64,000 nt of DNA from positions 160,001 to 224,000 of the forward strand of contig OZ242318.1 of assembly GCA_965208105.1 (NCBI GenBank). Direction: 5' to 3'. The notes below the pieces were generated by a model that ran no database searches, was not told the DNA's origin, and was given only the letters and a program-made list of their open reading frames with translations. A program made the position numbers and the translations under genes. How positions within the stretch are numbered: position 1 is the first letter of the stretch; each line of letters begins with the position of its first letter. This document shows positions 1 through 64,000 of the stretch, one piece after another. The stretch comes from Candidatus Latescibacterota bacterium. GTDB taxonomy: Bacteria > Latescibacterota > UBA2968 > UBA8231.

Positions 1-694
1 GGGACGCGGACCGGATATCTGGCTGGCTGGCGACCCCGATGATCTGCAGGAGTGGATGCCCCTGGGACCGGCCGGCATCGTCACCAACACCGTCGTGATC
101 AACCAGCTGATGCCCAAGTACGGGCAGGTGGTACACCTCATCGAGCGCTATCTGGCCATTACCGACAAGCCGGTGGTGGTCGAGATCGACGGCCACAGCA
201 CCGAGGAACTGCTCGAGGTCGGGCACGTCTTCACCGCGATGTCCGAACGCGTCATCCTCAAAATTCCCTGCACCCTCGACGGTCTGGCTGCTTTCCGGGC
301 CCTTTCCGACGAGGGCGTCGAGACCTTCTGCACCACGGTCTTCTCCCTCTCCCAGGCCGCCGTCGTCGCCCAGGCCGGCGTCGACCACATTCTTCCCTTT
401 TGCGAGCCGGTCAAGGAGATGGGCGGCGATCCCACCAGGCTGGTGCGCGAATGCGCCGCCATGTTCCGCGGCTGGGAGCGGCGCCCCTACATCATGGCCG
501 CCCTGGTGCGCTCGGTGGAGACGGCCTACGCGGCTCTGCGCGACGGCGCCGACGAGATCGTCATCTTCTGGGAGGTCTACCGGGACATGATGCAGCACCC
601 CCTGACCGATACCTGGAACAAGATCTTCATGGACGAGTGGGTCGCCATGCACGAGGCGGGCCAGTTGCAGGGGCTTCCTGTAAAGCTGGATTGA
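1..694 (+). CDS. Transaldolase/fructose-6-phosphate aldolase family protein, divergent, 5' truncated by window edge
   Basis: Frame is open from base 2. GIVTNT resembles GVTTNP, ILKIP carries the Schiff-base Lys, and TTVFSLSQA and AALVR match FSA/TalC-type motifs. Confidence 0.75.
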   Translation, partial: GRGPDIWLAGDPDDLQEWMPLGPAGIVTNTVVINQLMPKYGQVVHLIERYLAITDKPVVVEIDGHSTEELLEVGHVFTAMSERVILKIPCTLDGLAAFRALSDEGVETFCTTVFSLSQAAVVAQAGVDHILPFCEPVKEMGGDPTRLVRECAAMFRGWERRPYIMAALVRSVETAYAALRDGADEIVIFWEVYRDMMQHPLTDTWNKIFMDEWVAMHEAGQLQGLPVKLD

Positions 695-840
695 AGGGGA
701 AAGGTTCCGGCGGGGCATTGGCGGGCCAGGCAGGTGCCGGGCTCCGGAGTTGATCGGCTGCATGGATCACCAGGTAGGGGTCAACCCGGGGCAAAAGCAG
801 TCAGCATCGTCCGCATCCCTTCTGCATTCAGGGGCTGATT

Positions 841-3800
841 TCAGCCATCCCTCCGCGTTATCTCCACAACTTGGGCACCGACCTTCTCGAACATGTCCAC
901 GATGGTTCGATGACAGGTGAAGACCAGCACCTGGTTGGTCTGCGCCAGCTCCGAGAAAGCCTGTGCGGCCAGGCGGGCGCGCTCGGAGTCGAAGTTCACC
1001 AGGGCTTCGTCAACGACCACGGGAAGCCGCTCGGCGTGTTCGCCGAACTCCCGGATCAGTCCGAAGCGCAGGGCCAGGTAGAGCTGCTCGCGGGTGCCGC
1101 GGCTGAGCTCGGCGGGCTGTTTGTCACCTCCGTCGGCGGCGGTTACTGTAATGGTCTGCTCGCCGATGGGGACGTAGAGGCGCTGATAGCGGTCTCCGGT
1201 GATTCTGGAGAAGGAGGCCTGGGCATGCCGGATGACGCTGGGCTGGCGTTCCCGCTCGAACTTCTTCTGCGTCCTTTCCAGCAGGGCCTCGGCGAGGGTG
1301 AGCCGCGACCACTCGCCGGCGTGTTCCAGCAGTTGCTCCTGCAGGGCGCTGCGGCGGATGCGCAGGGCCGACGATTCTTCTTCGCTTGACAGTTGCATCA
1401 GCTCGGTGTCAATGCCGCCGCGCTCTTCCCGCAGCCCGTTGCACCGATTTTCGACTTCGCCCATACTCTCCGACAGCCGGGCGGATTCTTCCCGCATCCG
1501 GTTGGGGTCCGAGGTTGCCATCGAGTCGCAATAGGCGCCGAACCTGTCGGCGGGCCCGCTGATGCGCTCCAGGCCGCGGCGGTGCTCAGCCCGCTGCCGC
1601 TCCAGTTTCAGCCTCTCTTCATGCTGCCGCGCGCGGCGGCGAAACTCCTCGGGGTTGTCGCTGCCTCCCGCGGCCAGCAGTTCGGCTAGCACCTGCTCCT
1701 CTGATTGCAAACGCCGCTGCCGGTTTTCCAACAGTTGCCGGAGCTCATTCTCCAGTTTCCTGGCCTGTTCCCTGTGGGAAACCGCCGCTTGAGTCTCTTC
1801 ATACTGCCCGATGAGCTCGTCGGCAACGGAGGCCAGTTGGCCCAGGTCGTCAGGGTTGAGCGGCAGGCCGTGCCGCCGGGAAAGCGGCTCCACCTGCTCG
1901 CGGAACTCCTGGATGTCTTTTTCGATGGCCGCCACCCGGTCGCGCATGCGGCGGGCTTCGGCCAGGGAGCTGCGGGTGGTTTCGACGCGGGCGAGAAAGG
2001 TGGCCATGGCCTCCGGGGTCAATGACTGGTCCAGACGGCGCTCTCCGAGCCAGTTCCTCCATTCCTGCTGAATTTCCTGCGAAGACGCTTTCCCCTCTTC
2101 CTGATTCTGGACTGCGGTTTCCACCCGCTTTTCCTGCGCCTTCTCCCGGCGGCAGGCGTCCTCTACCCTCACCCTGGCCGCGTTCCACGAATCCAGCGCG
2201 TCTCGAGCGGTTTCCTGGTGAGCTTCCACCGAATCCAGGGCGGCGGCGTCCGGTTGCTCTGCAAGGTTTAGAGCAGCCGCCGATTTCAGCAGCGCCTGGC
2301 GCGCAGTTTCCGCCGCGGCTTCCTCGTCCGCAATCCGCTGGCGTATGGCGCTGGTCATTGGAGACCGCGCCGAACCAGGTACGGTCCTTCCTGCGAACCA
2401 AAGCACGGCCGCTGCGGCCACCAGGACCAACCCGGAGACCATTCCCATGAGCATGGAATCTCCGCCACGCAGCAATCCGCCTGTAAACAGCAGAATCCCT
2501 GTCAGCACGAGGCCGATTAGGAGAAGAGGATGTGGCCGCCCCCCGGCCCTTGCTGGGGTTTCCATGCTGGCTGCCAGGGCATCTTCCTGACCTTGCAGGT
2601 TTTGGAGGTTCTGGCGTCGTCTCTCGTACTCTGCCAATCGCCCCCTGGTGGCGCGCAGGTGGTCCTGACCTTCCCTGAGCGGCTTGTCGTCCAGGGGCGG
2701 CGGTTCCCGGGGCAGCTTGTCCCGGGCTTCCCGGGTTTCCTCCTGGCGGTCCTGCAGCGCTCGACACTCCTGCTCCAGTTGAAGCTGCGCTTGCCGGGCG
2801 CGTTCGTCGCTTTCGGTTACCTGCAGCCTCCAGCGGTCCACCTGGTTGCGCACCGGGAGGGAGGCATCGAAAGACAGCAGTTCGGTTTCGTCCCAGCCGT
2901 GTCCCAGGTCGGTTAGGTTGTTGGCGAAGTCGGCTTCCATTCCCCGCAGCTCCCCCTGGCGTTCCGGCAGGTCGCGGACGGAGTTGTCGAAGCTGCTGCG
3001 GGCCCGGCGGATTGATTCAACGCGCTCGCGGTCATCCAGCAACTCTTCTCCGGATATTTCCTCGGCTGCGGCTTCGCTGGCAAGCCGGAGTTGGTCAGCG
3101 GCTTCGTCCCGGTCGACACGGGCTTGCCGATCCCGATCCTCCAGGCTGTCCAGGCGGGGGATGGGGTCGTCCGGGAAGTCAACGTGCCGGGGCAGATCCC
3201 TCAGTCGCCTTTCGCAGTCCGAGAACGCCACCCAGTCGTCCCAGCCGTCAAGCCGGCGGTCGATTCCGTCGAGCTCGGCCTTGAGTCGGGTGAGCTCGGC
3301 GTCGGCGTCGCGCAGCTCCGCTTCAATCCCGGACTTGCGGGCGGTCAACCGGGGGTAGCGTTCGGCGTTTCCCCCGATGTCCCGAAGTTGCTCGTCGATG
3401 TCCCTCAGCATGCCGAGCAGTCCGGGGACGGCCCGATCGGTGCCGCGGCCCCGGCTCAGGTAGATCGTGTCCTTGCGGTCTCTGAGGGCCTTCCAGAGCG
3501 CCGGCAGTCCGGGCGCGCCCTGTCCGGCGCTGTATATGGTTCCACTGGAATCGTTGAGCGAAGCGGCCGCCTGCAGCTCATCGAGGCTGAAGGCGAATAC
3601 GTTGTGGAAGAGGTCCCGGCTGGCGTTGCCGGTGAGCCGCTGCAAAACGGCTTCGGGGTGGGATGCGGGTCCGTGCGGAGTGTCGATCTTCAAGCCGCCC
3701 CGCGCGCCGGCGTAGCGTTCAACCAGGTAGGAGACCCCGGCGCCGTCGGACAGTGAGATCCGCCCCCCGTGCCGACCCTCTGCCGGGGGGGGATAATGAT

Positions 3801-3969
3801 TGCCGTATCTGGCCGGAAAACCGAAGAGTATGGCCCGGACGAAGGCCAGCAGAGTGCTTTTCCCTGCTTCATTGGGACCGTAGAAAACCGTCACAGGTCC
3901 CACCAGCGGGCCTATGCTGCGCTGGTAGAAGTGACCGAAGCCGTCCAGGTAGAACTCTTCTATTCTCAC
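841..3969 (-). CDS. YhaN-like AAA_27 SMC/Rad50-type coiled-coil ATPase
   Basis: GTG start at 3969 overlaps the upstream stop (GTGA). Walker A GPNEAGKST, long coiled coil with a central hydrophobic pair, signature LSRGTREQ, Walker B VVVDEALVNFD. Confidence 0.88.
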   Translation of the reverse strand: MRIEEFYLDGFGHFYQRSIGPLVGPVTVFYGPNEAGKSTLLAFVRAILFGFPARYGNHYPPPAEGRHGGRISLSDGAGVSYLVERYAGARGGLKIDTPHGPASHPEAVLQRLTGNASRDLFHNVFAFSLDELQAAASLNDSSGTIYSAGQGAPGLPALWKALRDRKDTIYLSRGRGTDRAVPGLLGMLRDIDEQLRDIGGNAERYPRLTARKSGIEAELRDADAELTRLKAELDGIDRRLDGWDDWVAFSDCERRLRDLPRHVDFPDDPIPRLDSLEDRDRQARVDRDEAADQLRLASEAAAEEISGEELLDDRERVESIRRARSSFDNSVRDLPERQGELRGMEADFANNLTDLGHGWDETELLSFDASLPVRNQVDRWRLQVTESDERARQAQLQLEQECRALQDRQEETREARDKLPREPPPLDDKPLREGQDHLRATRGRLAEYERRRQNLQNLQGQEDALAASMETPARAGGRPHPLLLIGLVLTGILLFTGGLLRGGDSMLMGMVSGLVLVAAAAVLWFAGRTVPGSARSPMTSAIRQRIADEEAAAETARQALLKSAAALNLAEQPDAAALDSVEAHQETARDALDSWNAARVRVEDACRREKAQEKRVETAVQNQEEGKASSQEIQQEWRNWLGERRLDQSLTPEAMATFLARVETTRSSLAEARRMRDRVAAIEKDIQEFREQVEPLSRRHGLPLNPDDLGQLASVADELIGQYEETQAAVSHREQARKLENELRQLLENRQRRLQSEEQVLAELLAAGGSDNPEEFRRRARQHEERLKLERQRAEHRRGLERISGPADRFGAYCDSMATSDPNRMREESARLSESMGEVENRCNGLREERGGIDTELMQLSSEEESSALRIRRSALQEQLLEHAGEWSRLTLAEALLERTQKKFERERQPSVIRHAQASFSRITGDRYQRLYVPIGEQTITVTAADGGDKQPAELSRGTREQLYLALRFGLIREFGEHAERLPVVVDEALVNFDSERARLAAQAFSELAQTNQVLVFTCHRTIVDMFEKVGAQVVEITRRDG

Positions 3970-5243
3970 CCTTCGTCCTTTTCGTTCACCAGCGCGGCCA
4001 GGCACTCGTACTCGGCGGCGGTCAAGAGTTCCCGGAGCTGGTCGTCCGAGGGCAGATAGTTGCGCAGATAGGGGGCGGCGTTGGAGTTCAGGTAGAGCGG
4101 TCGCAGGGCGTCCCGCAGTTCGTCGAGAGCGCCGGGATCTTTCCGCAGCTCCTCGGCGATGCGGCCCAGGTAGCCGGGGAAGTCCTCGCGCCTCGCCACC
4201 TGCTCGCGGTCCACCGGCGACGCGGTTTCGAGCTGAATACGCTCGCACCAGAGCCAGGGCCGGCCAGCGGCGTACTGCTGGTTCAGCCGCTCCAGAAGGT
4301 CGGCCGTGATTCCTTCACGGCGAAGCTCTCGATGCAGCGTTCCCCGGCCGGTGATGGTCAGACGGAAGACCAAAGAACGGCCTCCGGCACCCTTGGCGCA
4401 GGATGAGGCGGCGGCGTCCATGGCATTCAGCAGTTCCTGCTCCGTATCCAGCCCGGTGATGTCGACTTCCAGGCTTTCCCACCGCACCAGGTCCACCGGG
4501 CGGAACTCGAGGTGCGGCGTGCCGTGGTCGTCCACTTCCACCAGGTAGACGCCGCGCGCTCCTGTTTCGTCGGGACTGCATCCCTGGGGATTGCCGGGAT
4601 AGACCACCGCGGGATGTTCCTGCCGCAGTTCCTGCCGGGTATGGACGTGGCCCAGGGCCCAGTAGTCCATGGGGGAGTTGGCCAGATCGGCCAGGGAGCA
4701 GGGGGCATGTGGGCTGTGGCCAGGGTTGCCGCCGACGTCGGGGTGCAGCAGCCCGATGTTGAACCGGGACCGAGGCAGCTCCCGGAATCTCAGCGCCAGG
4801 TTCTCGTGTACCTCGCGCTGCGGGTAGCTGATGCCGTACACCCTCGCCCGTTCCGGTTCCTCCGGGAACACCGGCTCCCCAGTGACCTCGGGGCCGAAGC
4901 GCACGCAGCCGCCAGGCAGCTCGAACCGCGCTTCCCAGCCGTCCAGCGGGTCGTGGTTGCCGTGGCAGATGAAAGAGCGGACGCCGGCTTCATCCAGGCG
5001 TTTCAGCCCGTCGCCGAATTTCAACTGCGCCCTCAGGCTGCGGTCGGCGCTGTCGTATGCGTCCCCTGCGATGAGCAGCGCGTCGACCTGCTCCTCGATG
5101 CACAGGTCGATGATGTTCGCGTAGGCGTCGAAGGTGGCGCGACAGAGATCGTCCGCAACGTGCTCCGGCGCCTCACGGCTCATGCCGACGAACGGGCTGT
5201 CCAGGTGGAGGTCGGCGGCGTGGACGAACTTGAGTGATGGCAT
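3966..5243 (-). CDS. YhaO-like Mre11/SbcD metallophosphoesterase (DNA repair exonuclease)
   Basis: ADLHLD, AGD, GNHD and ALGHVH motifs; ATG at 5243; translationally coupled to the ATPase. Confidence 0.9.
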   Translation of the reverse strand: MPSLKFVHAADLHLDSPFVGMSREAPEHVADDLCRATFDAYANIIDLCIEEQVDALLIAGDAYDSADRSLRAQLKFGDGLKRLDEAGVRSFICHGNHDPLDGWEARFELPGGCVRFGPEVTGEPVFPEEPERARVYGISYPQREVHENLALRFRELPRSRFNIGLLHPDVGGNPGHSPHAPCSLADLANSPMDYWALGHVHTRQELRQEHPAVVYPGNPQGCSPDETGARGVYLVEVDDHGTPHLEFRPVDLVRWESLEVDITGLDTEQELLNAMDAAASSCAKGAGGRSLVFRLTITGRGTLHRELRREGITADLLERLNQQYAAGRPWLWCERIQLETASPVDREQVARREDFPGYLGRIAEELRKDPGALDELRDALRPLYLNSNAAPYLRNYLPSDDQLRELLTAAEYECLAALVNEKDEG

Positions 5244-5432
5244 GGTCGAGGTGGACTTTCCGGGACTGATAGACGGCAGGCCGTCGTCCGATCTATGGGC
5301 CGCAGGTGCCGGCGGGTCTCCAGGTTCCTTGCCGGTGGACACCTTCATCCGGCAGTTTCGGGGCAGCGCCGGGAACACTCGCCGGCGTCCCGCAAGCCCG
5401 GCCCTGGGAAGAACCGGCACGGAGGACAGCTA

Positions 5433-5594
5433 GTGTCCCGCCGCAGAAATATGTCGCCATTATTCCGCCGATCCTTCCCGGCTCACGGCGTTGCCTTCAC
5501 TCGCCGTACACCACTGGTACGACTCGCTCAGGCGCCTTGTGAGCCGGGCGCCTCGGCGGCCCAATTTCGTCAACCTATCTCTGCGGCGGGACAC
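5433..5594 (+). mobile_element. MITE-like repeat, family A copy 1 (162 bp)
   Basis: Perfect 15-bp TIR GTGTCCCGCCGCAGA/TCTGCGGCGGGACAC flanked by TA on both sides (CTAG context). Near-identical copies at 21725, 45837 and 49196. Confidence 0.88.
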
Positions 5595-5959
5595 TAGCAT
5601 AAAGCAGCCTGGCGGGAGTGGTGTCAAGCTTGCCGCAGGCACTTTCGATGGAATCAGTAATTTGGGAGCCCGGGGACGCGCTGCGGGCGCCGGCCTGGGT
5701 CCGCCGGTCATCGGCAAGACCCCGCGCCGAGGCGATACCCGATATCATTCATCAATGAACGGGTCCACCTGTTGCCGTGCAGGTTTTTTTGCTTAGTTCT
5801 GGTCCTGGCCATGGGGCGTCGGGCGGCGCCGGGGGTTGTCTTCTCCCGCCCTGGGAAATGGACGTGCCCGGAGGTTGCTCCAGGTCGAGGTTATCTCGCG
5901 AACAGGATCCCTCGCACCCGGGAAGTCCGTTCCGCACCCGTTGAACGAGGTCCGAACTC

Positions 5960-6979
5960 TTGGAAACAGGCCCGCAATACGTCGACGTGGTACCCGGTGA
6001 CGAGACCAACATGCGCACCGGCGAGGCGGATATCGTCCGCAGCCGGGATGGCAGCCTGTTCATGGCCTACACCCACTTCCGCTCCTGGGAGGACGATGCG
6101 GGAGCACGCATTCTCAGCCGCCGCTCCGGCGACGGCGGGCGCTCGTGGAGCGAACCCAGGCTGGTGGTGGAGAACGAGGGCCGGCGGAACGTCGCCTCGG
6201 TGAGCATGCTGAAACTGGGTCCGGACCGTCTCCTGCTTTTCTACCAGCGCCAGGATTCACCGCGGTCGTGCACCATCTGCCTTCGAGTGTCGGCGGACGA
6301 GGGAAAGACCTTCGGTCCGGCGGATTTTCTGACATCCTCCGAGCGCCACCACTGTCTCTGCAACGACAGCGCTCTGTGTCTTTCCAGCGGCCGCCTGCTG
6401 CTGCCCTGTGATCTCAAGGTGGAGAAGCCCGGGGAAGCCCGCAAGCTGGAGGCGGGGTGCCTGTATTCCGACGACGAGGGCGCTTCGTGGCTGTCGAGCA
6501 ACACGGTGTTCGCGCCCCGGTCAGGTGCCATGGAGCCCAAGGTGGTGGAGCTCAGGGACGGAAGGCTGTGGATGCTGTTGCGCACCGACCAGGGCACCCT
6601 GTACCAGTCCTACTCGGAGGATGGGGGCGAGCGCTGGGGCGAGACCGCATCCTCGGGCATCGCGGCGCCCCAGGCCCCCTTCGTATTGCAGCGCATCCCG
6701 GCGACGGGGGACCTCCTCCTCGTGCGCAATCCCACCGTCGACCTGGGGCACCACCACCAGGGAATGCGCACCCCGCTGACCTCCACCGTTTCTTCCGACG
6801 AGGGCAACAGCTGGGGGCACGCAAAGGAGCTGGAGTCGGATCGTTCCCTGGCCTACAGCTACGCCAGCCTGAGTTTTTTCGGCGCCACCGCCCTCCTTAG
6901 CTACTACGTGGAGCTCCTGGACCGGCCCATTCATACCCTGCGGGTAACCCGGGTGCCGGTGGATTGGTTTTACCGGTAG
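5960..6979 (+). CDS. Sialidase/BNR (Asp-box) repeat protein
   Basis: Five Asp-boxes: SGDGGRSW, SADEGKTF, SDDEGASW, SEDGGERW, SSDEGNSW. Start codon uncertain. Confidence 0.8.
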   Translation: METGPQYVDVVPGDETNMRTGEADIVRSRDGSLFMAYTHFRSWEDDAGARILSRRSGDGGRSWSEPRLVVENEGRRNVASVSMLKLGPDRLLLFYQRQDSPRSCTICLRVSADEGKTFGPADFLTSSERHHCLCNDSALCLSSGRLLLPCDLKVEKPGEARKLEAGCLYSDDEGASWLSSNTVFAPRSGAMEPKVVELRDGRLWMLLRTDQGTLYQSYSEDGGERWGETASSGIAAPQAPFVLQRIPATGDLLLVRNPTVDLGHHHQGMRTPLTSTVSSDEGNSWGHAKELESDRSLAYSYASLSFFGATALLSYYVELLDRPIHTLRVTRVPVDWFYR

Positions 6980-7019
6980 TGGGACGGCTCTTGGATTCGA
7001 AAACAGGAAGAGGCAGGTA

Positions 7020-8186
7020 GTGATTGAACACTTCGATTACTTCTTCGGGGGCCACGTGGAGATGACGGACCTGGGATTCGATGGCCTGCGCGTCGACGAC
7101 CGCGTCGAGACCGACGACCACCTGGCCACCGTGTTCGACGAGGCCCTTTCCCTGGCCCGGCTCATGGAGCCCCTCAACTACGATACCCTTTGGCTGGCGG
7201 AGCACCACTTTCAGCGCGAGGGCTACGGCGGTATCGCCAACATACCCCTGCTGAGCGTCTGGCTCGCCGGCAAGACCGAGCGCCTCAAGTTCGGCGCCAT
7301 GTTCAACACGGTGCCGGCCTGGCATCCCCTGAGACTGGCCGAAGACTATGCCGCCGCCGACATCCTGACCGGGGGACGGGTGCGCTTCGGCATCGGGCGC
7401 GGCTACATCAACCGCGAGGTGGAGACCCTGGGATCGCCCCTGGACGACGACGAGGCCAACCGCGAAATGTTCGAAGAACAGGTGGAGATCATCTTCAAAG
7501 CCTGGAACCAGCCCAGGTTCTCACACGGCGGCAAATATTACAATCTTCCGCCGGACCTGGTCTACCGCGAGCGCAGGCTGAAGGACCTGACCCTGGTGCC
7601 GCGTCCGCGCAACCTCCCGGTGGAGTGCTGGCAGCCCATCTTCAGCGTCAGCCCGCGCGGCATCGACTTCATGATGAAGCACGGAATCAAGGGAGTCGTT
7701 CCGGGAGGCGGCCGGACCGAGGAGATCGCCCGCAGGTGGCAGGAGGGACAGGCGGCTCGGGGGCGCCGCACCGAGATGGGTGAAGACCTGGAGCTGGTGC
7801 TGCAGGTGATCATGGCCCACAGCGAGGAGCAGGCCATCGAGGAGAGCACGCCGTGGTTCGAGGAGCAGCTCAAGGTGCTTTCGCCCCTGGGCAGGATGCC
7901 CTTCCTCAAGCGCGAGCAGATTCTCGCCACCTACGATCCGCAGGCGGCGCCCGCAGCCGGCCTGCCCACGGTGCGCGACCTGTGCCGCGAAGGGGCATGG
8001 ATCTGCGGGCCGCCGGACCACGTCTACGAGCGCATCTGCGCCTACCAGGAGATGCTGCCGGGGATGAAGCGCATTGCGGTGGGAGCCGGGGCCCTGGCGA
8101 TTCCGCCCAGCGTGCTCAGGAGGAACATCGAGTGGTTCGGCAGGGAAGTGCTGCCGCGGTTCGGCGGGGCGGGGTCCCGCGGGTGA
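7020..8186 (+). CDS. LLM-class (luciferase-like) flavin-dependent oxidoreductase
   Basis: WLAEHHF, HPLRLAED and GRVRFGIGRGY motifs; C-terminal FGREVLP. Confidence 0.88.
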   Translation: MIEHFDYFFGGHVEMTDLGFDGLRVDDRVETDDHLATVFDEALSLARLMEPLNYDTLWLAEHHFQREGYGGIANIPLLSVWLAGKTERLKFGAMFNTVPAWHPLRLAEDYAAADILTGGRVRFGIGRGYINREVETLGSPLDDDEANREMFEEQVEIIFKAWNQPRFSHGGKYYNLPPDLVYRERRLKDLTLVPRPRNLPVECWQPIFSVSPRGIDFMMKHGIKGVVPGGGRTEEIARRWQEGQAARGRRTEMGEDLELVLQVIMAHSEEQAIEESTPWFEEQLKVLSPLGRMPFLKREQILATYDPQAAPAAGLPTVRDLCREGAWICGPPDHVYERICAYQEMLPGMKRIAVGAGALAIPPSVLRRNIEWFGREVLPRFGGAGSRG

Positions 8187-8252
8187 GACATCAGCTCCGC
8201 TTGACGCTGATGGACAAGGCCGATGCGGGCTTCGCTCCCCAAGCCGTCCCAT

Positions 8253-9614
8253 TCATCTCGAGTAGGGAACCGATCCGACGTGGTCTACTTCATATCCCCA
8301 CTCCTCGAGATAGTACTCCTTTTCCCGGAAGGGATCTCCTATTCCTTCCAGTCGCCGCGCCAGCTCCTGCTCCAGTTCCCGCTGCAATTTCGCCGTCTCG
8401 GGCCTGTCCGCAAGGTTTTCGAGCTGGTAGGGATCGCTGACATCGTCGAAGAGGTAACGGCGGTCTTCGCTGGTCCGCACCAGGGTATGGCGGCTGGTGC
8501 GCACGGCGCGGTAGGGGGGATCGAGACAATTCAACGGGCTGAAGGGCGACACGCTCATGTAGAGCGCGCAATGGCCTTCGCGTTCCTCCTGGTCTCGAAC
8601 GCACCCCGACAGATCCTCCCCTTCCACCGCGGCGGGAATCTTCAGCCCGCATAGACCCAGCAGGGTCGGCATGATGTCCACCGTGCCCAGGGGGGTCATC
8701 ACCCGGCGCCCCCGGCAACCGGAGGTGAGAGGGGGGTAGCGCAGCAGGAAGGGCACCCGGCAGGACTCATCCCAGAAGGTCTGCTTTTTTCGGGGCCTCA
8801 TGCGGTGCGACCCCAGCATGTCCCCGTGGTCGGAGGTGAAAACGAGGATGGTGTTTTCTTCCAATCGGTTAGCCCTCAGGGTCTCGACCACCTCACCCAC
8901 GCACCTGTCGAGGGCGGCGATGTGGGCGTAGTGGCCTGCCGTTTCCTTGCGGGTATAGGCTTCGAACTCCGCATCGTCGAATTTGACGTTGGGTGAAAAG
9001 GCGATGCCCTCCGGCGAAAACATCGCCTGAAATTCGGCTGGCGCGTTGTCGTGGGGAAAATGGGGCGGGCCCAGCGACAGGACCAGGAAGAAGGGCTTGT
9101 CCGCGCGTTGCTTCACGTAGGCACAGGCGTCGCCCGTCTGGGCAAAAGCGTCATAGCCGGGCCAGGTCCTTATCTCGGGGTCGTCCCCGTCGTAGTATTC
9201 CGAGTTCTGGTAGTCGTGGGTGCACTCCAGGGCCTTCCAGTAATCGAACCCCTGCCGCCGCTCGGGAGGGATATAGCTGGCGCGGCCGTGTCCATCCACG
9301 TGCCATTTGCCGATGTAGGCCGTATCATAGCCAGCTTCCTTGAAGGCCTTGCCGATTCCTTCCTCGTCGGGCGACAGCGGCACGTCGTTCATGAACATGC
9401 CCGTGGTGGTGGGGTAGCGTCCCGTCAGCAGCGCCGCGCGCGCCGGTGTACAGACGGGGGAGGTGGCAATGGCATTGGCGAAACTCACCGACTCGGAGGC
9501 AAGGCGATCTATATTTGGGGTTTGGGCATTCGGATCGCCGTTGTAGCCGGTGGCTTTGGCGCGCCATTGATCCGTCAGTATGTAGACTACGTTGGGTCTT
9601 TCGCTGCTGGACAT
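8253..9614 (-). CDS. Sulfatase (formylglycine-dependent, Cys type)
   Basis: PNVVYILTDQ, CTPARAALLTG (CxPxR), GKWH and FTSDHG motifs; ATG at 9614. Confidence 0.92.
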   Translation of the reverse strand: MSSSERPNVVYILTDQWRAKATGYNGDPNAQTPNIDRLASESVSFANAIATSPVCTPARAALLTGRYPTTTGMFMNDVPLSPDEEGIGKAFKEAGYDTAYIGKWHVDGHGRASYIPPERRQGFDYWKALECTHDYQNSEYYDGDDPEIRTWPGYDAFAQTGDACAYVKQRADKPFFLVLSLGPPHFPHDNAPAEFQAMFSPEGIAFSPNVKFDDAEFEAYTRKETAGHYAHIAALDRCVGEVVETLRANRLEENTILVFTSDHGDMLGSHRMRPRKKQTFWDESCRVPFLLRYPPLTSGCRGRRVMTPLGTVDIMPTLLGLCGLKIPAAVEGEDLSGCVRDQEEREGHCALYMSVSPFSPLNCLDPPYRAVRTSRHTLVRTSEDRRYLFDDVSDPYQLENLADRPETAKLQRELEQELARRLEGIGDPFREKEYYLEEWGYEVDHVGSVPYSR

Positions 9615-9851
9615 TACATTCTCCCCATCGGTCAGATACCCGGGGTCTGACGGTTCATCCCGAAGATGGCGAGTTCGCTGCCCGCCCGGGTGACTCCGGG
9701 GGCGCAGAATCATTGCCCGTTGGTCCCCTGGGGGCGGAAAACATACCCACTCGGAAACCGATTGGCCAGCGTCAGCCCAGCTCGTCTCTGCCAGTGACGC
9801 ACATTGCCGGCGGCAAGTCAGGCTTTCACCCTCAGCGATGGAGATGCAGCC

Positions 9852-11186
9852 ATGGAGTCTCTCGAACAGAAACTGAAATCCTGGAAAAGCCCGGTGGAAA
9901 TGCTGCGCAACGCGCGGTCCGGGCCCTACGTCTTCCCCATTGCTCCCGAGTTCAGCAACTGGGCCGACGAGCAGGAGGCCTGGTTCAAGACCGCCGGCCT
10001 TTTCGATCTCTCCAGGCACATGACAGACGTCTACTGCGAAGGCCCGGGTCTCAGGCGGCTGCTCGAGCGGGTCGCGGTCAACAGCTTCCGATCCTTCGGT
10101 CCCAACAAGGCCAAGCAGATCGTCTGCTGCAACCCCGAAGGCTACGTGATAGGCGACGCCATCCTCTTCGGCCTCGCCGAGGACCGGGCGAACATCAGCG
10201 GGCGCCCTTCCGTGCCCAACTGGGTAGCCTACTGCGCCGAGACCGGCGGCTACGATGTCACCGTTGCCCGGGACGACAGGTCGGTGCAGAACGAAGGCGG
10301 GCGCAGGACCTACCGCTACCAGATTCAGGGACCCAGGGCGCAGGCGATCCTGGAAGCGGCCGCGGACGGACCGCTCCCCCCGATCAGGTTCTTCAACATC
10401 GGCAGGCTTTCAATCGCCGGCAGGTGGGTGAACGCCCTGGGCCACGGGATGGCCAGGACGGCGGGGCTGGAGCTGTGGGGACCGGCGGAGGATGGCGAGA
10501 TCGTGCGCTCAGCGCTGAAGCAGGCGGGTGAGGCGCACGGGCTCAGGGAGGTGGGGGCGCGGGCCTATTCCACCGTTTCGCCCGAGTCGGGATGGATCCC
10601 CTCGCCCATGCCGGCGATCTACGCCGATTCCATGAAGGCATACCGTGAGTGGCTGCCGGCGGACGGTTTCGAGGCCAACGCCTCCCTTGGAGGAAGCTTC
10701 TACTCCGACCGCATCGAAGACTACTACCAGACTCCGTGGGACCTGGGCTACGGCAGGCTCGTGAAGTTCGACCACGACTTCATCGGCCGCGGGGCCTTGG
10801 AGAAGAAAGCCGGGGGGCCGCACCGCAGGAAGGTCTGGCTGGTGTGGAACGACGAGGATGTGACCCGCATATTCGCCAGCATGCTGGGAAAAGGGGAGCG
10901 TTACAAGTACCTGGAAGCCCCTGGGTCGCAGTACTCCACCCTCCCGTTCGACAAGGTGATGCGGGACGGCGAGATGGTGGGGCTTTCCACCTACAGCTGC
11001 TATACCTCGAACGTGCAGGCGTGGTTCTCCCTCGCCATGATCGACGAGGGCCACGCGGTGGAAGGCAGTGAGGTCGCGGTGGTGTGGGGGGAGGAAGGAG
11101 GCGGTTCGGCGAAGCCGGGGGTGGAACGGCACCTGCAGACCGAAGTTCGCGCCGTCGTGCACACCTCCCGCCCGGTGGCGGGGTAA
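9852..11186 (+). CDS. GcvT-family aminomethyltransferase, LigM/DesA-like THF-dependent O-demethylase
   Basis: PEFSNWADEQ, YVIGDAILF, ESGWIPSPMPAIY and TPWDLGYG match the LigM/DesA pattern. Confidence 0.82.
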   Translation: MESLEQKLKSWKSPVEMLRNARSGPYVFPIAPEFSNWADEQEAWFKTAGLFDLSRHMTDVYCEGPGLRRLLERVAVNSFRSFGPNKAKQIVCCNPEGYVIGDAILFGLAEDRANISGRPSVPNWVAYCAETGGYDVTVARDDRSVQNEGGRRTYRYQIQGPRAQAILEAAADGPLPPIRFFNIGRLSIAGRWVNALGHGMARTAGLELWGPAEDGEIVRSALKQAGEAHGLREVGARAYSTVSPESGWIPSPMPAIYADSMKAYREWLPADGFEANASLGGSFYSDRIEDYYQTPWDLGYGRLVKFDHDFIGRGALEKKAGGPHRRKVWLVWNDEDVTRIFASMLGKGERYKYLEAPGSQYSTLPFDKVMRDGEMVGLSTYSCYTSNVQAWFSLAMIDEGHAVEGSEVAVVWGEEGGGSAKPGVERHLQTEVRAVVHTSRPVAG

Positions 11187-11324
11187 CAGGGTAGGGATGT
11201 TCCTGCCCGGAACTGGGTGGTTCACGGGCGGCACACTCCGGGAAAAGGGAAAGGGCCGGGGGAGAGGTCTCCAATCGTCACCTGAAGACCTGTCACCGGG
11301 TGGTTGGAGAGGACCCTGCCCTGG

Positions 11325-13697
11325 TCATCCCTCCAGCGGCCTGACCAGGTAGGTGGCCCCGGCTTCGGTGGCGAACTCCAGGATCCCGGGTTCGGGGCTG
11401 GCCGTCTCCACGGAGCCGCCCGCCGCCTCAACGGTGATCCCGGCGCCGCAGCGCAGGCGGCAGGGTTTGCCCGCTTCCGAGCGGATGCCGGCGGTCCTGA
11501 GCTTGCCATTCTCCCATTCCATGTCGACGACGAAGCCGCCGCGCGCCTTCAACCCTTCGACCCGTCCCGCCGGCCAGGCCGGAGGCAGGGCCGGCAGCAG
11601 GCGGATCGGTCCCTCGTGGCTCTGCAGCAGCATCTCCGCAATGCCGGCCGCCGCGCCGAAGTTGCCGTCGATCTGGAAGGGGGGATGGTCGTCGAAGAGG
11701 TTGGGATAGGTGCTCTGGCGCAGCAGCAGCTGCAGGTGCTCGTGCGCCTCGGCTCCATCCAGGAGGCGGGCGTACTGATTGATGATCCAGGCCCTGCTCC
11801 AACCGGTGTGTCCTCCGCCGTGGCGCAGGCGCCGCTCTATGGTCTTGCGGGCGGCTTCGAAGAGGTCCCCGCTTCCCGGAGTGATCTGGGCGAAGGGGTG
11901 CAGGGCCAGAAGGTGGGAGATGTGCCGGTGCCCGGGTTCGACCTCCTCGTAATCCCTGATCCATTCGCGCAAGGTGCCGGTGGCGCCGATCTTCAATGCC
12001 GGGACCCGCTGCAGGGCTTCCTCCAGACGGCGGCGGAACTCCTCGTCCACCTCGAGTATCGCCGCCGCCCGCCTGGTCACCTGGAACACCTCGCGGACTA
12101 TGGTGCTGTGGTAGGTGGACCCTTCGGTGATGCGCACCGGATCGCCGGACAGTGGATCGACATAGGCGTTTTCGGGCGAAGTGGAGGGCACGATCACCAG
12201 GGTGCCGTCCTCCTTCTCCACCATGTAGTCGAGCAGGAACTCGCACGCGCCGCGCAGGATCGGGTAGGCGCAGCGGCGCAGGAACTCCTCGTCTCCGGTG
12301 AACTCGTAGTGGCGCCAGAAGGCGACCATCATCCAGATCCCCGCCAGGGGATCGAGGGGGCCGTTGGCGAACTGCGAATCCCGGGTGGAGGCCGCCGGGG
12401 TGGTGCGGCCGAACAGGTCTACGGCGTGGAAGACCACCCAGCCCCTGGCATCGTATAGCCGCCGCGCCGAGAGCCGTCCTTTCTCCACCACGCGCTGGAG
12501 AAAGTCGGCGAGGGGATCGATGGTCTCCGAGAGGTTGCACAGGTCGGCGGGCCAGTAGTTCATCTGCAGGTTGATATTCAGGTGATAGTCCGACTCCCAC
12601 GGGGCCCACATTTCCTGGTTCCATATTCCCTGGAGGGTGGCCGGCAGCCGACCCGGGCGGCGGGAGCTGCCCATCAGCAGGTAGCGGCCGAACTGGAGAT
12701 GTAGGGCGCACAGACCCGGGTCGTCCCTGCCGTCCCGGACCGCCTGCAGGCGCTCGTCGGTGGGCAGCCTGTCCCCGTCGGAGGAGCCCAGGAAAATGGA
12801 TACCCGGTCGAAGTAGGAGCGGTGTTCGGCGGCGTGGTCGCCAAAAAGTTCGTCCCACGATTTCTGCGCCGCCTTGCCGAGGATGTCGTCGGCCATAGCA
12901 CCCGGCTCCACGGAGCGGTCGAAATCCATCTTTTCCAGGCTGAAGTCGGTGGCGGCGGTGAACAGCAGCAGCAGTTCGCCGGCATCGCGAACCACCAGGC
13001 AGTCCTCGTCCGCGGCCACCGTTCCGCCGGTGTTGCGCGCCTGCAGCCTCCCGGCGAACCTCATGTGCGCGCCGCCCGGACCCGAGTCCCCGGGATTGTC
13101 GTCGTATCCCCCCTGGGAAGAATGGATATCGACGATCTGACCGTCCATGTGCAGGCGGTCTCCACCGACCGCTGCGAAGGCCGCGTCCTTCTCGCGCTGC
13201 AGGCGGATTTTCGCGCCGAAGCCCGCGGGTGAGTCGGCGGAGAGCCTGACGGCGATCACGTCGTCCACCGCGGAGATGAACGCCTCGCGCAGGACGATGC
13301 CTGAAGAAGTCCGGTAGCGGACCCTGGCGATCCCCTCCTGCAGGTCCAGGTCGCGGCGGTACTCCTCCACCCCGGATGGGTGGTTCAGCTCGATTTGCAG
13401 GTCGGCCAGGGGCTGGTATGAGCGGAAGGCGGTGGGACTTGCGGTCAGGTGCTCCTCTCCGTAGTTGTGGGCATGGGCGATCTTCCCTTCCAATACCAGC
13501 CGTTGGACCGTTTTCAGGTGCCTGGCGAAGTCGGGCGGGTACACGTCCAGGGGCTCGCCGGCCCACAAGCTCTCTTCGTTGAGCTGGATTCGTTCGCGGG
13601 CAGTGCCGCCGAATACCATCGCGCCCAGGCGGCCGTTGCCCAGGGGCAGCGCTTCTTCCCATTTCCTCGCCGGTTGTCTGTACCATAATGTGGTCAC
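11325..13697 (-). CDS. Glycoside hydrolase family 95 (alpha-L-fucosidase)
   Basis: [40 protein letters not shown] and [10 protein letters not shown] motifs; likely GTG start at 13697. Confidence 0.92.
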
Positions 13698-13909
13698 GGG
13701 CTTTCTCCCAGGTTGAAATGTGTGGACAGGATCTCCCGGTCCAGATTGCCTGGCACGGTCGGCAGTTGCAGAATTTAAACCTCGTCGCCCTCGCTGCCAG
13801 CCTCCCGGGGACCTTCGATCAGGTGAAATCCCCGGCATTTCCGTCGAGGCTGAAGGAGGCCGGAAAAGCCGCGAGGTTCAGCGCCGCAACGGCTGGAGTG
13901 GAGGCTTGA

Positions 13910-14926
13910 TCATTCCGCCATTCCCTCCAGTTGCAGTTCCTCCGCCCGGTGGCAGCGCACGAACTGCTCCGGGGCGACCTCCTGCAGCGGCGGCACCTCG
14001 GTGCGGCAGCGGTCTTCGGCATGGCGGCAGCGGGGGTGGAAGGGGCAGCCGGGGGGAGTCCGGCTGGGGTCTGCCACCTCGCCGGCGAGGGGGGCCTGGG
14101 CCGTGCGCCTGCGGGGGTCGGGCAGGGGCACCGCGCCGAGCAGGGCTTCGCTGTAGGGGTGGCGGGGACGATGAAACAGTCCCTCCACCGGCGCCAGCTC
14201 CACCAGGCGTCCCACGTACATCACCGCCACCCGGTCGGCGATGTGGCGCACCACGCTGAGGTCGTGGGCGATGAATAAATAGGTCAACCTCAGCTCCTGC
14301 TGCAGGTCCTGCAGCAGGTTGATGATCTGGGCCTGGACCGAGACGTCCAGGGCGGAGACCGGCTCGTCGGCCACGATCAGGCGCGGGTGCAGAGCCAGGG
14401 CCCGGGCGATTCCGAGGCGCTGGCGTTGACCTCCGCTGAAGGCGTGGGGATAGCGCCGCAGCTGCCGGGGATTGAGCCCCACCTGGTGCAGCAGCTGGCG
14501 CACCCGTTCCTCGCGGCGGCGGCGGCTGCGCATACCGTGAACGAGCAGCGGTTCGCCGATTATGTCGAAGGCGGTCATGCGCGGATTCAGCGAGGCGTAA
14601 GGATCCTGAAAGATCATCTGCATGTGGCGCCGCAGCTCCACCAGCTCGTCCTCGGGGGCGCTCGCCAGGTCCACGGTGCGGCCGTCGAGGTGGAACAGCA
14701 CCTCTCCGGCGCTTGGCCTGAGGGCGCGCAGGATGGCGCGGCCCAGGGTGGTTTTGCCCGAGCCGCTCTCGCCCACCAGGGCAAGGCATTCCCCGGCGTA
14801 GAGGTCGAAGCTGACGCCGTCGACGGCGCGCACCTGCCCCACGACCTTGTTGAAGAATCCCTTCGTGATGGGAAAGTACTTCTCGAGATCCCGCACTTCG
14901 AGGAGGATGGTCTTGTCAGCACTCAT
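13910..14926 (-). CDS. Opp/Dpp-type ABC transporter ATP-binding protein (OppF-like)
   Basis: [20 protein letters not shown] and the C-terminal GCPFHPRC motif. Confidence 0.93.
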
Positions 14927-15945
14927 TCCATTGCCTCCGGCCGGGAGCTCCCTGCCCCTTGGCGCACCAGGCAGGCGTTGTGGTGCAGCGGCCCGGACCG
15001 CAGCAGCTCCGGGCGAGCGCCGCGGTCGCAGCGACCGGGCACGACCTCGGCACAGCGCGGGTGGAAAGGACAGCCGTCCAGGCGTTCGAACGGGTCGGGC
15101 ACCGAACCTTCGATGACCTGGAGCCGGTTTCTGTGTCCCTTTCCCAGTCCGGGCAGCGACTGCAGCAGGGCGACCGTATAGGGGTGCTGGGGCGCCGAGA
15201 AAATCTCCTCGACCCCGCCGTACTCCACCACCCTGCCCATGTACATTACCGCAACCTCGTCGGCCATCTGGGCAACCACACCGAGGTCGTGGGTGATGAG
15301 CAGAATGGCCATGTCGAGCTCCTCCTGCAGCGAGCGCATCAACGTCAGGATCTGTGCCTGTATGGTCACGTCGAGAGCGGTGGTCGGCTCGTCGGCGATG
15401 AGCAGGGACGGCCGGCAGGAAAGGGCCATGGCGATCATGGCGCGCTGGCGCAGGCCTCCGCTCATCTGGTGCGGATAGTGGTCGAAACGGCGCGCCGCAT
15501 CGGGGATTCCCACGTGCTCCATCATGCGCACGGCGTGCTCGCGGGCGGCGCTCCGGCGCATGTCGGTGTGCAGCTCCACAGCCTCCTTTATCTGGCTGCC
15601 CACCGAATGGACCGGGCTGAGGCTGGTCATGGGCTCCTGGAAGATCATGGCGATGTCGCGGCCGCGGATGGCGCGGATCTCCTCGCCGTCTTCGTCCAGG
15701 TCGGTGAGCGCCACGTCGCCGTCGTCGCGGTGCAGGATGACGCGGCCGGCGATGATGCTCCCCGGAGGGGCGATCATTCCCAGCACCGACAAGGCCGTGA
15801 TGCTCTTGCCGCAGCCGCTCTCTCCCACCAGGCAGAGGGTCCTGCCCCGGCGGATCTCCAGGTCGACGCCGTCCACCGCCCGCACCGTGCCCTCGTCCAG
15901 CAGGAAGTGGGTCTCGAGACCGAGGATGGAGACTATGGATTCCAC
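14923..15945 (-). CDS. Opp/Dpp-type ABC transporter ATP-binding protein (OppD-like)
   Basis: [31 protein letters not shown]. Confidence 0.93.
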
Positions 15946-15949
15946 CAGC

Positions 15950-17095
15950 TCACCTCGAATAGGGATCGGCGGCGTCGCGCATGCCGTCGCCGACGAAGTT
16001 GAACGCCAGCACCGCGACGATGACGAAGAAGGCCGGGGTCAGCAGCCAGGGCTGCAGGGCAACCGCCTGCACGTTCTGCGCCTCCTTGAGAAGGACGCCC
16101 CAGCTGGTGATGGGAGGGCGCAGGCCCAGGCCCAGAAAGCTCAGCGAGGTCTCGCCCAGGATCATGTTGGGCAGGGTCAGGGTGAGGCTGACGATGATGT
16201 GGCTGGTGAAGCCGGGCAGCAGGTGGCGCGCCATCACCCGTCCCTTGCTGGCCCCTGCCAGGAGGGCGGCGGTGGCGTAGTCCTCCTCGCGCAGGGAAAG
16301 GATCTTGCCGCGCACGACCCGGGCCAGTCCGGTCCAGCCGAGGAACGAGAGCACGATGGTGATGCCGAAGTAGATCTGCAGAGGCGACCAGTGGGCGGGC
16401 AGCGCCGCCGAAAGCGCCATCCACAGGGGGATGGAGGGGAACGAGCGCAGAATCTCGATGAAGCGCTGGATCAGGTTGTCGATCCATCCGCCGTAGTAGC
16501 CCGATACGGTCCCGATCAGGAGGCCGAAGAACAGGCTCAGGGCGACTCCCACCAGCCCCACGGTGAGCGAGATCCGCGCTCCGTAGAGGATGCGGCTGAG
16601 CAGGTCCCGTCCCAGGGAGTCGGTGCCCAGCAGAAACAGGGTCGCCCCCTGGTCCACCCCGATGAGGTGCAGGTTGGTCTCGAACAGACCCCAGAAGCGG
16701 TAGGTCTGACCGCGGGCGAACAGCCTGAGTGGGTAGGGACGGCTGCGGTCCTCCAGGTAGACGCGGCGCAGGGTTTCCGGGTGCCGGGTGCCCTTGAGGG
16801 CGTAGACGAAGGGCCACGGGCGCAGGCCGCCGTCGTGGACCAGGTGCAGGCGCTGGGGCGGAGCATAGAGGTAGTCGATGTTTTGCGACTCGAGGGAGTA
16901 GGGGGCGATGAACTCGCAGAGGAGAGCTGCCGCGTAGAGAGCAAGAATTACCAGGGAGGACCATACCGCCAGGCGGTGCTTGCGGAACTTGAGCGCCATC
17001 AGCTGCCACTGGGAAGCGGTGTAAAGGTCGGCCTCCCCGGTCGGGGTCGCTTCGGGCTTCGCGGTCATCTCTTCAGCTGCCGGGTTGGACTGCAT
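15950..17095 (-). CDS. ABC transporter permease (OppC-like)
   Basis: LGTDSLGRD, EAA-type loop and GDGMRDAADP; ATG at 17095 overlaps the upstream stop. Confidence 0.92.
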   Translation of the reverse strand: MQSNPAAEEMTAKPEATPTGEADLYTASQWQLMALKFRKHRLAVWSSLVILALYAAALLCEFIAPYSLESQNIDYLYAPPQRLHLVHDGGLRPWPFVYALKGTRHPETLRRVYLEDRSRPYPLRLFARGQTYRFWGLFETNLHLIGVDQGATLFLLGTDSLGRDLLSRILYGARISLTVGLVGVALSLFFGLLIGTVSGYYGGWIDNLIQRFIEILRSFPSIPLWMALSAALPAHWSPLQIYFGITIVLSFLGWTGLARVVRGKILSLREEDYATAALLAGASKGRVMARHLLPGFTSHIIVSLTLTLPNMILGETSLSFLGLGLRPPITSWGVLLKEAQNVQAVALQPWLLTPAFFVIVAVLAFNFVGDGMRDAADPYSR

Positions 17096-18183
17096 CAGCG
17101 GCTCTCCCTGCCTTCGTAGCGGATGCGGGGGTCGAGCCACAGGAGCAGGAGGTCGGAGACGAGGGTGCCGATCACGGTGAGGAAGCTGAGGATCATTACC
17201 ATGGACCCGGCCAGGTACATGTCCTGGTTCTGCAGGGAGCGCAAAAGCAGGGGGCCCGTGGTCGGCAGACCGAGGACCACGGAGGTGATCACCTCGCCGG
17301 ATACGATGGTGGGCAGGACCCAGCCCACGGTGCTGACCAGGGGGTTGAGGGCGACTCTCACCGGGTATTTGACCAATAGCTTCCAGGGCCCCACACCTTT
17401 GGCGCGGGCGGTCATCACGTACTGCTTGGGAAGCTCGTCGAGCAGATTGCCGCGCATGACGCGGATGAGGCCGGCGGTGCCGGCGGTGCCGATGACGATC
17501 ACCGGGATCCACAGGTGGGCCAGAAGGTCGGCGAATTTGCCCAGCGACCATCCGGCGTTCTGGTACTCGGGGGAGAACAGTCCTCCGGCGCTGACGTCGA
17601 AGACCGAGTAGCCGATGTACATGAAGATCAGGGCGAGGAGGAAGTTGGGAGTCGCCAGGCCGATGAAGCCCAGAACGGAAAAGCAGTAGTCTCCCAGGGA
17701 ATACTGGCGCACCGCCGAATATATGCCGATGGGGATGGCCACCGCCCAGGTCAGCAGCAAGGTGGCCAGGGAGATGGTCATGGTCAGCAGCAGGCGTTCG
17801 CCCACCAGGTCGGTGACTTTGCGGTTCCACTCGAAGGACATGCCCAGGTCCGGCACCTTGAACCCAGGCCAGTTGAAGCTGGGACCGCCCCCGGCGCCGG
17901 TGGTCCACAGGTAGGAGCCATCGTCTCCGCGCTCGAAGCCGAAGGGCAGCATGTTGTTGAGCCATTTCAGGTATTGCAGCAGGAAAGGCTCGTCCAGGTT
18001 GTAGCGCTTGCGCAGCGCGGCGACCTGCTCGGCGTTGACCTCGTCGCCCTGTTCCTCCAGGGCCGCAACATAGGAGGTCAGGTAATCCCCGGGAGGCAGC
18101 TGGATGATGGCGAAGGAGACGAAGGAGATGGCGAGTAGGGTGGGCGCCATCCACAAAATGCGTTTGAGGATCAGGTCGAACAT
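17095..18183 (-). CDS. ABC transporter permease (OppB-like)
   Basis: IQLPPGD, DLGMSF, YVMTARAKG and DPRIR motifs; multiple TM segments. Confidence 0.92.
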   Translation of the reverse strand: MFDLILKRILWMAPTLLAISFVSFAIIQLPPGDYLTSYVAALEEQGDEVNAEQVAALRKRYNLDEPFLLQYLKWLNNMLPFGFERGDDGSYLWTTGAGGGPSFNWPGFKVPDLGMSFEWNRKVTDLVGERLLLTMTISLATLLLTWAVAIPIGIYSAVRQYSLGDYCFSVLGFIGLATPNFLLALIFMYIGYSVFDVSAGGLFSPEYQNAGWSLGKFADLLAHLWIPVIVIGTAGTAGLIRVMRGNLLDELPKQYVMTARAKGVGPWKLLVKYPVRVALNPLVSTVGWVLPTIVSGEVITSVVLGLPTTGPLLLRSLQNQDMYLAGSMVMILSFLTVIGTLVSDLLLLWLDPRIRYEGRESR

Positions 18184-18186
18184 CGA

Positions 18187-20217
18187 TCAGTTCTCCTCAA
18201 TGGCGTAGGCCTCGGGGGCGGTGGCGCCAGGCGTGCGCAGGGTCCAGGTGGCCACCGCGACCTCGGGCACGTTCCGGAAGGAGTCGTTGACGATGAAGAT
18301 CCTGGGAATATCGCCGACGATGCCGGTGAACCAGAGGTCCTGCCGGGCGAGTTCGAGGATCTCCCTGAATATGCGGATCTGCTCGGCCTGGTCGTCGGTC
18401 CGCTGGAGCTGCTCGAACAACTCCAGGCTGCGCATCATCACGGCAGGGGGTTTTTCGCCGCGCGCGCCGCGGGTGCGCACCCATTTTGCAAACTCGGGAA
18501 AAAACGATCCGTTGCGGGCAGGCACGTACCAGCCGTTCTCGATCAGGGGGAGCATGGCGCCGCCCACCACCCAGTTCACCACGTCGCTGAGCAGGGCTTC
18601 GCGGCGGCGCACGTAGAGCTGGCGGGCAAGTGGCTTGACCTTGGTTTTCACCCCCACCGCGGTCCAGTTGGCGGCCACCATGTGAAGCACGTTGGTATTG
18701 CCGGCCATGGCGGAAGAGGTCTCCAGCTGCAGGACCAGGGGCTTTCCATCGGGCCGCAGGCGGATGCCATCCTCGTCGCGGGCCTGCAGGCCCATCTCGT
18801 CCAGCAGGCGATTGGCGCTCTGCGGATCGAATTCGAGGTGGGCGCGGGTGTTCTCCGGTTCGTAGAACGGCGACAGAGGTGAGGGGGCGATCTGCCGCGG
18901 TTTCCCCACGCCCAGGTAGACGATCTCGTTGATGGCGTCGCGGTCGATGGCCCGGGACATGGCGAAGCGGAAGCGGCGGTCGAGGAAGATCTTCCGGGTT
19001 ACCGGGTCCTTGTGGTGCAGGTTGAAGGCGAACCCCACCATGTCGTCGCCGTCATCGATCCAATGGAGGACCCGGTAGCCCCCCTTTCCGGCATTGGACA
19101 TGAAGAGCGGGTAGTTCTGGAAGCTGATGTGGCGGCCCTGCATGCCCACCTCGCCGTTGATCGCCTTGAGGTTGATGGTCTCGACGTCGTATATCTCGAA
19201 GCTGACGTGGTCGATGTAGGGCAGCTGCCGGCCCTGGGGGTCGACCTTCCAGTAGTAGGGATTGCGGGTGAAGACCGCCGGTCGCGCCGGCGGCGGCTGT
19301 TCCATGACCCATGCCCACAACCGGGGAGTGTCGACATTGCGATAGTCGAACTTGTCCTCGAAGACCTGGTACCAGAAGTCCTTGTTCTCCCGCCTGGCGA
19401 TCTCCCGCAGTCTATCCGCCGGCACGTAGCGGGGGTGGAACCGCTTGAGATAATGGGCGGGATGCATCACGGAAACACGAGTTTCTCCGTGGTCGGAGGC
19501 TACCATCTTGAGGAACAGGTTGTGCGGCTCCCGGAAGCTGACGCGCACGGTGTAGTCGTCCAGCTTCTCGAGCTGCATCACCTCGCCGCCCCGTTTGAGT
19601 TCCTGGTCGATGACCGGGGTCAGATCGGGGTTAAGCAGCACGTCCTCGTACCAGAAGACGATGTCGTCGGCGCTGAAGGGGTGGCCGTCGGACCAGCGCA
19701 CTCCCCGGCGCAGGTGGAAGGTGAAGGTCCGGCCCCCATCCTCGATCGTCCAGCTTCTGGCCAGGTTGGGGCGGATCCCCCGGGCCATGGGATCCCAGCG
19801 CACCAGCGACTCGTAGCACAGGCGGGCGCCGAAAATCCCCACATCTCCCGGACCGGTACCGAAGCGGGTCCAGGTGCCGCCGTAGGGGCCGAGCTGCTCG
19901 CTGGGCAGGATGACGAGCGGGTCCCGGGGCAGCCGCTCTTCCACGGAGGGAAGGGTTCCCGCCGCCACCATGGGATCCCAGTAGGGCGCCTGGGTGAAAG
20001 CCCGGCCATTTTCAGCCGGCCACTCGGCCACCTCGTTGAGCGCCTGGGGAGCCTTGGGGTGGCGCTGGGGCGCCTGGAGGGCCTCGAGCTCGGACAGGTC
20101 GAGGCGGCCGGCGCCGGACAGGGCGAAGGTCGAGTAGCCGAGCAGCTCCACGGCGAGGGCAAGGGCCAGGAATACGGCTGCGATGCTCAATGCTGATTTC
20201 AATCCGGGTCCTGGCAT
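18187..20217 (-). CDS. ABC transporter substrate-binding protein, family 5
   Basis: LPSVEERLP, YGGTW, LRRGVRWSDGHPFSADD and RNPYYWKVD motifs; N-terminal hydrophobic anchor. Start approximate. Confidence 0.88.
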   Translation of the reverse strand: MPGPGLKSALSIAAVFLALALAVELLGYSTFALSGAGRLDLSELEALQAPQRHPKAPQALNEVAEWPAENGRAFTQAPYWDPMVAAGTLPSVEERLPRDPLVILPSEQLGPYGGTWTRFGTGPGDVGIFGARLCYESLVRWDPMARGIRPNLARSWTIEDGGRTFTFHLRRGVRWSDGHPFSADDIVFWYEDVLLNPDLTPVIDQELKRGGEVMQLEKLDDYTVRVSFREPHNLFLKMVASDHGETRVSVMHPAHYLKRFHPRYVPADRLREIARRENKDFWYQVFEDKFDYRNVDTPRLWAWVMEQPPPARPAVFTRNPYYWKVDPQGRQLPYIDHVSFEIYDVETINLKAINGEVGMQGRHISFQNYPLFMSNAGKGGYRVLHWIDDGDDMVGFAFNLHHKDPVTRKIFLDRRFRFAMSRAIDRDAINEIVYLGVGKPRQIAPSPLSPFYEPENTRAHLEFDPQSANRLLDEMGLQARDEDGIRLRPDGKPLVLQLETSSAMAGNTNVLHMVAANWTAVGVKTKVKPLARQLYVRRREALLSDVVNWVVGGAMLPLIENGWYVPARNGSFFPEFAKWVRTRGARGEKPPAVMMRSLELFEQLQRTDDQAEQIRIFREILELARQDLWFTGIVGDIPRIFIVNDSFRNVPEVAVATWTLRTPGATAPEAYAIEEN

Positions 20218-20474
20218 CAGGTGGGTAAAAGCACGTTTTTCCTTTATTGTTCTGGCGGGATAATGGGCCGGGATGCACTTTGATGGGAGCAAAACCGCGC
20301 ATCGCCGGACAAATGGTTGGAGCGCTCCGCCAGACCCCGGCCGGCGTGGTGTTCCACGGCCGTAAGGCGGTCAATTTGCAAATAATCAATTCCCTGTCAA
20401 CCACCCACAGGTGGACAACGCTCACCAGGTCTGCCGGTACGGGGTTGCCTTGCCGGCGCTAAGGAGGTGGAAGT

Positions 20475-21725
20475 ATGAACCGACTGTGGTCCTATGGATC
20501 CGGCAACCCGGGAAGCCGGGATGGCAGGTTGTTCGGTCCCCACATGGCCGAGGAGAATCCCTTCGACCCCGACGAAATCGTCGTCGCCGAGCAGTGGGCT
20601 TCTGACGTTGTGCTGATCAACCGCGAGACCGGAAAATTACGGGTGGTTTTCGGGGAGCGCGGCGTTCCCGGAGGGGGAAAGCGACTGAACCTGGCGCACT
20701 CGGCACACTTCATGCCTTCCGGACCCTACGCCGGGCACATTTTGCTTACCGAGTTCCGCGGTGAACACCGGGTAATGATAGTCGAGCGCGACAAGGGTGC
20801 CGTTCTCTGGTGCTACACCGGGTGCCGTCGTCCTCTCGAGGCGATCCACTGGGACGATGATCACATCATGGTTTCCGACGGTGATGAAATCGTGAAGATC
20901 CGCCTCCGGGACCAGCAGGTGGTCTGGAATTTCCCCGCATGGCGCGCTTTCTACCTGCAGAAACTCCCGCCGCAGCCGTACGGTGCATCCTATGGGGGCG
21001 ATCTTCTGGTCCCCTTTTTCTCGTCGGACCCCAGCGGAGTCTGGGAGATCGACACCAGCACGGGAGAAAAGGTGTGGTCGTACGGGGAGAGGAAGGGACC
21101 GGGACACGGAGACCTCTACGACATGGTTTCCCGGGCGGCCTGTGCCCTGCGCTTCGGTATCCACGAGAAGTTCGGTGGCTACACCATCATCTGCAGCGAA
21201 CGCTCGCGAATTCTCTGTGTGAACCGGGACAAGGAGCTGGTTTGGGAGTTGGGGGGAGGCAGTGGGGACCATCTCGCCCCTGGGACGCCCTACGCCCTGC
21301 TGCCAACCTACATTGCGCCGACCACGAGAGGCACGCTCCTGGTCACCGACTGGGGCTTGAACATGATCTACGAGCTCGATCCGTTCCATATTCCACCGCG
21401 CTCGGTGAAGGACGCCTACCTCTGCAGGGAGGAGGAAATCGGGGATGATTTCACCGACAGCGGTACCATCGAGTCGCGGGGTTACGGCCATGTGACCGTC
21501 CAGGTCTTCAATCGACACCGAAACACGGGGTTGAACTGGCAGGTACTGGGCTCCCACAATGCAAGAGACTGGCAAGTCGTCCACTCTCCTCCAGAGAGGC
21601 TTGGCGGCGGGGAGTCGACCTGGACCACCATTTCCGAGCCGTGGAACTTCATCAAGACCCGGGCCGGGTCCGCAGTTCGGGGTGAGTCCGCGGTAGTAGA
21701 AGTATACGCCACCATGCGCCGCTAG
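20475..21725 (+). CDS. Hypothetical beta-propeller (PQQ/arylsulfotransferase-like repeats) protein
   Basis: Repeated units such as GAVLWCY, QQVVWNF, GEKVWSY and KELVWEL; AAGGAGG RBS upstream. Confidence 0.6.
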   Translation: MNRLWSYGSGNPGSRDGRLFGPHMAEENPFDPDEIVVAEQWASDVVLINRETGKLRVVFGERGVPGGGKRLNLAHSAHFMPSGPYAGHILLTEFRGEHRVMIVERDKGAVLWCYTGCRRPLEAIHWDDDHIMVSDGDEIVKIRLRDQQVVWNFPAWRAFYLQKLPPQPYGASYGGDLLVPFFSSDPSGVWEIDTSTGEKVWSYGERKGPGHGDLYDMVSRAACALRFGIHEKFGGYTIICSERSRILCVNRDKELVWELGGGSGDHLAPGTPYALLPTYIAPTTRGTLLVTDWGLNMIYELDPFHIPPRSVKDAYLCREEEIGDDFTDSGTIESRGYGHVTVQVFNRHRNTGLNWQVLGSHNARDWQVVHSPPERLGGGESTWTTISEPWNFIKTRAGSAVRGESAVVEVYATMRR

Positions 21726-21886
21726 TGTCCCGTCGCAGAGATAGGTTGACGAAATTGGGCCGCCGAGGCGCCAGGCTCACAAGGCGCCTGAGCGAGTCGT
21801 ACCAGTGGTGTACGGCGAGTGAAGGCAACGCCGTGAGCCGGGATGGATCGGCGGAAAAATGGCAACATATTTCTGCGACGGGACAC
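21725..21886 (-). mobile_element. MITE-like repeat, family A copy 2 (inverted), target of the IS110-family insertion
   Basis: Reverse complement of copy 1 with TIR GTGTCCCGTCGCAGA/TCTGCGACGGGACAC. Its left TAG is the stop codon of the upstream gene. Confidence 0.88.
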
Positions 21887-21959
21887 TGATATGTATTGAC
21901 GGTTGTCAACCCCCTCCGGGGTGGTCGTTTCGGGTGTTATCTTTGCATGAGTTTGTTCG

Positions 21960-22126
21960 GGAACAGAAGGGACGCTGTAGCGACGGTTGATCCGACTGAT
22001 ATTCGCGGGTTGGTTACCGCCTGTCCTGGGTGCGTCGCGGAGCGGCCTCAATCTAGAGTCGAGGGTCAGCCTGATAGGCGCCTCATAGTGTCTTCGAGGA
22101 TTCTCCTGACCGGTCCCTTCTGTCCC
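21960..22126 (-). ncRNA. Putative bridge/seek RNA of the IS1111-type element
   Basis: A 14-bp enclosing stem (22113-22126 with 21960-21973) holds two stem/internal-loop/stem modules. Loop sequences match the target (GACACTA, TCTAG) and the donor junction (ATATCAG). Transcript ends unknown. Confidence 0.75.
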
Positions 22127-22180
22127 GTTTCGATTTACATGAGCAAAGGTCCTATGCCGGCTTCTGAGACGATGAGCTTA

Positions 22181-23320
22181 TCAGGCGGCGATCCGAGGCC
22201 TCCTGGCCACGAGGCGGCCGGGGCGTTTCTGCTCCCAGGCGATGGCCCAGATGAAACCCAAAAGCTCCCGCGCGATCGCGGTGCAGACTTTGTTTTTCGG
22301 CATCCCTCGCCCACTCAGCCGTCGATAGCGTCCACACAGGCGTTTCTGTGCCTTCCAGGCGATGGCCTGTATGGGGGGTGCGGTCTGTTCGGCGCGTCGT
22401 TGCAAGGCGGCCGTCTTGCGGGCGGGAAAGCGATAGCACCAGGCGGCTTCCACCAGCACGCGCCGCACGTGGGCGTTGCCCGCCTTGGTGATCGCCCCTC
22501 GCTTTTGGCGGGAGCCGCTGGAATGCTCGCTGGGGACCAGACCGACGAAGGCCATCAGTTGGCGCGGCGAGTCAAAGCGGGTGAGGTCCCCCAACTCGGC
22601 CAGGGTCGTAACCGCGGTGAGCGTGTCTACCCCGCGCAGCGCCCTCATAGCCCGCGTCTCCCCTTCCAAAGACCATCCCTCCAGCGCCTGCTGCAGGGCC
22701 TGGTCCAACCCCTGGATCCGACCTTGGGCTTCCTGTACCGCGTCCACGTATTCCTGAAAGACGATCTGCTGGGCCGGATGATCGAAGCGCTGGGTCTGCA
22801 GCCAGCGAAAGTGGGCTTGGGTCCAGCGACTGCGCCCGGAGTAGATCCGGCCGTGGCGCTGCAAGAAGCTGTTCAGCCGCTGGCGCACGCGGCGCTCGGC
22901 GTGCTTGAAGTCTTCCCGGCAGCGCTCCAGATCGCGCATCGCCTCCTGCGCTTCGTCGGGCACCCACACGGGGGTCAACTCGCCGTGTTGGAAAAGCCGC
23001 ACCAGAGACACAGCATCGCGGCGGTCGGTCTTGATGCGGTCGCCCGGCCGACGCGGGATCAGCGAGGGCGCCACCACCGTGCAGGCGTGCCCCAGGGCTG
23101 TGAGCTGACGGTAGACGCCGTAGCCGCAGGGTCCGGCCTCGTAGCAAAACCGCAACGAGGTCCCACCACGGGCCAGTTGGCCCGCCAGCTTGGACAACGC
23201 GGCGCCCGTAGACGGTATCGTTCCATACAGGTCTGGCCCTTTTCGGCCTTCACCGGCCAGGGCGACGGTGATCGAATCTTTATGTATGTCCAAGGCGACG
23301 AATTTCGTAGATTTACGCAT
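22181..23320 (-). CDS. IS110-family transposase/recombinase
   Basis: RuvC-like DEDD residues in ALDIHK, CYEAG and KTDRRDA; C-terminal GLVPSEHSSG and GAITKAGN; GGAGG RBS before ATG 23320. Confidence 0.95.
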   Translation of the reverse strand: MRKSTKFVALDIHKDSITVALAGEGRKGPDLYGTIPSTGAALSKLAGQLARGGTSLRFCYEAGPCGYGVYRQLTALGHACTVVAPSLIPRRPGDRIKTDRRDAVSLVRLFQHGELTPVWVPDEAQEAMRDLERCREDFKHAERRVRQRLNSFLQRHGRIYSGRSRWTQAHFRWLQTQRFDHPAQQIVFQEYVDAVQEAQGRIQGLDQALQQALEGWSLEGETRAMRALRGVDTLTAVTTLAELGDLTRFDSPRQLMAFVGLVPSEHSSGSRQKRGAITKAGNAHVRRVLVEAAWCYRFPARKTAALQRRAEQTAPPIQAIAWKAQKRLCGRYRRLSGRGMPKNKVCTAIARELLGFIWAIAWEQKRPGRLVARRPRIAA

Positions 23321-23580
23321 GGCCTCCTCCTTCTCGCTGGGGATAGGTCTTTGGGTGAACTCCGTTTTCCCAAAGATAACCCCCGACAACCGAGTCGGAG
23401 GAGGTCTTTCATATCTCCGTCAATACATAAGGTCTAGACGTGGCTCAGCCCGGTGAGAAGGGGCAGGGCCTGACAGGCCTCCGTACCCGCTCGGCGAGGC
23501 GGGGCTTCTCCCGTGACCACAACCTTAGTACAATACCCTGGTCGATTCGGCTCCCGGTACCCCGAACTTAATCCAAGGAG

Positions 23581-25233
23581 ATGCAACGCATGGACGCAGA
23601 ACGAGAGCGAGCGCGCTGGCGCCGCCGGCGGATCATCTACAACAACGACGGCGACGACGTGATCGAAGCCCGCCCCGAGGGCGATGAGCACGACCACGAC
23701 GTCAACGAATCTCTCATGGTGCGCTCCAGCGACGATCTGGTTCAGGATTATCTGGCCGCCCGCAGCACTCCATTGATCGGCTCGCAGGTGGACAGCAACT
23801 GGTTCGCCACCGCCATGGCCGGGCTCACCTTCTCCCACCAGACCAGGCTGGGAGGATTCTACGGCAAGGGGGTTCCCCTGGAGCTGGTGGAGAGGTACGG
23901 GCGCGACCCCCTGCAGATCCAGCTGGACTTCAGCCGCGAAAACGGCATGGAGGCGGCCTGGGCCCTGCGCATGAACGATGTCCACGACGCCTTCCCCATG
24001 GGTTCGCGCAGATATACCTACGGTCTGGCCAGGTTCAAGCGGGAAAACCCGGGTTACATGATCGGCGAGGATGGCGACTGGGAGAAATTCGCGGACGACC
24101 CGGTCAAACGGGCATGGACGCGATTGGACTTCGCCATTCCGGAGGTCCGCGACCACATCTTCGCCGTAATCGAGGAGGTGGCGGAGAACTACGACGTGGA
24201 CCTCATCGGAATGGAGTTCTTCAAGTACTGGCCCTTCTTCCGCGAGTCCATGGAGTTGGATCCCGTAACGCCCGAGCACTTGGAGATCATGAACGACCTT
24301 CTGCGCCGCATTCGCCGCATGGCGGACGGGGTCGCCGCCCGCCGCGGCCGCCCGCTGCTTTTGGCAGCCCACACACCCTTCAGCCTGGAGGATTGCGTCC
24401 ACGTCGGGGTGGACCTGGAAACCTGGCTCAAGGAAGATCTGATCGACCAGTTCTGCCCCGGAGGCAATTACGAGTCGGTCCTGCGCGATTCCTACCACGG
24501 CATCGTCGACCTGGGACACAGGTACGAGGTCCCCGTATATCCCTGCCTCTCCTGGGGGTTCTGGGACCGCTGGGTATTTCACCGGAGCGACGGCAAGTAC
24601 AGGCGGTTCGACGATTGGGTAAAGAACCTGTACGGGGGACAGCCGGAGCGCATCGGCTGTCCGGAGTACGTCGCGCTGTTCAACGGGTGGGAGGGCTCGT
24701 TCCCCGCCTGGCGCGGCGCCGCCATGAACCTGCTCAACGCCGGAGCCGATGGACTCTACCTCTTCAATCCCGCCCTCGGTGATCCGCGGGTGTGGCGGGA
24801 GATCGGCGAGGTGTCCTCCATGGCGGGGAAGGACCGCCTCTACGGCATCGATCGTTTCCCCGCCGGCGACAGCTTCAATGACGTCGCCGAAGTGTACCTG
24901 AAGCCCGGCATGCCGGTAGCCGCCAGCTTTCAGGTCGGAGAGGACGTGGGGACCAGCGGTGCAAACAGGCTGGATTTCAGCCTCCACCTGTGGAACCACG
25001 CGGCGGGCGACCGGGTGGCGGTAAAACTGAACGGGACTTCGGTCCCCGGCTTGAAGCCGGCCGAGCCCGGGAGGAACCCGGAGCGGGGCCAGTGGCTCGA
25101 AGGCGAGGTCGAAGCCCGCCAGGTGAACCGGGGCGAGAACCAGTTGGAGGTTGCCGTCGAGGAACGGGGCGGATCAGCCTCCGACACCCTGGTCATGGAC
25201 TCGGCCCAGCTCCGGGTCCGCTGCGAGCGCTGA
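23581..25233 (+). CDS. Hypothetical glycoside-hydrolase-like TIM-barrel protein (GHL10/DUF187-like) with C-terminal beta-sandwich
   Basis: IIYNNDGDD, LRMNDVH, LDFAIPEVRD, NYDVD and GADGLYLFN motifs; AAGGAG RBS. Confidence 0.55.
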   Translation: MQRMDAERERARWRRRRIIYNNDGDDVIEARPEGDEHDHDVNESLMVRSSDDLVQDYLAARSTPLIGSQVDSNWFATAMAGLTFSHQTRLGGFYGKGVPLELVERYGRDPLQIQLDFSRENGMEAAWALRMNDVHDAFPMGSRRYTYGLARFKRENPGYMIGEDGDWEKFADDPVKRAWTRLDFAIPEVRDHIFAVIEEVAENYDVDLIGMEFFKYWPFFRESMELDPVTPEHLEIMNDLLRRIRRMADGVAARRGRPLLLAAHTPFSLEDCVHVGVDLETWLKEDLIDQFCPGGNYESVLRDSYHGIVDLGHRYEVPVYPCLSWGFWDRWVFHRSDGKYRRFDDWVKNLYGGQPERIGCPEYVALFNGWEGSFPAWRGAAMNLLNAGADGLYLFNPALGDPRVWREIGEVSSMAGKDRLYGIDRFPAGDSFNDVAEVYLKPGMPVAASFQVGEDVGTSGANRLDFSLHLWNHAAGDRVAVKLNGTSVPGLKPAEPGRNPERGQWLEGEVEARQVNRGENQLEVAVEERGGSASDTLVMDSAQLRVRCER

Positions 25234-25302
25234 GCCCTCCTGCAGGGCCGAGTGGGTGAGTTGCCCGGAACCCTGCTCCGCGTTCCGGAAAGGTTGAATT
25301 AA

Positions 25303-26790
25303 ATGGCGCGACCGAACCTGCTGTTCATCTACACCGACCAGCAGCGGCCCGACTCCCTGGCCGCTTACGGAAACGACCTCATCGAGATGCCCAACCTCAA
25401 CAGGCTGGCCGAAGAGAGCGTCGTGTTCGAGCGGACCTACGTTTCCCAGCCGGTGTGCCAGCCCTCGCGCTCGACCCTCCTCACCGGCCTCATTCCTCAC
25501 ACTGCCGGGGTGGACACGGGCCACATATTCTCTCCCCTCAAGCGGGAGACTCCCTGCCTGCCGGAGCTGGTCGAGGGCGGCGACTACGTCTGCGCCCACT
25601 ACGGCAAATGGCACCTGGGAGACGACGTCTTCCCCCAGCACGGGTTCGACGACTGGATCAGCATCGAGGACGCCCAGCACCGCCCGGTCTACACCGAGGG
25701 CAGGGATTCCTTCCGGCACTGCACCTACCACGATTTTCTGGTGGAGCAGGGTTTTGAGCCGGACCAGGTTGAGGCGGATGGGTTCGAGGCATTCAGCCTG
25801 GGCTACTGCGCCCGTCTGCCCGAGGAGTACGGCAAACCGGCGTTCCTCGCCCGCCATGCGTCCCGCTTCATTCGCGAAAACAGGGAGCACCCCTTCATCC
25901 TCTACGTGAGTATCTTCGAGCCCCACCAGCCCTACTTCGGGCCCCGCGACGGCCAGTACGATCCGCAAGAGGTCACCTTGCCCGCCAACTTCGCCAACGT
26001 GCCCACCGAGGAGCAGGCCCTCAAGGCCCGGGTCCTGTACCACATATACGAGGAGAGCGGGTTCGGCGTTCCGCTCAGGACGGAGGCAGACTGGCGCGGA
26101 CTGATTGCAAGATACTGGGGTCTGTGCAGCCTGGTGGACACTCACGTGGGGACGATTCTGGACACCCTGGAGGAGTGCGGCCTGAAAGACGAGACCATCG
26201 TCGTCTTCACTTCAGACCACGGCGACATGATGGGCAGCCATCGCCTCAGGGGGAAGGGCCTCATGTTCGAGGAATCGGTGCGCGTGCCGCTCCTGATCCG
26301 CCAGCCGGGGCAGCGGGCATGCCAACGGGTCGGGGGGCCCGTTGGTCAGGTGGACCTCATGCCGACCCTGCTGGACTTGATGGATCAGCCCGTCCCCGGC
26401 CACCTGCAGGGCAAGAGCCTGGGGCCCCTGATCCGGGGGAGCGGGACACGGGCCTCAGACCGGGACGTGTTCATCGAGTGGGAAGGGCCGCTGCCCATGG
26501 ACCATCTGCCCGAGGTGATGAAGGGCGTGGTTTCGGAGGAGGAGGCCGCGGCCAGCTTCACCGATCCGGTGCGCTGCATAGTCAGCCCCGACGGGTGGAA
26601 ATTCACCTGCAGCCGCCTGGGCGAGCACGAACTCTACAATCTCGACCAGGACCCCATCGAAGCCCGCAACCTGGCGCGGGACCCCCGATACCGCTCCGTC
26701 ATGCGAGACCTGGGAAGGAGAATCAGGCGCTGGCAGGTGGAAACGGGGGACACCCTGGACCTGGGGCCGGCGATCGAGTCGCTCCATTGA
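25303..26790 (+). CDS. Sulfatase (formylglycine-dependent, Cys type)
   Basis: PNLLFIYTDQ, CQPSRSTLLTG, GKWHLG, FTSDHG and ELYNLDQDP motifs. Confidence 0.92.
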   Translation: MARPNLLFIYTDQQRPDSLAAYGNDLIEMPNLNRLAEESVVFERTYVSQPVCQPSRSTLLTGLIPHTAGVDTGHIFSPLKRETPCLPELVEGGDYVCAHYGKWHLGDDVFPQHGFDDWISIEDAQHRPVYTEGRDSFRHCTYHDFLVEQGFEPDQVEADGFEAFSLGYCARLPEEYGKPAFLARHASRFIRENREHPFILYVSIFEPHQPYFGPRDGQYDPQEVTLPANFANVPTEEQALKARVLYHIYEESGFGVPLRTEADWRGLIARYWGLCSLVDTHVGTILDTLEECGLKDETIVVFTSDHGDMMGSHRLRGKGLMFEESVRVPLLIRQPGQRACQRVGGPVGQVDLMPTLLDLMDQPVPGHLQGKSLGPLIRGSGTRASDRDVFIEWEGPLPMDHLPEVMKGVVSEEEAAASFTDPVRCIVSPDGWKFTCSRLGEHELYNLDQDPIEARNLARDPRYRSVMRDLGRRIRRWQVETGDTLDLGPAIESLH

Positions 26791-26886
26791 AACCCAGGAA
26801 TATCGCAGGCATCCGCGCCGGCAGTCCCCAGCCGCCCGCCCGTCCTTTCCGCGCTTTCAATGCCGGGAGGGGATTGGCTCTTCAGG

Positions 26887-27918
26887 TCAGGCGCGGTCCG
26901 GGTCTCCCTGAGGCCAGCGCTGAAACGAGGAAGGAGGAGAGGCGGAGAGCCGCTCCCGGGCTTCTCGCCAGAGCGCCGCCCAGGCTCCGGCGTCGGGAAG
27001 GACCCTCTCCGGTGCGGCGCGGCTGCGGGCTACGAAGCCGGGAAACCAGGGCCTGCCGGTGGGCTCGCCCACAGGCTGGTAGCGCAGGTCCACGCTCCAG
27101 CGCACGTCCCGGCTGAGATTGGGCAGGGAGGCGTGCATGGTCAGCTTGGTCAGGAAGAGCACGTCTCCAGGTTCCATCTCCAGGGCAACCCGCCGGTCTC
27201 CCACCAGGTCCTCGGGTATGGCCTGCCGGCTGTAGTTCGCCCTGGGATCGTGGCAGTGGGTCGCCAGGCCCTTCTTGTGGCTCCCCGGAGCGACCAGCAG
27301 GCAGCCGTTTTCCCGGGTAGAGCTGGTGATGGGTATCCACACGGTAAGCATTCGGCTCCCGTCAGCTTCGGGCATCACCGTGGCCAGGTCCTGGTGCCAG
27401 ACGGCGCGGGCGATCTCGCCGACGACGGTGGTGTCCCCGGCCAGGAACTCCTCGGGCGGTTTGATGCGCACGTGCTGGGTCGGATTGGCATAGATTTCCG
27501 GGCCCACGATCTGCTCCACCGCGTCCAGCAATCGCGGGTTTGTGAGCAGCCCGAAGGTGGCGGGACCGCAGTGGACCTGGCTGTTGGCGTCGATGCCCCT
27601 CTGTGGCAGGCAGATGTCCATGTGGTTCATCAGCGCTCCCCCCATTTCCTCGACCAGGGCGCAGAAGCGCCGGCCGAAGGGCAGGTCCGCATAGGTGGAG
27701 GAGACCACTCCTTCGACGTGCAGCCGCCGGGCCACCGCGTCCAGCAGGGAGTGATACTCGGAGCGCAAAGGTCCCAGGTCCCTTTCGGGATCGAGAAGGC
27801 CCGGCAGGACCAGGTAGCCGTCCTCGGCGAGGCGGTCCCGGGCGCCGGCGTCCAAAGGCCGGGCAGGGTGGGGCGCATTTTGCTGGAGGCTTTTCAGGGT
27901 TGTTTTGCTTTTCGTCAT
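26887..27918 (-). CDS. Phytanoyl-CoA dioxygenase (PhyH) family Fe/2OG dioxygenase
   Basis: WHQD, TVWIP, NGCLLVAPGSH and distal HASLPN...RWS. Confidence 0.88.
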   Translation of the reverse strand: MTKSKTTLKSLQQNAPHPARPLDAGARDRLAEDGYLVLPGLLDPERDLGPLRSEYHSLLDAVARRLHVEGVVSSTYADLPFGRRFCALVEEMGGALMNHMDICLPQRGIDANSQVHCGPATFGLLTNPRLLDAVEQIVGPEIYANPTQHVRIKPPEEFLAGDTTVVGEIARAVWHQDLATVMPEADGSRMLTVWIPITSSTRENGCLLVAPGSHKKGLATHCHDPRANYSRQAIPEDLVGDRRVALEMEPGDVLFLTKLTMHASLPNLSRDVRWSVDLRYQPVGEPTGRPWFPGFVARSRAAPERVLPDAGAWAALWREARERLSASPPSSFQRWPQGDPDRA

Positions 27919-28300
27919 GAGGGTCGAAGGATGAGCGGAGTATTTTAGTCGTCGGCGTCGAGCCCGTTGCCGGATGCGCGGCAGCCGGGGAGGCTGAGGT
28001 CTGGGGCGATGGCTGTACCCGCGTTTCTCTCCCCAGGCTGAACGGCTTCCCGCCTTTTATCTGAATTACGGAGAGAATGGATTATAGAGAGAATCTCCAG
28101 CGGAGACAAGACGGCCGCGGGTTGCTCGGCACGTTGGTCCCGGGGCCGGCGTGTTCCATCCCATGGCCACTTGTGGATGCGCGGGGGCCTTCTTGCAGAG
28201 AAATCCGGGTTTCCTTAGTTTGTCCGGCCTGCCGGTTGCGAAGACCGGGAGATTTCCGGGGACGACTTGGGGTCCTGGACGCGCAGAGAAAGGCGGAAGC

Positions 28301-29644
28301 ATGGGAAAGGCAAATGAAGAACTGAAGGATAGAATCTGCAGCATCGTCGACAGCAACAAGGACCGCATCATCGGGCTGGGGGAGGCCATCATGGACGATC
28401 CCGAGCTGGGTTTCAAGGAGGTGCGCACGGCGGACCGGGTGAAGGAGACCCTGGGAGACATCGGGATGACCTTCAGCGATGGCCTTGCCCTGACGGGGGT
28501 GAAGGCGGTGCTGGAAGGGAAGAAGTCCGGGCCCACCGTGGCCCTCATGGGCGAACTGGATGCGCTGGTGGTGCCCGATCATCCGCGCGCCAACCCGCAG
28601 ACCGGCGCCGCCCATGCCTGCGGCCACAACGCCCAGATCGCCGGCCTCATGGGGGCAGCTCTCGCCCTGTCCGAGGCCGGGGCGGCCGAGCACATGTCAG
28701 GCAGGGTGGCCTTCTTCGCGGTGCCGGCCGAGGAATACGTGGAAATCAAGTACCGCCTCGGCCTCGTGAGGGAAGGAAAAACCGGATTCATTGCCGGCAA
28801 GCCCGAGCTGGTGCGTCTCGGTCACTTCGACGACGTGGACATGGCGGTGATGATTCACAGCAACAGTATGGACCGGTCCGAGGGGTGCATGGGGGTAGGG
28901 GAGTCGAACAACGGGTTTCTGGCCAAGAGCATCCGCTTCGTGGGCAGGGCCTCCCACGCCGGCACCTATCCCGAAAAGGGGGTAAACGCCCTCAATGCCG
29001 CCACTCTCGCCCTGAGCGCCATCCACGCCCAGCGCGAGACCTTCCGGGACCGGGACTGCGTGCGGGTGCATCCGATCATTACCAAGGGAGGTGACCTGGT
29101 GAACATCGTTCCTTCCCAGGTTTCCCTGGAGACCTACGTCCGCGCCAGGACCCGGGAAGCCATGATTGATGCCTCGCGCAAGGTGGACCGGGCCCTGCGG
29201 GGGGCCGCCATGGCCATGGGATGCAAAGTCGAGATCGAGACCGCGCCGGGCGCCATGCCGCTGCACAACGACAAGGATCTGACAGAGGTATTTCGCGACA
29301 ACGCCGCCCGCCTCTTCGGGGCGGAGGAATACAGGGACTATCCCCACAGCGGTGGTTCCACAGACGCTGGGGATTTGAGCCAGATCATGCCGGTGCTGCA
29401 TCCGTTCATGACGGGTGCCCGGGGAACGAACCACGCTCCCGACTGGCACATCGGCGATCTCGAGGCGGGCTACCTGGCGCCGGCCAAGACCCTGGCCATG
29501 ATGGCCGTCGACCTGTTGAGCGACGACGCCGCCCTTGCCCGCAGGATAAAGGGAGATAGCAAGCCGCCCATGAGCCGGGAGGATTACCTGCGGCAACAGA
29601 ATGAATCATTTCGCCAGGAAGTCTTCGACGGAGCGGAAGAATAG
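28301..29644 (+). CDS. M20-family amidohydrolase
   Basis: PELGFKE, GELDAL, HACGHN, PAEE and GSTD motifs. Confidence 0.9.
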   Translation: MGKANEELKDRICSIVDSNKDRIIGLGEAIMDDPELGFKEVRTADRVKETLGDIGMTFSDGLALTGVKAVLEGKKSGPTVALMGELDALVVPDHPRANPQTGAAHACGHNAQIAGLMGAALALSEAGAAEHMSGRVAFFAVPAEEYVEIKYRLGLVREGKTGFIAGKPELVRLGHFDDVDMAVMIHSNSMDRSEGCMGVGESNNGFLAKSIRFVGRASHAGTYPEKGVNALNAATLALSAIHAQRETFRDRDCVRVHPIITKGGDLVNIVPSQVSLETYVRARTREAMIDASRKVDRALRGAAMAMGCKVEIETAPGAMPLHNDKDLTEVFRDNAARLFGAEEYRDYPHSGGSTDAGDLSQIMPVLHPFMTGARGTNHAPDWHIGDLEAGYLAPAKTLAMMAVDLLSDDAALARRIKGDSKPPMSREDYLRQQNESFRQEVFDGAEE

Positions 29645-29656
29645 GAGGGACCGGAA

Positions 29657-30421
29657 GTGAGACTAGGCCTGGTGACCTACAACCTCGCCAGGGATTGGGA
29701 CCTGGAGACCATCATCGGGAACTGCGAGGAAACGGGATTTGAGGGAGTGGAGCTGCGCACTACCCACGCCCACGGGGTGGAGGTGGATCTCAGCGCGGAG
29801 CAGCGCGCCGCGGTCCGCCGGCGCTTCGAGGAATCGGCCGTCGAACTGGCCGGTCTGGGCAGCGCCTTCGAGTACCACGCACTGGACCAGGGGGAATTGC
29901 GCCGCAACATCGAGGGGACCAAGGAATACGCCGAGCTTGCCCGGGACGTGGGGGCGCCCGGGGTGAAGGTCCGCCCCAACGGGGTTCACGACGAAGCCGG
30001 GGTGCCGCGGGAGAAGACCTTTGAACAGATCGGCCTCGCCCTGCGCGAGTGCGGGGAATCCGCCGCCGGTTGCGGGGTGGAGATACGCCTGGAAGTGCAT
30101 GGCCCGATCACCTGCCATCCTCCCTACATCCGCAGGATCCTGGACCATGCTGGCCACGACAACGTCCTGGCCTGCTGGAATTCCAACATGGACGACCTCG
30201 ACGGCGGCGGCATAGACGCGAATTTCGCCCTGCTGCGGGATCGCATGGGCCTGGTGCACATCAACGAGTTGTGGAGCGGATATCCCTGGAAACGGCTCTT
30301 CCAGTTGCTCGAGGAGAGTTCCTACCAGGGCTATTGCCTGGCGGAGATTCCCCCCAGTGAGGATCCCCTGTGCCTCATGCGCTACTACCGTGCCCTGTGG
30401 AGTGAGCTGGCGGGAGGGTAG
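29657..30421 (+). CDS. Sugar phosphate isomerase/epimerase (xylose isomerase-like TIM barrel)
   Basis: GFEGVELR, LEVH and VHINE motifs; AGGAGG RBS. Confidence 0.8.
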   Translation: MRLGLVTYNLARDWDLETIIGNCEETGFEGVELRTTHAHGVEVDLSAEQRAAVRRRFEESAVELAGLGSAFEYHALDQGELRRNIEGTKEYAELARDVGAPGVKVRPNGVHDEAGVPREKTFEQIGLALRECGESAAGCGVEIRLEVHGPITCHPPYIRRILDHAGHDNVLACWNSNMDDLDGGGIDANFALLRDRMGLVHINELWSGYPWKRLFQLLEESSYQGYCLAEIPPSEDPLCLMRYYRALWSELAGG

Positions 30422-30466
30422 GAGACGGTTCAGGGGACAGGGCGGGATAGGCCGACCTGCAAGCGC

Positions 30467-30504
30467 CGCCCGGCTGCCGCGAGGGCAGCCGGGCGCATCT
30501 TTTT
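30467..30504 (+). terminator. Intrinsic terminator between convergent genes
   Basis: 12-bp stem CGCCCGGCTGCC/GGCAGCCGGGCG followed by CATCTTTTT. Confidence 0.6.
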
Positions 30505-30527
30505 CAGCTGCACCCGGCCCTGCAGTT

Positions 30528-31937
30528 TCAGTGCATTACCACCATTTTCAGCTCGGTCATTTCCTCGACCGCGTATCTCGGCCCCTCCTTGCCCATGCCG
30601 CTCTCCTTCAGTCCGCCGTAGGGCATGAAGTCGGCGCGCCACATGGTTCCCCAGTTTATGTGAATGTTTCCGGAGTGGACCTTCCGGGCGAATTGCAGCG
30701 CCCAGTCGATGTTCTCGGTGAAGACCGCCGCGCTGAGGCCGTAGTTGGTATTGTTGGCCTCCTTGATGGCCTCGTCGATGGAGTCGAAGCGGGTAAGTCC
30801 CACCGCCGGACCGAAGACCTCGTTGCAGGAAATGCGCATCTGCGGGTCCACGTCGGCGACGATGGTGGGTGCGTGCATGGTACCATCGCGGCCGCCGCCG
30901 GTCACCAGGGATGCACCTCCGGCCACGGCTTCGTGGACCCACTCGTTGACCCGCACGGCGTCGGCTTCGCGGATCATGGGACCCATCTTGACCGTCTCTC
31001 CGAGCGGATCGCCGGTGGTGAGAGCTTCCACCTTGGGTTTGAGCACGTCGATGAAATCCCCGTAGACCTGCTGGTTGACCATGACCCGCTGGGCCGAGAT
31101 GCAGACCTGGCCGGCGTTGGCAAAGCCCGTGGCGGCGGTGGCATCGGCCACCTTCTCGAGGTCGGCGTCGGGCATGACGATGAGAGGAGCGTTCGATCCC
31201 AGTTCCATCGTCACCTTCTTGAGGCCGGCGGTCTTGCAGATGTGCTCGCCGACGTCTCGGCTCCCGGTAAAGCTGATTTTGCGCACCCTCGGGTCGCTGG
31301 AAATGGCGTCGCCAATGACCCCGCCGGAGCCGGTGACGCACTGGATGGCTTCGGAAGGAACCCCGGCATCGAGCATGATTTCGGTGAGCTTCAAGGCGGA
31401 AAGAGGGGTGTCCGTCGCGGGCTTGACGATCACCGAGTTGCCGGCCGCCAGAGCCGGTCCCACCTTGTGGCAGACCAGGTTGAGGGGGAAGTTGAAGGGA
31501 GTGATGGCGGCCACAACCCCGCAGGGCACGCGCAGGGTAAAGCCGAACTTTCCGGCTCCGTTGGAGGAGGCGTCGAGGGGAAGGGTCTCGCCGGTGAGAC
31601 GCTTGGACTCCTCTGCCGCCAGGGTCATGGTCTCCACCGCCCGGCTCGCCTCGCCCAGGCCCTCGGTTATGACCTTGCCCTCTTCCAGGGTGACGGTGCG
31701 GCCCAGGTCTTCCAGCCGCTCCTCCATGATCTCGGCCGCCCTGTGCAGTATCTGGTAGCGCTCGTAGGCTGGCATTGCAGCCATGATCTCGGCTCCGCGC
31801 GCTGCCGTGTCGATGGCCTCTTTCACGTCCTCCCCGTCGCCTCTCGGCACCGTGTCGACCACCGATCCGTCAAAAGGGTTGCGCACCTCGATCTTGTCGT
31901 CCTTATCGACCCACTGGTCGCCGATGTGCATTCTCAT
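30528..31937 (-). CDS. NAD(P)-dependent aldehyde dehydrogenase
   Basis: ITPFNFP, SFTGS, MELGSN, AGQVC and EVFGP motifs. Confidence 0.94.
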   Translation of the reverse strand: MRMHIGDQWVDKDDKIEVRNPFDGSVVDTVPRGDGEDVKEAIDTAARGAEIMAAMPAYERYQILHRAAEIMEERLEDLGRTVTLEEGKVITEGLGEASRAVETMTLAAEESKRLTGETLPLDASSNGAGKFGFTLRVPCGVVAAITPFNFPLNLVCHKVGPALAAGNSVIVKPATDTPLSALKLTEIMLDAGVPSEAIQCVTGSGGVIGDAISSDPRVRKISFTGSRDVGEHICKTAGLKKVTMELGSNAPLIVMPDADLEKVADATAATGFANAGQVCISAQRVMVNQQVYGDFIDVLKPKVEALTTGDPLGETVKMGPMIREADAVRVNEWVHEAVAGGASLVTGGGRDGTMHAPTIVADVDPQMRISCNEVFGPAVGLTRFDSIDEAIKEANNTNYGLSAAVFTENIDWALQFARKVHSGNIHINWGTMWRADFMPYGGLKESGMGKEGPRYAVEEMTELKMVVMH

Positions 31938-32030
31938 GATGCTCTTCCTTTGCTGTAGATAGTTGGTGGTTTGGGGTCCATTTCCTGCTACATAAAGTCA
32001 AAGGCGCCCGGGAATGTCAAGTGTGGACTC

Positions 32031-32930
32031 CTAAAGGTCCATGGCGCAGCGGAATCCCTGTTTCTCGGTCTTGACGTGGGGTGCTCCGTAGAGGCGGGTG
32101 GCTATGCGGACGTGGTATTTGTCGGAGCTGAAGGAGCCTCCCTTGATGACCTTGTTGCCGTTGCGGCCCGAGGCCGGACCCTGGGGATCCTGGGCGCCGT
32201 CGCTGAGGCGGTAGTAGTTGACTCCCCACCAGTCGTGGACCCACTCCTCGGCGTTGCCGGCCATGTCCATGATGCCGAACGGGCTGACCCCGTCGGGAAA
32301 GGAGCCCACCGGAGCTGTGAAGCGGTGGGAGTCGGCGGCCGGACCGGCATCGGGGCGGTAGTTTGCCCACCAGATTCCGTCTGCGTTCGGGTCTTCGTTC
32401 CCCCAGGGGTACTTGCGGTAGATGCCGTCGCCGCCGCGGGCGGCGTATTCCCACTCCGCCTCGGTGGGCAGGCGCTTGCCGGCCCAGCGGCAATAGGCAT
32501 AGGCGTCGAACCAGTTGAGTCCCACCGCCGGCTGGTCGTCCGCGTCGAGGTTTTCGTCCATGTATTTCTGCCGGTGGTCGAAGTTGGCCGGCTGGTCGGG
32601 GTGGTCGAAACTGGTGTCCTTTCCGCCTCCGATGCCTTCGAGGAAGCGCCGGTAGAGGGCGTTGGTGACCTCGTGCTTGTCCATGTAGAAGGGGCTGATC
32701 TTCACCCGGTGCAGGGGGTACTCGGCCTCGTAGTTGAGATAGCCGCTGCGGGGGCGGTCCTGGAGGTCCTCCCTCTTGCCGCCCATGTCGAATTCACCTG
32801 CCGGGATGAAGAGCATTTCGGCGCCGTCCCCGGCTTTGATGATGGGGTCGGGGTCCAGGCTGCACTGGACCAGGGCGAGACTCGAGAGCAGCAGGGTGGC
32901 GAGGGTTCCTGGGAACTGCTTGGGGGCCAT
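32031..32930 (-). CDS. Formylglycine-generating enzyme (SUMF1)-fold exported protein
   Basis: FDMG, HEVTN, KRLPTEAEWEYAARG, DMAGNAEEW and GFRC motifs; signal peptide ending LVQC. Confidence 0.85.
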   Translation of the reverse strand: MAPKQFPGTLATLLLSSLALVQCSLDPDPIIKAGDGAEMLFIPAGEFDMGGKREDLQDRPRSGYLNYEAEYPLHRVKISPFYMDKHEVTNALYRRFLEGIGGGKDTSFDHPDQPANFDHRQKYMDENLDADDQPAVGLNWFDAYAYCRWAGKRLPTEAEWEYAARGGDGIYRKYPWGNEDPNADGIWWANYRPDAGPAADSHRFTAPVGSFPDGVSPFGIMDMAGNAEEWVHDWWGVNYYRLSDGAQDPQGPASGRNGNKVIKGGSFSSDKYHVRIATRLYGAPHVKTEKQGFRCAMDL

Positions 32931-33081
32931 TTGGAATGTTCCTCCTTCCGTGGATTGGGTATGGCCGGAATTTCCTTTTTCGGTCGGTCGATCGGAAGTA
33001 GCCCGTGTCAGGTGCCGCGGCTGGACCCGAACTCCCTCAGTTGAGTTTAACTTCCGCGACGGGAAAAAGTTCTGGGAAAGG

Positions 33082-34545
33082 TCAAGCCTTGTCAAAGAAG
33101 GTGATCCCCAGGCGGTTGGCGTAGGTGAGTTCCCTGCCTTCGTTGTCGGTCAGGGGGGTGGGCGGAGTCTTGCGGCGGGTGGCCAGGCTGACGAGGACCA
33201 GGGCCAGGGCGGCGAAGGGTACGGCCAGCAGGTCGGCGGGCAGGTCAGGTGTCAGAACCAGGAGGAATTGCCAGGCGGCGAATCCGGTGAAGATGGCGGC
33301 CAGGGCGCCGGGGCCGTTGCTGCGCGGCCACCAGATGCCCGCGGTGAGCGGGACGAAGAGAGTGGCGAGGAGGATGGACCAGGAGTCCACCATCAACTCG
33401 TAGACCGTGGTCTTGTGCAAGGCCAGGACCAGGGCGGCGAGGCCGAGGCCGATGACGGATAGACGAGCCAGGAGCAGGGAGCTTTTCTCGCTTGCCCGGG
33501 GGCGGAAGAACCGCAGCAGGTCCCACCCGACGACGCTGGCCGGCGCCAGCAGGGCGCTGTCGGCGCTGCTGAGCAGGGCCGACACCAGGGCGCCGAGGAA
33601 CAGGACCAGGGCGACCTCAGGCAGGTATTTCATGGCCAGCTCCATCATTACCAGGTCGGGGTCGGCCAGGTTGGGAAGTATGACGGCGCCCGCGATGCCC
33701 AGGAATACCGGCAGAAGGCCGATGGTCACGTAGAGCAGGCCGGCTAGGTAGGCGCTTCTGTAGGCTATGCGCTCGTTCCTGCTGGACAGGCTGCGCTGGA
33801 TCAGGTCCTGGCCGGCCAGGTTCCCCAGGCCGATGACCAGCCAGTCCCGGGCGTAGCTGAACCAGTCCGTGGCGGCGGCCGAGCGCGGAAAGAGGTGGAA
33901 ACGCTCGGCGGGAATTTGTGGCGCCAGGGCGCTCCAGCCGCCCATGTCGGCAAGAAGGAGGGGGGTGATGAAGAGGAGGCCGGCGATGAGGATGAGGACC
34001 TGGAAGAAGTCGGTGAGGGTAACCGCCCACATGCCTCCGGCAAAGGTGTAGAGAAGGACGATGAGGGCGGCGATACCGATCCCCGCAACCGGGTCCAGTC
34101 CGGTCACCGCCTGCAGGATGCGCCCGAAAGCCACCATCAGCGAGGCCACCCAGCCCACGTAGGCGGGGATGGTACAGAGGCTGGCCAGAAGACCCGCGTG
34201 GCGGTTGAAGCGCGCGGTAAAGAACGAGGCCACCGTCATCAGACCCATCCTGCGCATGATGCGGACGTAGAACAGCCCTGCCAGGAACAGACAGAGCGCC
34301 GCGCCGAAAGGGTCGGCGATGACGGCCAGAAAGCCTCCCTCGTAGGCGGCGCTGGCCGCGCCGATGCATATGCCCCCTCCGAACCAGGTCGCCGCCAAAG
34401 TGGCGGTACAGAAAACCAGGGAGAGGCGCTTGCCGGCCACGATGAAGTCCGCCGTGCCGCCGATGCGGCGGCTGGCGTAGAGACCGACGGCCAGGGTGAA
34501 CAGGCAGTAGATGCCCAGACCTGCCAGTACCAGCGGATGGGTCAT
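33082..34545 (-). CDS. Sodium:solute symporter family protein
   Basis: DFIVAGK, ATWFGGG, YTFAGGMWAVTLTD and SSADSALL motifs; many TM helices. Confidence 0.9.
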   Translation of the reverse strand: MTHPLVLAGLGIYCLFTLAVGLYASRRIGGTADFIVAGKRLSLVFCTATLAATWFGGGICIGAASAAYEGGFLAVIADPFGAALCLFLAGLFYVRIMRRMGLMTVASFFTARFNRHAGLLASLCTIPAYVGWVASLMVAFGRILQAVTGLDPVAGIGIAALIVLLYTFAGGMWAVTLTDFFQVLILIAGLLFITPLLLADMGGWSALAPQIPAERFHLFPRSAAATDWFSYARDWLVIGLGNLAGQDLIQRSLSSRNERIAYRSAYLAGLLYVTIGLLPVFLGIAGAVILPNLADPDLVMMELAMKYLPEVALVLFLGALVSALLSSADSALLAPASVVGWDLLRFFRPRASEKSSLLLARLSVIGLGLAALVLALHKTTVYELMVDSWSILLATLFVPLTAGIWWPRSNGPGALAAIFTGFAAWQFLLVLTPDLPADLLAVPFAALALVLVSLATRRKTPPTPLTDNEGRELTYANRLGITFFDKA

Positions 34546-34639
34546 TGGGGGGATTTTTCCCGGGAATGGCCTGCCATGACCTGGAAGAATATAGGTTTGC
34601 CCCGATGCGCGGACAAGTTCGAGGCGATTCGCGGAAAAA

Positions 34640-34676
34640 TGGCGAAATCCGCCAGTTGAAATGGCGCTTCAAGCCA
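34640..34676 (+). promoter_or_regulatory. Tandem upstream activator sites for a sigma54 enhancer-binding protein
   Basis: TGGCG-N5-CGCCA (34640-54) and TGGCG-N5-AGCCA (34662-76), 22 bp apart, ~90-125 bp upstream of the -24 box. Confidence 0.6.
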
Positions 34677-34766
34677 TAAGCGAAGTTTAAGGAAAAACTA
34701 ATGAATTTCCTATAAACAATTTGGGCACAATTATATACGAGTAATTTCCATCGCGTTTTTGAACTC

Positions 34767-34781
34767 TGGCACATATCTTGC
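34767..34781 (+). promoter_or_regulatory. Sigma54 (-24/-12) promoter of pspA
   Basis: TGGCAC-ATATC-TTGC is an exact match to TGGCAC-N5-TTGC, in an AT-rich spacer upstream of pspA. Confidence 0.85.
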
Positions 34782-34856
34782 GACTCCCGAAATGGAACTA
34801 TTGTCAAAATTTTAAAGTTTCCATATCATCCACAGGGAAAACAGGAGGGAAGCAGC

Positions 34857-35543
34857 ATGGCTAAAGGGACCTTTTCACGGATGACGGATATCCTCAAGGC
34901 CAACATCAACGAGGTGCTGGACCGCGCCGAAGATCCACAGAAGATGATCCGCCAGATGGTGCGGGAGATGGAGGATGCGGTGAACAAGGCAACCGCCTCG
35001 GTGGGCACGGCGGTGGCCAATCAGAAGCGCCTGGAACGACAGTTCACCGAAAGGATGAACCAGGTGCAGGATTGGCAGCGCAAGGCGGAGCGCGCGGTGG
35101 AGGCCGGGAACGACGAGCTGGGCCGGCGCGCCCTGGAGCGCAAATCCGCCTTTGCCAGGGCTGCGGCTGACCTGGAGCCGGTCCTCGAGGAGAGCCGGCA
35201 GTCCGCTGCCCAGCTCCGGGACCAGTTGCGCGAGCTCAAGACCAGGCTCGAGGAAGCGCGAGCGCGCCAGGGCACCCTGGTGGCCAGGCAGCGGGCTGCC
35301 GAGGCCAAGAAGAAGCTGTCCCAGAGCATATCGGGGCTTGGTACGGACGCCTTTTCCAGCTTTGAGCGCTTCGAGCAGAAGATCGAGGCCGCCGAGGCCG
35401 AAGCCGAGGCCCACGGCGAGATAGCCGGGGAAATGGCTTCGATCGAGAAGGAGGTTGGCCGGCTGGGCCGGGACAAGGAGGTCGAGGAGGAGTTGGCCGC
35501 TCTGAAATCCAGGCTGGGCAAAGGCGAACAGAGTGCGGAGTAG
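34857..35543 (+). CDS. pspA: Phage shock protein A (PspA/IM30)
   Basis: FSRMTDILKANINEVLDRAEDPQKMI, FERFEQKI and VEEELAALK; coiled coil. Confidence 0.93.
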   Translation: MAKGTFSRMTDILKANINEVLDRAEDPQKMIRQMVREMEDAVNKATASVGTAVANQKRLERQFTERMNQVQDWQRKAERAVEAGNDELGRRALERKSAFARAAADLEPVLEESRQSAAQLRDQLRELKTRLEEARARQGTLVARQRAAEAKKKLSQSISGLGTDAFSSFERFEQKIEAAEAEAEAHGEIAGEMASIEKEVGRLGRDKEVEEELAALKSRLGKGEQSAE

Positions 35544-35608
35544 CTGGGGGATAGTCGGGGCAGCCGGCGGGCATGCCGGGCAACCATGAATTCAGGTTGG
35601 GGGAACTT

Positions 35609-36070
35609 ATGGAAGGCGGTCTGAAGCGGCTCGGTGCTTTGTTCCTGAAAGCCTGGGCGGTGGCTCTCATACCCCTGGGGGTGGGAGTGATGCTCTACGG
35701 GTTCTTCAGGAAGCTGGCGCACAATCAGTGGGAAGATCCCCTGTCCATGGGCGTGGCCACGGTGGTCCTGGGAGCGATTCTGTGGGTTCTGGCCAAGAAA
35801 CTGGACGCCGCAGCGCAGCTCGTGCGCTATCGCCGCAGGCAGAACCGCGTCATTCGCCTGGCCAGGAAGTGCGGCGGGCGCCTGACCGCCACCGAGACGG
35901 CGGCGGAGGCGGGGTTGACGGTGGAGGAGGCCGAGGAGATTCTCAAGGGCCTGAGCGAAGGCGGCTACGTGGAGCTCGAGGTGGCGGAGGCGGGGATGAT
36001 GGTCTACAGTTTCCCCGAAGTGCTCTTTGCCCATGAGAAGCACGGCGGCCGGAGGGTCGATGAGGGCTGA
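35609..36070 (+). CDS. Two-TM membrane protein with C-terminal winged-helix-like domain
   Basis: Two hydrophobic helices, then GGRLTATETAAEAGLTVEEAEEILKGL...GMMVYSF. Confidence 0.7.
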   Translation: MEGGLKRLGALFLKAWAVALIPLGVGVMLYGFFRKLAHNQWEDPLSMGVATVVLGAILWVLAKKLDAAAQLVRYRRRQNRVIRLARKCGGRLTATETAAEAGLTVEEAEEILKGLSEGGYVELEVAEAGMMVYSFPEVLFAHEKHGGRRVDEG

Positions 36071-36094
36071 GTCGCAACGAAAAGGAGGAAAATA

Positions 36095-36358
36095 GTGGAA
36101 AATGTGATCGTGCCACTGGCCTTTTTCGCCACCCTGGCCATAATCGTGCTGGGGCTCAGGGCCCTGAGGCTCACCGCAACTCTTCGCGGCGAGGCCCCGA
36201 AGGTTGAAGGAAAGGCCCCGAAGACTGAAGTAAATGCCCTGACGGAAGTCAGGACGAGGCTGGACGAAATCGAGCGGCGTCTAACCGATGTCCAGGACGT
36301 GATGATCTCTCTGAGCGAGAAGTTCGATCGCTGGGAGGAAGGAAGGGCCGCATCCTGA
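36095..36358 (+). CDS. Small single-TM coiled-coil protein, PspB-like
   Basis: AGGAGG RBS; N-terminal TM; C-terminal heptads LTEVRTRLDEIERRLTDVQDV. Confidence 0.65.
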   Translation: MENVIVPLAFFATLAIIVLGLRALRLTATLRGEAPKVEGKAPKTEVNALTEVRTRLDEIERRLTDVQDVMISLSEKFDRWEEGRAAS

Positions 36359-36409
36359 TGCGGGGTCGGAAAAGCCCGGCAACCCGGAAAAGCTGGAGGA
36401 GATAGAGAA

Positions 36410-36565
36410 ATGCTGGTCAAGATTCTGGGGGGACTGCTCCTGGTCGTGGGCATCGTGCTGGCCCTGCAGTATGTGTTTTCCCTGCTGATGACGGTCATCT
36501 CGGTGCTTTTCATAGGAGCGTTGATCTACGGGGGCTGGCGCCTCCTCAGCCGCGGGAACGACTGA
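36410..36565 (+). CDS. 51-aa two-TM membrane protein (not in ORF track)
   Basis: GGAGGA RBS; MLVKILGGLLLVVGIVLALQYVFSLLMTVISVLFIGALIYGGWRLLSRGND fills the operon gap. Confidence 0.7.
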   Translation: MLVKILGGLLLVVGIVLALQYVFSLLMTVISVLFIGALIYGGWRLLSRGND

Positions 36566-36606
36566 GCGGGCCGCCTGCTTTTCCGGGGCCGGCGAGGGCC
36601 TAATAA

Positions 36607-37869
36607 TTGGTCGAAGACCGCATCGAAGATCTCGAGAAAGCCGCCGCCGCCGGCGAGCTGCAAGCCCATTTCCGCCTGGGATGGGTCTACGCCCGGCAGG
36701 CCAGGCAGAATCCTCCGGCGCGAAAATCGGCGGTCCGCCATTTCGAAGCCATTCTGGAGGCGGCCGCGTCGGGGCAGCCCTGGGATGGGCTGGACGTGGT
36801 CTGCTTCGCTCTCGGCGCCCTCCACGAGGAGGACCCCGAATCCCGTCCCCTGGCCATCGCCGCCTACCGCCGCGGCCTCTCCTTCAACCCTCTTTCAGCC
36901 AGCGGACACAACAGCCTGGGCCTGTTGCTCCTGAGCGGTGGTCAAACTCTGGGGGCATTGGGAGAATTCAAGCTGGCCATCCAGTTGGACCCGGCTCTCC
37001 CCGGTCCATATGCCAATCTGGCCCGGCTCTTCTCGGACCATCTCGAAACGGGGGACCTGGCGCGGGAGTTCCAGCACATCACCGCCGAGTTCGGAGCCAA
37101 CGCCGCGCAGGTCCTGGCGCGTCTCTCCCTCGAACTGGTCAGGGTGGGCAAGGAACAGGTGAGCGAGGGGTTCTACACCTGGGGGCATCGGCTCAAGAAC
37201 TCGGTGGGGATCGCCGGCAGCCGCCTGCGCACCCTGGCGCGCGACGCCGGGGACAGCGGTCCGGGCAGGGAAGAGCTGCTCGAACTGGCGGCTGACCAAG
37301 AGCGCCTCTTCGAGGAATGGGTGGGATATCTCGACGCCATGAAACCGGAGCAGGTCCGTCCGGCCATCGTCGACCCGGTAGCGCTGGTGCGCGGGGTGGT
37401 CGAGACCCTCGAGAGCCGCCCGGGTCGCTCGAGGATCCAGGTCCGGGTCCAGCAAGGGGTGCCTCAGATCGAGGGCGACGAGCGCATGCTGCGCGAGACC
37501 ATCCTCAACCTCTGTCTCAACGCCCTGGAAGCGGCTGGCAGGGCCAGGGGTGAAATCGTCCTCGGGGTGGGCTTCGATGAGGTTCGCAGAGTTCTGTTCA
37601 TCGAGGTCGAGGACGACGGGCCCGGAATTGACCAGGCCCATTTGGACCTGATTTTCGAGCCGGGGTTCACCACCAAGGAGCGCGGCAGCGGCTTCGGTCT
37701 CAGTATAGCGCGCCGCATCGCACATGCCCACGGCGGCGAGCTGCGGGTCAAGAGCCGCGTGGGTCACGGGGCGGTCTTCCGCCTGGATTTGCCGGTGAAT
37801 TTCGAGATTGAGGCCGCCGGAAGTCCCGGAGGCGATTTTCACGGGAGACAGGAGAAGTCCACGGGATGA
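36607..37869 (+). CDS. Soluble sensor histidine kinase with N-terminal TPR-like repeats
   Basis: TPR-like helices (AHFRLGWVY, GHNSLGLLL, PYANLA); H-box GHRLKN; NLCLNA, DDGPGI, IFEPGFTTK and GSGFGL boxes; no TM segment. Confidence 0.88.
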   Translation: MVEDRIEDLEKAAAAGELQAHFRLGWVYARQARQNPPARKSAVRHFEAILEAAASGQPWDGLDVVCFALGALHEEDPESRPLAIAAYRRGLSFNPLSASGHNSLGLLLLSGGQTLGALGEFKLAIQLDPALPGPYANLARLFSDHLETGDLAREFQHITAEFGANAAQVLARLSLELVRVGKEQVSEGFYTWGHRLKNSVGIAGSRLRTLARDAGDSGPGREELLELAADQERLFEEWVGYLDAMKPEQVRPAIVDPVALVRGVVETLESRPGRSRIQVRVQQGVPQIEGDERMLRETILNLCLNALEAAGRARGEIVLGVGFDEVRRVLFIEVEDDGPGIDQAHLDLIFEPGFTTKERGSGFGLSIARRIAHAHGGELRVKSRVGHGAVFRLDLPVNFEIEAAGSPGGDFHGRQEKSTG

Positions 37870-39293
37870 AGCAGGGCGGTGAAAAATATGTCCTCATTGC
37901 CGACGATCAGCGGGAAGTGCGCGAGCTTCTGGTCCGCAAACTGCGGGCGCGCGGCAAGGAAGTTCTCGACTTTCCCAGCGGTTCGGCCCTGTTGGAGCGC
38001 CTGGGGCAGGCACAGGGCGAGGTGGAGCTCGTGGTCCTCGACCTGGATTTCGGCGCCGGAGAGCCGGACGGGGTCGAGGTGCTCGCCCGGATCAAGGAGA
38101 CGCTTCCCGAGTTGCCGGTCATCATTCTCACCGGCAAGGGCAGCGTGGATACGGCGGTGAATGCGGTCCGGCATGGCGCCGCGGACTTCATAGAGAAGGA
38201 CTACTACGTCGAGGACAAGCTGGATATAAGCATGGAAAAGGTGGAGCGCATGCTCCAGGTCCTGCGCGAGAACGCCCGCCTGAAGGAGGAAAACGAGGCC
38301 CTGGGACGGGACAATGCTTTCTATCGCAGCGAGCTGGGGCGGCGCTACCGCATCGTCAGCGCCAGCCCGGGGATCGAAGCCCTGCTCGAGCAGATAGAGC
38401 GAATCGCTTCCATTCCGAGGCCGGTGCTGATCCGGGGGGAGCGGGGTACGGGAAAGGAGTTGATCGCGGCGGCGCTGCACTATGGCGGCGAGCGCCGCGG
38501 CCGTCCGTTCGTCAAGCTGAATTGTGCGGCTCTCTCGGATACCCTGCTGGAGTCGGAGCTCTTCGGCCACGAAAAGGGCGCGTTCACGGGGGCCGCGGAG
38601 ACGCGCCGGGGCCGCTTCGAGACCGCGGACGGAGGCACCTTGTTCCTCGACGAGGTCGGCAACACATCGGTGGAGTTCCAGAAAAACATTCTCCGGGTAA
38701 TCGAGTACCAGGAATTCGAGCGCATCGGCGGAAACCGCAACATCAGGGTGGATGTCCGGGTGGTGGCGGCAACCAACGCCGATTTGGAGCGGGAGATCGA
38801 AGCCGGCCGCTTCCGCGCCGATTTGTTCGACCGCCTGCGCTTTTCCGTCATCCACCTTCCGCCGCTGCGGGAGCGCCGGGAGGACCTCGGTCCCCTCATC
38901 GAGTATTTCACCACCGAGCTCTGCCGCGAAGTGGCCTCCATCGCCCCCCGGTCCATGAGCCCTGCCGCTCTCCGCTGCGTGCATGCCTATGGCTGGCCGG
39001 GAAACGTGCGCGAACTCAAGTTTGCGGTTGAGCGCGCCCTGTGCGTGGCCCGGGGAGGACGGATCGAGGTGGGCGATTTGCCGCCGGAGGTGCGGGGAGA
39101 TGGAGGCGCCGCCGCTCGGAGCGGAGGATTCGACGCAGAGGTCGGGGAGAAGGAACGGAACTTGCTGATCGGGGCCCTGAAATCGTCCGGAGGGAGCCAG
39201 AAGGATGCGGCACGAGGCCTGGGACTCACCTATGATCGGTTCCGCCACCTGCTGCGCAAGCACGGTTTGGTGGGTGGGCAGCCGGGCTGCTGA
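37866..39293 (+). CDS. Sigma54-dependent response regulator (REC + PspF-like AAA+ + HTH)
   Basis: REC domain (ADD, LDLD, K); GERGTGKE; GAFTGA; PspF-like RVIEY, FRADLFDRL and LGLTYDRFRHLLRKH. Confidence 0.9.
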   Translation: MKQGGEKYVLIADDQREVRELLVRKLRARGKEVLDFPSGSALLERLGQAQGEVELVVLDLDFGAGEPDGVEVLARIKETLPELPVIILTGKGSVDTAVNAVRHGAADFIEKDYYVEDKLDISMEKVERMLQVLRENARLKEENEALGRDNAFYRSELGRRYRIVSASPGIEALLEQIERIASIPRPVLIRGERGTGKELIAAALHYGGERRGRPFVKLNCAALSDTLLESELFGHEKGAFTGAAETRRGRFETADGGTLFLDEVGNTSVEFQKNILRVIEYQEFERIGGNRNIRVDVRVVAATNADLEREIEAGRFRADLFDRLRFSVIHLPPLRERREDLGPLIEYFTTELCREVASIAPRSMSPAALRCVHAYGWPGNVRELKFAVERALCVARGGRIEVGDLPPEVRGDGGAAARSGGFDAEVGEKERNLLIGALKSSGGSQKDAARGLGLTYDRFRHLLRKHGLVGGQPGC

Positions 39294-39380
39294 AGCTGCG
39301 CTCTCCACCATCCTGACCAGGCCCTGGTTTTGGTTGGTAAAGCATTGTATAGAATGTAGTTCAAAGGAAACGGCGGCGGG

Positions 39381-39424
39381 TTGACAAGGCCCCGGGCCCC
39401 GCGTATATTGTTGAAAATTGCAAC
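39381..39424 (+). promoter_or_regulatory. Sigma70-type promoter with downstream 7-1-7 palindrome
   Basis: TTGACA-17bp-TATATT (39381-39409), then GTTGAAAATTGCAAC (39410-39424). Confidence 0.7.
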
Positions 39425-39470
39425 CGGATTCAGGGGCATTTTCGACCTTTTCGAAAGGGCTGTGGCCGCC

Positions 39471-39848
39471 TTGGCTCTCTATAACGACATCGTCCTGGAC
39501 CACTACCAGAACCCGCGCAACGTGGGCATCCTCGAAGATGCCGACGCCGTGGCCACGGTGGAGAATTCGGCCTGTGGCGACGTGCTTCAGCTCTACCTCG
39601 AAATCGAGGCCGGGCGGGTTGTGCGCGCCGCCTTCAAGACCTTCGGTTGTGCGGCGGCCATCGCGGCCGGGTCCATGCTCACCGAGATGATCGAAGGGGC
39701 CACCCTGAAGGAGATCGAGAAGCTGCGCAAAGAGGACGTAGCCTCGGCCCTGGGAGGACTGCCGCCCATGAAGATGCATTGCTCGGTGCTGGCCGAAGAT
39801 GCCATTCAGGCAGCGCTGCAGCATTATCGTTCAAGGGCCGGGAGCTGA
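39471..39848 (+). CDS. iscU: Fe-S cluster scaffold protein IscU/NifU-N
   Basis: DHYQNPRNVG, ACGD, FKTFGC and LPPMKMHCSVLA; three conserved Cys. Start approximate. Confidence 0.9.
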   Translation: MALYNDIVLDHYQNPRNVGILEDADAVATVENSACGDVLQLYLEIEAGRVVRAAFKTFGCAAAIAAGSMLTEMIEGATLKEIEKLRKEDVASALGGLPPMKMHCSVLAEDAIQAALQHYRSRAGS

Positions 39849-39904
39849 TCCCCGGGCGCGATTTCCCCTGACCATTCTCACTTCCAATCTGAAAGGATCT
39901 CAAG

Positions 39905-40513
39905 ATGGCTCACACTCTTCCCGATCTTCCCTATGGCTACGACGCGCTCGAACCTCACATCGACGCCCGTACCATGGAGATCCACCACGGCAAGCACCAC
40001 AATACCTACATCACCAACTTGAACGCCGCCCTGGAAGGGCATTCCGGCCTCGCGGCAAGGGGCATAGATGACCTCATCGCCGATCTGGATTCCGTCCCCG
40101 AAGATATCCGCACCGCGGTGCGCAACAACGGGGGCGGCCACGCCAATCACAGCCTGTTCTGGACCGTCATGAGCGGCAGCGGCGGGTCCCCGAGCGCGGA
40201 CCTCGCGGCCGCCATCGACAGCGACCTGGGCGGCATGGATTCCTTCAAGGAAAAATTCTCCACGGCCGGGACCACGCGCTTCGGCAGCGGCTGGGCCTGG
40301 CTGGTGGTCAAGGGAGGCAGCCTCGATGTGCTCAGCACTCCCAACCAGGACAACCCGGTCATGAGCGGAGACGGCACGCCCATCCTCGGCCTGGACGTCT
40401 GGGAGCACGCCTACTATTTGAACTACCAGAATCGCCGACCGGACTATATCGCGGCCTGGTGGAATGTGGTCAACTGGGACGAAGTGTCGTCGCGCTTCGC
40501 CGCCGCGAAATAG
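39905..40513 (+). CDS. sodA: Superoxide dismutase, Mn-type
   Basis: [20 protein letters not shown] and DVWEHAYY motifs. Confidence 0.93.
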
Positions 40514-40528
40514 ATTAGGAGGCCATAA

Positions 40529-40996
40529 ATGACTCTGCAAGTGGGGGATAAAGCCCCTGATTTCACTCTCAAGAACACCGATATGGAAGATGTCAGCCTG
40601 AGTTCCTTCCAGGGTAGGAACGTGGTCCTGCTCTTCGTTCCGCTGGCCTTCACCGGCGTGTGCACCGAGGAGCTGTGCGAGGTGTCTCAGGGTCTCAACA
40701 CCTATGGCGAGCTGGGCGCCGAAGTCCTGGGAATTAGCGTGGACAGCCCCTTCAGTCTGCAGGCCTGGGCCGCCAAGGAGGGAATCTCCTTGACCCTGTT
40801 GAGCGATTTCAACAAGGAGGTTTCCGCGGCCTACGGGGCCCAGTACGAGGACCTTATCGGATTCAAGGGGGTGGCCAAGCGTTCCGCCTTCGTGGTCGAC
40901 CGGCAGGGGGTTGTGCGCTACGCCTCCATATCCGACGACCCCAAGGTTCTTCCCGACTTTCAGGCTGTCAAAGCCTGCCTTCAGTCATTGAACTGA
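40529..40996 (+). CDS. Peroxiredoxin (AhpC/TSA, AhpE-like)
   Basis: [21 protein letters not shown] and LLSDFN motifs. Confidence 0.9.
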
Positions 40997-41093
40997 TCGC
41001 AGGCAGGGCCTCTGATGGCCGGGGGGCTGCCGCTCCCCGGTTTCCGCTCCCCAGCAGATAATCGAAATCTACCCGGGACTGGTAAATTCAATC

Positions 41094-42485
41094 ATGTCCG
41101 AGCAGCGCGATTCGGTATCCACCTTGATCCCCGCCGCTCACAAACCGGTGGCGGACGAGGCCAGGTTGCGGCACAGGGAACTGCGCGACGACGAATACTG
41201 GCGACGCATTCCGACCTACGCCGACCTGAGTGCAGATGAGTTTCACGACCACCGCTTCCAGGCGCGCAACAGCATCACCAGCCTGACCAAGCTGCGGCGG
41301 GTGGTGGGCGACCTTGTCTCTCCTTCCTTCTACGACGATGTAGCCCTGGGCTTGCAGCGCTCGACCATGAGCCTGCGCCTGTCTCCCTATGTCGTCAGTC
41401 TCATCGATTGGGAGGACCCCTACGGCGACCCCCTGCGGATCCAGTTTCTCCCCGTGGCTTCCAGGTTCCTGCCCGATCATCCGGAGCTGGTATTCGATGC
41501 TCTCCACGAACAGATCGATTCACCCGTACCCGGGCTGACCCACCGCTATCTCGACAGGGCCCTCTTCCTCGCCCTGGACACCTGTCCGGTCTACTGCCGG
41601 TTCTGCACCCGGTCCTACGCCGTGGGGCTGGATACGGAAGACGTGGAGAAGGTTCACTTCGGAGCAAACCGGGAGCGCTGGGAGCAGGTATTCGCCTATG
41701 TAGCCAGCCGCCCGGAGTTGGAGGATATCGTCGTCAGCGGCGGCGATGTGGCCAATCTGAAGGCGGAGCACATGGAGTACATCGGCATGACCCTGCTGGA
41801 AATGGATCAGATCCGCAGGCTTCGTTTCGCCACGAAGGGGCCCGCCATCATGCCCCAGAAGCTGGTTACGGACGACGACTGGGTGGACGCCCTGTCCCGG
41901 GTGGTCGAAGCGGGACGGAAGCGATGCAAGGAGGTGGTTCTCCACACCCATTTCAATCATCCGAACGAAATAACCTGGATATCCTCCGTGGGGTTGAACC
42001 GGATGATGCGGCGCGGGATCACCATGCGCAACCAGACAGTTCTGCAGCGGGGTGTGAACGACTGCCCCGAGACCATGAGATTGCTGGTGCGTCGTCTCAG
42101 CTACGTCAATGTACAGCCCTACTATGTTTTCGTTCACGATATGGTAAAAGGCGTAGAAGACCTGCGCACTCCCCTGGCTACCGCCCTTACCCTCGAAAAG
42201 GAGGTGCGCGGCATCACCGCAGGATTCAACACTCCGACCTTCGTGCTTGACACCATGGGCGGCGGCGGCAAGCGCGACGTGCATTCCTTCGAACACTACG
42301 ACCGCGACAATGGGATTTCGGTGTTCACCAGTCCCGCAGTTCGTCCGGACGAGTTGTTCTTCTACTTCGACCCCATCAATTCCCTGGCCGCCGAAGCACA
42401 AGAGCGATGGCAGGACGCAGAACTGCGGGCTGCCATGCTTGAATCTGCACGTGCCGAGGCGGTCGCGAAGAGTCATCAGGGATAG
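41094..42485 (+). CDS. KamA-family radical SAM aminomutase
   Basis: SPVPGLTHRY, CPVYCRFC, HFNHPNE and GGGGK (PLP Lys). Confidence 0.9.
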   Translation: MSEQRDSVSTLIPAAHKPVADEARLRHRELRDDEYWRRIPTYADLSADEFHDHRFQARNSITSLTKLRRVVGDLVSPSFYDDVALGLQRSTMSLRLSPYVVSLIDWEDPYGDPLRIQFLPVASRFLPDHPELVFDALHEQIDSPVPGLTHRYLDRALFLALDTCPVYCRFCTRSYAVGLDTEDVEKVHFGANRERWEQVFAYVASRPELEDIVVSGGDVANLKAEHMEYIGMTLLEMDQIRRLRFATKGPAIMPQKLVTDDDWVDALSRVVEAGRKRCKEVVLHTHFNHPNEITWISSVGLNRMMRRGITMRNQTVLQRGVNDCPETMRLLVRRLSYVNVQPYYVFVHDMVKGVEDLRTPLATALTLEKEVRGITAGFNTPTFVLDTMGGGGKRDVHSFEHYDRDNGISVFTSPAVRPDELFFYFDPINSLAAEAQERWQDAELRAAMLESARAEAVAKSHQG

Positions 42486-42643
42486 AGAAGAGAAAACCGG
42501 GCCGGCATGGGTCCGGGCATTTCTCTCCTGCATCTCCGAAGATTGGTTGACGTTGCCAGGATGTGTTCTCCGTCCGTTGGCGGAGGGCGGGGCGCGGTGT
42601 TCGATCAACCGCCTTTCCCGACGGCTTCCAGAGGTCAGAAGAC

Positions 42644-44296
42644 ATGGCATACAGCGATTTAACACTATGGGTGAGCGGTCTCGGCTTTGTGGTTCTGGGT
42701 CTCGCGCTTGGGTATTTCGTCAGCTTCTGGTTGCGCAAGAACAGTTTGGAGCAGCAGAAGAAGGACTCCGAAAAGGAGATTCTGCGGCGCCTGAGCGAAG
42801 AGGACCGGGTGCAGCGCCTGGGCTTTCTCGAGGAAAAGGACCGTTGGTACAAGCTCCAGTCGCAGCAGGAGAGGAAGCTGGAAAACAGGGAGCTTGACAT
42901 GAACCGGCGTGACAAGGTCCTGAACGGCCAGAGCCGGGAGGTACGCGACGAGCAGGAAGATGTGCGCAAGAGATGGGCTCGTCTCAAAGGGCAGGAGAAG
43001 CGGGTCGAAGCGCGTGAGAAGACTGTGCAGAAGGTCGACGAGGACCTGAAAAGGACTCTGGCGGCCTATCGCCAGCGCCTGGAGATGGTGGCCAACATGA
43101 CCGCCGAGGAGGCCAAGGGACAGCTGCTGGAACACCTGTCCGACGATGTGCGCGCCCGCTCTGCCGCCATGATCCGGGCCGAGCGTGCCCGGGCGAAGGA
43201 AGAGTCGGAGCAGGAGGCAAAGAAGATCATCTCGCAGGCCATCCAGCGCTGCGCCGTCGACGAGGCGGTTCAGGTGTCGACTTCCTCCGTGTCTCTTCCC
43301 AACGAAGGGATAAAGAGCCGCATCATCGGCAAGGAAGGCCGCAATGTGCGGGCTTTCGAATCGGCGACCGGGGTCAAGGTCGTGGTGGACGACTCGCCCG
43401 AAACGGTTCTGCTTTCCTCATTCGATCCAGCCAAGCGCGAGGTAGCGGCCATGGCCATGAAGCGCCTTATCGCCGCCGGAGGCTTCGCTCCCGGACGCAT
43501 CGAGGAAGTGGTGGCAGAGTGCAAGAATGCCATGGAAGAGGATATCGTCAAAGCGGGAAAGAAGGCCCTCGCCGAAGTCGGTGCCGCCGAAGTGCATCCC
43601 GAGCTGCCGCGCTATGTGGGCATGCTGAAGTACAGGGCCAGCCTGGGGCAGAACCTGCTGCAGCACTGCCTCGAAGTGGCCAAGCTCGCGGGGACCATGG
43701 CGGCCGAGATAGGTCTCGACGTGCCTCTCGCGCGGCGCGCGGGATTGCTTCACGATATCGGCAAGACCCTCAGCCGCGAGATGGAAGGTTCCCACGTGGA
43801 ACTGGGAATCGAGCTGTCGGATCGCTTCAACGAGCATCCGGTGGTCAAGGAGGTCATCGCCGAGCATCACGAAGACCTCGACAGCCAGTCCCCCATCTGC
43901 TTCGTCGTCAAGGCAGCCGACACCATATCATCCATCCGGCCGGGTGGCAGGCGCGAGGACCTGGAAGGGTACGCCCGGCGCATCATGCGCCTGGAGGAGA
44001 TCGCGCACTCCTTCGAGGGGGTGCGCGACGTGTACGCCATCAACGCCGGCCGCGAGATCCGCGTCATGGTGAAAGGCGACCACATAGGTGACGACGATTC
44101 CGAGATGCTGGCCTTCGACATAGCCGAGCGGGTCAAGAACGAACTGACCTTCGCCGGCCAGGTGAAGGTCATGGTGGTGCGGGAGACCCGGGCGGTGCGC
44201 TACAGCGGCCGCGGCCATCACCGGCGGGGACGCGGCTCGGGAGGAAGGCGCTCGCGTCCCTCGCGGCGCAACCGCAGCGCGGTCGCCCAGAATTGA
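42644..44296 (+). CDS. rny: Ribonuclease Y
   Basis: N-terminal TM, coiled coil, KH domain (RIIGKEGRN) and HD domain (LLHDIGK). Confidence 0.92.
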   Translation: MAYSDLTLWVSGLGFVVLGLALGYFVSFWLRKNSLEQQKKDSEKEILRRLSEEDRVQRLGFLEEKDRWYKLQSQQERKLENRELDMNRRDKVLNGQSREVRDEQEDVRKRWARLKGQEKRVEAREKTVQKVDEDLKRTLAAYRQRLEMVANMTAEEAKGQLLEHLSDDVRARSAAMIRAERARAKEESEQEAKKIISQAIQRCAVDEAVQVSTSSVSLPNEGIKSRIIGKEGRNVRAFESATGVKVVVDDSPETVLLSSFDPAKREVAAMAMKRLIAAGGFAPGRIEEVVAECKNAMEEDIVKAGKKALAEVGAAEVHPELPRYVGMLKYRASLGQNLLQHCLEVAKLAGTMAAEIGLDVPLARRAGLLHDIGKTLSREMEGSHVELGIELSDRFNEHPVVKEVIAEHHEDLDSQSPICFVVKAADTISSIRPGGRREDLEGYARRIMRLEEIAHSFEGVRDVYAINAGREIRVMVKGDHIGDDDSEMLAFDIAERVKNELTFAGQVKVMVVRETRAVRYSGRGHHRRGRGSGGRRSRPSRRNRSAVAQN

Positions 44297-44387
44297 GGCG
44301 AACGGGAAAACCGCCTGGCACCATGCCAGCCTGGACGGACAGGTTCCGTTCCTGCTGCGATCTCAGGCGTTGAAGACTGGGAATACT

Positions 44388-45551
44388 GTGGCCAAAAAGA
44401 TCGTCATCCTCGGCTCCACGGGCTCGATCGGGGATACTGCCTTCAAGGTCCTGCGCGGGCTCGGCCCCGGGTATCGCGTCATCGGGCTGGGCGCGGGCAG
44501 GCAGGTGGAGAAGTTGCTGCGGCAGGTCGAGGTCTGGGGTCCTCGATGCGTGGGCGTGGCGGCAGGCGAGCAGGCGGACCTGGTTAGGCGGCGGATGCAG
44601 GGGCTCGAGGTCGTATCCGGTTCGCAGGGCTTGGTGGAGCTTGCCACCATGGATGAGGCGGATATTGTCCTCAACGCCCTGGTGGGCGCCGTGGGCCTGG
44701 AGCCCACGGTAGCCGCGCTCGAAGCCGGCAAGGTGGTGGCCATGGCCAACAAGGAGCCTCTGGTCATGGCCGGCGGTCTGATCCTGGAGAAGGCGCGGGC
44801 CTGCGGAGGGACTCTGCTGCCTGTCGACAGCGAGCCGAACGCCCTGTGGCAGTGCCTCAAGGGCGAGCGCAGCCGGGACGTGCAACGCCTGATCCTCACA
44901 GCTTCGGGCGGACCTTTCTTCGGCAGGACCCGGGTTCAGATGGCTGCGGTTACTCCGGAGCAGGCGCTGGAGCACCCCACCTGGAGGATGGGGCCGAAGA
45001 TCACGGTAGATTCGGCGACCCTGATGAACAAGGGGTTCGAGGCCATCGAGGCCGGTTGGCTGTTCGGAGTGAGTATCGACCAGGTCGAGGTGGTGGTCCA
45101 CCGCGAGTCGACGGTGCACTCCATGGTGGAGTTCGTCGACGGTTCCATACTCGCCCACCTGGGCAGGACGGACATGCAGCTGCCCATCCAGTACGCCCTG
45201 ACCCATCCCGAGCGCCGGTCCACCGCCCTGGAGAAGCTCGACCTGGTGGAACTGGGTAGGTTGAGTTTTGCGGCGCCCGACTGGGAAAATTTTCCCTGCC
45301 TGGAGTTGTGCTGCCGGGCCGGACGCGCCGGGGGAGTGGTGCCGGCCGCTCTCAACGCGGCCAATGAGGTCGCCGTGGACGCCTTCCTGTCGGGCAGGAT
45401 CGGCTTTCTGGATATCGCCGCCATCAACGAGCGCTTGGTCGAGGCTTGCGACCCGGCGCCGGCGGATTCCCTCGAGGCCGTATTCGAGGCGGACCGCTGG
45501 GCGCGGAGCCTCGCCCGCGAGTTGACGAGTCGGGCCGCCGTTAGCAATTGA
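44388..45551 (+). CDS. dxr: 1-deoxy-D-xylulose-5-phosphate reductoisomerase
   Basis: LGSTGSIG, ANKE, LPVDSE, HPTWRMG and NAANE motifs. Confidence 0.95.
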   Translation: MAKKIVILGSTGSIGDTAFKVLRGLGPGYRVIGLGAGRQVEKLLRQVEVWGPRCVGVAAGEQADLVRRRMQGLEVVSGSQGLVELATMDEADIVLNALVGAVGLEPTVAALEAGKVVAMANKEPLVMAGGLILEKARACGGTLLPVDSEPNALWQCLKGERSRDVQRLILTASGGPFFGRTRVQMAAVTPEQALEHPTWRMGPKITVDSATLMNKGFEAIEAGWLFGVSIDQVEVVVHRESTVHSMVEFVDGSILAHLGRTDMQLPIQYALTHPERRSTALEKLDLVELGRLSFAAPDWENFPCLELCCRAGRAGGVVPAALNAANEVAVDAFLSGRIGFLDIAAINERLVEACDPAPADSLEAVFEADRWARSLARELTSRAAVSN

Positions 45552-45573
45552 GAGGGGAACAGGTCTTCAGCCC

Positions 45574-45837
45574 ATGGAAAATCCGCAGAACGGCCAAAAG
45601 GACTACGAGAAAATCGCGGCGAATTGCCAGCGGGTACTGCGCCTGACCACGGGGTTGTTCCTGACAGCCTTCGTTCTGATCATTGCCATGACCTCATTTT
45701 CAACCGGGCTCTACGTGAGGCTCGCCGCCAAGGCGCTCTACTTCGTCATTCTGATTTCGGCACTGACTTCCATTGCAGTGTGGATCTATCGCAACAGGAC
45801 GGAGAAGCGCTGGCGCATTTCCTCCCGCATCATCTAG
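45574..45837 (+). CDS. Small two-TM hypothetical protein
   Basis: 87 aa with two hydrophobic helices; stop codon coincides with the MITE end. Confidence 0.6.
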   Translation: MENPQNGQKDYEKIAANCQRVLRLTTGLFLTAFVLIIAMTSFSTGLYVRLAAKALYFVILISALTSIAVWIYRNRTEKRWRISSRII

Positions 45838-45997
45838 GTCCCGTCGCAGAAATATGTCGCCATTTTTCCACCGATCCATCCCGGCTCACGGCGTTGCCTT
45901 CGCTCGCCGTACACCACCGGTACGACTCGCTCAGGCGCCTTGTGAGCCTGGCGCCTCGGCGGCCCAATTGCGTCAACCTATCTCTGCGGCGGGACAC
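45837..45997 (+). mobile_element. MITE-like repeat, family A copy 3
   Basis: Same sequence as copy 1 with a 1-bp deletion in the left TIR (GGTCCC); TA flanks. Confidence 0.88.
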
Positions 45998-46003
45998 TAG
46001 GTC

Positions 46004-46444
46004 ATGGAAACCATCGAGGCACATGGCAGGTTCCACGCCGCCCATCGCCAACTGGGATACGAGGGAAAGTGCGCCTTCGTCCACGGACATACCTGGCGCG
46101 GCACCTTCAAGGTCAGCGCCGAGTCCTTCCCACGCGACAAGGAGCTGGACATGTCGGTGGACTTCGGCGCCCTGAAGGATATCTTCAAGGGATTGGACCA
46201 CAAAATGCTGGTCTCGGAAAACGACGGGACCTTTCTGGACCCGGAACTCTTCGAGCCCGACGGGGTGGTCGTACTGCCCGGGGGCAATCCCAGCGTGGAG
46301 AATGTCGCGCTCTATTGTTTCACCAGGGCTGCTGAAGTCCTGAAGTCGCTGTTCCCGGAGCAGCGCATCGAGTACCATCTCGAGGTGACCATACAGGAGA
46401 CCGACAGCAATTTCTTTACGCTCAAGCGGTCCCTGCTCGTTTGA
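46004..46444 (+). CDS. 6-carboxytetrahydropterin synthase (QueD/PTPS family)
   Basis: FHAAH, CAFVHGH, VDFG, LDH, NPSVEN and QET motifs. Confidence 0.85.
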   Translation: METIEAHGRFHAAHRQLGYEGKCAFVHGHTWRGTFKVSAESFPRDKELDMSVDFGALKDIFKGLDHKMLVSENDGTFLDPELFEPDGVVVLPGGNPSVENVALYCFTRAAEVLKSLFPEQRIEYHLEVTIQETDSNFFTLKRSLLV

Positions 46445-46626
46445 ATCGCTTGGGAAGCCTCGAGGCCGGGTGGCTGATGGCGGGCAGATTCCGCATGTAG
46501 CTGGAAATCCGCGGCTCGATGGGCCTCCCCGTCGAGCCGGCCTTCCCATCATTCCCCTGGAACCCGGGCCCATGCGGCCTGGCGCATCCCGGCAGGAATG
46601 GAGTTAATCGAGAGAAGGCAGCTTCT

Positions 46627-46905
46627 ATGGCAAAAGAACGGTTGATGACCGCCGGGGAAGTGGCCTCCTACCTGCGCTGCTCCCTTTCCACCGTGCGCAG
46701 GATGGTGCGGCGCGACATGGTCCCCCACTATCGCCTCGGAAAACTGCTGCGCTTCCGCCGCAGCGAAATCGACGCCTGGCTCGCCTTTCACCACGGGGGA
46801 GAACAGCTTCCCGAAGCCAGGTCTTCCAGCGCCAATCCCAACCAGCTTTCCCTTTTCGGCTCCGAACAGAATCTTTCCTCAGACTCCCTGGCTGAAGGGC
46901 AGTAG
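46627..46905 (+). CDS. Excisionase-family helix-turn-helix DNA-binding protein
   Basis: LMTAGEVASYL...STVRRM...PHYRLGKLLRFRRSEIDAWL. Confidence 0.85.
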   Translation: MAKERLMTAGEVASYLRCSLSTVRRMVRRDMVPHYRLGKLLRFRRSEIDAWLAFHHGGEQLPEARSSSANPNQLSLFGSEQNLSSDSLAEGQ

Positions 46906-46919
46906 CCGGGAGATCCCCC

Positions 46920-49196
46920 TTGTCCGCAGCGTTGAAAATCGAAAAGGCGGCGGTCCTGGGCGCGGGTGTCATGGGCAGCCAGATCTCCGCCCTGCTGGCC
47001 AACGCCGGTCTTCAGGTCGACCTCCTGGACGTGCCGCAGGACGGAGATGGCACCGGTCTGGCGCGGGCGGGCATCGAGCGCTCCCTTAAAGGGCGGCCGC
47101 CCGCTTTCTTCCTGCCGTCCATGGCGCGGCGGATCGTTCCCGGCAGCCTGGAAGACCTGGACGGCCTGGCTGAGGTGGATTGGGTCATCGAGGCCATCGT
47201 CGAAGATTTGCCTGCCAAGAAGGCTCTGCTCGCCAGGGTGGACGAGGTGGCCGGACCCGACCTCGTCATCAGCAGCAATACCTCGGGATTGTCCGTCAAC
47301 GCCCTGGTCGAGGACTGCTCCGCCAACCTGAGGAAACGTTTTCTGGGGACCCATTTCTTCAACCCTCCGCGCTACATGAAACTGGTCGAAATCGTCCCGG
47401 GGGCCGATACCGACCCGGGTATGCTCGAGGGAATGAAGCGGTTCCTGCGCGAGGAGTTGGGCAAGAGCGTTGTGGAAGCGCTGGATACCCCCAACTTCAT
47501 CGCCAACCGCCTGGGAATATTCACCCTCATGGAGGCCCTGCAGCGGATGGAGCGCGAGGGACTCGGGGTCGAGGAGGTGGATGCGGCCACCGGACCCCTG
47601 CTGGGAAGGCCTGCCAGCGCGACCCTGCGGCTGTGCGATATCATCGGGCTGGATACCCTGCTGCAGGTAGCCCGCACCGGCTACGAGAACCTGCCGGAAG
47701 ACAGTGGCAGGGAGGTCATGCAGGCTCCCGGTTTTGTGCGCGGCATGGTGCGCAGGGGGTTGCTGGGGGCAAAGGCCGGAGCCGGGTTCTATCGCAAGAC
47801 GAAATCCGGGATCGATGCCCTGGACCTGGAAACCTTAAGCTACCGGGCGATGAGACCGGCGGATCTGGGTGAGCTCCGGAAGGTGGGAAAGGGTGCGGAC
47901 CTGGGTTCGCGTCTGCAGGCGGTGTGGGACGACCAGGGGAAGCTGGGGGCCTATGGCCGCGCGAATCTCCTGCAGGTGCTGGCCTACGCCGCCGACCACG
48001 CCGCCGATATGGCCTCCGACATCCTCCAGGTGGACCGCGCCATGAGGTGGGGGTTCAACTGGGAGGCGGGACCATTCGAGCTGTGGGACCTGCTGGGGGT
48101 TGAAAGGGTGGCCTCCCGCATCGAGGCGGTGGCCGGCAGGACTCCCCACCTGGCGCATCTGCTCCAGGCTGCCGAAAAAGATCGGTTCTACCGGGAGAGC
48201 TCCGGCCGTCGCTGGTTCTTTGCTCCGGCCAGGGGGGAATACGCCGCGGTGAAAGAGAGTTCCGTGCTGCCGGGCAAGGCTCGGGTTCTACTGGAGAACG
48301 AGGGGGCCCGCCTGCTCGAGATGGAGGACGGCATAGGCCTCCTGGTTCTGCAGGGCAAGATGAACGCCGTGGGTCCTGCCACCCTGGACCTGCTGCGGCG
48401 CATCGGGGAGGAGCAGCCCTGTTCCGGGCTGGTGCTGAGCGGGACGGGAGGTTTGTTCTCGGTGGGAGCGGATCTCAAGTACCTTTTGGGCCTGATCGAC
48501 AACCTCGACTGGAATGGCATCGAGTCCTTCCTGCGCGCCTTTCAGGATGCCGTCACGGGGTTGCGCTACGCCCCCTTCCCGGTGGTGGCGGCCCCGCGGG
48601 GCATGGCCCTGGGCGGGGGATGCGAGTTCTGCATGGGGTCCGACGCCAGGGTCGCTGCGGCGGAGCTGCGCATGGGCCTGGTGGAGACCCGGGTGGGGTT
48701 GATCCCGGGGGCAGGCGGTTGCATGGAGGTGGTGAGAAGCTGGACAGATGACCCCGGATCGGGGTTCGACCTGGTTTTCTCCGGCAGGATCTCCGACAAC
48801 GCGCACCAGGCCAGGGACTGGCGATTGCTTCGCCGCGAAGACCCCGTTCTCATGAGCCCCGACCGACTGCTGCCGAGGGCGCTGGAGGAAATCAGGAAAC
48901 GGGCGGCTGGCTACGATCCCCCCGTTCGCGCTCTCCTGCCCGTTGCCGGCAGCGCCGGACTCCGGGAGCTCGAGGAGCGGATGGAGTCCCGGGCCGGGGA
49001 GCTCGCCCCCTACGACCGGGTCGTGGGACGCGCCCTCGCGCGCGTCCTGTGCGGGGGAGAGGGTCCGCCGAGGCGCGTGAAGGAGCAAGAGTTGCTGGAT
49101 CTGGAGCGCGAATCCTTCCTGCATCTGTGCGGCCAGGAACAGACGCGGGCGCGAATGGCGCACATGTTGAAAACGGGCAAACCCCTGAGGAATTAG
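46920..49196 (+). CDS. fadN: 3-hydroxyacyl-CoA dehydrogenase/enoyl-CoA hydratase (FadN-type)
   Basis: GAGVMG, SSNTSG, HFFNPPRY and ALGGGCE motifs; C-terminal TGKPLRN. Confidence 0.88.
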   Translation: MSAALKIEKAAVLGAGVMGSQISALLANAGLQVDLLDVPQDGDGTGLARAGIERSLKGRPPAFFLPSMARRIVPGSLEDLDGLAEVDWVIEAIVEDLPAKKALLARVDEVAGPDLVISSNTSGLSVNALVEDCSANLRKRFLGTHFFNPPRYMKLVEIVPGADTDPGMLEGMKRFLREELGKSVVEALDTPNFIANRLGIFTLMEALQRMEREGLGVEEVDAATGPLLGRPASATLRLCDIIGLDTLLQVARTGYENLPEDSGREVMQAPGFVRGMVRRGLLGAKAGAGFYRKTKSGIDALDLETLSYRAMRPADLGELRKVGKGADLGSRLQAVWDDQGKLGAYGRANLLQVLAYAADHAADMASDILQVDRAMRWGFNWEAGPFELWDLLGVERVASRIEAVAGRTPHLAHLLQAAEKDRFYRESSGRRWFFAPARGEYAAVKESSVLPGKARVLLENEGARLLEMEDGIGLLVLQGKMNAVGPATLDLLRRIGEEQPCSGLVLSGTGGLFSVGADLKYLLGLIDNLDWNGIESFLRAFQDAVTGLRYAPFPVVAAPRGMALGGGCEFCMGSDARVAAAELRMGLVETRVGLIPGAGGCMEVVRSWTDDPGSGFDLVFSGRISDNAHQARDWRLLRREDPVLMSPDRLLPRALEEIRKRAAGYDPPVRALLPVAGSAGLRELEERMESRAGELAPYDRVVGRALARVLCGGEGPPRRVKEQELLDLERESFLHLCGQEQTRARMAHMLKTGKPLRN

Positions 49197-49358
49197 TGTC
49201 CCGTCGCAGAAATATGTCGCCATTATTGCGCCGATCCATCCCGGCTCACGGCGTTGCCTTCACTCGCCGTAGACCACGGGTTCGACTCGCTCAGGCGCCT
49301 TGTGAGCCGGGCGCCTCGGCGGCTCAATTTTCGACAACCTGTCTCTGCGACGGGACAC
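49196..49358 (+). mobile_element. MITE-like repeat, family A copy 4
   Basis: TIR GTGTCCCGTCGCAGA/TCTGCGACGGGACAC; left TAG is the fadN stop codon. Confidence 0.88.
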
Positions 49359-49371
49359 CAGGACGATATCC

Positions 49372-50811
49372 ATGGGCTTGAGGACAGCAACGGAATACAA
49401 GGAAGGCCTGCGCGACGGCCGCGTGGTTTACTCCCGGGGAGAGCAGGTGGAGGACGTGACCACCCATCCCGATCTGGGCATCGCGGTCGAGCACGCCGCG
49501 CTCGACTTCCACCTGGCCGAGGAACCCGCCCACCGATCCTTGATGACCTGGGAGGAAGAAGACGGAGGCGAGCTGTGCAGCCGCTACTTCAAGACCCCGA
49601 AAAATCCCGCGGACCTGCTCGACCGCCGGGAGATGATCGAGCGCTCGACCCGAGCCGGGGGCGGAGTGGTGCTGCTTATCAAGGAAATCGGCAGCGACGC
49701 CCTGTTCGCCCTGGATCTGATCAGTCACCGGATGGACCGCGAACTCGGCAGCGACTACAACTCCCGGGTCAAAGCCTATGGCCGCATGTGCAGGGAGCGG
49801 GACCTGAGCATGGCGGTCGCACAGACCGACGCCAAGGGCGACCGCAGCCTTTCTCCCTCGCAGCAGGAGCACCCGGACTACTACGTCCACATCGCCGCGG
49901 AGCGCCCGGACGGCATCGTGGTGCGCGGGGCCAAGGCGCACACCACCTGCGCCCCCTACGTCGACGAGTTGATCGTCCTGCCCACCCGCGCCGTAAAGGA
50001 GGAGGACGCTCCATGCGCGGTGGCCTTCGCCGTGCCGGTGAACAGTCCCGGAGTCAAGCTGATCGCCAGCCCGTTCGGATCGCCCCCCGCCAGCGCCTTT
50101 CACCACCCGGTGAGCTCGAAGCACCGCATGATCGATACGCTGACCGTCTTCGACGATGTATTCGTGCCCAGGGAGCGCGTCTTCCTGCAGGGGGAGTGGC
50201 CCTTCGCGGGACTGCTGGCCAACACCTTCGTGGAATTCCATCGCTTTACCGCGGTCTCCTACAAGCCTCCCCTTTGCGATTTGTTCATCGGCGCCGCATC
50301 GCTTCTGGCCGAATACAACGGCATCGACCGCGCCAGTCACGTGCGCGAGAAGCTCACGCAGCTGATCGCCTACTGCGAGACCGTGCGCGGGTTGAGCCTG
50401 GCCGCGGCGCACCAGTGCCGGGTCGCGGAGCCGGGAGTGGCCGTTCCCCATACCATTCTCACCAACCTGGCCAAGTACCACTTCGCCAGCAACTATCACC
50501 AGGCCGTAAGCCTGGTCCAGGACATCGCCGGCGGGCTTGTGGTGACCGGTCCCGCCGAGGAGGACTTGCAGAATCCGCAGACCCGGCCCTATATCGAGCG
50601 CTTTCTAGGGGGTAAAAAGGGGGTCGAAACAACCGACCGGCTCAAGGCCTTCAACCTGGTCAGGGACCTGACCGCCTCGGCCTTCGGCGGCTACAACGAG
50701 CTTCTGGCCATCCACGCCGAAGGGTCACTGGAGACCCAGAAGATCACCATCTTCAGGGACTACGACATCGAGCGCTGCAAGCAACTGGCCAGGGAGGCCA
50801 TCGGCCTTTAG
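49372..50811 (+). CDS. 4-hydroxyphenylacetate 3-hydroxylase / 4-hydroxybutyryl-CoA dehydratase family protein
   Basis: YKEGLRDGR, AQTDAKGDRS, GIVVRGAKAH, FDDVFVP and DIAGG motifs. Confidence 0.85.
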   Translation: MGLRTATEYKEGLRDGRVVYSRGEQVEDVTTHPDLGIAVEHAALDFHLAEEPAHRSLMTWEEEDGGELCSRYFKTPKNPADLLDRREMIERSTRAGGGVVLLIKEIGSDALFALDLISHRMDRELGSDYNSRVKAYGRMCRERDLSMAVAQTDAKGDRSLSPSQQEHPDYYVHIAAERPDGIVVRGAKAHTTCAPYVDELIVLPTRAVKEEDAPCAVAFAVPVNSPGVKLIASPFGSPPASAFHHPVSSKHRMIDTLTVFDDVFVPRERVFLQGEWPFAGLLANTFVEFHRFTAVSYKPPLCDLFIGAASLLAEYNGIDRASHVREKLTQLIAYCETVRGLSLAAAHQCRVAEPGVAVPHTILTNLAKYHFASNYHQAVSLVQDIAGGLVVTGPAEEDLQNPQTRPYIERFLGGKKGVETTDRLKAFNLVRDLTASAFGGYNELLAIHAEGSLETQKITIFRDYDIERCKQLAREAIGL

Positions 50812-50935
50812 CAGCCCGATGATAAAGGTGCTCTGCAGGCGAGGCGAATCGAGGGGATTCGAGGAGGGAGCGCAACGCCGTATTCGACCGCCAGGGCCGG
50901 CCGCAGCCCGGATGGACTATTTCAACGGGCTGTTA
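50809..50935. mobile_element. MITE-like element, family B
   Basis: Imperfect TIR: TAGCAGCCCGATGATAAAG versus the reverse complement of the right end, TAACAGCCCGTTGAAATAG. Fills the whole gap between two convergent genes; single copy in the window. Confidence 0.6.
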
Positions 50936-51700
50936 AATGCAGGTCCAGCCCCCGTCCACGAAGAGGGTGGACCCGGTTACGTAGCTGGCGGCTTCCGAGG
51001 CCAGGAAGACCACCGCCCAGGCCACTTCGTGGGGCTGGCCGAAGCGGCCCAGGGGTGTGCGGTCGACTACCTGCTTGCGCAGCAGCTCATTGCCGTGAAC
51101 CCCGGCGGTCATGGCGGTTTCGATGTAGGCGGGGGCCACGGCGTTCAGGCGCACTCCGAAGGGAGCCCACTCCACCGCCAGATCGCGGGTCAGCTGGCCG
51201 AGGGCGGCCTTGCCGGCGGAGTAAGGGGCAAGGCGGGGCAGGGCGCGCACCGCGCCGACCGAGGTGATATTGACGATGGACCCCCTGCGTCTTTGCACCA
51301 TTGCGCCGCCGATTTTGCGGAGAAGGCGGACGGCGGCGTTGAGATTGACCGCGAGGACCAGCTCCCACTCCTCCTTCTCGACTGCGGAGACGTTCTTGTA
51401 GATGGGGCTGATCGCCGCGTTGTTCACCAGGATGTCCAGTGGTTCGTCCCGCCGGGAAAGGTCCTCGAGAAGGCCGGCGGTGTCGTCGGGATCGCCTATA
51501 TCGCAGCGAAGGCCCCGGGCCTTGCCCCCCCGCGTGGCGATCGCCTCCACCACTTCCTCCAACTGCTCCTCGGTGCGGCTGGCCACCACCACTTCCGCGC
51601 CGGCCCGGGCAAGGGCCAGGGCGCAGGCGCGGCCGATGCCGCGGCCTCCCCCGGTTACGAGGGCGCGTTTGCCGCCGAGATCGAACGGGGTTGAATCCAT
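50933..51700 (-). CDS. Short-chain dehydrogenase/reductase
   Basis: TGGGRGIG, NNAA, YSAGK and VDGG motifs. Confidence 0.93.
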   Translation of the reverse strand: MDSTPFDLGGKRALVTGGGRGIGRACALALARAGAEVVVASRTEEQLEEVVEAIATRGGKARGLRCDIGDPDDTAGLLEDLSRRDEPLDILVNNAAISPIYKNVSAVEKEEWELVLAVNLNAAVRLLRKIGGAMVQRRRGSIVNITSVGAVRALPRLAPYSAGKAALGQLTRDLAVEWAPFGVRLNAVAPAYIETAMTAGVHGNELLRKQVVDRTPLGRFGQPHEVAWAVVFLASEAASYVTGSTLFVDGGWTCI

Positions 51701-51800
51701 AATGGGCCCTCCTTGAAATTCAGATTGCCGGCTGATCCGATTCCGGGTGCTGCTGATCCCCTGCGGCGCCGGGATCGCCTGCGCGGCGCATTCTAGCGCC

Positions 51801-51950
51801 CGGAAATTGCGGGAATTGCGGCGAAATAACGAAAAAAGGTTGAAAACTGTGAAAAAAGTACCGAAAAATCGAAAAAAGTGCTAAAAATGGTTGAATTATA
51901 AAGTTACATCATTTAGTTTTTATCCCCCTTTCATCCCCGGTTCATCCCCG
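51801..51950. repeat. Phased A-tract array followed by three 11-bp-spaced T(C/T)ATCCCC repeats
   Basis: A-runs every ~10 bp from 51804 to 51894; TTATCCCC at 51920, TCATCCCC at 51931 and 51942. Confidence 0.7.
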
Positions 51951-52159
51951 AACCTCCCGAACATCATCTCCCTAAAGCTATGTCGATTTAATTGGCATGC
52001 CCACGGCGCCGTGAATCGACTTGGTTAGACCTTCCCGTCCCGGCGGGAACGGCGCAGTTGCGTGTGTTTCGGAGAGTAATGGAATATGAATAATCGCCAA
52101 GGCCGTGAGTTTTCCCCTTCTTCCAGGCTGAGCGAGAACCAAGAGGAGGGCAGCAGGTT

Positions 52160-53005
52160 ATGACCGCGTTGCAGACCGATTCCCTGGTCGATCAGTACTT
52201 CCACGAAATCGAGGGATCGGTAGGACTCTCGTCCGAGGACGAGGTTCAGATAGCCAAGCAGATTCAGAAGGGGGATCATCGGGCGCTGTCCGATCTGGTC
52301 CGCGCCAATCTTCGCTTCGTCGTCAGCGTCGCCAAGCAGTATCAGAATCTGGGTTTGCCCCTTTCAGACCTGATCAATGAAGGCAACCTCGGGTTGATCA
52401 TCGCCGCGAAACGCTTCGACGGAACCAAGGGGTTCAAGTTCATTTCCTATGCGGTGTGGTGGATCCGCCAGTCCATACTACAGGCCCTGGCGGAACAATC
52501 CCGGATCGTGCGCCTCCCGCTCAACCGCATCGGAGAGCTGACCAGGGTGAACAAGGTACTCAACAAGTTGGAGCAGAGGCTGGGAAGGCCGCCCGAGGTG
52601 GAGGAGATCGCCACCGAGCTGGACCTGCAGGCCGGCGACATGGACCTGCTCTTGCGCCTGGCCCAGCGCCCGGTTTCGCTGGAGACGCCCTGCGACGACA
52701 GTGAGCCGGACCGTTGCCTGGGAGACCTCATCCCCGACGAGAGCAGGCCGTCCAGCGACGACGTGATCTCCGAGGACGAGCTGAAAGCCGAGATAAAGCG
52801 CGCCATGCACGCCCTCACCGAGGGCGAGGCCTGGATTCTGCGCATGTACTACGGGCTGGACGGGCACCAGGCCATGACCCTCGAGGAAATAGGCGTATAC
52901 GTGGGTCGGACCCGCGAGAGGGTGAGGCAGATCAAGGAGAAGGCCCTGCAGAAGCTGAGACACCCGGCGCGCAGCGAATCTCTCAAGGAACACTACGCCG
53001 ATTGA
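52160..53005 (+). CDS. RNA polymerase sigma factor, RpoD/SigA family (no region 1.1)
   Basis: ANLRFVVSVAKQY, DLINEGNLGL, KFISYAVWWIRQ and TRERVRQI motifs. Confidence 0.93.
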   Translation: MTALQTDSLVDQYFHEIEGSVGLSSEDEVQIAKQIQKGDHRALSDLVRANLRFVVSVAKQYQNLGLPLSDLINEGNLGLIIAAKRFDGTKGFKFISYAVWWIRQSILQALAEQSRIVRLPLNRIGELTRVNKVLNKLEQRLGRPPEVEEIATELDLQAGDMDLLLRLAQRPVSLETPCDDSEPDRCLGDLIPDESRPSSDDVISEDELKAEIKRAMHALTEGEAWILRMYYGLDGHQAMTLEEIGVYVGRTRERVRQIKEKALQKLRHPARSESLKEHYAD

Positions 53006-53015
53006 GCCGGAGGAG

Positions 53016-53057
53016 GCGCCCCGGCGTCTTGACATTTGCCGCCGGGGCGTCTATTTT
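53016..53057 (+). promoter_or_regulatory. Overlapping terminator hairpin and tRNA promoter
   Basis: Stem GCGCCCCGGCG/CGCCGGGGCGT followed by CTATTTT; TTGACA (53029)-17bp-TATTTT (53052). Confidence 0.6.
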
Positions 53058-53086
53058 GGTTTGCTTGCGAGCGAAGGTGAGTTTCT

Positions 53087-53162
53087 TCCGGCGTAGCTCA
53101 GTTGGCAGAGCGGGTGGCTGTTAACCACCATGTCGTAGGTTCGAGCCCTACCGCCGGAGCCA
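53087..53162 (+). tRNA. tRNA-Asn (GTT)
   Basis: Acceptor stem TCCGGCG/CGCCGGA, D-arm AGCTCAGTTGGCAGAGC, anticodon arm GGTGG-CTGTTAA-CCACC, GGTTCGAG T-loop, encoded CCA. Confidence 0.97.
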
Positions 53163-53300
53163 GTTTCTCGACCGCCGATACAGGCGGCTCGACAGTTTTC
53201 ACGAGACCCCGCGGGGGAGACCCCGGCGGGGTCTTGTCGTGTGCGGCGGTTGAGCAAATCCGCCTGATGCAGTAGTTTATTTGGTCAAAGGAGACCTCCC

Positions 53301-55076
53301 ATGCGCATGAGCCAGCTGTTCAGCCGCACCCTGCGCGAAAGTTCGGCGGACGCCGAGGTGGCGAGCCACCAGTTGCTGTTGCGCGCCGGCTTCATCCGCC
53401 AGCTGGCCAGCGGCATTTTCAGCTATCTGCCCCTGGCGCAGCGGTCGCTGAACAAGGTGGAGAACATCGTCCGCGCCGAGATGAACGCCATCGGCGGCCA
53501 GGAGATCACCATGCCCGTGGTTCACCCTGCCGATATCTGGAAGGAGACCGGGCGCTGGTACCAGGTGGGCGCGGAAATGGGGCGGTTCAAGGACAGGGCC
53601 GAGCGCGAAATGGTCCTCGCCTTGACCCACGAGGAGGTGGTGGGCGACCTGGTGCGCCGGGAGATCAGGTCCTACCGCCAGTTGCCGCGGCTGATTTACC
53701 ACATCCAGACCAAGTGGCGCGACGATCCGCGCCCGCGCGCCGGGCTCATCCGGGTGCGCGAGTTCACCATGAAGGACAGCTACAGCCTCGACGCCGACTG
53801 GGAGGGGCTCGAGGCCCAGTACCGGGCCCACTACCAGGCCTACTTCAACATTTTCAACCGCTGCGGCCTTCCCACCATAGCGGTCAGGTCCGACGTGGGC
53901 ATGATGGGGGGCAGCGCCGCCCACGAGTTCATCTACCTCACACCTGTCGGGGAGGACAGCCTGACCTTGTGCCCGGCCTGCGGTTATTCGGCCAACCGCC
54001 AGATCGCCCATTTCAGGAAGCCTCAGGTCGCCGAGGAGGAGATGGGCGCATTGGAGAAGGTCTCCACTCCGAGCGTTTCCACCATCGAAAGGCTGTCCGA
54101 GTTTCTCGATGTGCCCAAAAGCAGAACCGCCAAGGCGGTCTTCGCGGTCGCCACGGTTCTCGAAGGTCTCGAGGAGGCCGAAAAGTTCGTCATCGCGATT
54201 GTCAGGGGCGACATGGAAGTCAATGAGACCAAGTTGAACAACGCTCTGCAGGCCAAAGGAATACGTCCGGCACATGAGGATGAGATCAAGGCCGGAGGGG
54301 CGGTCCCCGGATACGGTTCCGCCCTGGGGGTAAGCGGGGCGCTGGTGGTGGTGGACGATGCCATCCCCGTCTCTCCGAACCTGGTGGCCGGCGCCAACGA
54401 GGAGGGCTTCCACCTCAAGAACGTCAACTACGGGCGCGACTACAAGGCTGACCTGGTCTGCGACATTGCCGCCGCACAGGAGGGCGATCCCTGTCCCGAG
54501 TGCGGCGAGCCGATGGATTTGTCGCGCGGTGTGGAGGTGGGAAATATCTTCCAGCTGGGTACGCGCTACAGCGATTCCCTCGGCTGCGTCTTCCTCGATG
54601 CCGACGGCGTCGCCAAGCCCGTGGTCATGGGTTCATACGGGATAGGCATGGGCCGGCTCCTGGCCTGCATCGCAGAAGAGCACCACGACGAGCAGGGATT
54701 GGTCTGGCCCCTGTCGGTGGCCCCCTTCCAGGTCCACATCGTGTCCTTGGCCAAGGACGGGGGGACGGTGGCCGAGGCGAGCGCCGAGCTCTACCGGCAG
54801 TTCGCCGAGGCCGGCATCGAAGCCATTCTCGACGACCGCCCCGAGAACGCCGGGGTCAAGTTCAACGACGCGGACCTGATCGGAGTCCCGGTGCGTCTGA
54901 CCGTCGGCCAGCGCTCGCTGAAGCAGGGCAGGGTGGAGATGAAGCTGCGCCGCGGGGAGGACCGCGTCGAGGTGGCCCTGGAGGAGGTCGTTTCGAGGGT
55001 CAGATCCGAGCTGGACGACCTTCAGGGGGAGCTGGACGCCGGCGTGGTGGAGGTCGAGTACGGAAACGGCGAGTAG
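53301..55076 (+). CDS. proS: Proline--tRNA ligase (bacterial type with editing domain)
   Basis: SHQLLLRAGFI, THEE, PRAGLIRVREFTMKD, GANEEG, EVGNIFQLG and MGSYGIG motifs. Confidence 0.96.
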   Translation: MRMSQLFSRTLRESSADAEVASHQLLLRAGFIRQLASGIFSYLPLAQRSLNKVENIVRAEMNAIGGQEITMPVVHPADIWKETGRWYQVGAEMGRFKDRAEREMVLALTHEEVVGDLVRREIRSYRQLPRLIYHIQTKWRDDPRPRAGLIRVREFTMKDSYSLDADWEGLEAQYRAHYQAYFNIFNRCGLPTIAVRSDVGMMGGSAAHEFIYLTPVGEDSLTLCPACGYSANRQIAHFRKPQVAEEEMGALEKVSTPSVSTIERLSEFLDVPKSRTAKAVFAVATVLEGLEEAEKFVIAIVRGDMEVNETKLNNALQAKGIRPAHEDEIKAGGAVPGYGSALGVSGALVVVDDAIPVSPNLVAGANEEGFHLKNVNYGRDYKADLVCDIAAAQEGDPCPECGEPMDLSRGVEVGNIFQLGTRYSDSLGCVFLDADGVAKPVVMGSYGIGMGRLLACIAEEHHDEQGLVWPLSVAPFQVHIVSLAKDGGTVAEASAELYRQFAEAGIEAILDDRPENAGVKFNDADLIGVPVRLTVGQRSLKQGRVEMKLRRGEDRVEVALEEVVSRVRSELDDLQGELDAGVVEVEYGNGE

Positions 55077-55141
55077 CGGGTCCATGCCCCGGCCGGCCGC
55101 CGGGAGGCCGGGCCTGTCCCCAAGACGAAAGGATACCGACG

Positions 55142-56221
55142 GTGAAGTTAGGTACCTTCATGATGCCCCTGCATCCACCAGAGAAATCGCGCACCGAGTG
55201 CTTCGAGGAGGACATCGAGTTCGTGGTCCGCGCCGACGAGCTCGGATTCAGCGAAGCCTGGATCGGACAGCACCACACCGTTGCCTGGGAGCCCATACCC
55301 GCCAACGACGTGTTCATCTCCAACGTGCTGCCGCGCACCACCAACATCCGCCTGGGACCCGGGGTGTCCATCGTGCCCCAGCATCATCCCGCCAACATCG
55401 CCGTGCGCATGGCCTACCTGGACCACCTCTCCCGCGGGCGCCTGAACTGCGGCTTCGGACAGGGAGGGGTAACCACCGACTGGGGCCTGTTCGAGCTTCC
55501 CGACCCGCGGACGCAGGGGTTGATGACCCTGGAGGGGATCGACATGATCCTCAAGCTGTGGCAGACCGATCCCCCCTTCGAGTTCAAGGGAGATTTCTGG
55601 AACATCAAGCTCGAGACCCCCGATCCGGAGCGCGGAATCGGCACCCTGCTCAGGCCCTACCAGCAGCCCCACCCTCCCATTGCCATGAGCATGGTGAAGG
55701 AATATTCCATGGCGGCGCGCACCGCCGGACAGCGCGGCTACATCCCCATGAGCACCAATCTGCTGCGCAGCAGCAAGCTCGCGCCCCAGTGGCAGACCTA
55801 CTGCCAGGGCGCGGAGGAGGCGGGACTGCCTCCTCCCGACCGCTCCACCTGGCGCATCTCGCGCTCCATCTTCATCGGCGAGACCAGCGCGGAGGCGCGC
55901 AAATACGCCCTCGACAGCGCCTTTTCGCGCGCCTACGACTACATGGTCCAGATGCTCAAGGCGGGACAGGTCCTCGACATAGCCAAGAACGACCCGGAGA
56001 TGCCCGACGCCGCGGTGACCCCCGAGTTCATCGTCGAATCCGGCCTGGCCATCGTCGGCGACGCCGACGAGTGCACCCGCCAGCTCCGGGAGCTGTGGGA
56101 GGAGACCGGCGGCTTCGGCACCCTCCTCCTGATCTCCCACGACTGGGACGACAGGGAGCAGTGGCTCCGCACCATGGAGCTGCTGGCCAAAGAGATCGTG
56201 CCTCGCCTGCCGACGGTGTGA
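55142..56221 (+). CDS. LLM-class flavin-dependent monooxygenase
   Basis: GTG start, KLGTFMMPLHP, ADELGFSEAWIGQH, LDHLSRGR and ELLAKEIVP. Confidence 0.88.
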   Translation: MKLGTFMMPLHPPEKSRTECFEEDIEFVVRADELGFSEAWIGQHHTVAWEPIPANDVFISNVLPRTTNIRLGPGVSIVPQHHPANIAVRMAYLDHLSRGRLNCGFGQGGVTTDWGLFELPDPRTQGLMTLEGIDMILKLWQTDPPFEFKGDFWNIKLETPDPERGIGTLLRPYQQPHPPIAMSMVKEYSMAARTAGQRGYIPMSTNLLRSSKLAPQWQTYCQGAEEAGLPPPDRSTWRISRSIFIGETSAEARKYALDSAFSRAYDYMVQMLKAGQVLDIAKNDPEMPDAAVTPEFIVESGLAIVGDADECTRQLRELWEETGGFGTLLLISHDWDDREQWLRTMELLAKEIVPRLPTV

Positions 56222-56240
56222 GTTTCAGGGGAGAGGGCTG

Positions 56241-56732
56241 ATGGCATTCGATTCCGAAATGCAGCGGCGCATCATGGGCCTTTTCGCCACCGGTGTCACC
56301 GTGGTGACCACCCGCAGCGGCGAGGAGATCAACGGCATGACCGCCAACGCGGTGTTGTCCCTCTCGCTGGACCCGCCCCTGCTCCTGGTGGCGGTGGACC
56401 GACAGGGCTCCATGTACCAGTCCATGAAGGGCAGCGACTGCTTCGCGGTGAGTATTCTGACCCGGAACCAGGAGCACCTGTCGCGGCGCTTCGCCGAGGC
56501 GGGCCCCAAGGATTTCTCCGGGCTGGAGCTGAACGTGGCGGCCACCGGGGCGCCCATCCTAGCCGGCGCCCTCGCCTTTGCCGACTGCCGCCTGGTGGAG
56601 GTCCTCGTCGGCGGCGACCACGACATGTTCATCGGGGAGCTCGTCGCCGGGGAGCTGGGATCGGGAGATCCCCTCATCTTCTACGGCGGGGAGTACGCCC
56701 GCCTGGCCAGGCAGCGGGGCGGGGGTTCGTGA
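56241..56732 (+). CDS. Flavin reductase family protein
   Basis: FATGVTVVT, GMTAN, SLSLDPP and GDH motifs. Confidence 0.92.
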   Translation: MAFDSEMQRRIMGLFATGVTVVTTRSGEEINGMTANAVLSLSLDPPLLLVAVDRQGSMYQSMKGSDCFAVSILTRNQEHLSRRFAEAGPKDFSGLELNVAATGAPILAGALAFADCRLVEVLVGGDHDMFIGELVAGELGSGDPLIFYGGEYARLARQRGGGS

Positions 56733-56778
56733 CCGCCCGCGCCCGTACCCACACGAGAGAAGAAACGGAGGCTCAATC

Positions 56779-57882
56779 ATGACCAGCGCGCCTGCAGCCA
56801 TTGCCTCGACCGCGGAGGACGTCGCCGCCGGGGCCGCCCTCATCGACTGCGACGTCCACAACTACCCCGATTCCATCGACGCTCTCCTGCCCTACCTCTC
56901 GCAGCACTGGCGCTCCTATATCGCCCAGTCGGGCTTCAAGGGGCCGCCCGGGCCGCGCTACCCCAAGGGTTTCGAGTTCGCCGCCCGCCGAGACGCCTGG
57001 CCTCCCGGCGGCGGCAAGCCGGGAAGCGACCCCCAGTTCAGCCGCAGCCAGTTGCTCGATACCTGGGAGATGGACTACGCCGTTCTCAACCCCCTCTACT
57101 CCCTGTCGCTGGTGCCCAACATCGACTTCGGCAACGCCCTCGCCTCTGCTCTCAACGACTGGACCGCCGAATCCTGGCTGGATTCCGATCCGCGCTGGCG
57201 CGGCTCCATCGTCGTCAACGTGCAGGACGCCTCCGGCGCCGCCGATGAGATCCGCCGCAAGGCCGATGACCCGCGTTTCGTCCAGGTCCTGCTGCTGGTG
57301 CGCTCCCACGCCCCCTACGGGCGCCGGGAATTCCGCCCCATCTTCGCGGCGGCCTGCGAGGCGGACCTGCCCGTCGGCATCCATTTCGGCGGCAGCGGGT
57401 CCCCCATCACCCCCTGCGGATGGCCTTCCTACTACATCGAGGACCACACCGCCATGTCCCAGGCCTTCCAGGCCCAGGTGACCAGCATGGTGTGCGAAGG
57501 GGTATTCGAGGAATTTCCCCGGGCAAAGGTGGCCATAATCGAGGGGGGATTCGCCTGGCTGCCTCCCCTGATGTGGCGCCTGGACAAGAACTACAAGGGC
57601 CTGCGCCGGGAGGTGCCCTGGCTCACCCGGCTGCCCAGCGAGTACATCGTGGAGCATTTCCGCGCCACCACCCAACCCATGGAGGAGCCGGCCAACCCCA
57701 GGCACCTGATGGAAATCGTGGAGATGATCGGCTGCGACGACTTCCTCATGTTCGCCACCGACTATCCCCACTGGGACTTCGATGCTCCCGACCGCGCCCT
57801 GCCTGCGGTGGTTCCCCAAGACCTCAGGCGCCGCATCCTTGTGGACAATGCGGCGGAGTTCTATGCCTTCCAGCGTTCGTGA
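56779..57882 (+). CDS. Amidohydrolase_2-fold protein, possible dinuclear oxygenase
   Basis: IDCDVH, LPVGIH, IEGG and FATDYPHWDFD motifs; overlaps a Rieske ferredoxin gene. Confidence 0.8.
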   Translation: MTSAPAAIASTAEDVAAGAALIDCDVHNYPDSIDALLPYLSQHWRSYIAQSGFKGPPGPRYPKGFEFAARRDAWPPGGGKPGSDPQFSRSQLLDTWEMDYAVLNPLYSLSLVPNIDFGNALASALNDWTAESWLDSDPRWRGSIVVNVQDASGAADEIRRKADDPRFVQVLLLVRSHAPYGRREFRPIFAAACEADLPVGIHFGGSGSPITPCGWPSYYIEDHTAMSQAFQAQVTSMVCEGVFEEFPRAKVAIIEGGFAWLPPLMWRLDKNYKGLRREVPWLTRLPSEYIVEHFRATTQPMEEPANPRHLMEIVEMIGCDDFLMFATDYPHWDFDAPDRALPAVVPQDLRRRILVDNAAEFYAFQRS

Positions 57883-58228
57883 CCTCGGCGCCGCTTCGGT
57901 TTTCGAGGAGGGCAGGCCCTACCGCGTCGAGCTCGACGGCAAGGCCCTGGTGCTGGTGCGCCGGGGGGACCGGTTTTTCGCCCTGCGCGACACCTGCCCG
58001 CACCAGGGAGCCCGGTTGTCGGACGGCCGCGTGGGGGGGACCGCGCTCGAGTGCATGCCCGGAGACGGCATTCCCTACGGCCGCGACGGGGAGATCCTGA
58101 CCTGTCCCTGGCACGGCTGGGAGTTCGAGCTTGGCAGCGGCAAGTGCCTTGTCAATCCGCAGCGGGTGCGGGTGCGGTCCTATCGCGCCTGGGTCGAGGC
58201 GGACCGGGTGCTGGTCGACCTGGGTTAG
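57863..58228 (+). CDS. Rieske [2Fe-2S] ferredoxin
   Basis: CPHQG and CPWHG motifs. Confidence 0.9.
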   Translation: MPSSVRDLGAASVFEEGRPYRVELDGKALVLVRRGDRFFALRDTCPHQGARLSDGRVGGTALECMPGDGIPYGRDGEILTCPWHGWEFELGSGKCLVNPQRVRVRSYRAWVEADRVLVDLG

Positions 58229-58290
58229 TGTCCCGCCGCAAAAGACAGGTAGACAGAGCTGGGCGGACGGGGCACCCCACTCACCAGGCG
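58228..58290 (-). repeat. Degenerate remnant of MITE family A
   Basis: GTGTCCCGCCGCA...GACAGGTAGAC...TGGGC...CTCACCAGGCG aligns with the first ~62 bp of copy 2. Confidence 0.6.
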
Positions 58291-61200
58291 GCGCCCGGCT
58301 CCTGCCGGCGCGCCTGCCACCACAATCCCCCAACGACGAGGACGGTCACGGCCAGCAGGACGACGCCATGGGCCTGGTAGGTCGCCGCCGGCTGATCCAG
58401 CAGTGCCAGGGCGCGGGTCAGGGCGGAGGACAAGAAGCCGGTGAGGATGTAGGCGGCGATATTGTCGCGCAGAAGGCCGGCCACCACGGCGAGGAAGAAG
58501 GCGGCCTTCAGCAGGAAGAGTCCGAGCCCGAGGTAGAATTCTCCGGCGTTGAGGGCGCCGGACCCCGAGAACAGGGACCCCAGCCCCACTACCGCGAGGA
58601 CGACGTAGAGCGGCCTGCGCAAAACCCGGCGCAGGTAGTAGATGCCGGCGCCGAGGACGACAGGCAGCGCCACGGCCTGCCCCAGGGAAGTGCCGAGGCC
58701 GCTCCAGAACGGCAGCCATGCGTCCAGACCGGCAGCCGCCGCGAGGGCAGGGGCGGTGACATAGGGAGCGAAATGGTCCTGCAGCAGCAGGGTGAGGCGC
58801 TCCAGGGCGCGCTGCCCCGCGAAGATCAGCGCGGCGGCCAGCAAGGCGTCCCGCAGGCAGGCGCTGCCCCACTGCCACCGGAGTTTTTCCCTCCAGTCGG
58901 GATAGAGGCTGGTGGCCATGGCCAGGGCGGCCACCACCAGCAGGCCGATGGCGATTGTCTGCACCGCCGCCAGGGAGATCTTCTCGACCAGGAAGACGGC
59001 GGTTGAGTACTCGGTGGGGTAGCCCCGATAGAAGGTGGGCAGGCCGTTCAGCCACCCGATCAAGGTGACGGCGCAGGCGATGCCGCCGATCCTGAGCAGG
59101 GGGGCCCAGGCCAGGCCGGGTCCGCGCACCCGGCGGACCAGCAGCCACAGGAGGTGAAGGACGAGTCCCGTGACCACCGCGATTCCGGTCCCCTCGAGAA
59201 CTGCGCGCAGGGTGGTGCTCTCCCTCCTGGCGCGGACCCAGCTTTCCGGAAGCTTGGCGTAGCGCTTCAGCTTCGCCGGCTGGTCCCCGGCCACGGTAAC
59301 CTCGCAGCGGTATTTGAGCTCACCCACGTTGCGCGGGTCTCCTTCCCGAGCCTCCCAGATGAAGCGGTGGTCGCGGCGCGCCTCGAGCTTCTCGGCGGAT
59401 GCCTCCTTCAGATCGAATTCTTCCGCGCTCAGGCCGTGGTCCTCCAGGTGGGCGGCGGCGACGGCGCGCGCCTCCTCCTCTCCCAGGTCGGCTCCGGGCG
59501 CCTCCTCCTCCAGGTGGTGGCGGACCGCGTACACGGAGCCGTCGCCCGGGTCCACGTCCACCTGGAATTCCTCCTTGTGCAGCGGCCGGAAGAAGCGCAC
59601 CCGCCAGACCCCAGGCAGCAGGTGGTCCGGATAGAGCCGGTTTACGCCCGGCACCCCCTCGTGCTCCAGGACGTACTTGATCGCCCGGGAGTCGTGCTGC
59701 CGGACGTGATAGGCGACCACCTTGTATTCACCCGTTTCGATTCCCCTGCCGCCGAGATGGGCGGCTGCGATCTCCCGGGCGCGGTGGCGGTCGATGGCCA
59801 CGGCGGCGGAGTCCAGCGGCCGTTCCACCGGGGCCAGATAGACGCCCAGGGAGGCGAGCACGAGGACCGCGGCGATGACCACGTGGCGGCGGGACAGGGG
59901 GGAGTAGATTCCCCGGCCACCTCCGGCCGGCTCCGCCCCGACCGGGGGCTCGGCATCGGAGGGGGCCTGCTGCTCTGCCGGGGCCGGCGATTGCACGGCA
60001 TCGAGCTCGCGGTTGAGCAGGGGAGCCGGGTCGGCGAAGGAGCGGTGGCGCAGGTAGAGCAGCAGGGCGAGGAGAAGGGGAAGGAGCATGATGCCCACCG
60101 AGATGGCGGCGGAGACGACGAAGTAGGGATTGCTGGAGCGCAGCAGGATGAGGGCGGTGTATAGCGCGTCCACCGTGTAGTGCCAGACCAGGGCGGGCAG
60201 GATGCCCCAGCGAATCATCACCAGGCCGACGACGACGCCGGCGATGCCCACCTCCAGGCCCCGGATGAAGAATGGCTGCTGCGGGTAACCGGCGTGGGCG
60301 AATCCCCAGATCGCGGCGGCGATGACGATGGCGGCCCAGCGCGACCTGAGGTACTTGTGCAGGAAGGGGATCGAGAAGGCCCTCGAGATGAACTCCTCGG
60401 AGACGGCGGGCATGAAGCCGATGAGCAGCACCACGGTCCAGGGGAAGTAGGTGTTGACCATCTCGCTGTAGGGGATGTCGGCGGGACTCCAGGCGCCGAA
60501 CTTCTCGGCGACGAGATAGAAGACGGTCTGGTAGGCGAGGAAGAAGGCGGTCATGGCGAGGCCGATGACGGTCCCCAGCAAGAAGCGCTTGGTGCGCAGG
60601 CCGCGCAGCACGAACTGCCGGCCGATGCCTATCTGGTTGCCGTATGCGCGCCGGTAGACCGGTTCGGCCGCCGCGGTCAGAAAGAAGATGAAAATCCCGG
60701 CGGAAAGGGCGCTCGCCAGGCTGCCCACGAGCTGCCCGGTCAGAAAGCTGCCGAAGGTCTCTGTGGTGTCGTAGCCGTAGGCTGTAAGCGGTAGAACGTT
60801 GAGATTGGCCAGAAGGGTGAGGACGGCGGCCACGGCGCCGAAGATTGTGGCGGTCCTCCAGCGTACGTCGCGCTTGCGGATGGCGCCGAACAGCACGACC
60901 AGCATGGCGATCATGGTGAGCGCCAGGAGGATCTGGGCGACGATGCCGGTGGCCTCGTTGTGGGAGCGCAGCTGGCGGTACTCCCGTTCCCAGGCCTCGG
61001 GTATCTTGAGGTACTCCTTGAAGCTGCCTACCTGGTCTCCGAGGATTCCCAGGCGCAGCCGGTAGGTTGCGCCGTTCACCTCGAAGTCCGCCAGCTTGTA
61101 GGTGAAGGAGTGGTCGGTGCGGTTCCTGCGCTCGATGCTCTCGGCTTCGACGAACTCAAGCTTGTCGAGGCTGCGCCCGAGGGTGCGGGAAAGATACCCC

Positions 61201-61661
61201 TCCGCCAGCTTTCGGGCCTCGCCCTGGCTCAGCCGCGCTCCCTCGCCGTCCTCCTCGACCAGGTGGTCGAAGCCGACGAGTTCGCCGGTGGTGGTGATGC
61301 GCACGCGGAACTCCTCCTTCTGCAGCTCCCGCACCCAGCGGTTGCTCCAGGTCCACAGGCGCACGGGATCCCCGATCAGGCCGCTGGCGCCTTCGAGCCC
61401 AAGCTCGCGCTCCAGAAAGGTCTTGGCCGCCGAGTCGTAGCTGAAGATCGCGCTGTGGCGAAAGCCCTCCATGTCCAGGCCGCGTTCCTGGAGAAAGCCG
61501 AGTGCCTGGTCGCGCGCCTGCTCCCGGGTGATCTTGAAGTCTATGGATGCTTCGGGGAAGGCGCGGTAGAAATAGTGGCTGCCCACCGCCAGGGACAGGG
61601 CGGCGACGAGGCCGCAGGCGAGGACCAGGAGAAGATCCTTTTTCTGAAAATACCGTTCCAT
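58281..61661 (-). CDS. CPBP-family intramembrane metalloprotease with tandem-duplicated architecture
   Basis: EEFISR, WGFAH and WHYTVD motifs in the first half; a similar extracytoplasmic domain appears twice. Confidence 0.8.
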   Translation of the reverse strand: MERYFQKKDLLLVLACGLVAALSLAVGSHYFYRAFPEASIDFKITREQARDQALGFLQERGLDMEGFRHSAIFSYDSAAKTFLERELGLEGASGLIGDPVRLWTWSNRWVRELQKEEFRVRITTTGELVGFDHLVEEDGEGARLSQGEARKLAEGYLSRTLGRSLDKLEFVEAESIERRNRTDHSFTYKLADFEVNGATYRLRLGILGDQVGSFKEYLKIPEAWEREYRQLRSHNEATGIVAQILLALTMIAMLVVLFGAIRKRDVRWRTATIFGAVAAVLTLLANLNVLPLTAYGYDTTETFGSFLTGQLVGSLASALSAGIFIFFLTAAAEPVYRRAYGNQIGIGRQFVLRGLRTKRFLLGTVIGLAMTAFFLAYQTVFYLVAEKFGAWSPADIPYSEMVNTYFPWTVVLLIGFMPAVSEEFISRAFSIPFLHKYLRSRWAAIVIAAAIWGFAHAGYPQQPFFIRGLEVGIAGVVVGLVMIRWGILPALVWHYTVDALYTALILLRSSNPYFVVSAAISVGIMLLPLLLALLLYLRHRSFADPAPLLNRELDAVQSPAPAEQQAPSDAEPPVGAEPAGGGRGIYSPLSRRHVVIAAVLVLASLGVYLAPVERPLDSAAVAIDRHRAREIAAAHLGGRGIETGEYKVVAYHVRQHDSRAIKYVLEHEGVPGVNRLYPDHLLPGVWRVRFFRPLHKEEFQVDVDPGDGSVYAVRHHLEEEAPGADLGEEEARAVAAAHLEDHGLSAEEFDLKEASAEKLEARRDHRFIWEAREGDPRNVGELKYRCEVTVAGDQPAKLKRYAKLPESWVRARRESTTLRAVLEGTGIAVVTGLVLHLLWLLVRRVRGPGLAWAPLLRIGGIACAVTLIGWLNGLPTFYRGYPTEYSTAVFLVEKISLAAVQTIAIGLLVVAALAMATSLYPDWREKLRWQWGSACLRDALLAAALIFAGQRALERLTLLLQDHFAPYVTAPALAAAAGLDAWLPFWSGLGTSLGQAVALPVVLGAGIYYLRRVLRRPLYVVLAVVGLGSLFSGSGALNAGEFYLGLGLFLLKAAFFLAVVAGLLRDNIAAYILTGFLSSALTRALALLDQPAATYQAHGVVLLAVTVLVVGGLWWQARRQEPGAAW

Positions 61662-61734
61662 TTCAATCTCCGCGGCGAATTCGGGCGGCCGGTGTGCCCG
61701 CGCCGCCTGTCCGGGCGGCAGCCGCCCGGTCCCT

Positions 61735-62631
61735 TCAGGAGCTGCAGGTCGAGAACAACATGCTCAGGTCCAGGGCCGGGGCCGAGTGGGTGAGGGCGCC
61801 GATGGAAATCAGGTCCACCCCGGTCTGGGCGACCTGGCGCACGTTGTCCAGGGTGACGTTGCCGGTGGCCTCGATCTCCATACCCGGATGGGCTCGGCGG
61901 ATGAGGAGGACCGCGCGGCGCATCAGCTCGATCGACATATTGTCGAGCAGGATGCGGTCCGGGCGCAGCGGCAGCAGGCTCTCGACCTCCCGGAGGTCGC
62001 GGGCTTCTACGAAGAGTTCCACCCCTTCCTTCCGGTTTTCGCGCGCCGCCGCGCGCGCCAGGCGCAGGGCGGCGTCCACGCCGCCGGCGGAGACCGCGTG
62101 GTTCTCCTTGATCAGGACCGCGTCGAACAGCCCCATCCGGTGGCTGACTCCGCCGCCCAGGCGGACCGCGTGTTTCTCCAGCAGGCGCAGGCCGGGCAGG
62201 GTCTTGCGGGTGTCGGTTATCCGCGCCCGGGTGCCGGCCACCGCCTCCACGAAAGCCCGGGTCAGGGTGGCCACCCCGCAGAGGTGCTGGAGCAGGTTGA
62301 GGGCGCTGCGCTCGCCGGTTAGAAGAGGCCTTGCCGGGCCTTCCAGGCGGGCGATCACGGCATGGGCGCATACCTGGCCTCCCTCCTCTTCCACGGCTTC
62401 GAAGGAGATGTCGGCGTCCAGTCGGTTAAATACGGCGGCGGCGGCCCCGAGGCCGGCGACGACCCCGGGGGCCTTGGCCAGGATGGTGGCGACGGCGCGG
62501 TGTCGAGGGGAGACGGTCCATGACGTGGTGAGGTCGGCGGATGCCTCGACCGCCCCGGGTCCGAGGTCTTCGGCCAGGGCCATCTCCGCGACAGCGGCGA
62601 GCTCGGCGGAGGTGGGAGAGTTCGAGGTCAT
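61735..62631 (-). CDS. nadC: Nicotinate-nucleotide diphosphorylase (carboxylating)
   Basis: ERSALN, DTRKTLPG, HRMGL, LIKENH, LLDN and GALTHS motifs. Confidence 0.95.
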   Translation of the reverse strand: MTSNSPTSAELAAVAEMALAEDLGPGAVEASADLTTSWTVSPRHRAVATILAKAPGVVAGLGAAAAVFNRLDADISFEAVEEEGGQVCAHAVIARLEGPARPLLTGERSALNLLQHLCGVATLTRAFVEAVAGTRARITDTRKTLPGLRLLEKHAVRLGGGVSHRMGLFDAVLIKENHAVSAGGVDAALRLARAAARENRKEGVELFVEARDLREVESLLPLRPDRILLDNMSIELMRRAVLLIRRAHPGMEIEATGNVTLDNVRQVAQTGVDLISIGALTHSAPALDLSMLFSTCSS

Positions 62632-62780
62632 GGCTCGAGTTGGTTTCCCGTTGTCGGAATTGGGAAGAGGTGGAGGATGGGTCGGGGTGAATGGTAAGAG
62701 AGCCGCCACCCCCTGTCAAACGGATGGAGGGCGGTGGAGCCGGATGACAAATGGAATACTGAGAATTATATTCTGAAACG

Positions 62781-64000
62781 ATGTGGACGACCGTATGGAC
62801 GCGGAGAGAAACTCGAGGAATCGGACGCCATACCGCGGACTCCCGCGGACCTGGGTCCTGCCTTACGGCGGGGCTGCAGGCGTCGGGTCGAGAGGCACCC
62901 GGACCCGGTCTCGGGTGCCCGCACCGGTTTCGCCAAGGCCTGTCGATTCCCGCATGGGTGTGTTTGACCCTCGCCGCGTCCGCGCTCTGGCTGCAGGCTT
63001 GCATGCCCTGGAGAGGGGCCCCGTCCCGGGAGCCCGAGCCGCAGCAGGCCGCGGCGGAGCTGGCAAGGCTGGTCGCCCCGGCACCCGAAAGCGGAGAGAT
63101 CGCCGTCCTTGGACTGCTCGACGAGGCGGGCAGGCAGACGGCCGCCACCAGGCTCGTGGACGAGTACCTGCGGGAAGCACTGGAGGAGGCTGGCGCCGCC
63201 CTGGTGACGGACGTGGAAGGGGACCCGTGGGATGAGGTGGAGGCGGTTCCGGCAGCTCGGTGGGAGGATCTGGGAGCTTCCCTGGTAATAGGGGGAAGGT
63301 TGCACTCGGGCACCACCTGGTCCTATCTGCGCCTCCTCGCCATCGACGGGGCGAGCGGCCGGGTAGTCGCCAGGGGAACCAGAAGGCTGGACCAGCGCCG
63401 GCTAACCGCCGAGGTGGACCGGCGCGGAAGGCGGCAGGGCAGCTCTCCCGCCAGGGGAGAGCTGCAGGTGGATCTCCACCTTCTCGGCCTGCGCAGCGAA
63501 GGCGGCTGGGCCCAGCCCGCGGCCATCGCCGAAGGTGGTTTGCTGCAGTTGGGTGACCGCGTGCAAATTCGCTTCAAAACGGCCGCGGACTGCGAGGTTT
63601 ACGCCTTTCTCTACAGTTCACAGGCCGAGGTGGAGGAGGTTTTCGCGCCCCGGTTCGTCTACGCCGGGAGGATGCACTACGGTCCGGGTGAGAACGTCTG
63701 GATAACGCTGAATCGTCCCGACCGAGCCTACACCCTCTACTTCATCGCCGCCGAGCGCCTCAACGAGGACAGGGAGAGGTTGTTCGAAGCCATGGCCGAG
63801 CTCGTCGAGCAGGGACAGGCGGGAGGCCGGGCGGGAATGGAGAGGCTGGACCGGGTTCTGGTGGAAATCCTGCAGCGCGAGGTCGAGGGTGATGAGGAGA
63901 TCGAGGTCCTGCGCGGTCTGGACGCTGTCGAGAGGGGAGAGACGGTGGATTTCATCCTCGCCGACGGAACCCCTCTTGAAAGCCGCCCTGAAAAGCTGAT
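62781..64000 (+). CDS. Probable lipoprotein with DUF4384-like domain, 3' truncated (not in ORF track)
   Basis: Frame runs off the window. Hydrophobic stretch with LQAC lipobox near 62990; GDRVQIRFKTAADCEVYAFLYSS resembles DUF4384. True start uncertain. Confidence 0.55.
   Translation, partial: MWTTVWTRRETRGIGRHTADSRGPGSCLTAGLQASGREAPGPGLGCPHRFRQGLSIPAWVCLTLAASALWLQACMPWRGAPSREPEPQQAAAELARLVAPAPESGEIAVLGLLDEAGRQTAATRLVDEYLREALEEAGAALVTDVEGDPWDEVEAVPAARWEDLGASLVIGGRLHSGTTWSYLRLLAIDGASGRVVARGTRRLDQRRLTAEVDRRGRRQGSSPARGELQVDLHLLGLRSEGGWAQPAAIAEGGLLQLGDRVQIRFKTAADCEVYAFLYSSQAEVEEVFAPRFVYAGRMHYGPGENVWITLNRPDRAYTLYFIAAERLNEDRERLFEAMAELVEQGQAGGRAGMERLDRVLVEILQREVEGDEEIEVLRGLDAVERGETVDFILADGTPLESRPEKL

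Follow-up and report, generated by a model that had tools for sequence, protein, structure and literature searches.

The insertion sequence analysed here, a member of the IS1111 group of the IS110 family, lies exactly at the outer tip of a MITE, and most of its copies in the genome likewise adjoin tips of this MITE family, with a single orientation relative to the repeat. We consider it very probable that this IS1111-group element inserts in an RNA-guided manner, with a bridge (seek) RNA steering its recombinase to the MITE tips. The window, i.e. the whole stretch of 64,000 nucleotides that was analysed, corresponds to bases 160001-224000 of a single-contig genome of 4,846,116 bp. The coordinates of the features are collected in Table 1.

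Table 1. Features of the IS1111-group element, its predicted RNA and its insertion site (window coordinates).
Feature	Position	Strand	Evidence or remarks
IS1111-group insertion sequence, 1548 bp	21888..23435	-	12 copies 95.5-100% identical; precise 1548-bp skip in one contig
DEDD transposase / bridge recombinase gene, 379 aa, stop codon included	22181..23320	-	PF01548 and PF02371; frame intact in 10 of 12 copies
Subterminal inverted repeat, transposase-proximal (left) end, 6-7 nt inside the tip	23417..23429		13 nt, 100% complementary to 21890-21902
Subterminal inverted repeat, right end (transposase sense), 2-3 nt inside the tip	21890..21902		Partner of 23417-23429
Predicted bridge/seek RNA core: long closing stem (22113-22126 with 21959-21973) round two stem-loops	21956..22129	-	Fold; 39 consensus pairs
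Target-binding loop (predicted), 5' strand AGACACUA	22086..22093	-	Reads as the MITE tip does on the window + strand (GACA+CT+A) and so pairs with the other strand
Target-binding loop (predicted), 3' strand ACUCUAGA	22052..22059	-	UCUAG pairs with CTAG + A/G on the window + strand
Second stem-loop, candidate donor-binding loop	21980..22038	-	AUAUCAG (21996-22002) is identical to the element's right tip plus core
Occupied MITE copy, 162 bp, terminal inverted repeats GTGTCCCGTCGCAGA / TCTGCGACGGGACAC	21725..21886		Free side flanked by CTAG (21722-21725)
Left copy of the CT core dinucleotide, crossover point	21886..21887		With AG 23436-23437 regenerates the CTAG flank
AG, second half of the MITE-flanking CTAG, displaced to the far side of the element	23436..23437		AG after all 12 copies

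Family assignment of the element

The transposase gene starts with an ATG at 23320, directly preceded by AAGGAGGAGG, and its product combines an N-terminal DEDD (RuvC-like) domain (PF01548, E 6.4e-13, residues 31-178 of the 402-aa frame) with the C-terminal domain PF02371 (E 1.9e-22). The translation includes GLVPSEHSSG, in agreement with the pattern GL-P----S(t)G, a motif of IS1111 transposases according to the available text of PMC11187229. The same text gives 330-350 aa as the length of the transposases of this family, a range that the protein described here exceeds with its 379 aa; the transposases of close relatives align over 360-371 residues, i.e. they are long throughout the clade. The subterminal repeats are within the 7-17 bp of the IS1111 group, and the true tips of the element were fixed by the empty-site contig presented below. 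Non-coding DNA amounts to 293 nt downstream of the gene (21888-22180) versus 115 nt upstream (23321-23435); over the wider span 21886-23435 these lengths are 295 and 114. Based on both Pfam domains, the motif, the 13-nt subterminal repeats and the longer downstream non-coding region, the element is an IS1111-group member of the IS110 family, and the IS1111-type identity proposed in a preliminary description of this DNA is upheld by the domains and the subterminal repeats.

Insertion at the tips of a MITE family

The MITE next to the element belongs to a family with terminal inverted repeats of 15-25 nt, for which 198 tips (two mismatches at most to the 15-nt repeat) and 86 repeat-to-repeat pairs of 160-169 bp were found in the genome. 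With respect to the other three full copies in the window, the occupied one has the opposite orientation. Members of the family are small and multi-copy, contain no gene, and have terminal inverted repeats and a fixed flanking motif, with CTA...TAG flanks in 34 of the 76 unoccupied copies. Since CTAG is palindromic, a 4-bp duplication of CTAG and a duplication of TA within a CTAG target are indistinguishable at these flanks. As for an autonomous parent, no pair of MITE repeats at a spacing like that of an insertion sequence was found in the genome. The genome also contains ten copies of an IS630-family element (PF13358), which has the same CTAG context and other repeats (GTGCGCTGTTAA...). With no autonomous parent found and with the repeats of the IS630-family element being different, MITE is therefore a fair label for this 162-bp repeat family. 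Two of the IS630-family copies adjoin MITE tips directly.

The junctions of the IS1111-group element read ...GGGACA-CT(21886-21887)-GATATGTATTG... and ...CAATACATAAGGT-CT(23434-23435)-AGACG, the letters given in the preliminary description, the right-hand CT being assigned to the element arbitrarily. As was also stated there, excision of the 1548 bp and one CT yields GGGACACTAG, the tip of intact MITE copies in the window, where it is present at the right ends of those at 5433-5594 and 45836-45997. Crossover takes place at the centre of the CTAG beside the MITE, and the element is located at the boundary between MITE and flank, not within the repeat. Recombination at a CT core without target duplication, which had been claimed from this single copy, holds for all of them: 12 of 12 copies are bounded by CT...CT followed by AG. 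The search for an empty site that had been suggested gave a positive result in run X4, where one contig links 21885 to 23434 and omits exactly 1548 bases; two letters fit both sides, the shorter side has 52 letters, and this is a single contig with a depth of 3.6. This contig represents the empty site at the element's own locus, with the MITE present. The element is probably active or recently active. The other proposed check, for the circle junction, gave no joint between right tip and left tip among the contigs of four public runs (X1, X4, X8 and X16), in which rare forms are dropped. Regarding a promoter at such a junction, a TTGACA is present near the right tip, but there is no -10-like hexamer at 16-18 nt in the element of the window.

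These junctions bear on the order of events. The MITEs, which land at CTAG or TA, could conceivably have inserted beside existing copies of the IS, whose right junction contains CTAG, given that CTAG flanks both the MITEs and the IS630-family element of this genome and that two copies of the latter are directly against MITE tips. This order is extremely unlikely, as the occupied MITE tip is followed by TG and not by the TA expected of a MITE insertion, removal of the IS regenerates a normal CTAG flank, the run X4 contig has the locus with the MITE and without the IS, and 188 MITE tips are unoccupied.

In a BLAST search of the element against the genome, 11 copies were full-length (identity 95.5-100%), another had a deletion of 91 bp in its interior, and three matches were fragments. 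The two copies in which the 379-aa frame is not intact are one with a frameshift and the one with the deletion. The idea that the MITE family provides a multi-copy landing site was confirmed at the genome scale, where 10 of the 12 full or near-full copies in 4.85 Mb abut its tips. These copies always read ...GGGACA-CT-element-AG, that is, with a single orientation relative to the repeat; six use the left end of the MITE and four the right end, and both genome strands are used. Given that 198 tips correspond to about 2 in 100,000 oriented genome positions, the placement of 10 of 12 copies at MITE tips is far beyond chance.

The remaining two copies are not at unrelated sites, the finding that the preliminary description had named as speaking against it, since both keep CACTAG or ACACTAG. 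The copy at genome position 2091330 is beside the tip of a second, related repeat family (...AACACT/AG). That at 3964970 has the interior of a truncated IS630-family copy as its left flank (...GACCACT) and unique DNA as its right flank, and corresponds to a rearranged context, not to a simple insertion. In addition, a diverged 162-nt fragment of the element (91% identical, genome position 3931506) is found at the tip of a third repeat family (...GGCACT); it was dropped as a test of the guide described below, being without the target loop.

Homologous recombination or gene conversion might also spread an element among MITEs in place of targeted transposition, since the MITE copies are similar enough to recombine, and the rearranged context of the copy at 3964970 would be in line with such exchanges. 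We regard this as very unlikely. An element at the very tip of the MITE has homology on one side, the far flank being unique at each locus, whereas conversion requires both sides; the use of both MITE ends and of both genome strands, as well as the covariation between guide and flanks in relatives (see below), also argue against it.

A predicted guide RNA that changes with the target

Among the relatives analysed, two genomes of the host's family provided full copies (G001, 85% identity, and G016, 81%), and 80 loci, retained from 235 relatives, came from named records in several phyla, with transposases that are 56-85% identical. Both ends could be recognised by the common end pattern in 42 of 83 elements, and these have the same architecture and the same AG/CT core throughout. 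When aligned, the non-coding regions of the relatives present a conserved scaffold with two short variable blocks, and these blocks are the two strands of one internal loop in the predicted fold. After removal of the G001 copy, two near-duplicate segments and a further one whose loop is longer, 28 of 32 distinct RNA segments were used for the consensus fold. The structure is conserved, with compensatory changes in 21 of its 39 pairs; the single-sequence fold of the non-coding region is not unusually stable (z -1.57). An Rfam scan of 21600-23600 (E up to 10) gave three chance matches, with a best E of 1.9, and no model in it recognises the predicted RNA. Contigs from the metatranscriptome run X16 cover parts of the element, including 22076-22177, contigs as such not being evidence of transcription.

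A simple rule relates the loop to the insertion site. In the transposase sense, the predicted 5' strand has five bases complementary to the start of the right flank, followed by CU and then A, and the 3' strand consists of approximately the last three bases of the left flank plus AG and A. In the element of the window, AGACACUA and ACUCUAGA jointly spell GACACTAGR. The first base of the 5' guide strand is an A versus the G in the MITE, a mismatch, so that 7 of 8 positions pair. The guide has a U opposite the base after CTAG, where pairing with A or G is possible, and a purine is therefore expected at that position.

The agreement between loop and flanks was evaluated in 27 non-redundant elements, after leaving out 7 of 35 aligned rows (flanks cut by contig ends, misaligned loops, a deletion). 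For the 22 distinct 5' strands, 87 of 110 variable positions match the element's own right flank, whereas shuffled pairings match at 32.5 positions on average and at 56 at most, and none of 20,000 shufflings reached 87. For the 23 distinct 3' strands the match with the own left flank is 46 of 92 positions (shuffled mean 22.4, maximum 41; 0 of 20,000 reach 46). The tested relatives have common ancestry, and this shuffling test overstates their independence; the relation between loop and flank is nevertheless plain in the alignment, row by row. The G016 copy is one such case, with ACACUAGA in the 3' strand and a flank reading ...CCACT+AG, i.e. a compensatory change, while the G001 copy was excluded from the counts because of a 7-nt deletion in its 3' loop strand. 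Within the genome, the 12 copies have one common 5' guide strand and offer no test of it. The 3' strand varies in three diverged copies: CCCUAG, in the copy at 2091330, fits its flank, and the two with CCAUAG do not. Overall, the predicted loop strands are complementary to both strands of the target, overlap at the core and change with the target, the properties by which a bridge/seek RNA is recognised. Two other short segments of the non-coding region that match the target, ACGGGACA, which is part of the closing stem, and CCGUCGC, on the stem of the second stem-loop, were dropped as guides, being invariant in relatives with other targets.

The expected purine is found after CTAG in 10 of 10 occupied MITE tips, in contrast with 39 of 74 free GACACTAG tips (P = 0.003). 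This position had drawn attention in the preliminary description, where the occupied tip was said to be the only one in the window reading GACACTAGA. That observation is literally true, but the A in it is not the determinant, since the base after CTAG in the 10 occupied tips is A in four cases and G in six. There are 87 free GACACTAG sites in the genome, of which 74 are MITE tips, and 43 free GACACTAGR sites, 39 of them at MITE tips. The occupied fraction, 10 of 198 when all MITE tips are considered, becomes 10 of 49, about one in five, for the suitable ones. The motif being nearly private to MITE tips (74 of 87 free sites), a 9-nt guide (GACACTAG plus A or G) suffices to account for the bias towards MITEs, and there is no need to assume any extra recognition of the MITE beyond the guide.

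With respect to the second stem-loop, it is near-invariant across relatives, and the element ends are likewise. AUAUCAG lies in its 3' strand, and the three relatives with the tip CATACC carry AUACCAG, with one relative (L058) breaking the rule. Matches between the 5' strand of the presumed donor loop and the left end of the element, as read from the alignment, occur at about 5 of 8 positions. We tentatively propose that this stem-loop could be a donor loop that reads the element's own ends.

According to the mechanism that we favour, the DEDD recombinase would be steered by a bridge (seek) RNA derived from the 293-nt region downstream of its gene, in which one internal loop would carry two short guide strands that overlap on the core. 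The 5' strand AGACACUA would read the four terminal bases of the MITE repeat together with CT and A, while UCUAG in the 3' strand would read CTAG and the purine after it on the opposite DNA strand. Recombination at the CT amid the MITE-flanking CTAG would then leave the element at the MITE tip, in one orientation and without duplication. The MITE family would in this way supply around 50 ready-made and mostly harmless landing sites, GACACTAG being almost confined to MITE tips. We infer that the RNA is produced and bound, and that a circular intermediate is formed.

An alternative to guidance by RNA is that the protein chooses its target by itself or through DNA shape, for instance a hairpin formed by the MITE repeat, with the loop matches being coincidental. 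Recognition of hairpins was once proposed for REP and attC targets, the inverted repeats of the MITE could extrude, and the guide match is short (9 nt) and mismatched in its first position. Even so, this possibility seems to us quite unlikely: both loop strands track the flanks in relatives with unrelated targets, which a shape mechanism does not predict, the two copies at non-MITE sites keep CACTAG, and both MITE ends are used, the tip sequence alone being common to them.

Related elements and comparison with known systems

The MITE family described here is also abundant in the two further genomes of the host's family, G001 (32 matches) and G016 (30 matches); the element copy in G016 abuts a diverged repeat of this kind and an element remnant in G001 directly abuts a MITE. 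The same arrangement is present at six loci in three gammaproteobacterial genomes (L024, L031, L032-L034, L036), where an unrelated MITE of around 160 bp (63 bp in L034), with CTAG after its far end, contributes its repeat (GAGGCTGTCGGAC...) as the right flank of the relative. The guide strands there are GCCUC, GACUC or GGCUC and match the variant of the GAGGCTGTCGGAC... repeat in each genome. An inverted copy of the right flank was located downstream in 8 of 37 testable elements, one of them (L013) doubtful, versus 2 in the mirror control. Parasitism of MITE tips might therefore be a lifestyle of the whole IS1111 clade and not a peculiarity of one genome, although we put the chances of this broader proposal at somewhat below even. 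If it is correct, the near-fixed TAG in both guide strands would place the crossover in the CTAG that flanks CTAG-seeking transposons and MITEs, and the variable guide bases would follow the repeat tip that the host has in abundance.

The known mechanism is unchanged by these results, which are explained by RNA-guided recombination as already known. They would show in a natural setting how a recombinase guided by RNA can reach a landing site that is safe and present in many copies, 9 nt of guide being sufficient because the motif is almost private to the tips of another mobile element. The 27 relatives would in turn constitute a natural reprogramming series for an IS1111-type target loop, and the rule relating loop and flank could help to predict the targets of uncharacterised elements of the clade and to annotate nested repeats in metagenome-assembled genomes.

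Elements of this group are known to select repeated sequences, including the repeats of other transposons. Partridge and Hall are said to have described in 2003 that IS4321/IS5075 occupy the 38-bp repeats of Tn21-family transposons; their subterminal repeats reportedly measure 12 bp and are separated from the tips by about 7 and 3 nt, with a fixed orientation and no duplication. The present element would resemble them in this layout and in being an IS1111-group element that targets the terminal repeat of another transposon. It differs in that their site is reportedly inside a Tn3-family repeat, whereas here it is the tip of a non-autonomous MITE, the offsets measured being 6-7 and 2-3 nt.

A full-text literature search did not reveal any IS110-family element reported from the outer tip of a MITE, and it did return a precedent for the use of a MITE family as landing site. 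As described in the available text of PMC5896051, 20 of the 21 IS1111 copies of Coxiella burnetii RSA 493 are in QMITE2, a situation comparable to the 10 of 12 copies found here. The notion of a parasite of a parasite put forward in the preliminary description is therefore not new in kind, with IS1111 in QMITE2 as a published precedent in that source (PMC5896051). According to the same text, the Coxiella element targets a palindromic sequence (GTAG REP) located internally in the MITE, at 10-20 bp from one of its ends (PMC5896051), unlike the outermost MITE tip plus CTAG flank used here; the two MITE families are unrelated, and the host in our case belongs to an uncultured lineage.

Other members of the group have different targets: the available portions of PMC11187229 and PMC12288879 place ISPa11 and ISPpu9 in REP sequences and ISKpn4 in attC. 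In the IS1111 seekRNAs, the complement of the top strand precedes the match to the bottom strand, as stated in the accessible part of PMC11187229. The RNA predicted here is like the seekRNAs of ISEc11, ISPa11 and ISKpn4 in being a non-coding RNA located downstream, in its strand order and in the overlap on the target, a comparison made with the text descriptions of the published folds (PMC11187229, in the part available). It also shares with this group what appears as natural reprogramming among relatives (PMC11187229, same part). Those RNAs have been shown biochemically, according to that text, whereas the one presented here is deduced entirely from covariation, and their targets (REP, attC and others) differ from ours.

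With the bridge RNA of IS621, as described in the available text of PMC11208160, the predicted RNA has in common the CT core, two internal loops, here one for the target and a candidate one for the donor, and the opposite-strand guides that overlap on the core. IS621 is, in that text, an IS110-group element with the RNA upstream of the gene and very short subterminal repeats (PMC11208160), unlike the present case, in which the predicted RNA is downstream and enclosed by a long closing stem, with a candidate donor loop that is only partly resolved. Compared with all these systems, the element described here is a clear-cut new case of behaviour for which the IS1111 family is already known.

MITE depth and MITE-like tips

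Contigs from two public sequencing runs, X1 and X4, aligned across window 21662-21904, had a summed depth over the MITE 20 to 40 times that over the IS1111-type insertion sequence. A ratio of this size is expected of a repeat present in about 100 copies. Many of these contigs had loose ends at window 21721-21724 and 21887, the MITE boundaries.

At least two more short repeat families carry tips related to that of the MITE, ending in ...GCAGGACAC and ...AGCAGGCAC, followed by TA. An IS630-family element of approximately 1160 bp was also present in ten genome copies (98.5-99.6% identity), none of them in the window; CTAG flanks all ten, and two directly abut MITE-family tips.

Coordinates of the repeats and element copies described here
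Feature	Position	Location	Remarks
IS630-family element copy	genome 301595-302757, and nine other places	outside window	PF13358
Short repeat families with MITE-related tips	window 58228-58242; genome 2091337-2091451, 3931507-3931575		partial or diverged copy near window 58228
IS1111-type element copy in rearranged context	genome 3964223-3966519	outside window	
Fragment of the predicted RNA-coding region	genome 4001325-4001432	outside window	109 nt

Other insertion contexts

A further IS1111-type element copy abuts internal sequence of a truncated IS630-family element (...GACCACT) at one end, while the DNA beyond its other end is unrelated and unique; the arrangement looks like a deletion or inversion at a poor pseudo-target.

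Four copies of one relative of the element in a single Longimicrobiales record (loci L052, L053, L055 and L056) share both flanks over at least 14 nt (...AACGGGTA / GGCAAACGGTCGAC), so the target of this relative is itself a repeat; no inverted partner was found within approximately 1.1 kb.

A fragment of the predicted RNA-coding region

One MITE with a full element copy at its first tip has, 5 nt from its second tip, a fragment with 85% identity to part of the element's predicted RNA-coding region. This fragment may have been left behind by an older copy, or it may be an orphan RNA gene, in which case it would resemble the solo ssr9 copies described for ISPpu9 (PMC12288879).

What the first reader, a model, noticed from the sequence alone, without database searches (positions are those of the whole stretch)
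21960..22126. Readable bridge RNA: guide loops encode both the MITE target and the IS donor junction
Seen (minus strand, 3' of the transposase): the outer stem GGGACAGAAGGGAC/GTCCCTTCTGTTCC encloses two modules. Module 1 is GGAG..CCTC[gaaGACACTAt]GAGG-hairpin-CCTC[gacTCTAGatt]GAGG..CTCC. GACACTA (22092-22086) equals the top strand of the target ggGACA-CT-Aga, and TCTAG (22057-22053) equals its bottom strand. Module 2 is GCGACG[cacccAGGACAG]GCGG-loop-CCGC[gaATATCAGtcgg..]CGTCGC. ATATCAG (22002-21996) equals the bottom strand of the donor junction aggt-CT-GATAT, while AGGACAG is only 5/7 to the top strand AGGTCTG. All the matches span the CT core. Known: IS110/IS1111 recombinases use a bispecific ncRNA with target- and donor-binding loops. 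Inference: an intact RNA-guided recombinase system programmed against a MITE. The system class is described, but this ortholog and target may not be.
Basis: partly seen in the sequence, partly recalled or inferred. Interest (0 to 1): 0.9.

Follow-up and report, generated by a model that had tools for sequence, protein, structure and literature searches.

The report
Bridge RNA of a MITE-targeting IS1111-type element
This is the guide ("bridge"/seek) RNA gene of an active-looking IS110/IS1111-family insertion sequence whose guide loops spell out the end of a small repeated transposon that it inserts into; it is a clear new example of a system described in 2024, not a new kind of system.

Summary
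Window 22126-21960 (minus strand) folds into an outer stem enclosing two stem-internal-loop modules. It lies 3' of a 379-aa IS110-family DEDD transposase, inside a 1.55-kb IS with 13-bp subterminal inverted repeats.

The genome holds 12 copies. Ten sit in the terminus of a 160-bp MITE, always in the same orientation.

A covariance model found the same RNA just after the transposase gene in 77 of 80 related loci from many phyla. Base pairs covary strongly: 92% of cells paired against 36-46% when the pairing partner is slid. An independent RNAalifold run gave the same architecture.

The loop nucleotides covary with the insertion sites. The left-target guide matches the flank at 3.7 of 5 positions, against 1.4 when shuffled. 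The right-target guide matches at the two positions next to the core.

Verdict: a bridge/seekRNA of an IS1111-group element, a new member of a known kind. IS1111 itself is already known to target a MITE (PMC5896051).

The parts
21886..23433 (-). Insertion sequence (1548 bp, counting one copy of the AG/CT core). Twelve copies in the genome at 95.6-100% identity.
   Evidence: BLAST against own genome. The flanks of all copies define the ends. Unoccupied MITE ends give the empty site.
22181..23320 (-). Transposase/recombinase CDS, 379 aa. Motif residues are D11, E61, D99, D102 and S268-G269, within GLVPSEHSSG.
   Evidence: Pfam PF01548 + PF02371. NCBIfam NF033542 at 263 bits. Motifs aligned to ISCro4/IS621 chains. 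Residue numbers.
21960..22126 (-). Bridge RNA (seekRNA) gene: a 14-15-bp outer stem enclosing the target-binding module and the donor-binding module.
   Evidence: Fold. CM hits in 77 of 80 related loci. Covariation.
22086..22092 (-). Left target guide GACA-CU-A, on the 5' side of the target loop. It has the same sense as + strand GACA-CT-A at the MITE terminus and pairs with the other strand.
   Evidence: The family pattern is N5-CU-A, with N5 covarying with the flank.
22053..22057 (-). Right target guide UC-U-AG, on the 3' side of the target loop. It pairs with + strand CT-A-GA/GG.
   Evidence: In the family the two positions next to UAG match the flank in 86% and 58% of 57 unique cases, against 33% and 26% shuffled.
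22051..22052 (-). Two nucleotides (AU) 3' of the right target guide. They are complementary to donor positions T7/G6 and not to target A7/C6, so they are a candidate handshake guide.
   Evidence: Sequence. The handshake rule comes from passages of PMC11208158. The A is invariant in 78 of 78 aligned RNAs, so it cannot be tested by covariation.
22021..22027 (-). Left donor guide AGGACAG, on the 5' side of the donor loop. It matches + strand AGGT-CT-G of the circle junction at 5 of 7 positions.
   Evidence: The family has xxGUCAG against LE AG-ACAT, with a conserved mismatch at core position 2 (A in 74 of 78 rows). L080 changes both sides together.
21996..22002 (-). Right donor guide AUAUCAG, on the 3' side of the donor loop. 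It is identical to the sense-strand right-end terminus ATATC-AG (7 of 7).
   Evidence: Guide and end change together in L013 and in L031/L022/L076. Three loci (L036, L052, L058) have an unmatched single change.
23417..23429 (-). Left subterminal inverted repeat TATGTATTGACGG. It is preceded by the 4-nt extension ACCT.
   Evidence: Sequence. Present in all 12 copies.
21890..21902 (-). Right subterminal inverted repeat CCGTCAATACATA. It is followed by TC and then the core AG.
   Evidence: Sequence. Conserved in related loci.
21726..21885 (.). Target MITE, 160 bp with 14-bp terminal inverted repeats. There are 77 full-length copies in the genome. The IS sits exactly at its terminus.
   Evidence: BLAST census and flanks. 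The motif GGGACACTAG occurs 75 times in the genome.
23434..23438 (-). Left flank TCT-AG (right half of the target plus the second core copy). It lies outside the MITE and consists of the MITE's TA duplication plus neighbouring bases.
   Evidence: CTAG precedes the IS in 12 of 12 copies.

Best explanation
The region encodes the bispecific guide RNA (bridge RNA; long seekRNA) of an IS1111-group member of the IS110 family.

How it is inferred to work. The RNA is transcribed on the transposase strand from the 295-nt non-coding region 3' of the gene. It folds into an outer stem that holds two internal-loop modules.

In the first loop, GACA-CU-A pairs with one strand of the MITE terminus. UC-U-AG pairs with the other strand of the adjoining TA duplication. 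The two guides overlap on the CT core.

In the second loop, AUAUCAG and AGGACAG pair with the two strands of the circle junction formed by the joined IS ends (...AAGGT-CT-GATAT...).

A tetramer of the DEDD/serine recombinase then exchanges strands at the CT core. This places the IS between the MITE's last base and its target-site duplication, always with the IS right end against the MITE body.

What is shown here: the sequence anatomy; conservation and covariation of the RNA structure; covariation of the guides with insertion sites and with IS ends; and the targeting pattern in this genome.

What is inferred by homology to IS621, ISEc11 and related elements: transcription, RNA-protein binding and the chemistry of recombination.
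For: (1) Protein. The transposase hits PF01548 (5.6e-13) and PF02371 (1.7e-22), and NF033542 'IS110 family RNA-guided transposase' at 263 bits against a cut-off of 140. The D11/E61/D99/D102 and S268-G269 motifs are present.

(2) IS1111 layout. The element has 13-bp subterminal repeats. The non-coding regions are 113 nt on the left and 295 nt on the right.

(3) Structure. The MFE fold gives the two modules. Model R1 finds a full-length match (63-217 bits) directly after the gene in 77 of 80 loci whose transposases are 57-85% identical. Of the 3 loci without a match, 2 are cut by contig ends.

On that alignment 92.2% of cells pair, against 36-46% for slid partners. Of 44 pairs, 29 have compensatory changes, including 15 of 15 in the outer stem. 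None of 500 shuffles reaches the observed values.

U-G is the commonest pair at one position (43 of 61 distinct rows). That fits RNA of this strand only.

RNAalifold on an independent MAFFT alignment of 30 sequences recovers the same helices.

(4) Target guides covary with flanks. The left guide matches at 3.71 of 5 positions against 1.44 shuffled, and 19 of 45 pairs are perfect. The match is register-specific. The right guide matches at position -1 in 86% of cases and at -2 in 58%. The UAG/AAG/GAG triplet matches the flank in 96% of 57 unique cases.

(5) Donor guides. The right donor guide is 7/7 here. Guide and IS end change together in L013 and in L031/L022/L076, and the left donor guide and left end change together in L080.

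(6) This genome. There are 12 copies. Seven RNA genes are identical and the left target guide is invariant. Ten of 12 copies lie in MITE termini in one orientation. The other two lie in sites that keep CA-CT-AG. The one copy with right guide CCUAG has flank CCTAG.

(7) Guide order. The guide complementary to the transposase-sense strand lies 5' of the other. Siddiquee et al. report this order for IS1111-type seekRNAs (PMC11187229, abstract and section 9).
Against: No sigma-70-like promoter was found in 21700-23600.

No Rfam family matches at E <= 10.

The left donor guide has two mismatches (5/7). One of them lies on the core and recurs in 74 of 78 related RNAs, which the IS621 model does not predict.

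Two of the 12 copies carry right guide CAUAG, which mismatches their own CCTAG flank.

Three related loci have a right donor guide change without a matching change in the IS end.

The nucleotide after the right donor guide fits the IS621 'handshake' rule here (U opposite target A7). In most relatives it does not: it is A where the target base is mostly C.

The 379-aa transposase is longer than the 330-350 aa that Siddiquee et al. give for IS1111-family proteins (section 6).
Confidence: 0.9

Rival explanations
1. Only the first module is the working guide. This would be a short seekRNA of about 80-100 nt that carries the two target matches. The second module and the outer stem would belong to a precursor or to the DNA-level IS end, and the IS ends would be recognised mainly by the protein through the subterminal repeats.
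For: Siddiquee et al. found that the predominant RNA co-purifying with three IS1111-type transposases was 82-96 nt and carried the target matches. Longer forms also existed (PMC11187229, section 9).

The left donor guide here is only 5/7, with a family-wide core mismatch. The donor loop is nearly invariant across the family, so covariation evidence for it is thin: it rests on 3 independent events.
Against: The outer stem that ties both modules together has compensatory changes in 15 of 15 pairs. That argues for selection on the full-length RNA.

The donor-loop helices also covary.

The right donor guide is 7/7, and it changes together with the IS end in L013 and in the L031 group.
Confidence: 0.07
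2. The structure is a 3' UTR, terminator or transposase-binding element with no guide role. On this view the loop/flank matches arise because the element's ends and flanks are repetitive.
For: No expression or binding data exist. There is no Rfam match. Within this one genome the flanks are all the same MITE, so the 12 copies alone cannot prove guidance.
Against: Across 45 unique guide/flank pairs from different genomes with different targets, the loop sequence tracks the flank. The match is 3.71 of 5 against 1.44 shuffled, and it disappears on a 1-nt shift.

The stems are conserved while the loop positions are hypervariable. That is the reverse of what a protein-binding or terminator element would show.
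Confidence: 0.02
3. The system is a fossil. The RNA and IS are recognisable but no longer mobile in this genome.
For: Five of 12 copies have an altered longest ORF (410, 410, 410, 254 and 339 aa). Two carry a right-guide variant that mismatches their flank. A decayed older copy and a solo 3' remnant also exist.
Against: Seven copies have the full 379-aa ORF: 5 are identical and 2 differ by one residue. Seven RNA genes are identical. Five copies are at least 99.87% identical over about 1560 bp at different loci. That indicates recent transposition.
Confidence: 0.05

Closest known systems
IS1111-group seekRNA / bridge RNA systems (ISEc11, ISPa11, ISKpn4, ISPst6; Siddiquee et al. 2024, PMC11187229; Durrant et al. 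2024, PMC11208160)
   Same: Both have a DEDD + Tnp recombinase with the GL-P----SG motif. Both have subterminal inverted repeats and the long non-coding region with the RNA 3' of the gene. In both, two short guides match opposite strands of the target and overlap at the core, with the sense-strand-complementary guide first. There is no target-site duplication.
   Different: The transposase is 379 aa, against the 330-350 aa stated for the family. The target is different (a MITE terminus plus its TA duplication). I could not compare by name with ISfinder entries. The supplements and figures that hold the ISAzs32/ISCARN28/ISPa11 structures were not available, so this RNA family may already be among those modelled by Durrant et al.
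IS621 bridge RNA (IS110 group; Durrant et al. 2024; Hiraizumi et al. 2024, PMC11208158)
   Same: Both have two internal loops, one for the target and one for the donor. [quoted passage not shown] All four guides include the CT core. The right target guide is short (4-5 nt with core). The nucleotide after the right target guide pairs with donor position 7 (handshake).
   Different: Here the RNA lies 3' of the gene, so the element is inverted relative to the core when compared with IS621. An outer stem encloses both modules. The left target guide is 5+2(+1) nt rather than 7+2. The left donor guide carries a conserved mismatch on core position 2. The donor-loop handshake position does not follow the IS621 rule in most relatives. 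Protein similarity to IS621 is limited to the Tnp domain (E 2e-5).
IS1111 of Coxiella burnetii inserting into QMITE2 (Wachter et al. 2018, PMC5896051; passages read)
   Same: An IS1111-family element uses a MITE as its preferred target. There, 20 of 21 IS1111 copies lie in QMITE2. Here, 10 of 12 copies lie in MITE termini.
   Different: There the site is a GTAG palindrome inside the MITE. Here it is the junction of the MITE's terminal inverted repeat with its TA duplication, so either end of each MITE offers a site. The MITE families are unrelated.
[quoted passage not shown]
   Same: An IS1111-family element is aimed at the terminal inverted repeat of another transposon, in a fixed orientation.
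   Different: The target here is a non-autonomous 160-bp MITE rather than a Tn3-family transposon. That paper itself was not read.

Membership tests
IS110 family, IS1111 group (insertion sequence) | N-terminal DEDD (RuvC-like) domain | tested here: met
   PF01548 at 5.6e-13, residues 8-155. D11, E61, D99 and D102 are present in the expected motifs.
IS110 family, IS1111 group (insertion sequence) | C-terminal Tnp domain with GL-P----S(T)G motif | tested here: met
   PF02371 at 1.7e-22. GLVPSEHSSG at residues 260-269. The motif definition is from PMC11187229 section 6.
IS110 family, IS1111 group (insertion sequence) | Scores above the curated cut-off of the NCBI family model | tested here: met
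   NF033542 'IS110 family RNA-guided transposase' at 263.4 bits against a cut-off of 140.
IS110 family, IS1111 group (insertion sequence) | Subterminal inverted repeats of 7-17 bp with short terminal extensions | tested here: met
   A 13-bp pair at 23429-23417 and 21902-21890. The extensions are ACCT and TC, followed by the core. The range is from PMC11208160.
IS110 family, IS1111 group (insertion sequence) | Longer non-coding region downstream of the transposase gene | tested here: met
   295 nt downstream against 113 nt upstream.
IS110 family, IS1111 group (insertion sequence) | Site-specific insertion without target duplication, with the core dinucleotide at both junctions | tested here: met
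   All 12 of 12 copies read ...CT-AG|IS...C-AG|T.... Empty MITE ends read CTAG-TGTCCC uninterrupted.
Bridge RNA / seekRNA | Conserved structured RNA in the long non-coding end with two internal loops | tested here: met
Bridge RNA / seekRNA | Target-loop guides complementary to both strands of the target, overlapping at the core | tested here: met
   GACA-CU-A and UC-U-AG against GGGACA-CT-AGA/G.
Bridge RNA / seekRNA | Donor-loop guides complementary to both strands of the joined IS ends | tested here: inconclusive
   The right guide is 7/7. The left guide is 5/7, with a family-wide mismatch on the core. Guide and end change together in only three lineages.
Bridge RNA / seekRNA | Guides covary with insertion sites across orthologues | tested here: met
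   (figures given above).
Bridge RNA / seekRNA | RNA is expressed and bound by the recombinase | not testable with these tools
No promoter was found by consensus scan.
Bridge RNA / seekRNA | Changing the guides reprograms the target or donor | not testable with these tools
   This needs a bench assay.

The most novel reading that the evidence does not exclude
This widespread bridge-RNA clade (found here in 77 of 80 related loci across many phyla, and in Cupriavidus, Azospirillum and Sphingobium plasmids) may recognise its donor differently from IS621.

The left donor guide carries a conserved non-pairing A opposite core position 2 (74 of 78 RNAs). The neighbouring guide position covaries with the nucleotide just after the right donor guide (U:A in 22, A:U in 4 of 30 sequences), even though the DNA base it should read stays the same. 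That suggests an intra-loop RNA pair which gates donor binding or strand exchange.

In addition, the IS and its MITE target each other. The DNA encoding the right target guide must contain the MITE's own preferred CTAG site, and one older IS copy was split exactly there by a MITE.
Probability: 0.15. Interest if true: 0.5.

Novelty: new member of a known kind. Interest (0 to 1): 0.3.

Why it matters
This is a clean natural example in which all four guides of an IS1111-type bridge RNA can be read against known target and donor sequences. Twelve copies in one genome and 78 aligned orthologous RNAs back the reading.

It adds a usable covariance model for a clade that Rfam 15 does not detect. The clade is compact, with an RNA of about 165 nt and a recombinase of about 365-380 aa. 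Its target rule is short and well defined: N5-CT-A-N2.

It also documents an IS that parasitises the termini of a MITE. None of this changes the known principle. The practical value is as one more orthologue for bridge-recombinase engineering, and as an annotation rule for such loci.

Tried and rejected
Rfam scan of 21500-23700 at E <= 10 gave only three chance-level snoRNA-type hits and nothing on the RNA.

The sigma-70 promoter scan of 21700-23600 found none. The minus-strand terminator-like sites lie in the left end and inside the gene, not after the RNA. The start and end of the transcript therefore remain unknown.

I looked by eye for a junction promoter (the conserved TTGACA in the right end plus a -10 in the left end). 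Relatives could form TTGACA-17 nt-CATCAT. In this element the spacing is 2 nt longer and no -10 is evident. This was not pursued and is not claimed.

The IS621 handshake rule was tested on the donor loop. It fits here (U opposite target A7), but not in most relatives. It is not used as evidence.

I tried to explain the variable trinucleotide after the right donor guide in three ways: pairing with the target, pairing with the donor top strand, or pairing with the left donor guide. None fits all rows, so it is left unexplained.

I searched for an autonomous partner of the MITE, meaning inverted terminal repeats 600-4000 bp apart. Only two pairs turned up (3457 and 2837 bp), and they were not examined.

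PDB sequence search gave only weak Tnp-domain matches to ISCro4 and IS621. No structure prediction was run because it would not change the verdict.

Supplementary files and figures of PMC11208160 and PMC11187229 were not seen. They hold the modelled IS1111-type RNAs and target logos, and may already include this clade.

Rows dropped before counts:
- Nine of 78 RNA rows had no right end found by the end-motif search.
- Rows with truncated flanks were removed, and identical guide/flank pairs were collapsed (65 to 45 for the left guide, 60 to 57 for the right).
- Some remaining mismatches are alignment-register errors in rows with unusual loop lengths (for example L046, L053-57, L065). These rows were left in, so the match rates are conservative.

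Full report
**What is there.**
On the minus strand the window carries a 1548-bp insertion sequence (21886-23433). Reading in the sense of its gene, the parts are as follows:
- flank ...GTCT-AG;
- a 4-nt extension ACCT;
- a 13-bp subterminal repeat (23429-23417);
- a 379-aa ORF (23320-22181);
- a 295-nt non-coding region;
- the inverted copy of the repeat (21902-21890);
- TC, then AG, then the flank TGTCCCGTCGCAG... .

The ORF matches Pfam DEDD_Tnp_IS110 and Transposase_20. It also matches NCBIfam NF033542, 'IS110 family RNA-guided transposase', at 263 bits against a cut-off of 140. The motifs D11, E61, D99, D102 and GLVPSEHS-S268-G269 are present. The N-terminal alignment to the solved ISCro4 chain is weak on its own.

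**The observation.**
RNAfold of 22135-21955 returns the described architecture at -65.1 kcal/mol and z = -2.68; 3 of 200 shuffles fold as well. The architecture is:
- an outer stem (22126-22113 with 21973-21960);
- a first module, GGAG/CUCC and CCUCGA/UUGAGG, closing an 8 x 8-nt internal loop, then UGAGG/CCUCG and a hairpin;
- a second module, GCGACG/CGUCGC, closing a 12 x 19-nt loop capped by GCGG/CCGC.

**Copies and target in this genome.**
BLAST of the IS against the 4.85-Mb genome finds 12 near-full copies at 95.6-100% identity. One of them has an internal deletion. There is also a 166-nt 3' remnant and an 85%-identical fragment.

In all 12 copies the left flank ends in CTAG. The base before CTAG is T in 4 copies, C in 7 and G in 1.

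In 10 of 12 copies the right flank is the terminus of one MITE family, at either of its two ends. The IS right end always abuts the MITE body. The two exceptions have TGGTCG and TGTTGT in that place.

The MITE is 160 bp (window 21726-21885) and has 77 full-length copies. Unoccupied copies read CTAG-TGTCCC...GGGACA-CTAG in 28 of 77. The outermost flank base varies while the inner G and C do not. This fits a TA duplication with a CTAG site preference. I recall that behaviour for IS630-type elements but did not test it here.

On the + strand, then, the target is GGGACA-CT-A-G(A/G). The CT core spans the MITE's last base and the first base of its duplication. GGGACACTAG occurs 75 times in the genome.

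Seven of the 12 copies keep the 379-aa ORF; 5 are identical and 2 differ by one residue. The other five have longest ORFs of 410, 410, 410, 254 and 339 aa. Seven RNA genes are identical and the left target guide is invariant in all 12.

The right guide is UCUAG in 9 copies, CCUAG in 1 and CAUAG in 2. The CCUAG copy has flank CCTAG. The two CAUAG copies mismatch their own flanks.

**Reading the guides.**
I take the + strand as 'top', as in the IS621 scheme quoted.
- Left target guide: GACA-CU-A equals the top strand of left target + core + 1. It therefore pairs with the bottom strand.
- Right target guide: UC-U-AG is the reverse complement of CT-A-GA. It allows U-G with CT-A-GG, which covers 11 of 12 flanks.
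- Right donor guide: AUAUCAG is the reverse complement of CT-GATAT (7/7).

In the sense of the transposase gene, the guide complementary to the top strand comes first. Siddiquee et al. report this order for IS1111-type seekRNAs, reversed relative to IS110-type elements (abstract and section 9).

**Is it a conserved RNA?**
A genome-collection scan with the transposase returned 80 loci at 57-85% identity. They come from MAGs and isolates of many phyla. A covariance model built from the five RNA variants of this genome found 78 full-length matches of 63-217 bits in 77 of the 80 loci. Each match lies directly after the gene on the same strand. Of the three loci without a match, L005 and L009 end within 66 nt of the gene. 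L079 has downstream DNA but no match.

On the model-fitted alignment, 92.2% of cells form standard pairs, against 36-46% when partners are slid by 1-3 columns. Of 44 pairs, 29 show changes on both sides, including 15 of 15 in the outer stem. No shuffle out of 500 reaches the observed values. Because that alignment leans towards the model, I repeated the test with RNAalifold on a plain MAFFT alignment of 30 sequences. It recovers the outer stem and both modules, and 26 of its 40 predicted pairs have compensatory changes.

U-G is the commonest pair at one position (43 of 61 distinct rows). On the opposite strand that would be C-A, so the selected structure belongs to this strand.

The same RNA is present after IS110-family genes on plasmids of Cupriavidus necator, Azospirillum argentinense and Sphingobium fuliginis. 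The own genome has 13 matches: the 12 copies plus the remnant.

**Do the guides covary with targets?**
In the family the target loop reads N5-CU-A on the 5' side and N4-UAG-A on the 3' side. The stems are conserved and the N positions are hypervariable.

I located the right ends in 69 of 78 rows by their conserved terminus. I located the left ends by the inverted repeat.

*Left target guide.* For 45 unique guide/flank pairs, the five N match the reverse complement of the right flank at 3.71 of 5 positions. Per-position rates are 0.58-0.87. Nineteen pairs are perfect and 29 match at 4 or more. Shuffled pairings give 1.44 (sd 0.16, maximum 1.98). Shifting the flank by 1-4 nt drops the score from 3.78 to 1.72, 1.52, 1.04 and 1.18 (50 pairs).

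*Right target guide.* For 57 unique pairs, the positions adjacent to UAG match in 86% and 58%, against 33% and 26% shuffled. The two outer positions do not match (30% and 21%). The triplet itself (UAG, AAG or GAG) agrees with the flank in 96%.

The working guides are therefore about 5+2+1 nt and 2+1+2 nt. In this element four of the five variable left positions match the MITE (GACA). Position -5 is A where the MITE has G.

**Donor loop.**
The donor loop is nearly invariant, as are the IS ends, so covariation is sparse.

The right donor guide and the right end change together in L013 (AUAACAG with ATAACAG) and in L031/L022/L076 (AUACCAG with ATACCAG). L036, L052 and L058 have a guide change without a change in the end.

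The left donor guide reads xxGUCAG against left ends AG-ACAT. In L080 it reads CUCUG and the left end reads AG-AGAA. In this element and in L001-L003, x2 = G goes with left end ACCT; the left end of L004, which has the same guide, was not found. L008 has G without that change.

The second core position of the left donor guide is A, a mismatch, in 74 of 78 rows. It is C in 3 rows and U in 1.

The guide position next to the core covaries with the nucleotide just after the right donor guide. It is U:A in 22 and A:U in 4 of 30 sequences. The first base of the left end, however, stays A. I have no tested explanation for this.

**Handshake positions.**
The rule comes from passages of PMC11208158. 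The A after the right target guide is complementary to donor T7 and not to target A7. It is invariant in the family, so this is consistent but untestable.

The U after the right donor guide pairs with target A7 here. In relatives that base is mostly A while the target base is mostly C. The rule is therefore not supported for the donor loop.

**What was not shown.**
Transcription, RNA ends and protein binding were not shown. The promoter scan found nothing.

**Comparison and novelty.**
The class is described in three papers: Durrant et al. 2024 (passages read), Siddiquee et al. 2024 (abstract and sections 6, 9 and 13 read) and Hiraizumi et al. 2024 (passages read).

Durrant et al. state that they predicted bridge RNAs in the right end of 93% of ISfinder IS1111 elements. 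They inspected ISAzs32, ISCARN28 and ISPa11. I could not see those figures or supplements, so this clade may already be among them.

Targeting of a MITE by an IS1111-family element also has precedent. IS1111 itself lies in QMITE2 in 20 of 21 copies (Wachter et al. 2018, passages read). My one literature search on this point (IS1111 / MITE / terminal inverted repeat) showed no report of this element.

I therefore file it as a new member of a known kind. The features that differ from the published descriptions are:
- the 379-aa protein, against the stated 330-350 aa;
- the conserved core mismatch in the left donor guide;
- the target being the junction of a MITE terminus with its duplication.

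**Verdict.**
Confidence that this is the bridge/seekRNA gene of an IS1111-group element aimed at the MITE terminus is 0.9. Interest is 0.3.

Noticed in passing
window 21726-21885; 77 full-length copies genome-wide: A 160-bp MITE family with 14-bp terminal inverted repeats. The flanks fit a TA duplication within a preferred CTAG site. No autonomous partner with the same ends was found in this genome; the only inverted-end pairs at 600-4000 bp are two, at 3457 and 2837 bp.
   Followed up: partly
L084 96-307 and 2015-2176 (genome 3999400-3999611 and 4001319-4001480): An older, decayed copy of the IS (RNA region 83-85% identical) is split exactly at the TTAG/CTAG that encodes its right target guide. 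The split was made by a MITE insertion. A young IS copy then inserted into the far end of that MITE. The guide-coding DNA necessarily contains the MITE's preferred site, so the two elements target each other.
   Followed up: partly
L092 437-595 (genome 3931282-3931440): A solo 3' remnant of the IS. The donor-binding module and the 3' half of the outer stem are kept at about 94% identity. The target-binding loop is deleted or replaced and there is no transposase gene.
   Followed up: partly
A3 columns 145/175 (window 22024 and 21995): The left-donor-guide position next to the core covaries with the nucleotide just after the right donor guide (U:A in 22, A:U in 4 of 30). The DNA base it should read does not change. 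This may be an intra-loop RNA pair.
   Followed up: partly
L007, L036, L022, L024-L027, L015, L006, L012, L061, L047 (right flanks): Related elements in different taxa all sit next to near-identical flanks of the type GAG(C/G/T)CTGTCGGACTTA. That suggests this clade commonly targets a conserved repeat or the end of another mobile element.
   Followed up: no
L021, L038 and L094 (Cupriavidus necator pENH92): These distant relatives carry the same left target guide core as this element (GACACUA). Where the flank is visible, it reads TGTCC... (L021) or TGTC at the contig end (L038). Whether they target a related MITE end was not examined.
   Followed up: no
L025 and L026, downstream of the RNA: The right-end terminus is followed directly by a second copy of the post-RNA non-coding segment. 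This looks like a tandem partial duplication of the right end.
   Followed up: no
window 21905-21910 and relatives: A TTGACA hexamer just inside the right subterminal repeat is conserved in nearly all relatives. In relatives it lies 17 nt from CATCAT across the predicted circle junction, a possible junction promoter. In this element the spacing is 2 nt longer and no -10 is evident (judged by eye).
   Followed up: no
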